In this document: piece by piece, positions 1-39,214 of the stretch
Numbering within the stretch: the first letter of the stretch is position 1
Layout of the letters: each line of letters starts with the position of its first letter
Assembly (NCBI GenBank): GCA_026985785.1
Contig: JALSPT010000136.1
Coordinates: 1 to 39,214 of the forward strand
Direction: 5' to 3'
Length of the DNA: 39,214 nt
Source: Anaerolineales bacterium
GTDB taxonomy: Bacteria > Chloroflexota > Anaerolineae > Anaerolineales > DRMV01
The notes under the pieces: generated by a model
Told to the model about the DNA's origin: nothing
The model's database searches: none
The model's input: the letters and a program-made list of their open reading frames with translations, nothing else
Translations under genes and position numbers: made by a program

Positions 1-31
1 AGGCTTATCCTCCTCAATGGAAGGTAGAACG

Positions 32-397
32 ATGAACAGCGAACTGTTGCAGGCCGTTCAGGCCCCCAAAAACCCCAACGTCCCCGAACTGCGCCCTGGG
101 GACATTGTGAGCGTCCATCTGCGGATCAAAGAAGGCAATCGTGAGCGCGTACAGGAATTTCGCGGCACGGTCCTCCGCGTGCGCGGCGGCGGCAACGATG
201 CCACTTTCACCGTACGGCGCATTGCCAGCCACGGCATTGGTGTTGAGCGAACCTTCCTCGTGCGTTCGCCGCGCATCGAAAAAGTGGTCATCCAGCGTCA
301 TTCCAAAGTGCGTCGGGCGCGGCTGTACTACTTGCGCGAGCGCCGGGGCAAAAAAGCCCGCCTCAAGCAAAAATTCGTGCGCCGCGAAGGGAAATAA
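32..397 (+). CDS. rplS: 50S ribosomal protein L19
   Basis: ORF 17..397. The internal ATG at 32 is preceded by GGAAGG (19-24). The protein shows the typical L19 pattern: [57 protein letters not shown]. Confidence 0.95.
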
Positions 398-418
398 CCC
401 CCATATCGGCCTCTAAAA

Positions 419-452
419 GGTGCAGCCCTCCCGCGGGCGCTGCACCTTTTTT
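419..452 (+). terminator. Intrinsic terminator after rplS
   Basis: GGTGCAGC (419-426) pairs with GCTGCACC (439-446) and is followed directly by TTTTTT (447-452). Confidence 0.8.
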
Positions 453-481
453 GTTTGGCTCTTCTCCCTACCGAGGTGATG

Positions 482-1228
482 ATGTCTCCATCGCTTCCCC
501 TCATTGGCCTGAGCGGCACCGCCTGCGCTCACCCCACCTACCACATGCCGATGGCCGCTTTGGGTGAACGGTACATCCAGGCCATCCGCGCCGCCGGCGG
601 CATGCCGGTGATCATTCCACCCGATACACCGCCGGAGGCCGTCCCTGCTTTGATGAGCAGGCTGGATGGCTTGCTGCTCACCGGAGGAGGAGACATCGCC
701 CCCGAACACTATGGCGGCCATCCACACCCCACGGTGTACGGCATCCGCCCCGCGCGCGACGCTCTGGAAATCGCCCTCGTCACCCATGCGGTGCGTCGGC
801 GGGTGCCTTTGCTCGGCATCTGCCGCGGTATCCAGGTCCTCAACGTCGCCCTGGGGGGAACGCTGTACGAAGACCTTGCCGCTCAGTTCCCCCGTGCCCT
901 TCCTCATCGGCGCGACGCGATCACCGAGCGCCAGTTGCTGACGCACACCGTGCACTTGAAGGCCGATAGCCGCCTGGCGCGCCTGGTCGGCGCAACCGAC
1001 CTTTCGGTCAACAGCCTGCATCACCAAGGAATTCGTACGTTGGCTGCCGATCTCCGGGCAGTTGGTCATGCTCCCGACGGCTTGGTCGAAGCCGTGGAAC
1101 TGCCGCAGCATCCTTTCGCCATCGCGGTCCAATGGCATCCGGAATGGCTCTACGATGAAGACCCCTCCCAAGCAGCGCTGTTTGCAGGATTGGTGGCAGC
1201 AGCCCGGCAGGTGCTGGAGAAAAAATGA
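482..1228 (+). CDS. Class-I glutamine amidotransferase, peptidase C26 family (gamma-glutamyl-GABA hydrolase-like)
   Basis: Nucleophile elbow LLGICRGIQVLN and QWHPE motif. ATG at 479 or 482 lies after GAGG (473-476). Stop overlaps the murI start as ATGA. Confidence 0.85.
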   Translation: MSPSLPLIGLSGTACAHPTYHMPMAALGERYIQAIRAAGGMPVIIPPDTPPEAVPALMSRLDGLLLTGGGDIAPEHYGGHPHPTVYGIRPARDALEIALVTHAVRRRVPLLGICRGIQVLNVALGGTLYEDLAAQFPRALPHRRDAITERQLLTHTVHLKADSRLARLVGATDLSVNSLHHQGIRTLAADLRAVGHAPDGLVEAVELPQHPFAIAVQWHPEWLYDEDPSQAALFAGLVAAARQVLEKK

Positions 1229-2055
1229 AGGCTGAGGGACGTCCCATCGGCGTGTTTGATTCGGGGGTAGGGGGGCTGTCGGTGCTGCGCGCCCTGCGCT
1301 CCCGGTTGCCCCACGAACACTTCATCTACGTCGCCGACCAAGCCCACGTCCCTTACGGTGCCCGTCCGCTGGAAGAAGTGCGGGCGTTTGCCGTGGGAAT
1401 CGCCCGCTATTTGCTAACGCAGCGCGCTAAAGCCGTGGTGGTGGCTTGCAACACGGCTTCCGCCGCCGCGCTGCAGCACCTGCGCGCCATGTTCGCCGAT
1501 ACTCCCTTTGTGGGCATGGAGCCAGCCGTGAAGCCCGCCGCCGAAACCACCCGCAGCGGCGTGGTGGGGGTGCTGGCAACCCCTGCCACTTTCCAAGGAG
1601 CATTGTACGCCTCGGTGGTAGAGCGTTTTGCACGCGGCACGCGGCTGCTGGAATGCACCTGTGAGGGGTTGGTGCAAGAAATCGAAGCGGGGCGCACCAC
1701 GGGGCTACGCGCTCGCGCCATTCTCACCGCAGCCCTGCGTCCCATGTTAGCGAAAGGCATGGATACCGTCGTGCTCGGCTGCACCCACTACCCCTTTGCC
1801 ATTCCACTGATCGAGGAAATCGTCGGCGAAGGCGTGCGCGTGATCGACCCCGCGCCGGCCATTGCCCGCCAAACCGAGCGCGTCCTGGCTGCCCGAGATG
1901 CGCTGTGCCAAGAAGACACACCGGGGAAAGTAGCGTTTTATACCACAGGAGAACACCCCGAGCGCACTTCTGGGGTGATGTCCCGCCTGTTGGGGGAAAA
2001 GGTAACGGTCCACCGGCTGCATTGGGAAGGAAAGACGTTGAGGCCTTTGCCATAG
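1225..2055 (+). CDS. murI: Glutamate racemase
   Basis: Motifs IGVFDSGVGGLSVL, VVACNTASA and VLGCTHYP. Confidence 0.95.
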   Translation: MKAEGRPIGVFDSGVGGLSVLRALRSRLPHEHFIYVADQAHVPYGARPLEEVRAFAVGIARYLLTQRAKAVVVACNTASAAALQHLRAMFADTPFVGMEPAVKPAAETTRSGVVGVLATPATFQGALYASVVERFARGTRLLECTCEGLVQEIEAGRTTGLRARAILTAALRPMLAKGMDTVVLGCTHYPFAIPLIEEIVGEGVRVIDPAPAIARQTERVLAARDALCQEDTPGKVAFYTTGEHPERTSGVMSRLLGEKVTVHRLHWEGKTLRPLP

Positions 2056-2227
2056 GGCGTCCCTCGCCTCCCCACCACTTTTGCGGAGAAATTCATCGGA
2101 GACTTTTGAGTAGACATGGTGTTACGCACGTCACCCTTTTTGATTGCAAAAGCGTGGTAGACTTTAAGCGAGCCATTGGCTCGCGAATGGTTGTTTCTCA
2201 ACAACACCCTTAAGGAGGAAGTGAACG

Positions 2228-3688
2228 ATGAGAGCCAAAAAATTCCTTGCTGTGCTCGCCCTTCTGGCTTTTGTGTTGCCCGCCGTGCTGACGGCGTGCG
2301 CGAAGGCCACCCCCACGCCGACGGCGGCACCGGCTAAGACCGAAGCCCCGGCGGCTACCGAGGCGCCGGCTGCGACTGAGGCGCCTGCAGCCACCGAAGC
2401 GCCTACCGAGGCTGCTCCGGAAAGCCCTCTTGGTGTCAAACCCGAAGACCTGCAGGGCGTGACCATTACTTTCTGGCACGTTTGGAGCCGGGGCACTGGC
2501 GAGGAGCTCCAAAAACTGGTGGATGAGTTCAACGCCACCAACCAATGGGGCATCACCGTCAAAGCCATCAATCAGCAGGGCTACGGCCAGATGTTCGACA
2601 AAATGAACGCCGCCATCAACTCCGGTGATCTGCCCAACCTGGTCGTGGGCTACAACAACCAGATGCTGGCCTGGGACGACGCCGGTGGTGTGATTGCCGA
2701 CATGACGCCCTACGTCAACGACCCCGTCTATGGCCTTTCCAAGGAAGAACAAGCCGACTTCTACCCCGCGTTTTGGAACCAGGACGTCGTCAACGGCAAA
2801 CGCTATGGCTTCCCTGTGATGCGCTCCGCGCAGGTGATGTTCTACAACGTCACCTGGGCTAAGGAACTGGGCTTCGACAATCCCCCAAAGACCATCGACG
2901 AGTTCAAAGCACAGACCTGCGCGGCCGCTAAAGCCAACAACGAAGACGACGACCCCGACAACGACGGCACTGGCGGCTACATCATCAAACCCGGGGCTTC
3001 CGTCATCACCAACTGGATCTGGGCTTTTGGCGGCGACATCGTGGACGCCAGCGGCAAATACACTCTGGATACCCCACAGGCCCAGGAAGCCTTGACCTAC
3101 CTGAAAGACCTCTATGATAGCGGCTGCGCCTGGAGCGGCGTCAACAAATACCCCAATCCAGAATTTGCCACCCGCCAGGCACTCTTCACGACCAGCAGTA
3201 TCGCCGGCCTACCTTATCAGGCCAAAGCGATGAAGGCCAACAACAGCACCGACGAGTGGACGCTCATTCCCTTCCCCTCCAAGACCGGCAAGCCTGTAAT
3301 GGACGTCTACGGGCCTTCGTTTGCCATAGTAAAATCCACGCCCGAACAGCAACTGGCCTCCTGGCTGTTTATCAAATGGTTCACCTCGCCCGAGAATCAG
3401 GCCAAATGGGTGGAGGCCAGCGGCTACTTCCCTACCCGCAAAGCCACCTTCAAGTACCTGGCCGACTACATCAAAGCCCATCCGCAGTGGGCAGCAGTGC
3501 GTGAAATGGTAGAGAAAGGCTACGGCAAGTTCGAGCCGCGCGACGCTTCGTGGAACGCCGTTCGCAAGGCAATGGGCGATGCCTTTGCCCAGATTTTCCA
3601 GCCAGATTTCAGCAAAGACCAGATTCCGCAAGTGTTGCAAGACCTGCAAAAGCAGGCGGAAGAGGCCTACGCCGAGGCACACGAGTAA
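2228..3688 (+). CDS. ABC transporter substrate-binding lipoprotein (family 1, carbohydrate-type), orphan
   Basis: SD AAGGAGGA upstream. Lipoprotein signal ending LTAC. EAPAAT x3.5 low-complexity linker, then an extracellular solute-binding fold pattern (LVVGYNNQ, YGFPVMRS, W-rich). No permease or ATPase genes are adjacent. Confidence 0.85.
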   Translation: MRAKKFLAVLALLAFVLPAVLTACAKATPTPTAAPAKTEAPAATEAPAATEAPAATEAPTEAAPESPLGVKPEDLQGVTITFWHVWSRGTGEELQKLVDEFNATNQWGITVKAINQQGYGQMFDKMNAAINSGDLPNLVVGYNNQMLAWDDAGGVIADMTPYVNDPVYGLSKEEQADFYPAFWNQDVVNGKRYGFPVMRSAQVMFYNVTWAKELGFDNPPKTIDEFKAQTCAAAKANNEDDDPDNDGTGGYIIKPGASVITNWIWAFGGDIVDASGKYTLDTPQAQEALTYLKDLYDSGCAWSGVNKYPNPEFATRQALFTTSSIAGLPYQAKAMKANNSTDEWTLIPFPSKTGKPVMDVYGPSFAIVKSTPEQQLASWLFIKWFTSPENQAKWVEASGYFPTRKATFKYLADYIKAHPQWAAVREMVEKGYGKFEPRDASWNAVRKAMGDAFAQIFQPDFSKDQIPQVLQDLQKQAEEAYAEAHE

Positions 3689-3709
3689 ATCTTCGCCTGA
3701 CCCCTCATC

Positions 3710-3747
3710 AAAAAGCAGCCCCCGGTTTTCCGGGGGCTGTGCTTTTT
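3710..3747. terminator. Bidirectional intrinsic terminator between convergent SBP gene and uvrC
   Basis: AAAAA, then GCAGCCCCCGG, loop TTTT, then CCGGGGGCTGTGC, then TTTTT. An A-tract and a T-tract flank an 11-bp GC stem. Confidence 0.8.
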
Positions 3748-3756
3748 GCCGAGCGG

Positions 3757-5622
3757 TCATGCCGTCAACGCCTCTTTGATGACCTGCGCCAGCGCCTTGC
3801 TAATGCCCTTCACGGCGGCAAGCTCTTCCACGGAAGCCTGCCGGATGGCCGCCACCGAGCCGAAGCGCGCCAGCAGGGCGCGCTTGCGCTTTGGCCCCAC
3901 GCCGGGGATGGCATCCAGTGCCGAGGTCAACCCCTCGCGCACGCGGCGGCCACGGTTGGCGGTGATGGCAAAGCGGTGCGCCTCGTCGCGCACCCGCTGG
4001 AGCAGGAACAGCCCCGGATGGTTGCGCGGCAGGCGCAGCGGCTGCCGCTGGCCGGGGAGGTAAACTTCCTCCTCGCGCTTCGCCAGCCCGACGGCAAAAA
4101 TGCGCTCCCGCAGGCCGAAGCGGTCGAGCACCCGCAGCGCCCGCGCCAGTTGCCCCTTGCCGCCGTCGATGAGCAGCAGGTCGGGCAGGCGGGCGAAGGA
4201 AGGGTCGGGCGGCTTGCCGGGCTGCCCTTCGGCGGCCACTTTGCGGGCTGCCTCCCAGCGGCGGAAGCGGCGGGTGAGTACCTCTTCCATGCTGCCGAAG
4301 TCGTCGCCTGCCGCGGTGCGGATGTTGAAGCGCCGATAGTGCCCCTTGCGCGGCTGCCCCTGCTCGAACACCACCATGCTGCCCACCGCCGCGGTGCCGT
4401 GCAGGTGCGAGATGTCGTAGCCCTCGATGCGGTTGGGCGGGGCGCTCATCCCTAAGGCTTCCTGCAGCGCCGCCAGCGCCTCGGTGATTTGCCCGGCTTC
4501 GGCTTCCTTGCGGGCTTGCAGCGCGGCCAGGGTCTCGGCGGCGTTCTGGGCGGCCAGTTCCAGCAGCGCCTGCTGCTCGGCGTCGCGCGGCAGGCTGATT
4601 TCCACCGTGGCGTGGCGGCGGTCGTTCAGCCATTCCCGGATGAGTTGCGCCTCCTCCACCTCGTGGGGCAGCAGCACCCGCGGCGGCAGGTGCGCCGCCT
4701 GGCCGTAAAACTGCTTCAGGAAGGCCGCCAGCACCTGCGGGTCGGGGACGTCTTCGGTGTTTTCCAGCAAAAAATACTCCCGCCCGATGAGTTTGCCGTT
4801 GCGGATGAAGAACACCTCCACGCAGGCGTGGCGTTCGTCGCGTGCCAAGGCGAGCACATCCGAATCCAGCCCGCTTTGGGAAACCACCCGCTGGCGTTCC
4901 ACCAGTTGGTGGATGGCCTGAATCTGGTCGCGCAGGCGGGCGGCCTTTTCGAATTCCAGTTTCTCGGCGGCCTGGCGCATTTCGGCTTCCAGCCGCTGCA
5001 CCACCGGCTCGGTGCGCCCTTCGAGAAAATCGCACAGGTCGGCGATCATCTGGCGGTAGTCTTGCTGGGAAACCGCCCCCACACACGGCGCGGCGCACAG
5101 CCCCAAATCGGCGTACAGGCAGGCCCGCGGGTCGTGGCCGGTGATCGGGCGGTTGCAGGTCAAAAAGGGAAAGATCTTGCGCAACACATCCAGAGTTTGG
5201 TGCACCGCCCACATGCTGGTGTACGGACCGAAGTAGCGCGCCCCATCCTGCACCACCCGCCGGGTGACGGTCACCTTGGGGAAAGGGTCTTGCCAGTGGA
5301 CCTTGATGTAGGGATAGCGTTTGTCGTCTTTCAGGCGGACGTTGTAGCGCGGGCGGTGCTTTTTGATGAGGTTCATCTCCAAGATGAGCGCCTCGAGTTC
5401 GCTGCCCACGGTAATCCATTCGATATCGGCGATTTGCGCCACCAGTTTGCGGGTTTTGGGGTGCTTTTGGGCGCTTTTGTGGAAATAGGAACGCACCCGC
5501 CGCCGCAGGTTGACCGCCTTGCCGACGTAGATGACCTCCCCGGCGGCGTTTTTCATCAGGTAGCAGCCGGGCTTTTCGGGCAGGGTATCCAACGTGGGGC
5601 GGAGGTGGTCGGGGAGGGGCAT
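3757..5622 (-). CDS. uvrC: Excinuclease ABC subunit C
   Basis: N-terminal GIY-YIG (GCYLMKNAAGEVIYVGKAVNLRRRVRSYF), a UVR domain, and a C-terminal (HhH)2 (IPGVGPKRKRALLARFGS). No SD: CCCCCC precedes the ATG. Confidence 0.97.
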   Translation of the reverse strand: MPLPDHLRPTLDTLPEKPGCYLMKNAAGEVIYVGKAVNLRRRVRSYFHKSAQKHPKTRKLVAQIADIEWITVGSELEALILEMNLIKKHRPRYNVRLKDDKRYPYIKVHWQDPFPKVTVTRRVVQDGARYFGPYTSMWAVHQTLDVLRKIFPFLTCNRPITGHDPRACLYADLGLCAAPCVGAVSQQDYRQMIADLCDFLEGRTEPVVQRLEAEMRQAAEKLEFEKAARLRDQIQAIHQLVERQRVVSQSGLDSDVLALARDERHACVEVFFIRNGKLIGREYFLLENTEDVPDPQVLAAFLKQFYGQAAHLPPRVLLPHEVEEAQLIREWLNDRRHATVEISLPRDAEQQALLELAAQNAAETLAALQARKEAEAGQITEALAALQEALGMSAPPNRIEGYDISHLHGTAAVGSMVVFEQGQPRKGHYRRFNIRTAAGDDFGSMEEVLTRRFRRWEAARKVAAEGQPGKPPDPSFARLPDLLLIDGGKGQLARALRVLDRFGLRERIFAVGLAKREEEVYLPGQRQPLRLPRNHPGLFLLQRVRDEAHRFAITANRGRRVREGLTSALDAIPGVGPKRKRALLARFGSVAAIRQASVEELAAVKGISKALAQVIKEALTA

Positions 5623-5628
5623 GGGGGG

Positions 5629-5724
5629 AGTCGTTTAGTCGTTTAGTCGTTTAGTCGTTTGGTCGTTTAGTCGTTTAGTCGTTTGGTCGTTTGGTCGTTT
5701 GGTTGCCTGGTTGCGGGGTTGCCG
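5629..5724. repeat. 8-bp tandem array: 9 copies of RGTCGTTT plus 3 degenerate GGTTGCNN units
   Basis: Counted directly. Units start at 5629, 5637, ... 5693, then 5701, 5709, 5717. On the minus strand this reads (AAACGACY)n and ends 6 nt before the uvrC ATG. It fills almost the whole tsaC-uvrC spacer. Confidence 0.95.
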
Positions 5725-5731
5725 CCACTCC

Positions 5732-6364
5732 TCATTCGCCATTCGCCACACAGCGGGCAATATCCGCTGCGGCGATGGGCCCCGCGCGCAGGATGCGGGG
5801 CGAGGCGACGGTGCAATCCACCACGGTGGAGGGCTGGCCGCCGGGGGCGGGGCCGGCGTCAAGGATCACGGCCACAGCGTTCCCCAGTTGGGCGGCGGCC
5901 TCGGCGGCAGTGCGGGCGGGGGGCTGGCCGGAGCGGTTGGCCGAGGTCACAGCCAGGGGGCCGGTCAGACGCAGCAGCGCCAGCGCGAGGGGATGGGCGG
6001 GCATCCGCACACCCACGGTTGGGTAAGGGGAAAGGGCCGCGGGCAGATCGGGGTGTTTGGGCATCACGATGGTGAGCGCACCGGGCCAGAAACAGGCCGC
6101 CAGCCGATCCGCGCAAGGCGGCACTTCGGCGGCCACGGCAGCCAGTTGCGCGCGGTCACCCACCAGCAGGGGAATGGCCTTGCTTTCCGGGCGCGCTTTG
6201 GCGCGATAGAGGCGGGCGATGGCGTCCGCGCGGGGCAGCGCCGCCACGCCGTACACCGTGTCGGTCGGCATCACCACGAGCAGCCCGGCGCGTAGCGCCT
6301 CCGTGGCACGCACCAGCGCCCGCCGATCGGCAGCCGGGTAGATGAGGGGCGCTTTCTCCGGCAT
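5732..6364 (-). CDS. tsaC: L-threonylcarbamoyladenylate synthase, YrdC/TsaC type (Sua5/YciO/YrdC/YwlC domain only)
   Basis: 210 aa. Contains VMPTDTVYGVAA and AKARPESKAIPLLV, and TSANRSGQPP. Confidence 0.8.
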   Translation of the reverse strand: MPEKAPLIYPAADRRALVRATEALRAGLLVVMPTDTVYGVAALPRADAIARLYRAKARPESKAIPLLVGDRAQLAAVAAEVPPCADRLAACFWPGALTIVMPKHPDLPAALSPYPTVGVRMPAHPLALALLRLTGPLAVTSANRSGQPPARTAAEAAAQLGNAVAVILDAGPAPGGQPSTVVDCTVASPRILRAGPIAAADIARCVANGE

Positions 6365-6373
6365 ATTGGCCCC

Positions 6374-7666
6374 TCAATGGGCATGGACGTGGTCGCCGCC
6401 GCGGTCGGGTGGCCCCAGATAGCGCGCCCATTTCCCCAACCGCTGGTGGTAGCGCGCCAACCAGACGGCCAGCAAATTGGTCAGTGGCACCGCAGCAATC
6501 AACCCCAACGAACCCACCATCATGCTAATGATTTCCTGCGCCACGAATTCGTAATTGAGCACCTGCAGGGGGTGTTCATTGGTGACGTAAAACAGCAGCA
6601 GCATCGGCAGCGCGCCGCCGGTGTAGGCCAGTACCAGGGTGTTGACCGTGGCGGCCACATGGTCGCGCCCGACCGTCATTGCCCGGCGGTAAAGGGCGCG
6701 AAACGACAGCCCGGGATCGGTGGCGAACAGTTGGAACACCACCGACGATTGCGTAATGGCCAGATCATCCAGCACCCCCAACGCCCCGACCAACATGCCG
6801 GCCAGCACCAGCCCCTGAATGTCGATGCGGACGGTGGAAAATTGAATCAGGTAGAGCGCATCTTCGCTGCCAAAGCCCGTCAGGCGGGTGAGATCCACGA
6901 AATAGCGCGCCAAAAAACCGGTGAGCACCAGCGCCGCCAAAATGCCGAGCACCGCGGCATGGGTTTTCAGCGTCCAGCCGTAGATGAGGTAGAGCGTGAT
7001 GCCCAGCAGTATCGCAGAGCCCAACACCGTCACCGCAACCGGATCGCGCCCGTGGAGGATTTGAGGCAGGATGAAGCCGAAGATGACGGCAAAACTGAAG
7101 GCCATCCCCAGCAACCCCCGGGCGCCTTTCCAGCCCCCCACCGCTATGCTGAAAAAGGCAAACACCGCGAAGAGCACCAGCATGGGCTTCAGCCGGACGA
7201 AATCCATGAAATACACCACCAGCCCCCCATCTGGGCGCTGGAGGACGTTGACCAGAATTTCATCGCCCACTTCGAGCCGCATTTTGCTGGGCAAGGTTTG
7301 CCGTTTGCCGAAGTCCATGACCACTTCGGTGCCTGCCAGCGGCCCCTCCAGCAAGCGGATGCGCGCCTTCTGGTAGATTTGTGGATGGTCGCCCAGGGTG
7401 ATGGGGCGGCTTTCCAGAATGGCCAGCACTTTGGCTTTGACGATGCGCCCTTGCATGTCGGCGGCGGAAGGCGCGCCAGGGGCAGGGGAAGCAACGGCTG
7501 CTGGCGTAGATGAGGGCATGGGCGCGACCGCAGGCGAGGCCGAAGGGCGGCGGAAGAGTAGAATCAAGACGAGGATTTCCGCAGCCACCAGGGCAGCAGC
7601 GACCAATAGCCAGCGCCACCAGGGCCACGGGCGTTTATCGCCGGACAGGTGCGGTTGGGTGTGCAT
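6374..7666 (-). CDS. YibE/F family membrane protein
   Basis: N-terminal TM helix and a soluble domain, then multiple TM helices with GVLDDLAITQSS, typical of YibE/F. Confidence 0.7.
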   Translation of the reverse strand: MHTQPHLSGDKRPWPWWRWLLVAAALVAAEILVLILLFRRPSASPAVAPMPSSTPAAVASPAPGAPSAADMQGRIVKAKVLAILESRPITLGDHPQIYQKARIRLLEGPLAGTEVVMDFGKRQTLPSKMRLEVGDEILVNVLQRPDGGLVVYFMDFVRLKPMLVLFAVFAFFSIAVGGWKGARGLLGMAFSFAVIFGFILPQILHGRDPVAVTVLGSAILLGITLYLIYGWTLKTHAAVLGILAALVLTGFLARYFVDLTRLTGFGSEDALYLIQFSTVRIDIQGLVLAGMLVGALGVLDDLAITQSSVVFQLFATDPGLSFRALYRRAMTVGRDHVAATVNTLVLAYTGGALPMLLLFYVTNEHPLQVLNYEFVAQEIISMMVGSLGLIAAVPLTNLLAVWLARYHQRLGKWARYLGPPDRGGDHVHAH

Positions 7667-7681
7667 TGCCTCTGCCTCAGG

Positions 7682-8404
7682 TTATCGGCCCAACGCCAGG
7701 CGCAGGATGTTGCGCTCCGGCAGGCCATATTGCCGCATACGCGCTTGCACGGCGGAAACATCGTAGGCCACGCGTCGCCATTCCCAGGTGTGGGCGACGG
7801 TGTCGTAGAAGGCGTAGGCGGCACGCGGATTGCCGTCGCGCGGCTGCCCCACCGAGCCGGGGTTGAGGATGGCGCGCGGGGTCAACGTCCACACTTCCCC
7901 ACCGCGCGGCGCTCGGTCGGAGACCACGCCATCCTCCTCTTGCCACCAGGCTGGATGGTGGGTGTGCCCCACAAAGCAGAAATCGGTGGGGAGGACGGCA
8001 AAGGCATCGGCTGCCTCTTCGCTGGTGAGCAGATACTCGGTGATGGGGGCGCGTGGGCTGCCGTGAAGCAGGGTGACGTCGTCGTGCTGGCGAATTTCTG
8101 GGAGTTGGGAAAGGAACGCCAGGTTCTCCGGCGAGAGTTGCTCGCGCGTCCATTGGACACCGCGCCGTGCGGCGCGATTGAACCATCCCAACGGCATCGC
8201 GCCAATCACCGCCGCATCGTGGTTGCCTAATACCGCGGTCAGATTGGGCAGGGTGCGTATCCGCTCGACGCACTCGTTGGGGTCAGGGCCGTAACCTACC
8301 AGGTCGCCGAGGAACCAGTAAGCCTCTACCGCACCGGCATCTTGCAGCACGGCTTCCAGGGCGGCGAGGTTGGCATGAATATCAGAGAAAACCAGAACAC
8401 GCAT
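7682..8404 (-). CDS. Metallophosphoesterase family protein
   Basis: Internal ATG at 8404 (MRVLVFSDIHAN). Motifs DIHAN, GDLVGYGP, GNHD, GHTH. The 83-codon R/G-rich upstream extension of the ORF is rejected. Confidence 0.8.
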   Translation of the reverse strand: MRVLVFSDIHANLAALEAVLQDAGAVEAYWFLGDLVGYGPDPNECVERIRTLPNLTAVLGNHDAAVIGAMPLGWFNRAARRGVQWTREQLSPENLAFLSQLPEIRQHDDVTLLHGSPRAPITEYLLTSEEAADAFAVLPTDFCFVGHTHHPAWWQEEDGVVSDRAPRGGEVWTLTPRAILNPGSVGQPRDGNPRAAYAFYDTVAHTWEWRRVAYDVSAVQARMRQYGLPERNILRLALGR

Positions 8405-8409
8405 GGCAT

Positions 8410-8817
8410 TTACTCCTCGCGCGGCAGGTCGTCGGGTTGGAAAGCCGCGGGAAGCAGATCGGCCAGCGTGGTTTCCAAGACCACCCGCCCGGCGCGATCG
8501 GCGACGACCACTTCCAGGTCGAGGCCAAATTCGGCCAGCACCTGGCGGCAGGCGCCACACGGCGCGCCGCCGTTTTCGGTAACCACTGCAATCGCGGCGA
8601 AGGAGCGTTCGCCTTCCGAAACCGCTTTGAACACGGCCACCCGCTCGGCGCACATGCCGGAGGGGAAAGCGGCGTTTTCTACGTTGACGCCGGTGTACAC
8701 TTTACCCGTTCGGGTGAGCAAGGCCGCGCCTACGGAGTAGTGCGAATACGGGGCATACGCATGGGCACGGGCCGCGGTGGCCGCAGCGATCAATCGTTGG
8801 CGTGTTTGGGTATCCAT
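8410..8817 (-). CDS. cdd: Cytidine deaminase
   Basis: ATG at 8817. Zinc motifs CAERVA and PCGACRQ. 135 aa. Confidence 0.9.
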   Translation of the reverse strand: MDTQTRQRLIAAATAARAHAYAPYSHYSVGAALLTRTGKVYTGVNVENAAFPSGMCAERVAVFKAVSEGERSFAAIAVVTENGGAPCGACRQVLAEFGLDLEVVVADRAGRVVLETTLADLLPAAFQPDDLPREE

Positions 8818-8852
8818 GAAGCCCTTCCTGAGAAGAACGACCGGGGGCGGCT

Positions 8853-10157
8853 TTACGCCGCCTTTTCTCCGGCGGAGGATGGCGGTTGCTCTGCCTCTGT
8901 CGAGGGTTGCTCGCTTTCGGCGGGCAGGCGGCGGACATGCACCCACAGGATGCGCCGCTGCTCTACTTTGCGGATGGTGAAAAGGAAATCGCCAATGCGG
9001 ACGCTTTCTCCTTCCGCAGGCATGTGGCCGAGGACGCTGAACAACAGGCCGCCGAGGGTGTCCACCTCATCGGTGGAGAGGTCGGTGTGCAGGTTTTCGT
9101 TGAGGTCATCCAGGTCCGCGCGCCCGCTGACAAGGTACTCATTGTCGTTCAGAGCACGAATTTCCGTGACTTCCTTGCCCAGGTCGTACTCATCCTGAAT
9201 CTCGCCGATGATTTCCTCGACGATGTCTTCCAGCGTCACCAACCCCGCGATGCCGCCGTATTCGTCCACCACCAACGCCATGTGCATCCGGCGGCGTTGC
9301 ATCTCGGCCAGCAGTTCGTCCACCTTTTTGGCTTCAGGCACGAAATAGGCCTCGCGCACCAGTTGGCGCAGGGTGCGCTTTTCCTCCAAACCAGCCCGCC
9401 AGATGGGCAACAGGTCTTTGGCGTACACCAGGCCGACGACGTGGTCGATTTTCCCCTCGTAAACCGGCAGGCGGGAAAAGCCGGTCTCGATGAAGATGTC
9501 GGTGGCGGCGTGCAGGGGGGTGTTGATTTCCACGGTCACCATGTCGATGCGGGGCACCATGATCTCGCGCACCAGGGTGTCGCCAAAGCGCACAATGGAG
9601 CGCAGCATGGCGCGCTCTTCCTGCTCCAGGCGGCCTTCTTGCAAATTGGCTTGGAGGATGGCTTGAAAGGTCTCGTCGTTGAGCAGCCAATCGGCTTCAC
9701 CGGGGCTGCTTAACCACCGCTGGAAGGGCGCAGCAAGGCGCACCAGGCGCTCAGCCCACGTCACAGCCCAGCGCACCGCGGCAGGTTTTCCCCGCAGCGC
9801 CGTATCCAGGAGCCACTCCGCCGCGCCCAGGATTACCGCGACGCCCACCAACACGCCGAGAAGGTCGCCCACTGGCAGCGGCCTTTTTCCCCCTACCTGT
9901 TGTAAAGCCAGGTAAAAGGCGCCCGCGGCAACGAAGAAGTGCGCGCCCAGCATCCCCGTCTGCACCAGCAAGCGCAAAGGGTCGCGCTGGCGAAGCAGGG
10001 TGATCAGCCGATGGAAAACTTCCCCATCGGTTTCGCGCAAACGGGTCAGGTCTTTGAGCGAAAGGCGCAATACACAAGCCCGCACGGCAACCAGCCACAA
10101 ATCTATCATTACCAGGCCGGCCACCGCGTACATGACCCATAAACTGTCTTCGTCCAT
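8853..10157 (-). CDS. HlyC/CorC family transporter (DUF21-CBS pair-CorC_HlyC)
   Basis: N-terminal TM DUF21 region, a CBS pair (IMVPRIDMVTV, FSRLPVY) and a C-terminal transporter-associated domain (GDFLFTIRKVEQRRI). Confidence 0.85.
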   Translation of the reverse strand: MDEDSLWVMYAVAGLVMIDLWLVAVRACVLRLSLKDLTRLRETDGEVFHRLITLLRQRDPLRLLVQTGMLGAHFFVAAGAFYLALQQVGGKRPLPVGDLLGVLVGVAVILGAAEWLLDTALRGKPAAVRWAVTWAERLVRLAAPFQRWLSSPGEADWLLNDETFQAILQANLQEGRLEQEERAMLRSIVRFGDTLVREIMVPRIDMVTVEINTPLHAATDIFIETGFSRLPVYEGKIDHVVGLVYAKDLLPIWRAGLEEKRTLRQLVREAYFVPEAKKVDELLAEMQRRRMHMALVVDEYGGIAGLVTLEDIVEEIIGEIQDEYDLGKEVTEIRALNDNEYLVSGRADLDDLNENLHTDLSTDEVDTLGGLLFSVLGHMPAEGESVRIGDFLFTIRKVEQRRILWVHVRRLPAESEQPSTEAEQPPSSAGEKAA

Positions 10158-10168
10158 AGTCCCTCAGT

Positions 10169-11533
10169 TCAAGCCGACTGGTGCGGCGGCTTGAGTTTGC
10201 GGATGACCCGCGCAGGCACGCCGACGGCAAGGGTGTAAGGCGGCACGTTTTTGGTCACCACCGCGCCGGCGCCGGTGCGAGCGCCTTCGCCAATCTCCAG
10301 GGGGGCAACCAGCATGGTATCGCTGCCGATGAACGCGCCTTTACCGATTTTGGTGGGGTGCTTGCGCTCGCCGTCGTAGTTGCAGGTGATGGTGCCCGCG
10401 CCGATGTTGACGCTTTCGCCGATGGTGGCATCGCCGATGTAAGAAAAGTGCCCCATCTTGACGCCCGGCCCCAAGTACGAATTTTTGACCTCGCCGAAGT
10501 TGCCCATGTGCACGCCTTCCGCCAGGTGCGCGCCCTTGCGCAGATGGCCGAAGGGGCCGATATCCACATGGTCTTCCAGCACGGCGTATTCTAACACCGA
10601 AGCGAACACCCGGCAGCCATTGCCGATTTGGGTATCCACAATGTAAGCATTGGGGCCGATTTCGCAATCTTCGCCGATTTCGGTGTTGCCGCGCAGGGTG
10701 CAGTCCGGCCACACCACGGTGTCGCGCCCGATGCGCACGGTAGGCTCGATGTAAGTGCGGGCGGGGTCGATGAGGGTGACGCCGTTTTCCATCAGGCGGC
10801 GGTTGATGCGCTGTTGCAGGGCCGCGGCGGCTTCGGCCAGGTGCACACGGGTGTTCACGCCAATGGCCTCGGTGGGGTCTTCCAGTCGCAGCGCCTGCAC
10901 GCTGTGCCCCTCGGCCACGGCCAGCCCCACCAAGTCGGTGAGGTAATACTCACCCTTGGCCGAAAGCGGCACCCGAGGCAACGCCTGCCACAGCCAATCG
11001 GCGTCGAAGCAATACGCACCGACGTTGAGTTCTCGGATGCGCTTCTGCTCGTCGGTGGCGTCGGCCTCTTCCACGATGGCCTGCACTCGCCCGTCAGGGA
11101 AGCGCACCACCCGCCCGAAGCCGCGCGGGTCGTCCACCTCCACGGTGAGCATGGTGATGGGGCCGTCGTGGGCCTGCTGGGCTTCCAGCAAACGGCGCAA
11201 GGTGTCGGCGGTTAGCAGGGGCATGTCGCCGTTGGATACCAGCACCCACCGAATGCCTTCCGGCACGGCGGCACGGGCGGCCTGCACCGCGTGGCCGGTG
11301 CCCAGGGGTGGGTCTTGCAGGGCAAAGGCAGCCTGGTCGGCAAAGGCGGCCTGCACTTGCTCGGCGGCGTGCCCCACCACCACGATGGGGCGGCGGCCTG
11401 TGGCCGTGGCGACAGCCTGGAGCGCATAGGCCAGCATGGGCTGCCCCAGCAGGGGGTGCAGCACTTTGGGTGTTTTGGATTTCATGCGGGTGCCTTTGCC
11501 GGCGGCTAAGAGGATGCCAATGGTGTCGGGCAT
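10169..11533 (-). CDS. glmU: Bifunctional UDP-N-acetylglucosamine pyrophosphorylase / glucosamine-1-phosphate N-acetyltransferase
   Basis: LLAAGKGTRMKS signature, a left-handed beta-helix hexapeptide C-terminal half, and SD AGGAG upstream. Confidence 0.95.
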   Translation of the reverse strand: MPDTIGILLAAGKGTRMKSKTPKVLHPLLGQPMLAYALQAVATATGRRPIVVVGHAAEQVQAAFADQAAFALQDPPLGTGHAVQAARAAVPEGIRWVLVSNGDMPLLTADTLRRLLEAQQAHDGPITMLTVEVDDPRGFGRVVRFPDGRVQAIVEEADATDEQKRIRELNVGAYCFDADWLWQALPRVPLSAKGEYYLTDLVGLAVAEGHSVQALRLEDPTEAIGVNTRVHLAEAAAALQQRINRRLMENGVTLIDPARTYIEPTVRIGRDTVVWPDCTLRGNTEIGEDCEIGPNAYIVDTQIGNGCRVFASVLEYAVLEDHVDIGPFGHLRKGAHLAEGVHMGNFGEVKNSYLGPGVKMGHFSYIGDATIGESVNIGAGTITCNYDGERKHPTKIGKGAFIGSDTMLVAPLEIGEGARTGAGAVVTKNVPPYTLAVGVPARVIRKLKPPHQSA

Positions 11534-11548
11534 AGAGAAACTCCTGGG

Positions 11549-11580
11549 TAGTCAGGTAGTCGGATAGTCGTTTAGTCGGG
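11549..11580. repeat. Four TAGTC motifs at exact 8-nt period (TAGTCAGG TAGTCGGA TAGTCGTT TAGTCGGG)
   Basis: TAGTC occurs at 11549, 11557, 11565 and 11573. The minus strand reads CCCGACTA AACGACTA TCCGACTA CCTGACTA immediately 5' of the glmU SD. The unit AACGACTA is shared with the uvrC array. Confidence 0.85.
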
Positions 11581-12957
11581 TTCGACCTGGACGATGGCGC
11601 GCGAGAGGGCAGGAAAGGCATCCAACAGGGCGCGTTGCAAGGCGTCGGCCTGGGCGTGGGCGCGTGAGAGGGGCCAGTCGGCGGGGAGCGTACAGCGGAC
11701 GGCGGCGGTGAGGTGCCCTCCACTGCGCCGCAGTTCGACCGCCAGCACTTGGCCGTCGCGGCAATGCTGGGCTACAAAGGCCCGGATTGCTTCCTCCAGC
11801 GAAGTATCGCCCGCTTCGCTGGGAAGCACTTGCTCCGGCAGGGGTTCCAGATGCACGACGACCTCCTGCAAAGCGGGGATGTCGGCGCGAGCGCGGGCGA
11901 TGAATTGTTGGGCTGCGGCGTGGGCTTCGCCCAAGGTGGGCTGGCCGGGGAACTCAAGGTGCATTTCAGCGGTGTAGCCGCCGGTGGGCAGGGCGTGGAT
12001 GTGGATTTCGTGGATACCCAGCCCCAGCCCATCGGCCAAACGGCGCAGGCGGGTGGTCAGTTCAGCCCACGGCGAGAGGGGCTGGTCGGGGCGGGCAGGT
12101 TCCACATGCGCCATCGCTTCGACCACCCCCGGCACTTGTTCGCGAATCCGGGTTTCCACCTCGTCGGCCAGGGCGTGCGCCTGGGTTGTGCCCATCCCGG
12201 CAGGCACGCGAATGTGCAGATCGACAAAGGCAGCCCCGGGTTTCCCGCGCGAGCGGATGTGGTGAGCGTCGACCACGCCGGGGACGCTCAAAGCCACCCG
12301 CGCGACCTGCTCGGCGTCCACCACCGAAGCATCGGTGAGGTATTGGGCGGCCTGTTTGAGCACTTCCCAGGCGGCGTGGACGATGAGGGCTGCCACGCCC
12401 AACGCCGCCAGCGGGTCGAGCCAGGCGTAGCCCAACCGCACGCCGATCAGGGAAATCACCACCGAGAGCGTCACCCACAGGTCGCTGCGAATGTGGGCGG
12501 CATCGGCCAGCAGCAGTTCGGAATTCCAGCGCCGCCCCTGACGGGTTTCCCACTGCACGACGAGCAGCGCCACTACAAAAGCCACCCCCATCAAATAGAG
12601 CGCCAGCGGCTCGACACCCGTTGCTCCTTCTCGCCAGTGTACGATGGCCTGATGAGCAATTTCGCCTGCTGCCAGCAGCATCAACACCCCGATGAACAGC
12701 GCGCCCAACGTTTCGAACCGCTGGTAGCCGTAGGGATGGCTGGCATCGGCCTTGCGGGCGGCAAAGCGCAGCATGAGCAGGCTGAGGAGGTTAGAAGCCG
12801 CATCCACCAGCGAGTGAAAGCCATCGGCCACCACGGAGAGCGCCCCGGCGCTGAGGCCGACGGCCAGTTTGAGCAGGCTGATGCCGATGTTGAAGGCCAG
12901 CACGCCCCACAGGGTGCGCTGGACGGCGGCGTAACGGTTGCTCTGGGTGCGGCTCAT
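11572..12957 (-). CDS. Cation diffusion facilitator (CDF) metal efflux transporter with three tandem C-terminal cytoplasmic domains
   Basis: ATG at 12957 overlaps the PBP stop as ATGA. TM2 DGFHSLVDA and TM5 HIRSDL metal-site motifs. Three successive ZT_dimer-like segments end in HVEP, HLEP and QVEP. Confidence 0.85.
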   Translation of the reverse strand: MSRTQSNRYAAVQRTLWGVLAFNIGISLLKLAVGLSAGALSVVADGFHSLVDAASNLLSLLMLRFAARKADASHPYGYQRFETLGALFIGVLMLLAAGEIAHQAIVHWREGATGVEPLALYLMGVAFVVALLVVQWETRQGRRWNSELLLADAAHIRSDLWVTLSVVISLIGVRLGYAWLDPLAALGVAALIVHAAWEVLKQAAQYLTDASVVDAEQVARVALSVPGVVDAHHIRSRGKPGAAFVDLHIRVPAGMGTTQAHALADEVETRIREQVPGVVEAMAHVEPARPDQPLSPWAELTTRLRRLADGLGLGIHEIHIHALPTGGYTAEMHLEFPGQPTLGEAHAAAQQFIARARADIPALQEVVVHLEPLPEQVLPSEAGDTSLEEAIRAFVAQHCRDGQVLAVELRRSGGHLTAAVRCTLPADWPLSRAHAQADALQRALLDAFPALSRAIVQVEPD

Positions 12958-15900
12958 GGGGTGGGGGTGGGGGTGGGGGTGAGCGTGGGAGGCGCGGTGG
13001 GCGATGGGGTAGGCGTGAGGCTCGGCATGGGCGTGAGGGTGGCGGTAGGCGTCGCCGTGGCCGTGGATGTAGGCGTCGGTGTGGAAGTCGGGGTAGCCGT
13101 GGGCGTGGGCGTCGGTGTGGAAGTCGAGGTAGCCGTGGGCGTGGGCGTCGCTGTGGGGGTGGGCGTCGGCAGGCTCAGATGGACGCGAATCTGGCGGATG
13201 GCGTAGTTTAGGTCGCCCTGGGTGCTGTGCATGTACATGCGCAGGATGACATCGCCCGGCATATGCTCCCAATCCCACATGTCAGGAATGTTCCAGGTGG
13301 CCACTTTGTCGGCTTTGGGCACGGGCTGGTCGCTGAAATAAATGCGGTGCCAGTGCTTTTCGTCGGGCGTGCGGGCTTCGATGCGGAAATCCTTGAAATA
13401 CTTGGTGGCGTCGGCCTGGACGACCATGTCCACTTCGGGCTCCGTGATCGTGCTGCCGTCGTGGGGGAAGACGAAGGCCAGCAGAGGGCGAGGGTCGGAG
13501 GCGGTGCATTGACGGTCGGGGGTGAAAATGACCGGGTTTTTGAAGCCCATCTTGTCGGCCCAGGCGCGCCCGGCTTTGCTGTGGCGCAACCACTTGCGCG
13601 CCCAAGGGTCGCTGACGTTGAGCGTGAGCCATTCGGTGGCGAACAGCCCTTTGGGATTGCAGGCTTTGGACTGGCCAAGTTGCGTCCAGGTGTCGATATG
13701 GGCGGGCTTCCAGAGATCGTCGGAAGGCGGCAACGGCGGTTGGTCGTAAGCGAAGATCTCGGTGCGCTGTTTGGGGCACCATTGGGAGGGCAAAGTGCCG
13801 GAAACCGCGCAGATGGTGTATTCCACGATGCCCGGCGGGCGCACGAAGGGGGTGGGGTGGCTGTGGGTGAGGTAGTGTTCGGCGTATTGCATGAAGGACG
13901 ACCAGATGGGGGCCGCACCGGTCAGGCCGGTGCTGTTGATCATCGGGCTGTTGTCGGCGTTGCCCACCCACACGCCCACCGCGATGTCGGGGGTGTAGCC
14001 CATCGTCCAGTTGTCACGGAAATCGTTGGTGGTGCCGGTCTTGGCCGCCGCGGGGAAGGGCAGGTGCAACGGCGAGTTGAGGCCGAATTCCCAGGCGCGC
14101 GCCTGGTTGTCGGAAAGGATGGAAGTGATGAGGTACGCGTGCTCAGGCCGCACCACTTGCACCCCCGCGGGCGGGGTGTATTCGTACACCGTCTTGCCGC
14201 GGTAATCCACGATGCGGGTGATGGCCACCGGCGGGACGCGCTTGCCGCCGTTGGCCAACACGGCATAGGCCGCGGTGTGCTCCAGCAGGGTGACCTCGCC
14301 GCCGCCTAAGGTGAGCGAAAGGCCGTAGTCCTTGCGGGTCAGGGTGGTGATGCCCAGCCGTTCGGCCATGCCGACCAGCCCGTCTTTCTGTGGGGTTTTG
14401 GGGTCGTCGTAGATGCCGACGAATTGCAAAGCCTTGACGGCGGGGATGTTGAACGAATTGGCCAGCGCGGTGCGGACGGTGACCGGCCCGTGGAAGAGGT
14501 GGTCGTAGTTCACCGGTTTGTAGGGCGGGCGGGGGTCGTTGGGGTTGCCGGAGGGCGGGAATTCGCTCGGCACGTCCCAAATCAGGGTGGCGGGCGTCCA
14601 GCCTTTTTCGAAGGCCGCGAGGTAAGTGTAGGGCTTGATGGACGAACCGGGTTGCCGCGGTGCTATGGCCATGTTGACCTGCCCGTGGATGGCTTCGTCG
14701 TAGAAATCTGCCGAGCCCACCATCGCCAAGATCTCGCCCGTGGTGGGGCGGATGGCCACCAGCGCGCCGTCGGTGACATGCTTCGCCGCCAGCGCCTTCA
14801 CCTGTTGGCCGACGATTTCCTGCGCTTTGGTCTGCAAGGTGGGGTCGAGGGTGGTGTAAACCGTAAAGCCGGAGCGGTAGATGGTCTGCGGGTCGTAGCG
14901 CTTTTCCAGCAGGGAGCGGATGTAGTTCACCCAATGGGGAAAACGTATTGGCACGCGCGGCGGCGGGAACTTGTAGTTTTCCATCTCGTCCCACGCGTGC
15001 ACGATGTCGTCTTGCCCCACGCAGATGGGATGGATGCTGTTGCTCACGGTGATGCAGCCCTGCTCCTGGCTGGTCTGGTACATCAGCGCCAACACCTGCT
15101 TGTAGCGCCGCATGGCGGCGGCGCGGTTGGTGTAGGGGTCGTACACCGCGGGCGCCTGCGGCAGGCCGGCCAGAAAAGCGGCTTGGGGGAGAGTCAGCTT
15201 GTCGGCGGTGGTGTGGAAGTAAGTTTCCGCCGCGGCTTCGACACCGTAGGCCAGGTTGCCGTAATACACCTCGTTGAGATACAGTTCCAGGATTTCGTCT
15301 TTGGAATAGCGGCGGGTGATTTCCATCGCCAAGATGGCTTCCCGCAGTTTGCGGCTGTAGGTGCGTTGTGCCCGTTCCTGTGGGGAAAGCAGCAGCGCGC
15401 GAGCGAGTTGCTGGGTGATGGTCGAAGCGCCGGAGACCACCTCGCCGGTGGTGTAATTTTGCCAGAAGGCGCGTGCAATGGCCCAGAAATCGACGCCGGG
15501 GTGTTCGTAGAAGTGCTTGTCTTCGGTGGCCAAGGTGGCCGCGACCATGTAGGGCGAGATTTTGCTCAGCGGGACGTACGTGCGCCGCCCGGCGTGGGGG
15601 TCGAGGATTTCGTAGAGCACGTTGCCGTTGCGGTCGAGGATGCGAGTGGTTTCGAAATGAGCGGCGCGGTTCTTCAAGTCGTCCACGTTGGGCAGTGTGG
15701 CGGCGATGCGGTAGTATTTGTACACCCCAAAGCCAGCGAGGGCGCTGGCGACCAAGATCAGCAGGACAGCGATTACCAGGACAAAGCGCCACGCACAGCC
15801 GAGGGAACGGCGCCAGAAAGGCATTCCTGGCGGCGCGGGCGGGGGAGCGCTGTCGCGAGGCGGGGTGGGAGGGATTGGAGGGCGCGGCGTGGTGCCCGAG

Positions 15901-16403
15901 CGCTGCAGGGGGCGGCTGGTATGCCCGCGCGGCAGCGGTAGGCCGTATTCATCCAGCGGGATGAAAAACGACTCGTCCTCAGGTGTTGAAGGCGCGCTTG
16001 CTTCCGCCGTCGTCGGGGAAGAGGAAGGCGTCTCCTCAGCGGAAGGCTGCAGGGGCTGAGCGGCAGTCTGTTCCTCGTCGCCGAGGGAAAGCGCCTCAGG
16101 CGCGGTGGCCTCAACGGAAGGCAGGGGTAAGGACGGCGGCGAGGCTTCCGCCGGTTGCGTTGGCGCGCTGGGCGGGGCGCTCTCAGCCTCCTCGTCGGCT
16201 GCGAATGCCGTCTCTTCGGGAGGGGACGACGCTTGCGGCGCAGCAGGCGCGTCTTCTTCCGCGCTTGAGGCGCGCGTCTCATCCAACCACGAGGCAGGCG
16301 GCAATGCCTCGGGTGGCAAAGGCTGGCTTTCACCAGAGGGGAAAGCGTTGGCCTCGGGTTCCCCCTCGGCCTGGGGCTGACGCTCTTTGTCGGTCAAAGA
16401 CAT
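12954..16403 (-). CDS. Class A penicillin-binding protein (transglycosylase/transpeptidase) with acidic Pro-rich N-terminal tail and PT-rich C-terminal tail
   Basis: GT51 motifs EDKHFYEHPG, GASTITQQLAR, RKLREA. Transpeptidase motifs SSIK, SFN, KTGTT. About 215-aa disordered cytoplasmic N-terminus, one TM helix, and about 75 aa of (T/S/A)P repeats at the C-terminus. Confidence 0.9.
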   Translation of the reverse strand: MSLTDKERQPQAEGEPEANAFPSGESQPLPPEALPPASWLDETRASSAEEDAPAAPQASSPPEETAFAADEEAESAPPSAPTQPAEASPPSLPLPSVEATAPEALSLGDEEQTAAQPLQPSAEETPSSSPTTAEASAPSTPEDESFFIPLDEYGLPLPRGHTSRPLQRSGTTPRPPIPPTPPRDSAPPPAPPGMPFWRRSLGCAWRFVLVIAVLLILVASALAGFGVYKYYRIAATLPNVDDLKNRAAHFETTRILDRNGNVLYEILDPHAGRRTYVPLSKISPYMVAATLATEDKHFYEHPGVDFWAIARAFWQNYTTGEVVSGASTITQQLARALLLSPQERAQRTYSRKLREAILAMEITRRYSKDEILELYLNEVYYGNLAYGVEAAAETYFHTTADKLTLPQAAFLAGLPQAPAVYDPYTNRAAAMRRYKQVLALMYQTSQEQGCITVSNSIHPICVGQDDIVHAWDEMENYKFPPPRVPIRFPHWVNYIRSLLEKRYDPQTIYRSGFTVYTTLDPTLQTKAQEIVGQQVKALAAKHVTDGALVAIRPTTGEILAMVGSADFYDEAIHGQVNMAIAPRQPGSSIKPYTYLAAFEKGWTPATLIWDVPSEFPPSGNPNDPRPPYKPVNYDHLFHGPVTVRTALANSFNIPAVKALQFVGIYDDPKTPQKDGLVGMAERLGITTLTRKDYGLSLTLGGGEVTLLEHTAAYAVLANGGKRVPPVAITRIVDYRGKTVYEYTPPAGVQVVRPEHAYLITSILSDNQARAWEFGLNSPLHLPFPAAAKTGTTNDFRDNWTMGYTPDIAVGVWVGNADNSPMINSTGLTGAAPIWSSFMQYAEHYLTHSHPTPFVRPPGIVEYTICAVSGTLPSQWCPKQRTEIFAYDQPPLPPSDDLWKPAHIDTWTQLGQSKACNPKGLFATEWLTLNVSDPWARKWLRHSKAGRAWADKMGFKNPVIFTPDRQCTASDPRPLLAFVFPHDGSTITEPEVDMVVQADATKYFKDFRIEARTPDEKHWHRIYFSDQPVPKADKVATWNIPDMWDWEHMPGDVILRMYMHSTQGDLNYAIRQIRVHLSLPTPTPTATPTPTATSTSTPTPTPTATPTSTPTPTSTATATPTATLTPMPSLTPTPSPTAPPTLTPTPTPTP

Positions 16404-16413
16404 CTCCTGTGCG

Positions 16414-16878
16414 CTACGCGGGGCGGCTGGCCATGATGACGGCCCACACCCCGCGCATCACGGTTTCGTCGCGCTGGTTGCGGACGCTGACTTTGATGTC
16501 CACCACACCACCACCCAGGCGGGGCGCGGGCTTCAGCCCCGTCACCTCCAACACGACGTGGACGGTGTCACCAATGAAGACCGGACGGGCGAATTTCCAT
16601 TCACGGATTTCGCGAAAGGCGATGGTGGTGCCTTCCAGAATGCCCGTTTGCGCAGCCAGACCGCTGGCCACGGCAGTGACCAACAGGCCGTGAGCAATGC
16701 GTTGGCCAAAAGGCGTGTTTTTGGCAAATTCGGCGTCGGTGTGCAACTGGTTGAAATCGCCAGAAAGGCCAGCAAAAGCCACAATGTCGGCTTCGGTGAT
16801 CGTACGCCCGGCGGTGACGATGCGCTGGCCGAGTGCGAAGTCTTCGAAATACATGCCGCGCGGCTGATAATTCGTCAT
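16414..16878 (-). CDS. MaoC family (R)-hydratase / hot-dog fold dehydratase
   Basis: ATG at 16878 with SD GGAAGGA. Contains SGDFNQLHTDAEFA and FGQRIAHG. Confidence 0.85.
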   Translation of the reverse strand: MTNYQPRGMYFEDFALGQRIVTAGRTITEADIVAFAGLSGDFNQLHTDAEFAKNTPFGQRIAHGLLVTAVASGLAAQTGILEGTTIAFREIREWKFARPVFIGDTVHVVLEVTGLKPAPRLGGGVVDIKVSVRNQRDETVMRGVWAVIMASRPA

Positions 16879-16946
16879 CTCATCCTTCCTCGGGAAATTT
16901 CGAAGTGGCGTAGGGTGCAAGCAAATGCCGTAGAAGCACTTTTCGG

Positions 16947-17073
16947 GATCTCACCCCTCCCCCGCCGCCTACGGCGGCCTCCCCCTCCCCTCCCTTCAGT
17001 AAGGGAGGGGAGGGGGAAGGCGGAGGCTGTCCTAACGAAGGACAAGCCTCCGCCAGGGGGTGGGGAGAGATCT
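16947..17073. repeat. Nested-hairpin repeat element, copy A (TIR plus 3 internal hairpins)
   Basis: Outer arms GATCTCACCCCTCCCCC and GGGGGTGGGGAGAGATC. A 17-bp polypyrimidine/polypurine hairpin (16980-17017). Hairpin GGCGGAGGCTGTCC..GGACAAGCCTCCGCC. A second copy lies at 30048-30170. Confidence 0.8.
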
Positions 17074-17101
17074 GGCCATACGATAGCCTTATCTACAACA
17101 T

Positions 17102-17131
17102 TTGAGTGCACCCAGTGGCCTACATTATAAT
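17102..17131 (+). promoter_or_regulatory. Candidate sigma-70 type promoter for lysS
   Basis: TTGAGT (17102-17107), an 18-nt spacer, then TATAAT (17126-17131). A second TATAAT lies at 17153-17158. This is a locally AT-rich patch about 70 nt upstream of the lysS ATG. Confidence 0.5.
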
Positions 17132-17198
17132 GCACATCTGCCCTGCCGATGATATAATCTGCCCGCGTGTAAACACATCATCCTGCACGAGGCCTGCC

Positions 17199-18785
17199 AT
17201 GCCCCACGAACTCAACCCTTTGGAAAAGCAACGCCTGGAAAAACTGGAGCGTCTGCGCGAGATGGGCATCGAGCCTTACCCCAACCGCGCCGAGCGCACC
17301 CATACTGCCGCCGAAGCCAAAGCGGCCTTAGAGGCTGCCGAGGCCGCAGGCGAGGCCGAAGCACCGCGCGTCACCGTGGCCGGGCGGCTGCGCGCCATAC
17401 GCCCGATGGGCAAGATCACCTTTGCCCATATCGAAGACGAAAGCGACCGCCTGCAACTGTTCTTCCAGGCCAACACGTTGGGCAAGGAACGCCTCAAGTT
17501 GTTCAACAAACTGTTCGACCTGGGCGATTTCGTGCAAGCCTCCGGCTACCTCTTCCGCACCCGCACGGGCGAGATCACCGTCCACGTGGAAGACTTCCGC
17601 ATGTTGGCCAAGGCCATCACCCCCCTGCCGCCGGCCAAGGACGAGGTGGTGGACGGCAAGGTCGTGCGCCACGCCGTGCTGGCCGACCCCGAAACCCGCT
17701 ACCGCCAGCGTTATGCCGACTTGGCGGTGAACCCCGAAGTGCGCGACATCTTCCGCACGCGTGCCAAAATCGTGCGCGCGCTGCGCGATTTCCTCGACGA
17801 GCGGGGTTTCCTGGAAGTAGAAACCCCCATCTTGCAGCCCATCTACGGTGGCGCGGCTGCCCGTCCCTTCGTCACTTACCACAACCAACTCAAGCAGCAA
17901 CTCTACCTCCGCATCTCCTTCGAACTTTACCTCAAGCGCCTGTTGGTTGGCATGTTCGAGAAAGTGTACGAAATCGGGCGCGATTTCCGCAACGAGGGTA
18001 TCTCTTTCAAGCACAACCCCGAATTCACCCAACTGGAATTTTACTGGGCGTATGCCGATTACCAAAAAGTAATGGCGTTGACCGAGGAGATGCTGGCTTA
18101 TGTGGCCGACCGCGTGCTGGGCACCCGCAAATTCACCTGGCAAGGACACGAAATCGACCTCAACCCACCCTGGCGACGGGTGGAACTGCGCCAGGGGCTG
18201 AAAGAAGCCACCGGCATCGACATCGCCGAGCACCCCGACGCCGCCAGCCTGGCTGCCGCCATGCAGGCCCAGGGCCTCCACCCCAAGCCGAACGCCTCAC
18301 GCGGCAAACTCATCGACCAGATGGTGGGCGACTATCTGGAACCGACCTTCATCCAGCCGACTTTCCTCTACGATTACCCGCGCGATATCTCGCCCCTGGC
18401 CAAGGCCAAGCCCGGCGACCCCAATACGGTGGAGCGCTTCGAGGGCTTCATCGGCGGGATGGAACTGTGCAACGCGTTCACCGAACTCAACGACCCCCTC
18501 GACCAGGAAGCCCGCTTTTTGGAGATGGGGCGCACTTACGCCGCCGACGACGAAGAACGCCATCCCATCGACGAGGACTATCTGCGCGCCATGCGCTATG
18601 GCATGCCGCCCAACGGTGGTTTTGGCATGGGCATCGACCGCCTGACCATGCTGTTTACTGACAAGCACAGCATTCGCGAAGTGATCCTCTTCCCCCATCT
18701 GCGCGAGCGCAGCGCAGATGGCAAGGCGGCCACCAACGGCTCAGAGGGCAAAGCATCCGCCCCGGAGGAAGGAGGCGAGGCATGA
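17199..18785 (+). CDS. lysS: Lysine--tRNA ligase (class II)
   Basis: ATG at 17199 (MPHELNPLEKQRLEKL). Contains RDFRNEGISFKHNPEFTQLEFYWAY, GGFGMGIDRL, and an Ala/Gly/Glu-rich C-terminal tail. Confidence 0.95.
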   Translation: MPHELNPLEKQRLEKLERLREMGIEPYPNRAERTHTAAEAKAALEAAEAAGEAEAPRVTVAGRLRAIRPMGKITFAHIEDESDRLQLFFQANTLGKERLKLFNKLFDLGDFVQASGYLFRTRTGEITVHVEDFRMLAKAITPLPPAKDEVVDGKVVRHAVLADPETRYRQRYADLAVNPEVRDIFRTRAKIVRALRDFLDERGFLEVETPILQPIYGGAAARPFVTYHNQLKQQLYLRISFELYLKRLLVGMFEKVYEIGRDFRNEGISFKHNPEFTQLEFYWAYADYQKVMALTEEMLAYVADRVLGTRKFTWQGHEIDLNPPWRRVELRQGLKEATGIDIAEHPDAASLAAAMQAQGLHPKPNASRGKLIDQMVGDYLEPTFIQPTFLYDYPRDISPLAKAKPGDPNTVERFEGFIGGMELCNAFTELNDPLDQEARFLEMGRTYAADDEERHPIDEDYLRAMRYGMPPNGGFGMGIDRLTMLFTDKHSIREVILFPHLRERSADGKAATNGSEGKASAPEEGGEA

Positions 18786-19090
18786 CGCCGCCTGCGGGGC
18801 ATGAAACCATTTGGCACGATATTGGCGTGGTGCTCAACGACTTACCGCCCGATGCCCGTCACCGCTATCGCGAGGCCGTTCGGCAATGGGTCCACGACCT
18901 GGGGCATCACGTCGGCCTGATCACCACCAGCGTGGGCCTGCTCCGGCAAGAGAGCCAGGCCAACCCTCAGGCGGCGGTGGACGAGGAATTGTTGAGCATC
19001 ATCGAGGAAGCAGGGCGCGCTTTGCGGGAATTGCTCGCCCAACTGCGGCAACTCCCCGACACGATCGACGACCCACTCGCCAACGGATGA
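18782..19090 (+). CDS. Small stand-alone histidine-kinase DHp (HisKA-like) domain protein
   Basis: ATGA overlap with the lysS stop. 102 aa. H-box-like WVHDLGHHVGLITTSVGLL followed by a second helix EELLSIIEEAGRALRELLAQL. No ATPase domain. Confidence 0.5.
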   Translation: MTPPAGHETIWHDIGVVLNDLPPDARHRYREAVRQWVHDLGHHVGLITTSVGLLRQESQANPQAAVDEELLSIIEEAGRALRELLAQLRQLPDTIDDPLANG

Positions 19091-19107
19091 GAAATCTATT
19101 AGACCTA

Positions 19108-19137
19108 CGAAAACCGTGCCCTCCGGGTGCGGTTTCG
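19108..19137 (+). terminator. Stable hairpin after the DHp gene (possible terminator/attenuator, no T-tract)
   Basis: CGAAAACCGTGCCC, loop TCC, then GGGTGCGGTTTCG. About 13 bp including two G-U pairs and one bulge. Followed by TGCTATCATACC rather than a U-run. Confidence 0.3.
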
Positions 19138-19262
19138 TGCTATCATACCAAGCAAGGGGGCGCCGGAGAAGCCAGGCTTGCCCGAGAAGTGCCACAGGCA
19201 AGGCCATCCCATGGCGTGAAGGCGAGTTCCTTGCAATCCAGAACCTTTTTGAGGTCACAACC

Positions 19263-20945
19263 ATGACCACAACCACTCGTGAGCGTATTTTGGTGGTAGA
19301 ACCCGATCCTGAAATTGCCGACCTGGTGGCGCGCCAAAGCCTGCAGCCGTTGCACTATCGCGTCAAGGTGGTGGGAAAGGCCGTTGCTGCCCTTCAGGAA
19401 AGCGCGTCCTTCGCCCCCCATCTCATCATCACTGACCTGCGCTTACCCGACCTGAGCGGCAAAGACCTGCTGGCGGCCTTGCAATCGCAAGGAGGAGCAG
19501 ACACGCCGCCGATCATCGTGATCGCCGACGCGAGCGAAGAACACGACATCATCCAGGCTTTTCGCCTGGGGGCGGCGGATTTCCTCCTCTGGCCGATGCA
19601 CGACACCGAAGTGGTGTCTGCCGTCGAGCGGGTACTCAAGCAAGTGCGCGAGCGGCGCTCCAAGTGGCAACTCTCACAACAACTTCGGAAAGCCAACCAG
19701 GAACTACAAAGGCGCGTGCGCGAACTGACGACCCTCTTCGACCTGGCCAAAATGATGGCCTCGGTCACCGAGCAACAGGTACTTTTCCGTCGCTTGGTAG
19801 AGGGCGCACTGCGCCTCACCGAAGCAGACCGAGGGTGGATGTTCCTCCGGCAGGGCAACAGCAAGCGATTGGCGCTGGTGGCGCAGCAAGGGCTACCGCG
19901 CAGCCTCGCGGCACGTGTGGGGCAACCGTGGGACGACGGATTGAGCAGCCTGGTCATGCTCTCCGGCGAACCGCTGAGCATCTACGGCGAGCCTTTGCGC
20001 CGCTTCAAAGTCTACCAACTTGGCCAATCGGCGCTGGTGATGCCGGTCAAGGTCAAAAAAGAGGTGATTGCCGTTTTAGTGGTCATGCGCCAGGAGCCGA
20101 TTCCCTTCTCCAGCGATGAACAGGCGCTGCTGGCGGCTATGGCCGATTACGCCTCCATTGCTCTGGCCAATGTCCGCCTCTTTCAGGCACTCAAAGAACG
20201 CGCCCAAACCATGCAGCGCACGGCCAAGGCTGCTCGCGAGGGCGAAACCCTCAAAAATGAATTGCTGCAGAATGTGAGCCATGAACTCCGCACATCCTTG
20301 GAGAGCGCCCAAAACGAGGTAAGGATGTTGCTGGAAGGCCGGATGGGGTCTCTGACGCCAGAACAGCGACAAACCTTGGAGACCGTGCAGCAAACACTGA
20401 CGGCCATCGGGAATGTGGTGACCTCGATGACAGCGCTGCAAAGCGTTTCCCTCGCGCCTTCACACTGGGCAAAGGTCAACCTGGCCGACCTGGCTCAATT
20501 GGCCGTAGCCCGCCACAAAAGCCGGGCACAGAAACGAGGCATCCAGTTGGAAGCCCCAGCGGCCTCCAAACGCATCGAGGTCCTGGGCGACCCTAACCAG
20601 TTGAAGCTTGTGTTCGAGCACCTGATAGATAACGCCCTGAAGTTCACGGCCACAGGGGGGCAGGTAAACGTGCGTTTGGATACCCAAGATGGCGCAGCCC
20701 ACGTGGCCGTGCAGGACACCGGCATCGGTATTGCACAGGAACATCTGCCGCACGTTTTCGAACGCTTTTACCAAGCCGAGGGCACGACCGCCCGCCGTCA
20801 TGGTGGGCTGGGACTGGGGCTCTCGGTCGTCAAAGAAATCATTGCTGCCCATAATGGCCGCATTTGGATCGACAGCCGTCCCCAGGAAGGCACTACTGTG
20901 CATTTTACCCTTCCGCTGGCCAGGCAACAAAAGAAAGGTGGCTGA
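19263..20945 (+). CDS. Hybrid sensor histidine kinase: atypical REC-GAF-HisKA-HATPase_c
   Basis: ATG at 19263. REC-like N-terminus (ILVVEPDPE, IITDLRLPDLSG, FLLWP in place of FLxKP). GAF region. H-box SHELRTSL. N/G boxes DNALKFT, QDTGIGI, GGLGLGLS. Confidence 0.85.
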   Translation: MTTTTRERILVVEPDPEIADLVARQSLQPLHYRVKVVGKAVAALQESASFAPHLIITDLRLPDLSGKDLLAALQSQGGADTPPIIVIADASEEHDIIQAFRLGAADFLLWPMHDTEVVSAVERVLKQVRERRSKWQLSQQLRKANQELQRRVRELTTLFDLAKMMASVTEQQVLFRRLVEGALRLTEADRGWMFLRQGNSKRLALVAQQGLPRSLAARVGQPWDDGLSSLVMLSGEPLSIYGEPLRRFKVYQLGQSALVMPVKVKKEVIAVLVVMRQEPIPFSSDEQALLAAMADYASIALANVRLFQALKERAQTMQRTAKAAREGETLKNELLQNVSHELRTSLESAQNEVRMLLEGRMGSLTPEQRQTLETVQQTLTAIGNVVTSMTALQSVSLAPSHWAKVNLADLAQLAVARHKSRAQKRGIQLEAPAASKRIEVLGDPNQLKLVFEHLIDNALKFTATGGQVNVRLDTQDGAAHVAVQDTGIGIAQEHLPHVFERFYQAEGTTARRHGGLGLGLSVVKEIIAAHNGRIWIDSRPQEGTTVHFTLPLARQQKKGG

Positions 20946-20946
20946 C

Positions 20947-22917
20947 ATGCCTATCGCCAAGGTTCTTCTGCTGGTAGCCCATGCACCGACGCGCCACGAG
21001 TTAGAGCACGCCTTGCAAGCGGCAAAATTCGAAGTCGTACAGCCACCGGAGGGGATCTGGCAAGCCCAGGGCACCTCTTCGGTTTTATCCGCCGAGGGAA
21101 TCGACCTGATCATCGCCGATCCGACCGGGCTCGCTACCCCTACCGTGGCAGCGTTGTTGGAAAAAGCACCCTACCTCCCCGTTGTGCTCTTTGCAACCCG
21201 CGTCGGCACCGAAACGTTGATGCAGGCCGTACGCCATAGCGTGGTGGAGGTTTTGACGCCGCCCGTGCGCTACGAGAACCTGAGAGAGGTTCTGCGGCGG
21301 GCGCTTGCCCGGCAGGAAGTGATCCGGCGATGGGTGTTGTTGGAGGCCCGGCGGCACACCCAGGAACTGCGCCTTCATTTGGATGAACTCCAAACCCTGC
21401 TGCGCGTCGGGCGAGCATTGACCTCCGAACTGGATCTCGATACCGTACTCGGCACGGTAGTCCACGCGGCGGTAGAGTTAACCGGGGCAGAGGAAAGCAC
21501 CCTGCTGTTGCTGGACGAAGCGTCGGGAGAGTTGTTCCTCCGGGCCTCGTACGACTTCAAAAATGGCATCAACACCCTGCGGCTTAAAGTAGAGGACACG
21601 CTGGCTGGGAGCGTCGTGCGCAGCGGCCAGGCGGTGGTACTCGACCAGGACACCCCGGAGAAAATCAAAACCTCGTATCTGGTGCAATCGCTGATCTACG
21701 TACCCCTCTACATCCACGGCCACATCATCGGCGTGTTGGGCGTCGACAATCGAGAACAGCGGGCGCATTTTACCCAGCGCGATGTAGCCCGCCTCACCGC
21801 CCTGGCCGAATACGCTGCGGTTGCCCTGGACAACGCGCAACTCTTTGCCGCAGTCAACGCCGAACGCCGTAAACTGGAGACGGTGCTGCAAAACATCAAA
21901 GAGGGCGTGCTGGTGTTGAATGCCCACGGCGAAACCGTGCTGGTCAACAACACCGCCCGCATGGTGTTGGAAGCCCCCGCCGACCGCCAACTCATTGGGC
22001 GCAACCTGGTGGAGATTTGCCGGAACGCAGAAGTGGAAGAAGGAGCCCAACAAGCGTTGAACGGCGCGGAATACCACACGGAAATCACCCTGTCTGACGG
22101 GCGGGTGTTCAGCATGGAAGCCGTGCCCATCCCCAACGTGGGCGTAGCCCTGACGTTTTATGACATCACCCACTTCAAAGAACTCGACCGCATCAAAAGC
22201 GAATTCGTCAGCGCGGTTTCCCATGACCTGCGCTCTCCTCTGACGGCCATCCTGGGTTACGTCGACCTGCTTTCCCGCGCCGGCCCTTTGAACCCGATGC
22301 AAAACCACTTCATCGAACGGGTGCGCCTCAACGTCGAAAACATCACCAACCTCATCAACGACCTGTTGGACCTGGGGCGCATCGAAGCCGGTTTCGACGC
22401 CGAGAAAACGCCGCTGGACATCAGCACGATTCTGCGGTATGCCATCGACGGATGGCAGCCGCGCGCGCAGGAAAAGCGCCAGCAACTGGTGTTGCACCTC
22501 GCCGACAACCTGCCGCTCATCCTGGGGCACGCCGTTCGCCTGCGCCAAATGCTGGACAATTTGATCGGCAACGCCGTGAAGTACACCCCCGAAGGCGGCC
22601 TGATCGAAGTCATCGCCGAGAGTCGCGGAGACCAAGTCATCATCCGCGTGCGCGACAACGGCCCCGGCATTCCCCCTTCCGAACAGCCGTATATTTTCAA
22701 CAAATTCTTCCGCGGCAGCAACGTTGCCTCCGAGCAAAGCGGCACCGGCTTGGGCTTGGCGATCGTCAAATCCATCGTGGAAAATCACCATGGCCGCATC
22801 TGGGTGGATTCCGAAGTCGGCAAAGGCACCACGTTTACCGTGGTATTGCCGGGCCTGGAAGAGGGCAGCGCGGGCGCGATCAGGCATGAAGAAGACACAA
22901 AAGAGAGGGAACCATGA
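20947..22917 (+). CDS. Sensor histidine kinase: pseudo-receiver-GAF-PAS-HisKA-HATPase_c
   Basis: ATG at 20947, 1 nt after the upstream stop. Degenerate REC ([20 protein letters not shown]). GAF, then PAS ([16 protein letters not shown]). H-box [30 protein letters not shown]. Confidence 0.85.
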
Positions 22918-23690
22918 CGACAACGGACTTACACGGTCAGGTAGCCGTGGTTACAGGGGCTTCGCGCGGGATTGGCCGCGCGATCGCCGAAGCACTGGCA
23001 GCAGCAGGGGCTGCCGTGGTGGTTTCCAGCCGCAAACAGGGCGCCGTGGAGGCCGTGGCCGAGGCCATCCGCGAGCGAGGTGGTCGGGCGCTGGCCGTGG
23101 CCGCCCACACCGGCGACGGCGAAGCAATCGCCCGGCTGATTGGGCGCGCCGTGGAGGTCTTTGGCGGGGTGGACATCCTGGTAAACAACGCCGCCACCAA
23201 TCCCCACTTCGGGCCGCTGTTGACTGCCGAAGAAAGCCACTGGGCCAAGATCCTGGACGTCAACGTGGTGGGCTATTTCCGCACGGCAAAGGCAGCAGTG
23301 CCGCACATGCAGGCGCGGGGCGGTGGCAAAATCATCAACATCGCTTCCATCGCCGGGCTGACGCCGTTGGCAGGGATGGGGATTTACAGCGCCAGCAAGG
23401 CTGCCGTCATCATGCTGACCCGCGCCCTGGCCCTCGAACTGGCCGGCGCCAACATCCAGGTGAACGCCGTGGCGCCGGGCCTGGTCAAAACGCGCTTCAG
23501 CCAGGCGCTGTGGGACAATCCCGCACTCAACGAAAAAGTGCTGGCCAGCATTCCCCAGGGGCGGATGGCCGCCCCCGAGGAAATTGCCGCCGCGGTGCGC
23601 TTCCTGGTATCGCCCGAAGCGCGTTTCATCACCGGCGAAGTGCTGGTGATGGACGGCGGCCAGCGTTGGCGGGCAGGCTGGTTGGATTGA
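22914..23690 (+). CDS. SDR family oxidoreductase (FabG-like)
   Basis: ATGA overlap with the kinase stop. [20 protein letters not shown]. Confidence 0.85.
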
Positions 23691-23818
23691 GCCTTCCGGC
23701 AAAAAGGCTATCGTGTGGTAGGATGACAGGCGTCGGGAGGCGGACACCGAGAGGGGCCTGATGCCATCGGCGGGGCAAATGCGATATAATCCGGGGGTAC
23801 TTCTTTCGAGGAGCGATC

Positions 23819-24877
23819 ATGACCAGCCTGCTGACGTTCATCGCCGCCCTGGCGATGATGATCTTGCTGCACGAATTCGGCCATTTCGTGGCCGCGCGCC
23901 TGTTGGGGATTCCCATCGAGGAATTTGGGATCGGGTTTCCCCCTCGCTTGCTAACCTTGTTCACGGCTGGAGGCACCCGCTATACCCTCAACGCCATCCC
24001 CTTGGGGGGCTTTGTGCGCCCCAAAGTGCTCAAAGGCGGGGCTGAAGGGGAAGACGTCGTCGACGCCCTCACGGTTGCGCCGCCTTACAAACAACTGCTG
24101 GTTGCCGTAGCCGGCCCGTTGATGAACATCCTCATCGGTGTGGTGCTCTACGTTTTGATCTTTGCCCATCAGGGCATCCCCCAGATGGACAAGATCGTGA
24201 TTGTAGAAGTTGCTCCCCATGGGCCGGCGGCGCAGGCGGGCATCCGCCCCGGCGACCTAGTGATTGCCGCCAATGGCCAGGCAGTGACGAACCCCACGGA
24301 TCTGCACAACGTCATCTACAGGCATCTGGGCGAACCCATCACCCTGACCGTAGAGCGGCAAGGCGAGCAGTTGACCTTTACGCTCATCCCCCGCAACCCG
24401 CCGCCGCCCGACGGCGCCATTGGCATCGCCATGAGCCACCCCCTGAGACCGGCTACTTTGCCTAAGGCCGCTTTTTGGGGTGTGCGGGCGACCTTCGACG
24501 ACATCCGGCGCATTGCCCTTCTACCGGTGACGCTGTTGCGCCAGCACGAGACCAATGCCCGCCTGTTGGGCTACAAAGGCATGTACCAGGTTTACCGCCA
24601 ATTTCGCGCCGCCGACATCCAGGCCGCCCGTCAGCAACCTCAGGATGCTTTTCCGGTCAACACCCTCGTGTTCTTCATCATGGTCACGCTTTCCTTGGGG
24701 GTTTTCAATTTGCTGCCCCTACCGGCATTGGACGGCGGGCGCATGGTGATCTCACTGGCCGAGATGCTGGCGCGGCGGCGAATACCGGTCAAAGTGGTCA
24801 ACGCCATCAACTTTGTAGGTTTCGTGGCGCTTTTGGCGCTCTTGGTACTCATCAATTTACGAGAATGGTTACCGTAA
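23819..24877 (+). CDS. rseP: RIP metalloprotease RseP (site-2 protease, M50, single PDZ)
   Basis: HEFGH zinc motif, a PDZ segment (GIRPGDLVIAANGQ), NLLPLPALDGG. SD GAGGAG upstream, with TATAAT at 23785-23790. Confidence 0.9.
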   Translation: MTSLLTFIAALAMMILLHEFGHFVAARLLGIPIEEFGIGFPPRLLTLFTAGGTRYTLNAIPLGGFVRPKVLKGGAEGEDVVDALTVAPPYKQLLVAVAGPLMNILIGVVLYVLIFAHQGIPQMDKIVIVEVAPHGPAAQAGIRPGDLVIAANGQAVTNPTDLHNVIYRHLGEPITLTVERQGEQLTFTLIPRNPPPPDGAIGIAMSHPLRPATLPKAAFWGVRATFDDIRRIALLPVTLLRQHETNARLLGYKGMYQVYRQFRAADIQAARQQPQDAFPVNTLVFFIMVTLSLGVFNLLPLPALDGGRMVISLAEMLARRRIPVKVVNAINFVGFVALLALLVLINLREWLP

Positions 24878-24897
24878 ATTCGCACAGTTTGGGGAGA

Positions 24898-27417
24898 ATG
24901 CCCATGCTCGACACCCACGGCAAATTCTACCTCGGCAACATCTACGACCTGGAGGCTGGCAAACTCACCGACCAGCCGGTGCTCTACGACCCCGACGACC
25001 TGACCACCCACGCTTTCGTGGTCGGCATGACCGGCAGCGGCAAGACGGGGTTGTGCATCGACCTGCTGGAAGAGGCGGCCTTGCAGGGCATTCCGGCGTT
25101 GATGATCGACCCCAAGGGCGACATCACCAACGCCCTGCTGCACTTCCCCGACCTGCGCCCGGAGGACTTCGCGCCGTGGATCAACCCCGACGAAGCCCGC
25201 CGGGAAGGCAAAAGCGTGGCCGAGGTGGCCGCCACCACCGCCGATCTGTGGCGCAACGGCCTGGCCAAATGGGGCATCAGCCCCGACCGCATCCGCGCCC
25301 TCACCGAATCCGCCCATTTCGCCATCTACACCCCCGGCTCCGATGCCGGCATCCCGATTTCCATCCTTGCTTCCCTCAAAGCCCCCGACATCCCCTGGGA
25401 AGGCAACCGCGAAATCCTGCTGGAGAAAATCCAGGGCACCGTGACCGCGCTGCTCGGCCTGGTGGGCATGGACGACGTCGACCCGGTGCGCTCGCGCGAG
25501 CACATCCTGCTGAGCAACATCTTCCAGCACGCCTGGCAGCAGGGCAAAGACCTGACTTTGGCCGAACTGATTTTGCAAACCCAAAACCCGCCCTTCGACA
25601 AACTCGGCGTGTTCGACCTGGAAACCTTCTTCCCCGCCGACGAGCGCGCCGAACTCGCCATGCTGCTCAACAACATCCTCGCCGCGCCCACCTTCCAGAC
25701 CTGGCTCAGCGGCGTGCCGCTGGACATCCCCAGCCTGCTCTACGCGCCCGACGGCAAGCCGCGCCACAGCGTGTTCTACCTCGCCCACCTCAGCGACCAG
25801 GAGCGGATGTTCTTCGTCACCCTGCTGTTCGCGGCGGTGGAAACCTGGATGCGCACCCAGCCCGGCTCCGACGCCCTGCGCGCCATCCTCTACTTCGACG
25901 AAATCTACGGCTACCTGCCGCCCACGGCCAATCCGCCGTCCAAGCAGCCCATGCTGCGGATGCTCAAGCAGGCGCGTGCCTTTGGCCTCGGCCTGGTGCT
26001 GGTCACCCAAAACCCGGTGGATGTGGACTACAAGGCGCTTTCCAACATGGGCACCTGGGCAATCGGCAAACTGCAAACCGACCGCGACAAACAGCGCCTG
26101 CTCGACGGCCTGCAGGGGGCTTCCCCCGGCGTCGACCGGCAGACCTACGACCGGCTGATTTCCAGCCTGCGGAAGCGGGTCTTCTTGCTGCACAATGTGC
26201 ACGAAAAAGAGCCGGTGGTGTTCCACACCCGCTGGGCGATGAACTACCTGCCCGGCCCACTGACGCGGGCGCAAATTCCCGCGCTCAACCGGCTGGCCGG
26301 CGCGGAAGCCGCCCTCGCGCAGGAAGCCAGTCCTGCAACGCCCACCGCGCCTACCGCCGCGCCTGCCGCTGCCCAACAGCCCAGCGCACCCCAACCTGCG
26401 GCGGCTTCCCCCGACCTGGGCACCACTACCCGCCCCGCCGTGCCGCGCGGCGTGGCCGAATACTTTTTGCCCCAAAACCTCACCCTTTCGGAAGCCATCC
26501 AGGCCAGTGGGCGCAGCCTGCCGCCGGAGGCCAAAGTGGCCGGCACCTGCTACCGCCCGGTGTTGCTGGCGCAAGCCAATGTACGGCTTACCCAGCGCAA
26601 ATACCGCCTGAACAGCGAAATCGCCCGCACCGCCCTGGTGGACGAAGTCGACCGCAACGGCTTCGTGCGCTGGGAGGACTTCCTCACCGAGCGCCCGGTG
26701 GACGAGCGCGCCTTCGACCGCGCCCCGCTGCCTGAGGCCCGCTTCCTGCCGCTGGAAGCCCCCCTCAACGACGCCAAAACCCTCAAAGCCCTGAAGCGCG
26801 ATTTCGCCGACTTCGTCTATCGGGAAACCGAAGTCACCATCCGCGCCCACGAGGCGCTCAAGGTGTATGCCGGGCCGGAGGTTTCCCAGGCGGAATTCCG
26901 GCGCATGTGCAGCGAAGCGGCGCGCGAAAAGATGGAGGCCGAACTGGAGAAAGTTGCCGCCAAATTCGACCGCAAAATTGAACGGTTGCAGGAGCGCCTG
27001 GCGCGTGAGGAGCGCGAACTGGCCGAGGACGAGGAAGAATATCAGCAGCGCAAGATGGAAGAACTCGGCACCCACGCCGAAAACGTCCTCAGCCTGTTCA
27101 TGGGGCGGCGTCGGCGGCTCACTTCCTCATTGACCAAGCACCGCCTCACCGAAAAGGCCAAGGCCGACATCGAAGAATCCAAGGCCGCCATCGCCGACTA
27201 CAAGCAGCAAATTGCCGACCTGGAGAAAGAAAAAGCGGAAGCCTTGGAAGACGTGCGCCGCAAGTGGGCGGACATCGTGGAGGAAGTAGAAGAAATTCCG
27301 GTGCGGCCTTACAAGAAAGACGTCGCGGTGGAACTGTTTGGCATCGCGTGGCTGCCGTGCTATGTGGTGACCACCACCGAGGGCGAACAGGAAGAAATCC
27401 CGGCTTTTGCACCTTGA
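24898..27417 (+). CDS. HerA/FtsK-superfamily (DUF87/DUF853-like) P-loop ATPase with long coiled-coil C-terminal region
   Basis: ATG at 24898 (or 24904) after GGGGAGA. Walker A GMTGSGKTG, MIDPKGD, Walker B-like ILYFDEIYGY, VTQNPVDVDYKALSN. The C-terminal ~300 aa is rich in E/K/R heptad-like sequence. The upstream ORF extension overlaps rseP and is rejected. Confidence 0.7.
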   Translation: MPMLDTHGKFYLGNIYDLEAGKLTDQPVLYDPDDLTTHAFVVGMTGSGKTGLCIDLLEEAALQGIPALMIDPKGDITNALLHFPDLRPEDFAPWINPDEARREGKSVAEVAATTADLWRNGLAKWGISPDRIRALTESAHFAIYTPGSDAGIPISILASLKAPDIPWEGNREILLEKIQGTVTALLGLVGMDDVDPVRSREHILLSNIFQHAWQQGKDLTLAELILQTQNPPFDKLGVFDLETFFPADERAELAMLLNNILAAPTFQTWLSGVPLDIPSLLYAPDGKPRHSVFYLAHLSDQERMFFVTLLFAAVETWMRTQPGSDALRAILYFDEIYGYLPPTANPPSKQPMLRMLKQARAFGLGLVLVTQNPVDVDYKALSNMGTWAIGKLQTDRDKQRLLDGLQGASPGVDRQTYDRLISSLRKRVFLLHNVHEKEPVVFHTRWAMNYLPGPLTRAQIPALNRLAGAEAALAQEASPATPTAPTAAPAAAQQPSAPQPAAASPDLGTTTRPAVPRGVAEYFLPQNLTLSEAIQASGRSLPPEAKVAGTCYRPVLLAQANVRLTQRKYRLNSEIARTALVDEVDRNGFVRWEDFLTERPVDERAFDRAPLPEARFLPLEAPLNDAKTLKALKRDFADFVYRETEVTIRAHEALKVYAGPEVSQAEFRRMCSEAAREKMEAELEKVAAKFDRKIERLQERLAREERELAEDEEEYQQRKMEELGTHAENVLSLFMGRRRRLTSSLTKHRLTEKAKADIEESKAAIADYKQQIADLEKEKAEALEDVRRKWADIVEEVEEIPVRPYKKDVAVELFGIAWLPCYVVTTTEGEQEEIPAFAP

Positions 27418-27518
27418 GTCTTCCGTAAAAACGAAACGCCCTTGCAAGGGGCGCCTCGCCATTTTTATCCTGCCGTCTTCCTTGTCCTCCACGCCATGCT
27501 TGGCAAAGAGAGCCACAG

Positions 27519-28781
27519 TCAAGTAGCAAATACCTGGCGAGCCTTTTCCTGCTCCGGATGACGCGGCAACAGCACGGTAACCACCGTGCCTTTTCCCTCC
27601 TCGCTCTCGGCCCAAATCGTTCCCCGATGGGCTTCGGCCATCGCCTTGGCAATGGACAACCCCAAGCCCAGCCCGCCGTGATGGCGGGTGAGGTGTTTTT
27701 CCACCTGGTAGAAGCGGTCGAAGATGTGAGGAAGGTCCTCGGCGGGGATGCCCACGCCGGTGTCGCTGACGGCAATTTGAAAATAACGCTCATAGGGTCG
27801 TAGTTCCACCAGCACCCGCCCGCCTTTGTCGGTAAAAGCAAGGGCATTTTTGAGCAGATGCCGCAGGATGATGGTTACCTTGTCAGGGTCCACAGTGGCT
27901 ACCACGGGCTGGGGCGGCAACCGCACCTCCAAAGCAATTTGGCGCTCTTGAGCCTGCATCTTGAAGCGGGCAACAACGCCCGCGATGAGTTCTCGGACGT
28001 CTACCTCCTGCAGCCCTAAAACGGCGGTATTCTGCTGGAAGTTTTCCAGATGGCTCAGTTCCTCCACAATGTCCTTCAACTGCAGCGCGGCGCGGACGAT
28101 AGCGCGCAAAGGAGATTCATAGGGCTCCGAGAGCACCTCTTGTAAATGCGTCGCATACCCCAGGATGATGCCCAAAGGCGTGCGCAGCTCATGGGAAGCA
28201 ATGGCAATGAAATCGGACTTCATATCGTCCACGCGCCGCAGTTCCCGATATGCCCGCTGGGCCTCGGCAAGCAAACGGGCATTATGCAACGCCACGGCGG
28301 CCTGAGAGGCCAAAATAGAAGCCAATTCCATATCTTCCGGCGTGAAAGCGCCCGCTCGCTTGTTGAGAACTTCCAGCACGCCCAAAGGCTCGTCTTCCCG
28401 CAGCAAGGGCACGGCCATCAGGTTGCGGGTGGTAAATTGCAGGAGCCGGTCGATGCCTCGGAAGTGCTGTTCGGAAGAGGCCACGTGCTCTTGCACCACT
28501 GGCTTGTGCTCCACCAATGCCTTCCCCGCCAGGCTGTTGCGCAGCGGCACCGTTTGGCCTTTGAGGGCTTGCCAATGCGCAGGCGGGGCAGCCGCAAAAC
28601 GCAGTTGGTTGGTTTCGGCATCGTAGAGTAAAATAGAGGCCGCTTCGCTTTCCAGAACCTCCATCGCTGCCCCAACCACCGTGTGCAACACCTGTTGGGG
28701 ATCAAGCGCCATTCCCAGCGAGCGACAGATATCCAGCAACCGTTCCAGTTTTTGCATGCGTGAGGTGGTGTGCGAGGTCAT
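27519..28781 (-). CDS. Sensor histidine kinase (GAF-HisKA-HATPase_c), cytoplasmic
   Basis: ATG at 28781 (alternative at 28757). GAF region. H-box SHELRTPL. KNALAFT, SDTGVGI, GGLGLGLS. Confidence 0.85.
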   Translation of the reverse strand: MTSHTTSRMQKLERLLDICRSLGMALDPQQVLHTVVGAAMEVLESEAASILLYDAETNQLRFAAAPPAHWQALKGQTVPLRNSLAGKALVEHKPVVQEHVASSEQHFRGIDRLLQFTTRNLMAVPLLREDEPLGVLEVLNKRAGAFTPEDMELASILASQAAVALHNARLLAEAQRAYRELRRVDDMKSDFIAIASHELRTPLGIILGYATHLQEVLSEPYESPLRAIVRAALQLKDIVEELSHLENFQQNTAVLGLQEVDVRELIAGVVARFKMQAQERQIALEVRLPPQPVVATVDPDKVTIILRHLLKNALAFTDKGGRVLVELRPYERYFQIAVSDTGVGIPAEDLPHIFDRFYQVEKHLTRHHGGLGLGLSIAKAMAEAHRGTIWAESEEGKGTVVTVLLPRHPEQEKARQVFAT

Positions 28782-28866
28782 GTCTGGATTATAGCACGGA
28801 TGCATGGCGCGACCGCGCGGCGTGGCGCGCCGCATATTTTTCAAATTCCCCTTAGGAGGCTTTGAC

Positions 28867-29952
28867 ATGGCTGACAAGAAAGTGCGTGTGGCCATCATTG
28901 GGGTGGGCAACTGCGCTTCGGCGTTGGTGCAAGGTGTTCACTTCTACCGTGAGGCCAAGGACGACGATATCGTGCCCGGTCTGATGCACGTCAACCTCGG
29001 CGGTTACCACATCAGCGACATTGAATTTACAGCCGCTTTCGATGTGGTGGATACCAAGGTGGGCAAGGACCTCTCCGAGGCCATTTTCGCTTATCCCAAC
29101 AACACCTACAAGTTTGCCGACGTGCCTCACATGGGGGTCAAGGTGTACCGGGGGATGACCCACGACGGTTTGGGCAAATATCTTTCGCAAGTGCTGACTA
29201 AGGCACCCGGCCCTACCGACGATATCGTCAAAATCCTCAAAGATACTGGCACCGACGTGGTCATCAATTTCCTGCCCGTCGGCTCGGAGATGGCCACCAA
29301 GTGGTACGTCGAGCAGATTCTGGAGGCGGGGGTGGCCTTTGTCAACGGCATTCCGGTCTTCATTGCCAGTTCGGAATACTGGGCCAAACGCTTCCGCGAT
29401 CGGGGTTTGCCCGTGATCGGCGACGATATCAAATCGCAGGTGGGCGCGACCATCCTGCATCGCACATTAACCACCCTATTCGTGGATCGCGGGGTGCGCC
29501 TCGACCGCACCTATCAGTTGAATTTTGGCGGCAACACCGACTTCCTCAACATGCTGGAGCGTGAGCGCCTGGAATCCAAGAAAATCTCCAAGACCGGCGC
29601 CGTGACCAGCACCTTGCCCTACCAGCTCCCGCCGGACAACATTCACGTCGGCCCCAGCGATTACGTCCCCTGGCTAACCGACCGCAAATGGGCTTACATC
29701 CGCATGGAAGGCACCACTTTCGGCGAAGTGCCGCTCAACGTGGAGGTCAAACTGGAGGTGTGGGATTCGCCAAATTCGGCAGGCGTGATGATCGATGCTG
29801 TTCGCTGCGCCAAACTGGCGCTCGACCGCGGCATGGCAGGCCCCATCATTGGCCCCTCGGCTTACTTCATGAAAACACCCCCCAAGCAGTTCCGCGACGA
29901 CGTTGCCCGCGAAATGACCGAAGCCTTCATCCGCGGCGAAGAGACGTCTTGA
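28867..29952 (+). CDS. ino1: Inositol-3-phosphate synthase (myo-inositol-1-phosphate synthase)
   Basis: SD AGGAGG upstream. [25 protein letters not shown]-binding N-terminus, as in bacterial/archaeal MIPS. About 361 aa. Confidence 0.9.
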
Positions 29953-30047
29953 CGACTCGTTTCCCCCGTGAACATCGACCCCCTGACGACTACATCCAGG
30001 GCTTTTCAATAATGGCCCAATTTACCGTATTTTGCCGCGCCGAGGTC

Positions 30048-30170
30048 GATCTCACCCATCCCCCACCCGCCTGACAGCGGCTTTCCCCCTTCCCTCTCTT
30101 AGATAAGAGAGGGAAGGGGGGGCCCGAAAAGCGCAAAATGCGCTTTTCGGGCGGGGGTTAGGAGAGATCT
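30048..30170. repeat. Nested-hairpin repeat element, copy B
   Basis: Outer arms GATCTCACCCATCCCCC and GGGGGTTAGGAGAGATC. A 16-bp polypyrimidine/polypurine hairpin (30085-30120). A 13-bp hairpin CCCGAAAAGCGCA-AAA-TGCGCTTTTCGGG. Same order and orientation as copy A. Confidence 0.8.
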
Positions 30171-30198
30171 TCGCCTCTGGAGCCATCAAGTGCAAGAC

Positions 30199-30356
30199 TT
30201 TGGAAAACCCCTGGACTACACCGCCAGGGGATTTTCCTTTGGTTGCTCACGCGTTTTCCCCTTAGGACGCCATGTTATCCGCCAGTTTTCCCCATCTATC
30301 CAGGCTTTTCCACAGGGGCGCGGGCGTTTTCCACAGATCCAGGCAGGTTTTCCACA
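30199..30356. promoter_or_regulatory. Phased cluster of DnaA-box-like 9-mers
   Basis: Perfect TTTTCCACA at 30306, 30327 and 30348, each followed by G, with unrelated spacers. Same-strand near-boxes: TTTTCCCCA 30286, TTATCCGCC 30275, TTTTCCCCT 30254, TTTTCCTTT 30232. Inverted TTTTCCAAA at 30199-30207. Box spacings are 22, 21, 11, 20, 21, 21 bp. Confidence 0.6.
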
Positions 30357-30359
30357 GGT

Positions 30360-30734
30360 TCAGAAGCACGCGCCGACCTGTACCGTGAGGGCCGTCACCA
30401 AGGCAGCCGCCATCAGCAGGCACAACAACCCCATGGCAAGCCCGCCCAGGCGTACCAGCCATAGCAGGCCCCGGTGATCATGCGGGTGGGCGGCCAGGCT
30501 TTCCAGCCACTCGCGGTACGAGCGGCGGGTGAACCAGTGATACAGCACGGCGGGTGGGCGGCGGGCAACATCATCCTCGCTCAACCCCCAGCGGCGGAAA
30601 TTGTCCAGCCGAATTTCGGCAAACGCCCGCAAATAGCGCGTCGGTTGGAACAAAAACACCCAGCCAAACCAGCCGAAGAAGACCACCGCCAACGCGGCCA
30701 GCAGATCCAGGACCCACGAAAAAAAGGTGCACAT
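30360..30734 (-). CDS. Small hypothetical membrane protein (2 predicted TM helices)
   Basis: ATG at 30734, 8 nt after the upstream stop. Hydrophobic N- and C-terminal segments. No recognisable family. Confidence 0.45.
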   Translation of the reverse strand: MCTFFSWVLDLLAALAVVFFGWFGWVFLFQPTRYLRAFAEIRLDNFRRWGLSEDDVARRPPAVLYHWFTRRSYREWLESLAAHPHDHRGLLWLVRLGGLAMGLLCLLMAAALVTALTVQVGACF

Positions 30735-30742
30735 AGCGACGC

Positions 30743-33010
30743 CTACCGCAGAGAGGCCTGATAGATCATCCGCCCCGCAGCCACGAAGAGCGTTTGGGTA
30801 TCCGGATCAACGGCAAAAGCAGAGATCTCGCCTTCCAGCAGGCGCTGCGGGCGATACTGGGAGACGAAGCGCAACTGGTAAGAGAAGTGATACACTGCCT
30901 GCCCCCGGACGTCGAGCAGGTAAAGCGAGGGGTCGGGTGGGGGAGCCACGGCGATTTGGGTGAAGCGGGTATTGGGAATCACGGCTTCTTGACCGCGGCC
31001 AGGGCGGGTGTCGTTGTATGGCAACACGTCGCAGGCTAACCCTCCCCCGGCCTGAGAGTCACAGCGGGTGACCTGACCATCTTCGTGGAGCAGGTAAAAG
31101 CCTCCGCGCGTGACGGTCAGCGCAATGGCATTTTCGATACCAGGGGGCGCGCCGGTGGTGAAAGCATTATAAGGCGAAGCGCCAAATTCCCCTTCGCCGT
31201 CCATATCCACAATTTCTACGGTTTTGTTGGGCGGATCCAAGACGTAAAGCGAGCCATCCTGATAATCGATGGCGCGGGGCTGCTTCCAGTTGGATGGGGT
31301 AGCAGGGGGGAGAGCAAAGGCGGTTTCCTCCCGATCGAGGCCGCAGAGAAGCGCATGCCCCGCATCGTCAATACCGACCACGCTGTAGGCATTGGGGTAA
31401 GGTTGGAGAGCAAGGAGTGCAATATCCACTAGCGGACGCATCCCGATAGAAGCAAAAGCCGTGGTCTGACACTGAAAGTCATCATCCCGCCGGTAATGCT
31501 CCCCATCGAGGCGAAAATGAAAGACGCGCTGGCCGCTGCTTTCCAGAGCGTAGAGGTCAGCCCCCTGGAAAAGCAAACGGCGGACGGTGGTGTCGGGCGG
31601 CAGGCGATCGGAAACCGGTACGAAATCCAACCGCTGCACGCCGTCCAAGCGATCGAGTTCCTTCTGAATGCGGCTGTGAAGTGCCGCCGACGCCTCGTTG
31701 CGGTAATAGGCTTCGGCAGCCCGGACATCGCGCAGGGCTTCGACCAAAGCGTTTCGGCGGGTGATGGGCTCCTGGATGGCTTCGGCCTGGCGGGCTTCGG
31801 TTTGGGCACGGGCCAGGTAAGCGTGGAACTGCTGCAGGCGGCCGCGGCGAATGAAGACCACCACTGCAATGGTCACCACAACCAGCGGCACGGCCACCGC
31901 CGTAAGCGCCATGAAGGAGCGTGGGAGGGCAAACACTTCTTCCACTGAGGTGGAAAGCCCGCGCCTGGCAGCAGCGGCCAGCGCCCCGATGGCTTTTTCG
32001 CCGCCCAGCCAGAGGGCTGCCAGCCCCCGCCGCGCCCCCTCGCCCAGGCTACGGAAGAAAGTCCCCACCTTGGCTTTCCTCGCTTTGGCGGCGACGGGCT
32101 TCCGCGGGGGCGGAGGCGGCGAAGGCGAAGCGGCTTCCGCTTGCGGGGGGGGGTGGGAGGGCGAGGTGTCCTTCGGCGGCAGCGAAGCGCCCTTTGGGGG
32201 CGGCGGCATAGCAGGGAGAGGCGTGGGTTTGGCCTTCGTGGGCGGTGGTGGCGGAGGGGCAGCAGGCGAATCAGCCGGTTCCGCCGCAGCAGGCGGAGCA
32301 GGCGAAGGCGTTTTGGCTGGCGCTTTCTCTTGCCCCAAGACCACCCGTTTGTTCTCGCCGGTGGTACGCGGTTGCACGATGATGGCTTCTGCCTCCCCGC
32401 GGTAGGCCATCAAGCGCCGCAACAAGGGAGCGATCAGGCGGCGCTCGTTGAGGTGCAGCATCTCGTTTGTCCAACCGGCAGGGAGGTAGGGCGTCAGCAG
32501 AAGCACGTCACCGGGCTGCACGGTGGCGCTGGCAAAATAAACCCGTGTACTGCGCCCCAGCCCCAAGCCGCGCCCGCTGAGGCTCGGCTCGTGGTAATGT
32601 TGGGTTTCCTCACCCATCACCACAGCATGCATCGGGCCAGAAAGCGCCATGTAGAGCGTATGCTCGCGCCACACGGCCAGAGCAAGCCAGCCGATGGCCT
32701 GTTTGCCCTGACCGGTGAATTTGCGGTTGCGGTTGAGGAAATACAGGTTGAGCGCCGAAGCGAGTTCTTTCAACGCCGCGGTTACCGACCCCCCTTGGGA
32801 AAAATAGCGCTCGGCCAACTTATCCACCAGCGCCCGCTGCTCCTTCTTTCCCAAAGGCGCGTTGCCTTCCTGATGAAGATAGACCAGCAAGACATCGCGA
32901 CGGCGCATTCTGTGGGGGCGGCGCGGTGGCGTGTAGACGGCTGCCGCGGGGATATCGCCGTAGCCCCCGTGGCCATCGTGTCGCAAAATGAAAAGATGAT
33001 AGTTCCACAT
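30743..33010 (-). CDS. Hypothetical membrane protein: degenerate PP2C-like N-domain, Pro-rich linker, TM helix, beta-propeller-like ectodomain
   Basis: 755-aa ORF with coding-like composition. N-terminus resembles the PP2C fold pattern (WLALAVWREHTLYMALSGP, VQPGDVLLLTPY) without metal-binding Asp motifs. P/A-rich segment, then TM FMALTAVAVPLVVVTIAVVVFI. Repeated LY.L....G.V..F strands follow. Confidence 0.6.
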   Translation of the reverse strand: MWNYHLFILRHDGHGGYGDIPAAAVYTPPRRPHRMRRRDVLLVYLHQEGNAPLGKKEQRALVDKLAERYFSQGGSVTAALKELASALNLYFLNRNRKFTGQGKQAIGWLALAVWREHTLYMALSGPMHAVVMGEETQHYHEPSLSGRGLGLGRSTRVYFASATVQPGDVLLLTPYLPAGWTNEMLHLNERRLIAPLLRRLMAYRGEAEAIIVQPRTTGENKRVVLGQEKAPAKTPSPAPPAAAEPADSPAAPPPPPPTKAKPTPLPAMPPPPKGASLPPKDTSPSHPPPQAEAASPSPPPPPRKPVAAKARKAKVGTFFRSLGEGARRGLAALWLGGEKAIGALAAAARRGLSTSVEEVFALPRSFMALTAVAVPLVVVTIAVVVFIRRGRLQQFHAYLARAQTEARQAEAIQEPITRRNALVEALRDVRAAEAYYRNEASAALHSRIQKELDRLDGVQRLDFVPVSDRLPPDTTVRRLLFQGADLYALESSGQRVFHFRLDGEHYRRDDDFQCQTTAFASIGMRPLVDIALLALQPYPNAYSVVGIDDAGHALLCGLDREETAFALPPATPSNWKQPRAIDYQDGSLYVLDPPNKTVEIVDMDGEGEFGASPYNAFTTGAPPGIENAIALTVTRGGFYLLHEDGQVTRCDSQAGGGLACDVLPYNDTRPGRGQEAVIPNTRFTQIAVAPPPDPSLYLLDVRGQAVYHFSYQLRFVSQYRPQRLLEGEISAFAVDPDTQTLFVAAGRMIYQASLR

Positions 33011-33025
33011 AGTCCAAAGAGAGGC

Positions 33026-33805
33026 TCAGCGGCGGCGCATCTGACGGGCTGTGAAAAGCCATAGCCCAATCCCACCAAAGAAGAAAAGCGCCCCAACGAT
33101 GCCCAAGAGAGGCGATTTATGGGATTGAGGGGCAGGCTCCGTTGGCGGCGCGGCGCGCTGGGCGCCGAAGGTGACGTAGGTGGTGTCGCCGGGGCGCAGT
33201 TTGAGGGTCACGTTGGGTTCGGTCGTGGGATTGTAGCCTTGAGGAACGGCCATCGTCACAATGTATTCGCCTTCTTCCAGGTCTTCGAAGCATATGAAAT
33301 CTTTGCTCGTGGTCTTTCTGGTCAAGGAGGTTTTGCCCACGCGTGTGGTCACGCTGACCGCGCCGCCGCGCAGGGGGTGTTCGATGTCCTCTTCGTACAG
33401 ACCGTCGCCGTTGACGTCGTTGTAGAGCAACACGCATAGGGTGCCCACGCCGGGGGGAGGGGTGGGTGTGGGGGTGATGGTAGGCGGCGCGCCGGGGGCC
33501 AGCGTGGGGGTGGGTTGCTCGGAGACGCCGACGCCCAGGATGAGCACCTGACCGGGCTGCAACGGCTGATCGGGGCGCAGGTTGTTGAGCGCCCGCAACT
33601 CGTCCACCGAGATCCCGGCGATGGCCGCGATCCGCCAGAGGGTATCGCCGGGTTGCACTTTGTAGCGGATGACACCATCAGCTCCGGGCGTGGGGGTAGG
33701 GAAAGGGGTAAGGACCGGCTGCACGCGCGCCTCCACCCTTGACAACTGCCCGACCATCGTTGCCGCTGCAACCAGGAGCAAAAAGAGTGCCATCCGCTTG
33801 AGCAT
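33026..33805 (-). CDS. LysM domain protein with SdrD-B/Cna-like domain and C-terminal membrane anchor
   Basis: ATG at 33805 with a signal peptide. LysM (YKVQPGDTLWRIAAIAGISVDELRALNNL), a PT linker, NDVNGDGLYEEDIEHPL, and a C-terminal TM helix plus RRR. Confidence 0.8.
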   Translation of the reverse strand: MLKRMALFLLLVAAATMVGQLSRVEARVQPVLTPFPTPTPGADGVIRYKVQPGDTLWRIAAIAGISVDELRALNNLRPDQPLQPGQVLILGVGVSEQPTPTLAPGAPPTITPTPTPPPGVGTLCVLLYNDVNGDGLYEEDIEHPLRGGAVSVTTRVGKTSLTRKTTSKDFICFEDLEEGEYIVTMAVPQGYNPTTEPNVTLKLRPGDTTYVTFGAQRAAPPTEPAPQSHKSPLLGIVGALFFFGGIGLWLFTARQMRRR

Positions 33806-33892
33806 GGTCTCATTATACCCCGAACCCTTTCGGGCGTGCCGAGACGAAAAAGCCCCCGTCGTGTGCGGGGGCAAGATGATGCGGGGGCCGGC

Positions 33893-35095
33893 TCAAATGA
33901 CGCCGGTTTCCTTCCCTACTTTGTAATAGGCCTCCAGGACCCGATCGATCTGCTCATCGGTGTGGGTAGCCATGTACGAAGTGCGGAGCAGGGATTTGTT
34001 AGGCGGCACGGCGGGAGGGAGCACTGGGTTGACGAACACGCCTTCCTCGAACAGCCGCTTCCACACGAAAATCGTCTTCATGTGGTCGCCGATGATGATG
34101 GGGATGATGGGCGTCTCGCTGGTGCCGGTATCGTAGCCCATCGCGGTGAGTTCTTGCTTCACCCGGCGGGCAATCGTCCACAGGCGCTCGCGGCGCTCCG
34201 GCTCTTCTTTCATGATGCGCAGGGCGGCGCGCGCCGCCGCGGCGTTGGCAGCCGGGATGCTGGCGCTGAAGATCATCGAACGCCCAAAATGCTGGATGTA
34301 TTGCACCACATCGGCATCGCCGGCGATGAAGCCGCCTAAGGAAGCGAATGATTTGCTGAAGGTGCTCATGATGAGATCCACGCCCTCGGTGACGCCGAAA
34401 TGCGCCGCCGTGCCGTTGCCCTGCGGGCCCAACACGCCCATGCTGTGGGCATCGTCCACCATCAACCTGGCGTTGTAGCGCCGACAGATTGCGATCATCT
34501 CCGGCAACGGCGCGATGTCTCCATCCATGCTGTAAATGCCGTCTACCACCACCATCCGCCCCCGGGAAGGTTCAATTCTGGAAAGCACCCGCTCCAGGTC
34601 GTTCATGTCGTTGTGCTTGAAGCGGAGGATGCGCCCCTGGGAGAGCAAGGCACCATCCACGATGCTGGCATGGTCGGCGCGGTCCAACACCACCACATCC
34701 TCACGATTGACCATGGCCTGGATGGTGCCTAAGTTGGTCTGGTAGCCGGTGCTGAAGACCAGGGCGGCCTCTTTACCGACGAAATCGGCCAGTTCTTCCT
34801 CCAGTTCCTTGTGCAACCGCAAGGTGCCGTTGAGAAAACGGGAACCGGTGTTGGAAGTGCCGTACTTGCGGATGGCCTCGATGGCCGCCTCGCGCACCTT
34901 GGGATGGGTGGTCAGCCCCAAGTAGTTGTTGGAGCCGCACATGATGAGGCGATGCCCTTGGTAGTCCACCTCGGTGCCTTCGTTTTCGTCCAAAGGCAGG
35001 AAGTAAGGATAGTATCCGCCCTCGATGGCCTCTTGGGCTTCGGTGAATTCGGCGACTTTGGCGAAGATATCCTTGATAGATGGAGCTTCGCTCAT
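33893..35095 (-). CDS. Alpha-oxoamine synthase, serine palmitoyltransferase-like (PLP-dependent)
   Basis: ATG at 35095 with SD GAGGAGG. NNYLGL, GSRFLNGT, VFSTGYQTNLG, DRADHASIVDG, PLP-Lys in STFSKSFASLGG, RERLW, C-terminal GKETGVI. From memory it is closer to bacterial Spt than to E. coli Kbl or BioF. Confidence 0.8.
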   Translation of the reverse strand: MSEAPSIKDIFAKVAEFTEAQEAIEGGYYPYFLPLDENEGTEVDYQGHRLIMCGSNNYLGLTTHPKVREAAIEAIRKYGTSNTGSRFLNGTLRLHKELEEELADFVGKEAALVFSTGYQTNLGTIQAMVNREDVVVLDRADHASIVDGALLSQGRILRFKHNDMNDLERVLSRIEPSRGRMVVVDGIYSMDGDIAPLPEMIAICRRYNARLMVDDAHSMGVLGPQGNGTAAHFGVTEGVDLIMSTFSKSFASLGGFIAGDADVVQYIQHFGRSMIFSASIPAANAAAARAALRIMKEEPERRERLWTIARRVKQELTAMGYDTGTSETPIIPIIIGDHMKTIFVWKRLFEEGVFVNPVLPPAVPPNKSLLRTSYMATHTDEQIDRVLEAYYKVGKETGVI

Positions 35096-35185
35096 GATGG
35101 CCTCCTCGGAAAAAGCGACGAATAAAGGCAGCAATGTACGACTCTATTTTACACCTACTTGGCAGCATGTGGCCTGGCTAAATGC

Positions 35186-35194
35186 TGCTATAAT
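35186..35194 (+). promoter_or_regulatory. Extended -10 promoter element (TGcTATAAT) for the downstream SDR gene
   Basis: TG at 35186-35187 and TATAAT at 35189-35194, about 36 nt upstream of the ATG. It overlaps the 7-bp inverted repeat GCAGCAT(35162-35168)/ATGCTGC(35182-35188). Confidence 0.4.
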
Positions 35195-35230
35195 CGCCCG
35201 GTGACAAATTGCATCTCGTGGAGGTGAGCC

Positions 35231-35923
35231 ATGGAAGTGTTGATCACCGGGAGCAACCGGGGATTGGGATTGGAATGGGTGCGTCAGTTGGCTGGGCGGG
35301 GGGAAACGGTATGGGCGGCAGCCCGTCATCCGGCGCGGGCCGAGGCGCTGCAACGCCTGGCCGCCCGATACCCCGCCGTACATCCTCTGGCGATGGACGT
35401 CGGCGACGAAGCAAGCATCGCGGCTGCCGTAGCCGAAATTGCCCGCCACACCGATGCTTTGGATGTGGTGATCAACAACGCCGGCGTGTTGCCCGAGGGG
35501 GAAACGATCGCCAATTTGCGGCGAGAGGACATGCTGACCGCCTGCCGGGTCAACGCCATCGGGCCGATGCTGGTCGTGCAGCATACGCTGCCGCTGTTGC
35601 GTCGGGGGCGGCGCAAGGTGATTTTCAATGTCTCCACGATGCTGGCCTCGCTCACTTTGAAACACGGCAGGAGCTACTATAGTTACTCGGCCAGCAAAGC
35701 GGCGCTCAACATGTTCACACGCACGCTGGCCGCCGAATTGCGTCCCGAGGGCATCATTGCCGTGGTGGTGCATCCCGGCTGGGTGCGTACCGACATGGGC
35801 GGTCCCGCCGCGCCTTTGCTCCCCCACGACTCGGTGCGCGGGATGCTTGCGCTGTTGGATGGCCTCACGCTGGAACACAGCGGGCGTTTCTGGACATGGG
35901 AAGGCAAGGAGCATCCCTGGTAG
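35231..35923 (+). CDS. SDR family oxidoreductase (small, CsgA/C-factor-like class)
   Basis: SD GGAGGTGA upstream. ITGSNRGLG, NNAG, YSASKAALN. 230 aa. Confidence 0.8.
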   Translation: MEVLITGSNRGLGLEWVRQLAGRGETVWAAARHPARAEALQRLAARYPAVHPLAMDVGDEASIAAAVAEIARHTDALDVVINNAGVLPEGETIANLRREDMLTACRVNAIGPMLVVQHTLPLLRRGRRKVIFNVSTMLASLTLKHGRSYYSYSASKAALNMFTRTLAAELRPEGIIAVVVHPGWVRTDMGGPAAPLLPHDSVRGMLALLDGLTLEHSGRFWTWEGKEHPW

Positions 35924-35938
35924 TTTTTCCCCCGCAGG

Positions 35939-36586
35939 CTACGCCGTAGCCCTTTTCTGCCAGCGGCTTTTGGCGTATTCCCACACCCCCGGCAGCACCG
36001 AGACCGCGATGATGCCGATGATAACCAGGCTGAAGTTTTCTTTGACTACCGGAATGTTGCCGAAAAAGTAGCCCAGGGAAAGGAAAAGCGCCGTCCACAC
36101 GATGCCGCCGACGATATTGTAAGTCACAAAACGGTGGTACGTCATCGCGCCGATACCGGCCACGAAGGGCACGAACGTCCGCACGATGGGTACGAACCGT
36201 CCCAATACGACTGCGAAGCCACCGTGTTTTTCATAAAACTCGTGTGTCCGATCCAGGTGCTCTTTCTTCAAATACTTGATCTCGCCGGAAAAGGCGCGCG
36301 GGCCGATCGCGTGGCCAATCCAGTAGTTCGCCGTATCACCCAAAATCGCACCAGCGGCCATTACCAGAAAGAGAAGCCCCAGGTTGAGTTCGCCCAACGC
36401 CGCAAACGTGCCTGCCGCGAACAGCAATGAATCCCCCGGCAGGAAAGGGGTCACTACGAAACCGGTTTCCAGAAAGATCACAAAGAACAACAGCGCGTAC
36501 GTCCAGCCGCCAAAGGTTTGCAGAATTGTGGCCAGATGCTTGTCGAGGTGGAGGAAAACATCCACCGCGAATTGCAACCAGTTCAT
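35939..36586 (-). CDS. DedA family (VTT domain) membrane protein
   Basis: LETGFVVTPFLPGDSLLFAAG, RFVPIVRTFVPFVAG. Confidence 0.9.
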   Translation of the reverse strand: MNWLQFAVDVFLHLDKHLATILQTFGGWTYALLFFVIFLETGFVVTPFLPGDSLLFAAGTFAALGELNLGLLFLVMAAGAILGDTANYWIGHAIGPRAFSGEIKYLKKEHLDRTHEFYEKHGGFAVVLGRFVPIVRTFVPFVAGIGAMTYHRFVTYNIVGGIVWTALFLSLGYFFGNIPVVKENFSLVIIGIIAVSVLPGVWEYAKSRWQKRATA

Positions 36587-36621
36587 GCGTCCATCCTTGC
36601 CAAAAAGATGGCGGGATTATA

Positions 36622-37863
36622 TCACGGCCACGGTTGGCCGTTCACACGCAGGCGGACGCTGAGCAGGTGGTCGTCGGCGGTCAGCCGTTGCACCACATCC
36701 AACCCTGCCACGACCTGACCAAAAATGGTAACGCGGCCGTCATAGGCGGGCAGCGGCTGGCGGGTGATGAGGAACTGACTGCTGTTGGTGTCGCCGCCTG
36801 CGCTGTAAAGCACCAGCCGCCCCGGGCGGTCGCAGCGTAGATCGGGAGCGGTTTCCAGGCCAAAGGTGTAGCCCGCGTTGCCGTAGCCCGTGCCGCTGGG
36901 GTCGCCCGTGCGGACGAATTCGGGGCGGACGTCGAAGAAAGGATTGTTGTCGTACCAGCCGTGGGCGGCCAGAAAGGCGAAACTGTTGACCGCCTTCGGG
37001 GCTTCTTGAGGGAACAACCGCGCCCGCACCACGCCGCGGGTGGTCAGCAGGTCGGCTTCCACCGTGGCGTCGGGCGGAATCTGCCGCGGCGGGCAGGCGT
37101 GGAACTGGTGCTGGGTGAGGATGTTCAGCCGCACCACCGCATCCAGGTCGGCAAAATCCATCGGGCCGGTGTAGAGTTGGGCGTTGATATAGAGCATCGG
37201 CACGGCGGGGAGGTTGTGGGTGATGCCGTTTTGCCAGGCGCGCTGGATCAGGCCGTGGATGGCCTCGCTTTGCAGGTCGGCGGTGAATTGGGTGACATTC
37301 AACCCCAGCCGCCGGGCGGCGTCTTGCAGATAGGCCAGGAAGGCATTGCCTTTCATCCCCATCCAGCGGCTTTGCTCGGCAAAGAGCAGGTCGTGCATCT
37401 CCCAAAACTTGCCTTGGCGGGCAGCAGCCTCGGCAGCCTGGGCGGCCAGGGCGGCTTTGTCGTGGATGTTGATGAGGGGGTAGTGGCGAAAGGCCAGCAC
37501 CACATCCTGCGAATGCGCCCGCTGCACCTGCCGCAAAATCGGCGCTAAGCGGGCGCAAGCGGTGCATTGAAAATCGCTGTACACCACCAGGAAGACGGCG
37601 GCGTGCTGCGGGTCGCCGAGCAGATGGTCGTAAGGCGTGAGATAGTCCTGCGCCTCGCGAGCGGCGGGGACGCCCGGCGGGGAAGCCTGGCAGGGAATGG
37701 TGGGGGTGGCGGCAGGCGTGGGCGGGGCGGTCAGGGTAGGCGGTAAGGTGGGGGAAGGCGGCGCGAGCGCCGCCGTGGGCAGCGAAGGGCGGCTGCTGCA
37801 CCCTGTGAGCAACGCCGCCCCTGCAAAGAACAGCCCCGCCAGCCAACGCAAGGCAGTTTTCAT
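36622..37863 (-). CDS. Fusion lipoprotein: DsbA-like thioredoxin domain + cyclophilin-type peptidyl-prolyl isomerase
   Basis: ATG at 37863. Lipobox LLTGC and a PT linker. VVYSDFQCTACARL (CxxC) with a DsbA/BdbD-like helical insert. C-terminal cyclophilin pattern (FFDVRPEFVRTGDP, NSSQFLIT, IFGQVVAGLDVV). Confidence 0.8.
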   Translation of the reverse strand: MKTALRWLAGLFFAGAALLTGCSSRPSLPTAALAPPSPTLPPTLTAPPTPAATPTIPCQASPPGVPAAREAQDYLTPYDHLLGDPQHAAVFLVVYSDFQCTACARLAPILRQVQRAHSQDVVLAFRHYPLINIHDKAALAAQAAEAAARQGKFWEMHDLLFAEQSRWMGMKGNAFLAYLQDAARRLGLNVTQFTADLQSEAIHGLIQRAWQNGITHNLPAVPMLYINAQLYTGPMDFADLDAVVRLNILTQHQFHACPPRQIPPDATVEADLLTTRGVVRARLFPQEAPKAVNSFAFLAAHGWYDNNPFFDVRPEFVRTGDPSGTGYGNAGYTFGLETAPDLRCDRPGRLVLYSAGGDTNSSQFLITRQPLPAYDGRVTIFGQVVAGLDVVQRLTADDHLLSVRLRVNGQPWP

Positions 37864-37920
37864 GGCGCACAATCCTTTCGGCTGAGGGTTTCGTCGCCAG
37901 GATTGTACCGCAATCCCCGC

Positions 37921-38676
37921 CTACGGCGATTGCAAGGCAAACACCATCTGCACGGTGGCAGTGATTTGCATCTGTCCGCCGCTGACCGGCACTTCGTCCA
38001 TCGCCTTGGGCGCTGCCGCAAACGCCACCCCCCGCGTCACCGGTTGTATCAGTGCCTGGAACGAAATGCGCTGCACCGGCCCAAGTTGCGCTCCGGCGGC
38101 CTCGGCGATGGCCTCGGCCTGGGCTTTGCCCTGCTTCACGGCCTGCATCCGGGCCTGCTCCAGCAGCGCGGCGCGGTCGCTGACGTCGAAACTGATGCCC
38201 TGCAGCCGGTTGGCGCCGTCTTTCACCACCGCGTCCAGCACCTGCCCCACCTTGTCCATCGACCGCACGGTGATGCGCACCGTGTTTTCCGCGATGTAGT
38301 AGCGCGCCGTCACCTTGCCGTCCTTGTCTCGCTCTTCCCGCTGATAGAGCGAGAGGTTGGTCGTGCGGATGTCCTTCTTCTCGATGCCGAACGCGGCCAG
38401 GGTCTGGTAGATCTTTGCCACGCGGGCGTTGTTGGCGCTCAGTGCGTCGGCGGCCTGCTCGTCTTGCGTCTGCACACCGACCGTGATGTAGGCCACGTCG
38501 GGCTCGGCCATCACCGAAGCCTGGCCGGTAATCGAGAGTGTGCGTTCGCACGGCTGGGGCGTGCTCTCGGCCAATGGCGTAGCACCCACCTTTTGCGGAT
38601 GGCTGCTGATGGTGAGGAAAGCCACCGCCAGCGCCAATACCACGATGCCGCTGGCTGTCACAAGATATTTTTTCAT
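37921..38676 (-). CDS. SIMPL (DUF541) domain protein, secreted
   Basis: ATG at 38676 with SD GGAGGAGGA and a signal/TM segment. SITGQASVMAEPDVAYITVGV, and QITATVQMVFAL at the C-terminus. The long upstream ORF extension is rejected. Confidence 0.85.
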   Translation of the reverse strand: MKKYLVTASGIVVLALAVAFLTISSHPQKVGATPLAESTPQPCERTLSITGQASVMAEPDVAYITVGVQTQDEQAADALSANNARVAKIYQTLAAFGIEKKDIRTTNLSLYQREERDKDGKVTARYYIAENTVRITVRSMDKVGQVLDAVVKDGANRLQGISFDVSDRAALLEQARMQAVKQGKAQAEAIAEAAGAQLGPVQRISFQALIQPVTRGVAFAAAPKAMDEVPVSGGQMQITATVQMVFALQSP

Positions 38677-38752
38677 CGTCCTCCTCCTTTTTTCATGGGA
38701 AAAGTCGTTCATCCTCTGGACGCCGCCAAGGCGGCAAAAGTTCCCATCAGGA

Positions 38753-38761
38753 TGGTAAAAT
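38753..38761 (+). promoter_or_regulatory. Extended -10 element (TGgTAAAAT)
   Basis: TG at 38753-38754 and TAAAAT at 38756-38761, about 40 nt upstream of the phosphoribosyltransferase ATG. Confidence 0.35.
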
Positions 38762-38799
38762 CTATAGCCATTGTACCCTTTTTCCCCAAGGTCTGTTTC

Positions 38800-39214
38800 A
38801 TGCGCAAAGAAATCCTCACCTGGCACGACGTCGATGCCCTCATCGACCACCTCATCCCGCAGTTCGATGTGGCTTTTGAAGCAATGGTGATGATCAGCCG
38901 GGGCGGCATTGTGCCCGGCGGCATGTTGGCCGAGGCGTTGGGGATGACGCACATCCTGATGGCGGCGGTGGATTTCCCCGCCCAGGTGACGATGGCGCGC
39001 GCCAAACTGGTCGCCTGGCCGAAGTTCATCCAGTTCCCCGACGAGGCGCAACTGCGTGGCCGCCGCACGCTGATCGTGGACGATGTGTGGGGCTCCGGGC
39101 GCACGATGACCGCGGTGCGCGCCCGTGTCGAGGCCGCCGGCGCTTACCCTTACACCTGCGTGCTGCACTTCAACCCCCATCGCAGCCTGTTCGGCAGCCT
39201 GCGCCCCGATTTTT
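38800..39214 (+). CDS. Phosphoribosyltransferase family protein (Gpt-like), 3'-truncated by window end
   Basis: My own translation from ATG 38800: MRKEILTWHDVDALIDHL...RRTLIVDDVWGSGRTMTAV (PRPP-binding loop). It is absent from the ORF track because no stop occurs before the window end. Confidence 0.7.
   Translation, partial: MRKEILTWHDVDALIDHLIPQFDVAFEAMVMISRGGIVPGGMLAEALGMTHILMAAVDFPAQVTMARAKLVAWPKFIQFPDEAQLRGRRTLIVDDVWGSGRTMTAVRARVEAAGAYPYTCVLHFNPHRSLFGSLRPDF

Follow-up and report, generated by a model that had tools for sequence, protein, structure and literature searches.

Long simple-sequence repeats, which consist of 5-11-nt units with heptamers common among them and are abundant in scattered lineages (Mrazek, Guo & Shah 2007, summarised in PMC4679880), seem, going by that summary, to constitute a statistical class rather than a functional family, the heptamer-rich ones being attributed there to polymerase slippage. 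In marine Beggiatoaceae, TAACTGA heptamers end just before start codons, and the roles discussed for them range over S1, Csp and Csr to that of simply irrelevant sequence (MacGregor 2015, PMC4679880), while filamentous cyanobacteria carry short tandemly repeated repetitive (STRR) heptamers, at least as these are portrayed in PMC2670836. Here, a repeat-filled spacer between tsaC and uvrC of an Anaerolineales metagenome-assembled genome (G000; 1.82 Mb in 261 contigs, 62.5% GC) is set against these systems, the window being the whole 39,214-nt stretch of DNA that was analysed, which is contig C136 of that genome.

With the long simple-sequence repeats, as far as their summary characterizes them, the tsaC-uvrC array shares a head-to-tail unit of 5-11 nt that extends beyond chance length, and its surroundings agree as well, as the genome contains many arrays with periods 7 and 8 over-represented, and the array length changes by whole units between close relatives. 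The stop-to-start placement and the G-rich-then-C-rich polarity found here, however, apparently went unreported in the Mrazek survey, in so far as PMC4679880 represents it.

Like the TAACTGA repeats, the arrays in question are short, intergenic, many per genome and forward-oriented, and end a few nucleotides before starts (4 nt from the ATG at uvrC, a median of 15 nt ahead of the downstream start genome-wide); their units are G-poor and without SD character, the downstream genes are unrelated to one another and include essential ones, the distribution among relatives is patchy, and function is unproven in both cases. They differ in that the unit here is 8 nt long (CGACYANN in general, ACGACYAA at uvrC) instead of a single 7-nt word, that many unit families coexist, that copies number ~9-14 versus 2-6, and that the host phylum is Chloroflexota whereas the TAACTGA hosts are Beggiatoaceae. 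There is, furthermore, no SD depletion here, even though uvrC itself lacks an SD: under a loose criterion, 43% of the array-preceded genes and 47% of the others have one (p 0.65), compared with ~10% vs 25% in BOGUAY (PMC4679880).

STRR and the present arrays are alike in being short tandem units in intergenic DNA of a filamentous lineage and in having, as far as the account in PMC2670836 goes, no known function; the inverted hairpin-forming pairs of STRR also have counterparts in G000, but on other contigs (C45, C248, C181). An assignment of the tsaC-uvrC array to STRR was rejected: its unit is 8 nt rather than 7 bp, with only the flanking GGCGAAT tract being heptameric, and is unrelated to the STRR words given in that source; the octamers are direct and form no hairpin, being unpaired in the centroid and nearly unpaired in the MFE fold of a 188-nt region round the spacer that folds no better than its shuffles (z +0.62); and the phylum differs, the nearest uvrC loci being those of Anaerolineales/Chloroflexota MAGs and not of cyanobacteria. 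The unit is also different from GAACGTGC-like and GACA-type units, and a literature search combining Anaerolineae/Chloroflexi with tandem or heptamer repeats found no paper. The first-pass annotation of this DNA, which was made from the sequence alone, knew of no described element with this unit, and this stands for the unit itself, (CGACUAAA)n or ACGACYAA, but does not extend to the repeat class, which is already described (long simple-sequence repeats, STRR and TAACTGA, PMC4679880, to the extent that the sources above cover them).

Anatomy of the tsaC-uvrC spacer and its surroundings

All parts of the spacer are read along the minus strand, which is the sense strand here (Table 1), and its twelve octamers are in phase and without an SD. 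Their order from 5722 to 5627 is GCAACCCC, GCAACCAG, GCAACCAA, ACGACCAA twice, ACGACTAA twice, ACGACCAA once more, ACGACTAA three times and finally ACGACTCC, the unit drifting stepwise within the array from GCAACCAA through ACGACCAA to ACGACTAA. TRF reports period 8 with 9.0 copies and 95% matches at 5629-5700 (score 123), together with three degenerate copies at 5700-5723, which agrees with the nine near-identical and three degenerate 8-bp units previously counted in this 109-nt spacer by the first-pass annotation, and the two-unit pattern has 9 matches in the window versus 0.07 expected from shuffles. The same annotation was also right about the uvrC leader lacking an SD, none of GGAG, GAGG and AGGA being present before the ATG. 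No TG dinucleotide, and hence no start codon, is present in the G-poor units, and the repeat tract begins within tsaC rather than after its stop, the GGCGAAT heptamers found there being the stop-proximal, G-rich portion of a composite repeat. A promoter/terminator scan found no promoter-like or terminator-like site in the spacer, and Rfam at a permissive threshold gave no match within it, with a chance-level isrD match (E 0.6) falling in uvrC on the other strand.

Table 1. Features of the window discussed in the text, with coordinates in window positions
Feature	Coordinates	Strand	Remarks
tsaC, Sua5/YrdC family, upstream cistron	5732-6364	-	PF01300, E 6.8e-53
GGCGAAT heptamers, 2.3 copies	5733-5748	-	encode the C-terminal residues of TsaC and the TGA stop
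tsaC stop TGA	5734-5732	-	
tsaC-uvrC spacer, 109 nt	5623-5731	-	
Linker GGAGTGGCG, 9 nt, non-repeat, tsaC stop to octamers	5731-5723	-	holds the sole start-like codon of the spacer (GTG)
Twelve octamers in an unbroken 8-nt register	5722-5627	-	GCAACCNN three times, then ACGACYAA/ACGACTCC nine times
CCCC run without SD	5626-5623	-	abuts the uvrC ATG (5622)
uvrC, downstream cistron, ATG start without SD	3757-5622	-	UvrC domains, E 2e-55
Intrinsic-terminator-like hairpin, the first after uvrC	3716-3739	-	promoter/terminator scan
Second array, ~4 degenerate CGACTANN units	11549-11579	-	cation-efflux gene to glmU
Canonical SD AGGAG	11545-11541	-	between the second array and glmU
His-rich N-terminal tract of the cation-efflux protein	12958-13168	-	HPHPHPHP, DAHAHGY repeats
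Metallophosphoesterase ORF	7682-8653	-	overlaps the next entry
Other-frame ORF	8410-8946	-	a piece of it was picked by our own gene caller
Region covered by the two overlapping ORFs	7682-8946	-	may be a frameshift or merely overlapping ORF calls

The product of uvrC comprises GIY-YIG, UVR, two RNase-H-like and HhH domains. An exact search with the TsaC protein matched no record, so that there was no same-strain assembly to compare. The unit had also been claimed to recur upstream of glmU, which it does, in the form of four degenerate CGACTANN units that begin in the last codons of the cation-efflux gene, the TAA stop of which lies inside the first unit; missing from that earlier picture, however, was the canonical SD with which glmU is provided after its array. 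As a side observation, the His-rich tract of the cation-efflux protein is itself encoded by DNA repeats of 6, 18 and 36 nt.

Placement in the genome and turnover among relatives

Whole-genome TRF yields 109 merged period-7/8 arrays of at least 3 copies in the 1.82 Mb, 91 of which are left after dropping units that are almost purely G/C, and at 4 or more copies it is periods 7 and 8 that lead, with 31 and 43 TRF rows, respectively. Written in their G-poor form, the recurrent octamers are CGACTANN/CGACCANN, AACCAAGT/AACCAGGC and AACGAAGT, and the recurrent heptamers are CGCCATT, CCTCATT, CGCAATT, CCCAGTA and CCCTAAT. This genome-wide population of 7-/8-nt arrays, which is typical of Anaerolineales, includes the tsaC-uvrC spacer as one of its loci.

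Judged against the gene calls of our own crude codon-usage caller (87% coding, 13% non-coding), the arrays are mostly intergenic (70/91, p 4e-44), and those that could be classified lie nearly always between co-directional genes (52 of the 56). They start a median of 2 nt past the upstream stop, often providing that very stop, and account for 70% of the spacer. The first-pass annotation had proposed a family of leader elements on the basis of the uvrC and glmU arrays, and the dispersal did hold, as did a bias in how the arrays are oriented with respect to the gene downstream, but the family turned out to be neither uvrC- nor leader-specific, consisting as it does of ~91 stop-to-start arrays. 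Long heptamer arrays were also seen within called coding regions (C40:6872-7248 and C163:4594-4702). Inverted array pairs are present in other spacers of the genome (C45:2568-2684, C248:2427-2563, C181:21944-22025, C101:9774-9885 and C245:3924-4056); such pairs would give long RNA hairpins, in which the first arm is invariably the G-rich one, the C-rich arm adjoining the downstream start. Of the 91 arrays, ten are located no more than 100 nt from the end of a contig, e.g., C88:1-46, C166:2-51, C191:7325-7348 and C193:1942-1982, which is about fourfold more than the expected 2.9% (p 3e-4) and indicates that the assembly breaks at arrays and that the array count is a lower bound.

Three congeners (G006, G004 and G008) have tsaC and uvrC adjacent, the locus of G004 being available as a metagenome contig as well. 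In G006 and G004 the spacer is made up of 6-8 heptamers (AATTGCG/AATGGCG/AATGAAG) followed by 5-6 octamers (CGACTAAG/CGACCACC/TGACTATC), with TTCCCCCC or TTTCCCCC, similar to the CCCC of the window, preceding the uvrC ATG, and the two spacers are distinguished by one 14-nt (2 x 7) and one 8-nt indel; that of G008 is 12 nt long and array-free. The C-terminus of TsaC is also repeat-encoded in G006 and G004 (…CVENCE*), whereas that of the array-free G008 ends otherwise. The efflux-glmU spacer behaves similarly, having ~4 units in G000, ~5 in G005, ~8 in G004, ~10 in G006 and none in G008, with the SD before glmU being kept in every congener compared, array or none. Copy number at orthologous sites thus ranges from 0 to ~12 units, and turnover is fast.

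Whole-unit indels between congeners and the slippage-prone nature of the array are what a phase-variable switch, in which altered copy number would turn uvrC expression on or off, has in its favor. Promoter hexamers, however, neither flank nor span the array, an 8-nt indel in intergenic DNA leaves the reading frames intact, the genes concerned are housekeeping rather than surface or contingency genes, and dozens of like arrays stand ahead of unrelated genes. The repeat thus lies neither in an ORF nor between promoter elements, as repeats involved in phase variation do, and the switch-like role suggested by the first-pass annotation was given up as extremely improbable.

Three consecutive CGACYANN units are found in G000 and G004-G007 and marginally in G001, and no such arrays were found in G002, G003 and G008, whereas AACSANNY arrays occur in 8/8 congeners. 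Over the order, CGACYANN arrays were detected in 45/201 sampled genomes, patchily and scattered over several families, while the reversed-pattern control for this search was almost always zero. The repertoire of units is a property of the whole genome, unit types being present or absent together across its loci; such genome-wide appearance or loss of a unit type is left unexplained by locus-by-locus slippage and is the only thread that might point toward something new. It might be read as the signature of a binding platform, i.e., of YRACYANN octamers serving as cis-sites for a repeat-reading RNA- or single-strand-binding protein within a post-transcriptional network, for which the CGACYA core common to arrays at many loci (with positions 7-8 variable), the patchy occurrence over the order, the concerted presence or absence across the loci of one genome and the precedent of a similar hypothesis for the Beggiatoaceae TAACTGA repeats (PMC4679880) could be cited. 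No candidate protein was identified, however, the unit drifts even within one array (GCAACC to ACGACC to ACGACT), orthologous sites may have anything from no copies to the maximum given above, and the downstream genes, such as uvrC and glmU, are unrelated housekeeping genes; the unit logo, moreover, was filtered on the core and is hence a biased test that provides no evidence for constraint. A platform of this sort is, in our estimation, quite improbable.

Polarity, RNA structure and the uvrC start

A simple per-array count of orientation reveals a weak bias (33 vs 17, p 0.03). The arrays were then split by their position in the spacer, as G-rich heptamers adjoin the stops and an inverted pair looks alike on both strands. 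With this split, 26 spacers versus 8 have a start-proximal array in which C exceeds G on the sense strand (p 0.003). Spacers with at least two arrays run from G-rich to C-rich without exception (8/8), and the median relative position within the spacer in G000 is 0.48 for C-rich arrays versus 0.21, that is, near the stop, for G-rich ones (p 0.014). The corresponding medians in G067, a genome from another family that is rich in CGACYANN arrays and of which 356 kb were examined, are 0.59 and 0.15 (p 0.0099), and the composite order recurs there, the stop being followed by AATG-type heptamers, these by C-rich heptamers, and these in turn by (C/A)GACYANN octamers that extend to the ATG. Individual G067 loci with the composite order, GAATG-type heptamers first, are L202:799-1076, L207:3047-3225 and L235:4754-4999. 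A mild C>G bias of the sense strand is also seen in array-free spacers (113 vs 61), and the polarity may therefore be, in part, a general property of the strand.

Start regions (-40..+20) that follow arrays have a median of -5.0 kcal/mol, as opposed to -12.4 kcal/mol for those following other leaders that are 40 nt or longer (p 4e-12). For uvrC, 60 nt of the leader together with 30 coding nucleotides give 0.0 kcal/mol in the native state and -22.9 kcal/mol with the leader reverse-complemented, because the then G/T-rich leader pairs with the C-rich gene start. Flipping made 25/25 leaders more structured (medians of -6.0 kcal/mol native and -24.9 kcal/mol flipped), and the medians in G067 were -6.4 and -20.3 kcal/mol, respectively. 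Out of the four candidate roles listed in the first-pass annotation, the unstructured C/A-rich leader is the one that fits these data.

The same lack of structure would suit Rho loading, whereby an untranslated, unstructured spacer with C in excess of G would couple uvrC transcription to the speed of ribosome initiation at uvrC. A rut site calls for some 70-80 nt or more of untranslated, unstructured RNA that is rich in C and poor in G. The genome encodes Rho, and the spacer is 109 nt long and unpaired, with C making up 36% and G 17%; the array proper, however, is rich in A (49%, versus 31% C), YC dinucleotides number only 14 over the 109 nt of the spacer, the same arrays stand ahead of essential genes such as glmU within long runs of genes, a setting in which polarity would carry a cost, and G008 does without an array at both the uvrC and glmU loci. 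We regard a role in Rho loading as very improbable.

As for initiation at uvrC, 152 of 157 related Anaerolineales loci have no SD before this gene, an SD-like motif being present in only 5, and in 86 of the 157 the ATG lies 6-9 nt beyond the end of a -10 box, which in most cases reads TGnTAAAAT, TATAAT or TACAAT. A -10 box placed just ahead of the start is the signature of leaderless genes (Zheng et al., PMC3160421), and uvrC therefore looks, from its upstream sequences, ancestrally leaderless in Anaerolineales. Among the species of the genus to which the window belongs, only G005 retains the -10/leaderless arrangement, three have a repeat spacer, G001 and G003 have a C-rich non-repeat leader of ~80 nt, and G008 has only its 12-nt tsaC junction; there is no -10 box before the uvrC ATG of the window. 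A link between the array and the missing SD was considered and rejected in view of the near-equal SD frequencies of array-preceded and other genes, and the missing SD at uvrC is unrelated to the array.

These observations bear on a rival reading, rather unlikely in our view, in which the array is a translation spacer kept by selection because its unstructured RNA gives ribosomes or protein S1 a standby platform, so that the SD-less uvrC could be initiated from within a polycistronic mRNA once the lineage had lost the ancestral leaderless promoter. The seemingly leaderless ancestry, with an arrangement mostly lost in the genus and absent in the window, the contrast between the native and flipped uvrC leaders, the far lower structure of array-preceded starts than of other starts, and the start codons abutted by C-rich arrays in two families all speak for such a selected spacer. 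Against it are the array-free junction of G008, the non-repeat C-rich leaders in G001 and G003, SDs that are equally frequent whether or not an array precedes the gene, the canonical SD that follows the glmU array and is retained in all congeners, and the fact that neither the unit nor its copy number is conserved.

Origin and significance of the arrays

Taken as one locus among many, the tsaC-uvrC array is probably the product of slippage in an intercistronic gap that seems to be transcribed, having no uvrC-specific function and being retained in the orientation that leaves the start open. Arrays would grow, shrink and switch unit through replication slippage, and would come to fill stop-to-start gaps between co-directional genes, gaps that are probably transcribed and remain untranslated; at this locus, co-transcription with tsaC is presumed, within a long minus-strand gene run ending at the terminator-like hairpin after uvrC. 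The array would then persist by virtue of a tolerated orientation, in which the mRNA is A/C-rich, G-poor, devoid of AUG, GUG and UUG and free of secondary structure, whereas an array turned the other way would form base pairs with the C-rich beginning of the coding region and, presumably, be removed by selection. Since the array is G-poor and unstructured, the SD-less uvrC start should be accessible in open RNA, which would make SD-independent initiation possible; such initiation is allowed by a local lack of structure (Scharff et al., as cited in PMC5397173). The array itself would thereby be a passive spacer, harmless or mildly helpful.

What goes against passive slippage being the whole account is the recurrence of a YRACYA core with two variable positions at many loci, in 45/201 genomes and in several families, which is not obviously predicted by purely random slippage, and the fixed order of G-rich AATG-type heptamers and then C-rich octamers in a second family hints at more than passive tolerance. 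It is therefore conceivable, albeit improbable, that the YRACYANN octamers and AATG-type heptamers are cis-elements of a lineage-wide trans-acting system, which could be a protein that reads the repeats by binding RNA or ssDNA, or else an activity dedicated to seeding repeats. Were this true, it would account for the recurrence of the core in 45/201 genomes over several families of Anaerolineales, for the concerted presence or absence of a unit type across the loci of one genome, and for the order of G-rich heptamers post-stop and C-rich octamers pre-start being fixed in two families.

For the annotation of Anaerolineales genomes, our results mean that a stop-to-start array is no reason to annotate a gene-specific regulator, a riboswitch-like leader or a phase switch, and that array counts based on MAGs are lower bounds, as arrays break assemblies. 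For the biology of these bacteria, the polarity rule amounts to G-poor mRNA being placed beside start codons, with initiation regions left almost structure-free, and this offers a simple and testable reason why arrays are tolerated in operons and why an SD is dispensable for roughly half of these genes.

What the first reader, a model, noticed from the sequence alone, without database searches (positions are those of the whole stretch)
30199..30356. Helically phased array of DnaA-box-like sites in a convergent intergenic region: candidate oriC, datA or DARS-type locus
Three exact TTTTCCACA sites match the relaxed DnaA-box consensus TTWTNCACA. They start at 30306, 30327 and 30348, exactly 21 bp apart, and share an extended ...TTTTCCACAG core with unrelated spacers. 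Four same-strand sites with one or two mismatches continue the phasing upstream (increments 22, 21, 11, 20 bp). One inverted TTTTCCAAA site lies at 30199. A conserved core with variable spacers and two-turn phasing is the hallmark of a protein-binding iteron array, not a recent duplication. The region lies between convergent genes (ino1 and a small membrane protein gene), so it is not an obvious promoter. Local gene orientation converges on the site rather than diverging from it, and no clear AT-rich unwinding element is present (only a 32-nt patch of about 69% AT at 30003-30034). That weighs against oriC and toward a DnaA-titrating or DnaA-reactivating locus, or iterons for an unknown protein.
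Basis: partly seen in the sequence, partly recalled or inferred. Interest (0 to 1): 0.7.

Follow-up and report, generated by a model that had tools for sequence, protein, structure and literature searches.

The report
Conserved DnaA-box cluster outside dnaA
Just after a cell-envelope operon in an uncultured Chloroflexi bacterium lies a row of binding sites for the replication initiator DnaA, kept at the same place in five related genomes; it most likely soaks up or regulates DnaA and is probably not the replication origin itself.

Summary
TTTTCCACA occurs exactly three times in the 39 kb window, at 30306, 30327 and 30348, 21 bp apart (0.27 exact sites expected by chance). Weaker same-strand copies continue the phase.

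The array is not a local accident. Five related Chloroflexi genomes keep it directly after the same LysM / 755-aa / 124-aa operon, whatever gene follows. It has the same polarity in all of them: 2-3 strong CTGTGGAAAAC sites, then weaker GGGGAAAAC sites. Spacings are 10-12, 19-22 or 32 bp. Between two close relatives the cores are invariant while the spacers mutate.

The same box, spacing and polarity occur immediately after dnaA in seven Anaerolineae-type loci, and beside dnaA or dnaN in cyanobacteria and an acidobacterium. DnaA is therefore the most economical binder.

I found no dnaA, dnaN, DnaA-trios or conserved AT-rich unwinding element at this locus, and transcription converges on it. 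My best reading is a non-origin DnaA-box cluster, like the B. subtilis DBCs or E. coli datA. This is a new member of a known kind, in a phylum where replication control is unstudied. oriC is unlikely but not excluded, and binding is untested.

The parts
30348..30356 (+). DnaA box 1, exact TTTTCCACA (CTGTGGAAAAC on the operon-sense strand). It ends 3 bp from the stop codon of the 124-aa gene.
30327..30335 (+). DnaA box 2, exact TTTTCCACA, 21 bp from box 1.
30306..30314 (+). DnaA box 3, exact TTTTCCACA, 21 bp from box 2.
30286..30294 (+). Weaker box TTTTCCCCA (1 mismatch), 20 bp from box 3. This GGGGAAAAC variant recurs in all orthologous arrays and in dnaA-linked arrays.
30275..30283 (+). Weak box TTATCCGCC, 11 bp out from the previous site (half-period position).
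30254..30262 (+). Weak box TTTTCCCCT (2 mismatches), in phase.
30232..30240 (+). Very weak box TTTTCCTTT (3 mismatches). It is also one arm of the terminal hairpin.
30199..30207 (-). Inverted site TTTTCCAAA (1 mismatch). It is also the other arm of the terminal hairpin.
30202..30237 (.). Near-palindrome or hairpin closing the distal end of the array (GGAAAACCCCTGG ... CCAGGGGATTTTCC). Similar GGGGAAAA(T)TCCCC ends occur in L001, L006 and L128.
30360..30734 (-). 124-aa small membrane protein gene, last gene of the operon. The array begins right after its stop codon. The gene is absent in relative L127, where the array follows the 757-aa gene instead.
30743..33010 (-). 755-aa protein with no Pfam or NCBIfam match. 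The predicted fold is a PP2C-like N-domain, a proline-rich linker, helices and a C-terminal beta-propeller. This is the operon gene used to find orthologous loci.
33026..33874 (-). LysM/SdrD_B-domain protein gene, first gene of the conserved operon.

Best explanation
The array is a cluster of binding sites for the replication initiator DnaA, located away from dnaA. It lies in the transcribed tail of the LysM / 755-aa / 124-aa operon.

Proposed mechanism (inferred, not shown):
1. DnaA domain IV binds the two or three consensus boxes next to the operon end.
2. Bound DnaA then recruits further DnaA, probably the ATP form, onto the weaker co-oriented boxes. These lie one or two helical turns apart, on one face of the DNA.
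3. The resulting oligomer withdraws or inactivates initiator, and so damps initiation at the true origin. This is how the B. subtilis DnaA-box clusters and E. coli datA act.

Shown here: the sites, their phasing, their conservation, and their identity with dnaA-linked boxes in related bacteria. Inferred: DnaA binding, the cooperative filling of weak sites, and the effect on initiation.
For: 1. **Non-random array.** The three exact boxes are the only ones in 39 kb, against 0.27 expected.
2. **Conserved position.** The array follows the same operon in five other genomes: L001, L002/L003, L005/L006, L127 and L128. The 755-aa orthologues are 47-64% identical. The downstream neighbour differs: ino1, a DUF4282 gene or pheT. 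In L127 the 124-aa gene is lost and the array still follows the 757-aa gene.
3. **Conserved motif.** 44 sites with an exact GGAAAA core give the consensus C-T-G-[T/G]-GGAAAA-C, which is G-TTTTCC-[A/C]-CA-G, a DnaA box with position 7 relaxed.
4. **Helical phasing.** Spacings cluster at 10-12, 19-22 and 32 bp. Rayleigh R = 0.90 at a period of 10-10.5, against 0.35 at period 3. This fits one face of the DNA and not codons.
5. **Footprint.** Between L001 and L006 every substitution falls outside the cores, and the first five cores are invariant.
6. **Match to dnaA-linked arrays.** TGTGGA[A/T]AA x3 at 20-22 bp, with the same polarity relative to the upstream gene, starts just after the dnaA stop in L045, L132, L133, L136, L138, L140 and L141.
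7. **Enrichment near replication genes.** In a scan of 185,579 species genomes, about 30 hits were non-tandem GTGGAAAAC loci. Six of these adjoin dnaA or dnaN. None of the 90 plain tandem-repeat hits does.
8. **Known box.** TTTTCCACA is the DnaA box bound by cyanobacterial DnaA (PMC4674748).
9. **Not origin-like.** The window has no dnaA or dnaN, and I found no box-plus-trio module or conserved AT-rich stretch. In L127 only 86 bp, mostly a terminator hairpin, separate the array from ino1.
10. **Precedent.** Non-origin DnaA-box clusters that restrain initiation are known (PMC3245932).
Against: - No binding data exist for any Chloroflexi DnaA.
- I could not obtain the dnaA locus of the same genome. 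It is therefore not shown that this lineage also has a dnaA-linked array or an origin elsewhere.
- Most distal sites lack the CACA half of the box, which is important in E. coli DnaA boxes (from memory of the literature). They would be weak sites at best.
- The two outermost sites double as hairpin arms.
- High-GC dnaA-linked arrays (L045, L132, L133) also lack trios and AT-rich stretches, so their absence here argues only weakly against an origin.
- The array is absent from other branches of the operon family: L213 (48% identity), L129 and L131.
Confidence: 0.5

Rival explanations
1. The array is the chromosomal replication origin of this lineage, or one half of a bipartite origin, relocated away from dnaA.
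For: - The box type, the 21-bp co-oriented triple and a following inverted box mirror the box module of dnaA-linked origins in related bacteria.
- L127 carries 12-14 boxes, more than any dnaA-linked array I saw.
- An Anaerolineae locus away from dnaA (L060) combines such a triple with CTACTAC trios and an AT-rich stretch, so origins away from dnaA seem to exist in the class.
- Cumulative GC skew has a local minimum near 31 kb.
Against: - No box-plus-trio module and no conserved AT-rich element occur in any of the six orthologous loci.
- In L127 the array is boxed in between a stop codon and a terminator next to ino1.
- Genes converge on the site in the window, L127 and L128, rather than diverging from it.
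- The GC-skew minimum merely follows gene strand, because coding strands are C-rich throughout the window.
- The window has no dnaA, dnaN or other origin-linked genes.
Confidence: 0.12
2. DnaA binds here mainly as a local transcription factor or roadblock. It would end or tune read-through of the envelope operon, block convergent ino1 transcription, or control a downstream promoter.
For: - The array starts 3-40 bp after a stop codon, always with the same polarity relative to the upstream gene. The dnaA-linked arrays show the same arrangement.
- In L127 and L128 the strong bidirectional terminator lies beyond the array, so the array is probably transcribed.
- In L001 and L006 the array sits just upstream of an extended -10 promoter (TGTGCTACAAT) for a DUF4282 gene. 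In L045, L132 and L133 it sits upstream of TGTGGTATAAT.
- B. subtilis DnaA-box clusters also regulate neighbouring genes.
Against: - No downstream same-strand gene or promoter-like site exists in the window.
- The neighbour differs among genomes while the array persists.
- Six to fourteen sites is excessive for a simple operator.
- This rival is not exclusive of the sink model.
Confidence: 0.15
3. The sites bind a different, unidentified DNA-binding protein that recognises GTTTTCC, for example a lineage-specific nucleoid or regulatory protein. The DnaA-box resemblance would be partial.
For: - The invariant part across all 44 sites is GGAAAA(C).
- Only the proximal two to four sites per array carry the full TGTG half.
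- Two further Anaerolineae arrays, L060 and L077, lie next to unrelated genes.
Against: - The T and G at box positions 9 and 8 are still preferred in the weak sites (26 and 32 of 44).
- The GGGGA[A/T]AAC variant also occurs inside dnaA-linked arrays.
- Identical arrays adjoin dnaA or dnaN in three phyla.
- No candidate binder is encoded nearby.
Confidence: 0.13
4. The repeats act at the RNA level. They would form a 3'-UTR or small RNA with many GGA motifs that sponges an RNA-binding protein, in the manner of CsrB/RsmZ.
For: - The operon-sense strand carries GGA-containing repeats.
- The array probably lies within the operon's 3' UTR.
Against: - The spacing follows the DNA helical repeat.
- Inverted copies occur.
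- The same arrays lie beside dnaA or dnaN in other phyla.
- No Rfam family matches at the gathering or E-value threshold.
- The GGA motifs are not placed in conserved hairpin loops.
Confidence: 0.04

Closest known systems
Bacillus subtilis DnaA-box clusters (DBCs) outside oriC (Okumura et al. 2012, PMC3245932)
   Same: Both are intergenic clusters of several DnaA boxes away from the unwinding region. In B. subtilis these are stably bound by DnaA, restrain initiation, and some also regulate neighbouring genes.
   Different: - Binding and phenotype are untested here.
- The boxes here are almost all co-oriented and strictly phased at 10.5 or 21 bp.
- The array sits after a stop codon, not in a promoter region.
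- Distance to the origin is unknown, whereas most B. subtilis clusters are close to oriC.
Escherichia coli datA
   Same: Both are non-origin clusters of high-affinity DnaA boxes proposed to lower the pool of active initiator (as summarised).
   Different: - From memory of the literature, datA needs an IHF site and promotes hydrolysis of DnaA-bound ATP. Neither can be assessed here.
- There is no sequence relationship.
- This array has more sites, and they are phased.
Escherichia coli DARS1/DARS2
   Same: Both are small clusters of about three DnaA boxes outside oriC that act on DnaA.
   Different: - From memory of the literature, the DARS core depends on oppositely oriented adjacent boxes. DARS2 also needs IHF and Fis sites, and it reactivates DnaA.
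- The strong boxes here are all co-oriented.
- An inverted weak site next to the first strong box exists only in L001, L002 and L006.
Box module of dnaA-linked origins in Anaerolineae-type bacteria, and cyanobacterial oriC (TTTTCCACA boxes; PMC4674748)
   Same: The box sequence, the co-oriented triple at 20-22 bp and the position directly after the upstream gene's stop codon are the same.
   Different: - Those loci adjoin dnaA or dnaN.
- In L140, L141 and L144 they are completed by an inverted box followed by CTA/TAC trios and an AT-rich stretch. None of this is present here.
Plasmid iterons (Rep-binding, about 22-bp period)
   Same: Both are direct repeats two helical turns apart with a conserved core.
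   Different: - Only 9-11 bp are conserved here, not 17-22 bp.
- The window has no rep, par or mobility genes.
- The locus has a chromosomal housekeeping context and conserved synteny.

Membership tests
DnaA-box cluster (generic) | Several matches to the DnaA-box consensus TTWTNCACA within about 200 bp, more than chance gives. | tested here: met
   The region holds three exact TTTTCCACA sites and one site with 1 mismatch, plus weaker sites, within 160 bp. Only 0.27 exact sites are expected per window.
DnaA-box cluster (generic) | The box matches the boxes used next to dnaA or at oriC in the same lineage. | tested here: inconclusive
   This is met for related Anaerolineae-type dnaA loci (L045, L132, L133, L136, L138, L140, L141). 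The dnaA locus of the window's own genome could not be retrieved.
DnaA-box cluster (generic) | The sites are under selection: conserved in orthologous positions while spacers drift. | tested here: met
   Six genomes keep the array at the operon end. Between L001 and L006 the substitutions fall only outside the cores.
DnaA-box cluster (generic) | DnaA occupies the sites in vivo or in vitro. | not testable with these tools
   This needs EMSA, DAP-seq or ChIP-seq.
oriC | An AT-rich DNA unwinding element lies next to the boxes. | tested here: not met
   The lowest 40-bp GC in the six orthologous intergenic regions is 0.35-0.53, and the low-GC stretch is not at a conserved position. L140 has 0.23. 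The test is weak, because L045, L132 and L133 also lack such an element.
oriC | A DnaA box is followed by DnaA-trios (basal unwinding system). | tested here: not met
   None was found in the window or in L001, L002, L006, L127 or L128. The same scan finds them in L140, L141 and L144.
oriC | The locus adjoins dnaA, dnaN or other origin-linked genes. | tested here: not met
   Pfam scans of all large ORFs and a tblastn search with DnaA gave no match in the window.
oriC | GC-skew switch, diverging gene orientation and a marker-frequency peak. | tested here: inconclusive
   Skew follows gene strand within the 39-kb contig, and genes converge on the site. A whole-replicon skew and coverage data are not available.
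datA | An IHF-binding site lies between essential boxes, and the locus stimulates hydrolysis of DnaA-bound ATP. | not testable with these tools
   No IHF consensus is known for Chloroflexi, and the activity is biochemical.
DARS | A core of adjacent, oppositely oriented DnaA boxes (from memory of the literature). | tested here: not met
   The strong boxes in the window are all co-oriented. The only inverted site is 107 bp from the nearest exact box and forms a hairpin arm.
Plasmid iterons | 17-22-bp repeats next to a rep gene. | tested here: not met
   The conserved core is 9-11 bp, and the window holds no rep or par gene.
Csr/Rsm-type sponge RNA | GGA motifs in hairpin loops of a structured small RNA, with a match to a known family. 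| tested here: not met
   No Rfam match was found, and the spacing tracks the DNA helix.

The most novel reading that the evidence does not exclude
In this reading, 3'-end DnaA-box arrays form a transcription-coupled control device.

The array always begins just after a stop codon, with the same polarity relative to the upstream gene. This holds both after dnaA itself and after the envelope operon, and the array appears to lie inside the transcript. RNA polymerase reading out of the gene would periodically strip a DnaA oligomer from the array, or be blocked by it. That would link the free DnaA pool, and so initiation, to expression of dnaA and of a PP2C-like/beta-propeller envelope-sensing operon.
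Probability: 0.1. Interest if true: 0.7.

Novelty: new member of a known kind. Interest (0 to 1): 0.4.

Why it matters
Replication control is essentially unstudied in Chloroflexi, a large phylum that is mostly uncultured. A DnaA-box cluster kept at one chromosomal position across genomes whose orthologues are only about 50-60% identical gives a concrete candidate regulator that is cheap to test: synthesise the DnaA gene and a 200-bp fragment.

The work also defines the lineage's box (TTTTCC[A/C]CA) and a recurring module of three co-oriented boxes 21 bp apart. That module could improve origin prediction in metagenome-assembled genomes.

The strict one-face phasing, with strong sites leading into weak ones, is a natural template for studying directional DnaA oligomer growth.

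Tried and rejected
- **Exact look-ups.** Exact-sequence look-ups of the window's own proteins found nothing. Relatives were reached through homologues instead.
- **Genome scan limit.** It never reached the relatives' genomes and cannot be used to count arrays per genome.
- **Same-genome dnaA locus.** I tried to find the dnaA locus of the genome that carries an orthologous array.
- **Closest relative.** The contig of the closest relative (P0002, 77% identity) ends before the array.
- **GC skew.** It tracks gene strand and is uninformative at this scale.
- **Coding repeat.** A heptad FPQ repeat in a + strand ORF is rejected, because spacings of 10, 11, 20, 22 and 32 bp are not multiples of three.
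- **CRISPR, tandem duplication, dispersed repeat.** These are rejected. Tandem Repeats Finder reports nothing there, the spacers are unrelated, and no other copy occurs in the window.
- **Double hairpin at 30076-30175.** It is not part of the array. Its first hairpin recurs in L002/L003 in the opposite orientation relative to the operon.
- **Neighbouring protein.** Sequence searches of the 755-aa protein (Pfam, NCBIfam, PDB) gave nothing useful. The fold search shows only a PP2C-like domain and a beta-propeller, with no link to replication.

Full report
**1. Observation**

The + strand carries TTTTCCACA at 30306, 30327 and 30348, exactly 21 bp apart. Each lies within [G/C]TTTTCCACAG and the 11-bp spacers are unrelated.
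- These are the only exact copies on either strand of the 39,214-bp window.
- 300 dinucleotide-preserving shuffles give 0.27 exact sites on average. A same-strand triple at fixed spacing has an expectation near 3e-12.
- Weaker same-strand copies lie at 30286 (1 mismatch), 30275, 30254 and 30232 (2-3 mismatches). The increments are 20, 11, 21 and 22 bp.
- An inverted TTTTCCAAA lies at 30199.
- Tandem Repeats Finder reports nothing here, so this is not a simple tandem duplication.
- The two outermost sites (30232 and 30199) are the arms of a stable hairpin at 30202-30237 (-24.7 kcal/mol, z = -3.35). Their status as boxes is doubtful.

**2. Context**

The window is a complete contig of an uncultured Chloroflexi bacterium. 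The 755-aa protein is a 100% match to a protein on a 39,214-bp contig, and its homologues are labelled Chloroflexi or Anaerolineales.
- To the left, ino1 ends at 29952 on the + strand.
- To the right, on the - strand, lies an operon: a LysM protein (33026-33874), a 755-aa protein (30743-33010) and a 124-aa membrane protein (30360-30734).
- The 755-aa protein has no Pfam, NCBIfam or PDB sequence match. A confident model (pLDDT 86) shows a PP2C-like N-domain, a proline-rich linker, long helices and a C-terminal beta-propeller.
- The rest of the window is ordinary chromosomal housekeeping: uvrC, glmU-like, a PBP1-type enzyme, a class II aminoacyl-tRNA synthetase, rseP-like and histidine kinases.
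- There is no dnaA, dnaN, rep or par gene.
- There are no tRNAs and no Rfam matches at the gathering threshold. A sensitive scan of 29900-30420 gives only hairpin noise.

**3. The array travels with the operon**

Homologues of the 755-aa protein led to five other genomes in which the operon is followed by the same array on the operon-sense strand:

| Locus | Identity of 755-aa orthologue | Source |
|---|---|---|
| L001 | 64% | ENA sample ERZ27262694 |
| L002/L003 | 62% | JGI sample 3300026518 (L002); ENA sample ERZ27262636 (L003) |
| L005/L006 | 56% | GCA_011322445.1 (L006) |
| L127 | 53% | GCA_027026295.1 |
| L128 | 47% | GCA_054042965.1 |

- The downstream neighbour differs. It is a convergent ino1 plus a GAF histidine kinase in the window, L127 and L128. 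It is a same-strand DUF4282 gene in L001 and L006. It is 800 bp of non-coding DNA followed by pheT in L002.
- In L127 the 124-aa gene is missing and 12-14 sites follow the 757-aa stop codon directly. A 52-aa gene called there lies wholly inside the array.
- More distant or differently arranged homologues lack the array: L213 (48%), L129 (40%) and L131 (28%).
- In each locus the array is the only dense cluster of GGAAAA/TTTTCC.

**4. Anatomy**

44 sites with an exact GGAAAA core in the six arrays give the consensus C-T-G-[T/G]-G-G-A-A-A-A-C. This is G-TTTTCC-[A/C]-C-A-G.
- Every array starts with two to four full boxes (TGTGGAAAAC) next to the operon end. It continues with GGGGAAAAC-type sites, that is TTTTCCCCA, one mismatch at box position 7.
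- Proximal spacings are 19-22 bp. Distal spacings are often 10-12 bp, and 32 bp occurs where one site is skipped.
- All 41 neighbour distances fit multiples of about 10.5 bp. Rayleigh R = 0.90 for periods of 10-10.5, against 0.35 for period 3 and 0.29 for period 7.
- The sites therefore share one face of the double helix. A coding or heptad repeat is excluded.
- Between the fairly close pair L001 and L006, every substitution in the first 120 columns falls outside the cores, and the first five cores are invariant.
- This is the signature of selection on short protein-binding sites with free spacers.

**5. Which protein binds**

I scanned 185,579 species genomes for three GGAAAAC heptamers 20-22 bp apart.
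- About 90 hits are ordinary tandem repeats.
- About 30 hits form a separate class of (C)TGTGGAAAAC sites with unrelated spacers. They come from cyanobacteria, Anaerolineae, an acidobacterium and clostridia.
- Six of these 30 adjoin dnaA (L045 Anaerolineales, L031, L078) or dnaN (L023, L065, L080, and again L078). None of the 90 tandem-repeat loci does.

A metagenome scan with the L045 DnaA gave 80 dnaA loci.
- In the loci closest to L045 (L132, L133, L136, L138, L140, L141, plus L045 itself), the DNA right after the dnaA stop holds three co-oriented TGTGGA[A/T]AA boxes at 20-22 bp.
- These sometimes include a GGGGATAAC variant, and the polarity relative to the upstream gene is the same as here.
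- DnaA proteins of this group are annotated Anaerolineae, Caldilineales or Chloroflexota.

TTTTCCACA is the established cyanobacterial DnaA box and is bound by DnaA domain IV in vitro (PMC4674748). DnaA is therefore by far the most economical candidate. Binding remains an inference.

**6. Origin or not**

In L140, L141 and L144 the dnaA-linked triple is completed by three further elements: an inverted box 100-300 bp away, CTA/TAC trios immediately after it, and an AT-rich stretch (40-bp GC down to 0.23). This is the basal unwinding arrangement.
- The same scans find nothing of the kind in the window or in the five orthologous loci.
- The lowest 40-bp GC there is 0.35-0.53, and the low-GC stretch is not at a conserved position.
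- The window's 69%-AT patch at 30003-30034 lies beyond an inserted double hairpin and has no counterpart in L127 or L128. In those loci a bidirectional terminator fills the short gap to ino1.
- Genes converge on the site in three of the six genomes.
- The local minimum of cumulative GC skew near 31 kb only reflects gene strand, because coding strands are C-rich throughout the window.

These points argue against oriC but do not close the case.
- The high-GC dnaA-linked arrays (L045, L132, L133) also lack trios and AT-rich stretches.
- One Anaerolineae locus away from dnaA (L060) looks like a genuine origin.
- I could not retrieve the dnaA locus of a genome that carries the operon-linked array.

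**7. Most likely mechanism**

The array is most likely a non-origin DnaA-box cluster. Strong boxes at the operon end would anchor DnaA. The weaker co-oriented sites, one or two turns away, would be filled cooperatively. The resulting oligomer would withdraw or inactivate initiator.

This resembles the six B. subtilis DnaA-box clusters, whose deletion causes early initiation, and E. coli datA (PMC3245932). I put 0.5 on this reading, and about 0.75 on the narrower claim that DnaA binds here.

The array seems to lie inside the operon's transcript, and in some relatives it sits upstream of a promoter. A local transcriptional role is therefore a serious rival and is not exclusive of the sink model (0.15). 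The remaining rivals are oriC (0.12), another protein that recognises GTTTTCC (0.13) and an RNA-level function (0.04).

**8. Comparison and novelty**

The locus works like a DBC/datA-type element. It cannot be filed as datA or DARS.
- The datA-defining IHF site and hydrolysis activity are untestable here.
- The DARS-type opposed boxes are not present among the strong sites.
- It differs from the known examples in its strict one-face phasing, its almost uniform polarity, its position after a stop codon, and its retention across genomes whose orthologues are only about 50-60% identical.

This makes it a new member of a known kind, in a phylum without any experimental work on initiation control. 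It is a useful, testable candidate but not a surprise, so I score interest at 0.4.

Noticed in passing
window 5629-5700: Nine tandem copies of the 8-bp unit AGTCGTTT (95% matches) fill the gap between the stop of a Sua5/TsaC-family gene (5732-6364, - strand) and the start codon of uvrC (3757-5622, - strand). They are followed by 3 copies of TGGTTGCC. Function unknown.
   Followed up: partly
window 30076-30175: Two adjacent near-perfect hairpins (CCCCCTTCCCTCTCTTAGATAAGAGAGGGAAGGGGG and CCCGAAAAGCGCAAAATGCGCTTTTCGGG) lie between ino1 and the box array. The first hairpin and the flank GGGGGT(T)AGG(G)AGAGAT recur in L002 3677-3760 and in L003, in the opposite orientation relative to the operon and with a different second hairpin. 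This looks like a small dispersed or mobile repeat. No Rfam match.
   Followed up: partly
window 30743-33010 (- strand): The 755-aa protein has no Pfam, NCBIfam or PDB sequence match. Its model (pLDDT 86) shows a PP2C-like N-domain (resembling PppA, 6jkv), a proline-rich linker, long helices and a C-terminal NHL/WD40-like beta-propeller. It always follows a LysM/SdrD_B protein gene. It is probably an envelope-signalling protein family confined to Chloroflexi.
   Followed up: partly
L127 2727-2885: A 52-aa gene called in the public record lies entirely inside the DnaA-box array. It is probably a spurious gene call.
   Followed up: no
L060 3540-3960: In an Anaerolineae MAG, the DNA after an archaeal-type SAM synthetase gene holds four elements: a palindromic box pair (GGTTTTCCACAGCTGTGGAAGC), a co-oriented triple (3676-3726), an inverted GGTTTTCCCC, and CTACTACAACGGCTACTTATTAAG. 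This is a possible replication origin away from dnaA.
   Followed up: partly
L012, L021, L028, L043, L059, L068, L123, L124 (Microcoleus); L046, L056, L126 (Leptolyngbya-type): In each of the two cyanobacterial groups the triple TGTGGAAAAC arrays have very similar flanking sequence (ATTGTGGAAAAC...TTCTGTGGAAAACCCCCC...CCTGTGGAAAACTGC in Microcoleus). This suggests one conserved site per group. No dnaA or dnaN was detected within the fetched 8 kb at any of these loci. These may be origins or conserved secondary clusters.
   Followed up: partly
L140 4264-4320, L141 4708-4740, L144 2712-2740: These are clear basal-unwinding modules (a DnaA box directly followed by CTA/TAC trios and an AT-rich stretch) downstream of dnaA. 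They lie 100-300 bp beyond a co-oriented box triple. This is a recurrent two-part origin layout in these Chloroflexi-like bacteria.
   Followed up: partly
window, whole: GC skew follows gene strand everywhere, because coding strands are richer in C than in G. Cumulative skew minima at about 4 kb and about 31 kb simply mark points where genes converge.
   Followed up: partly
window 13012-13168: Overlapping 12-, 18-, 24- and 36-bp tandem repeats (GGCGTGGGCGTCG-type) lie inside the 3' part of the PBP1-type gene (12954-16403, - strand). They presumably encode a repetitive C-terminal tail.
   Followed up: no
L002 3467-3510 and 3805-3850: A direct repeat of about 45 bp (CTCATCCGTGAAATCGGTGGATGTTTTTCTGCGAAATCTG) flanks the hairpin element in the long non-coding stretch between the array and pheT. 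This is consistent with an insertion.
   Followed up: no
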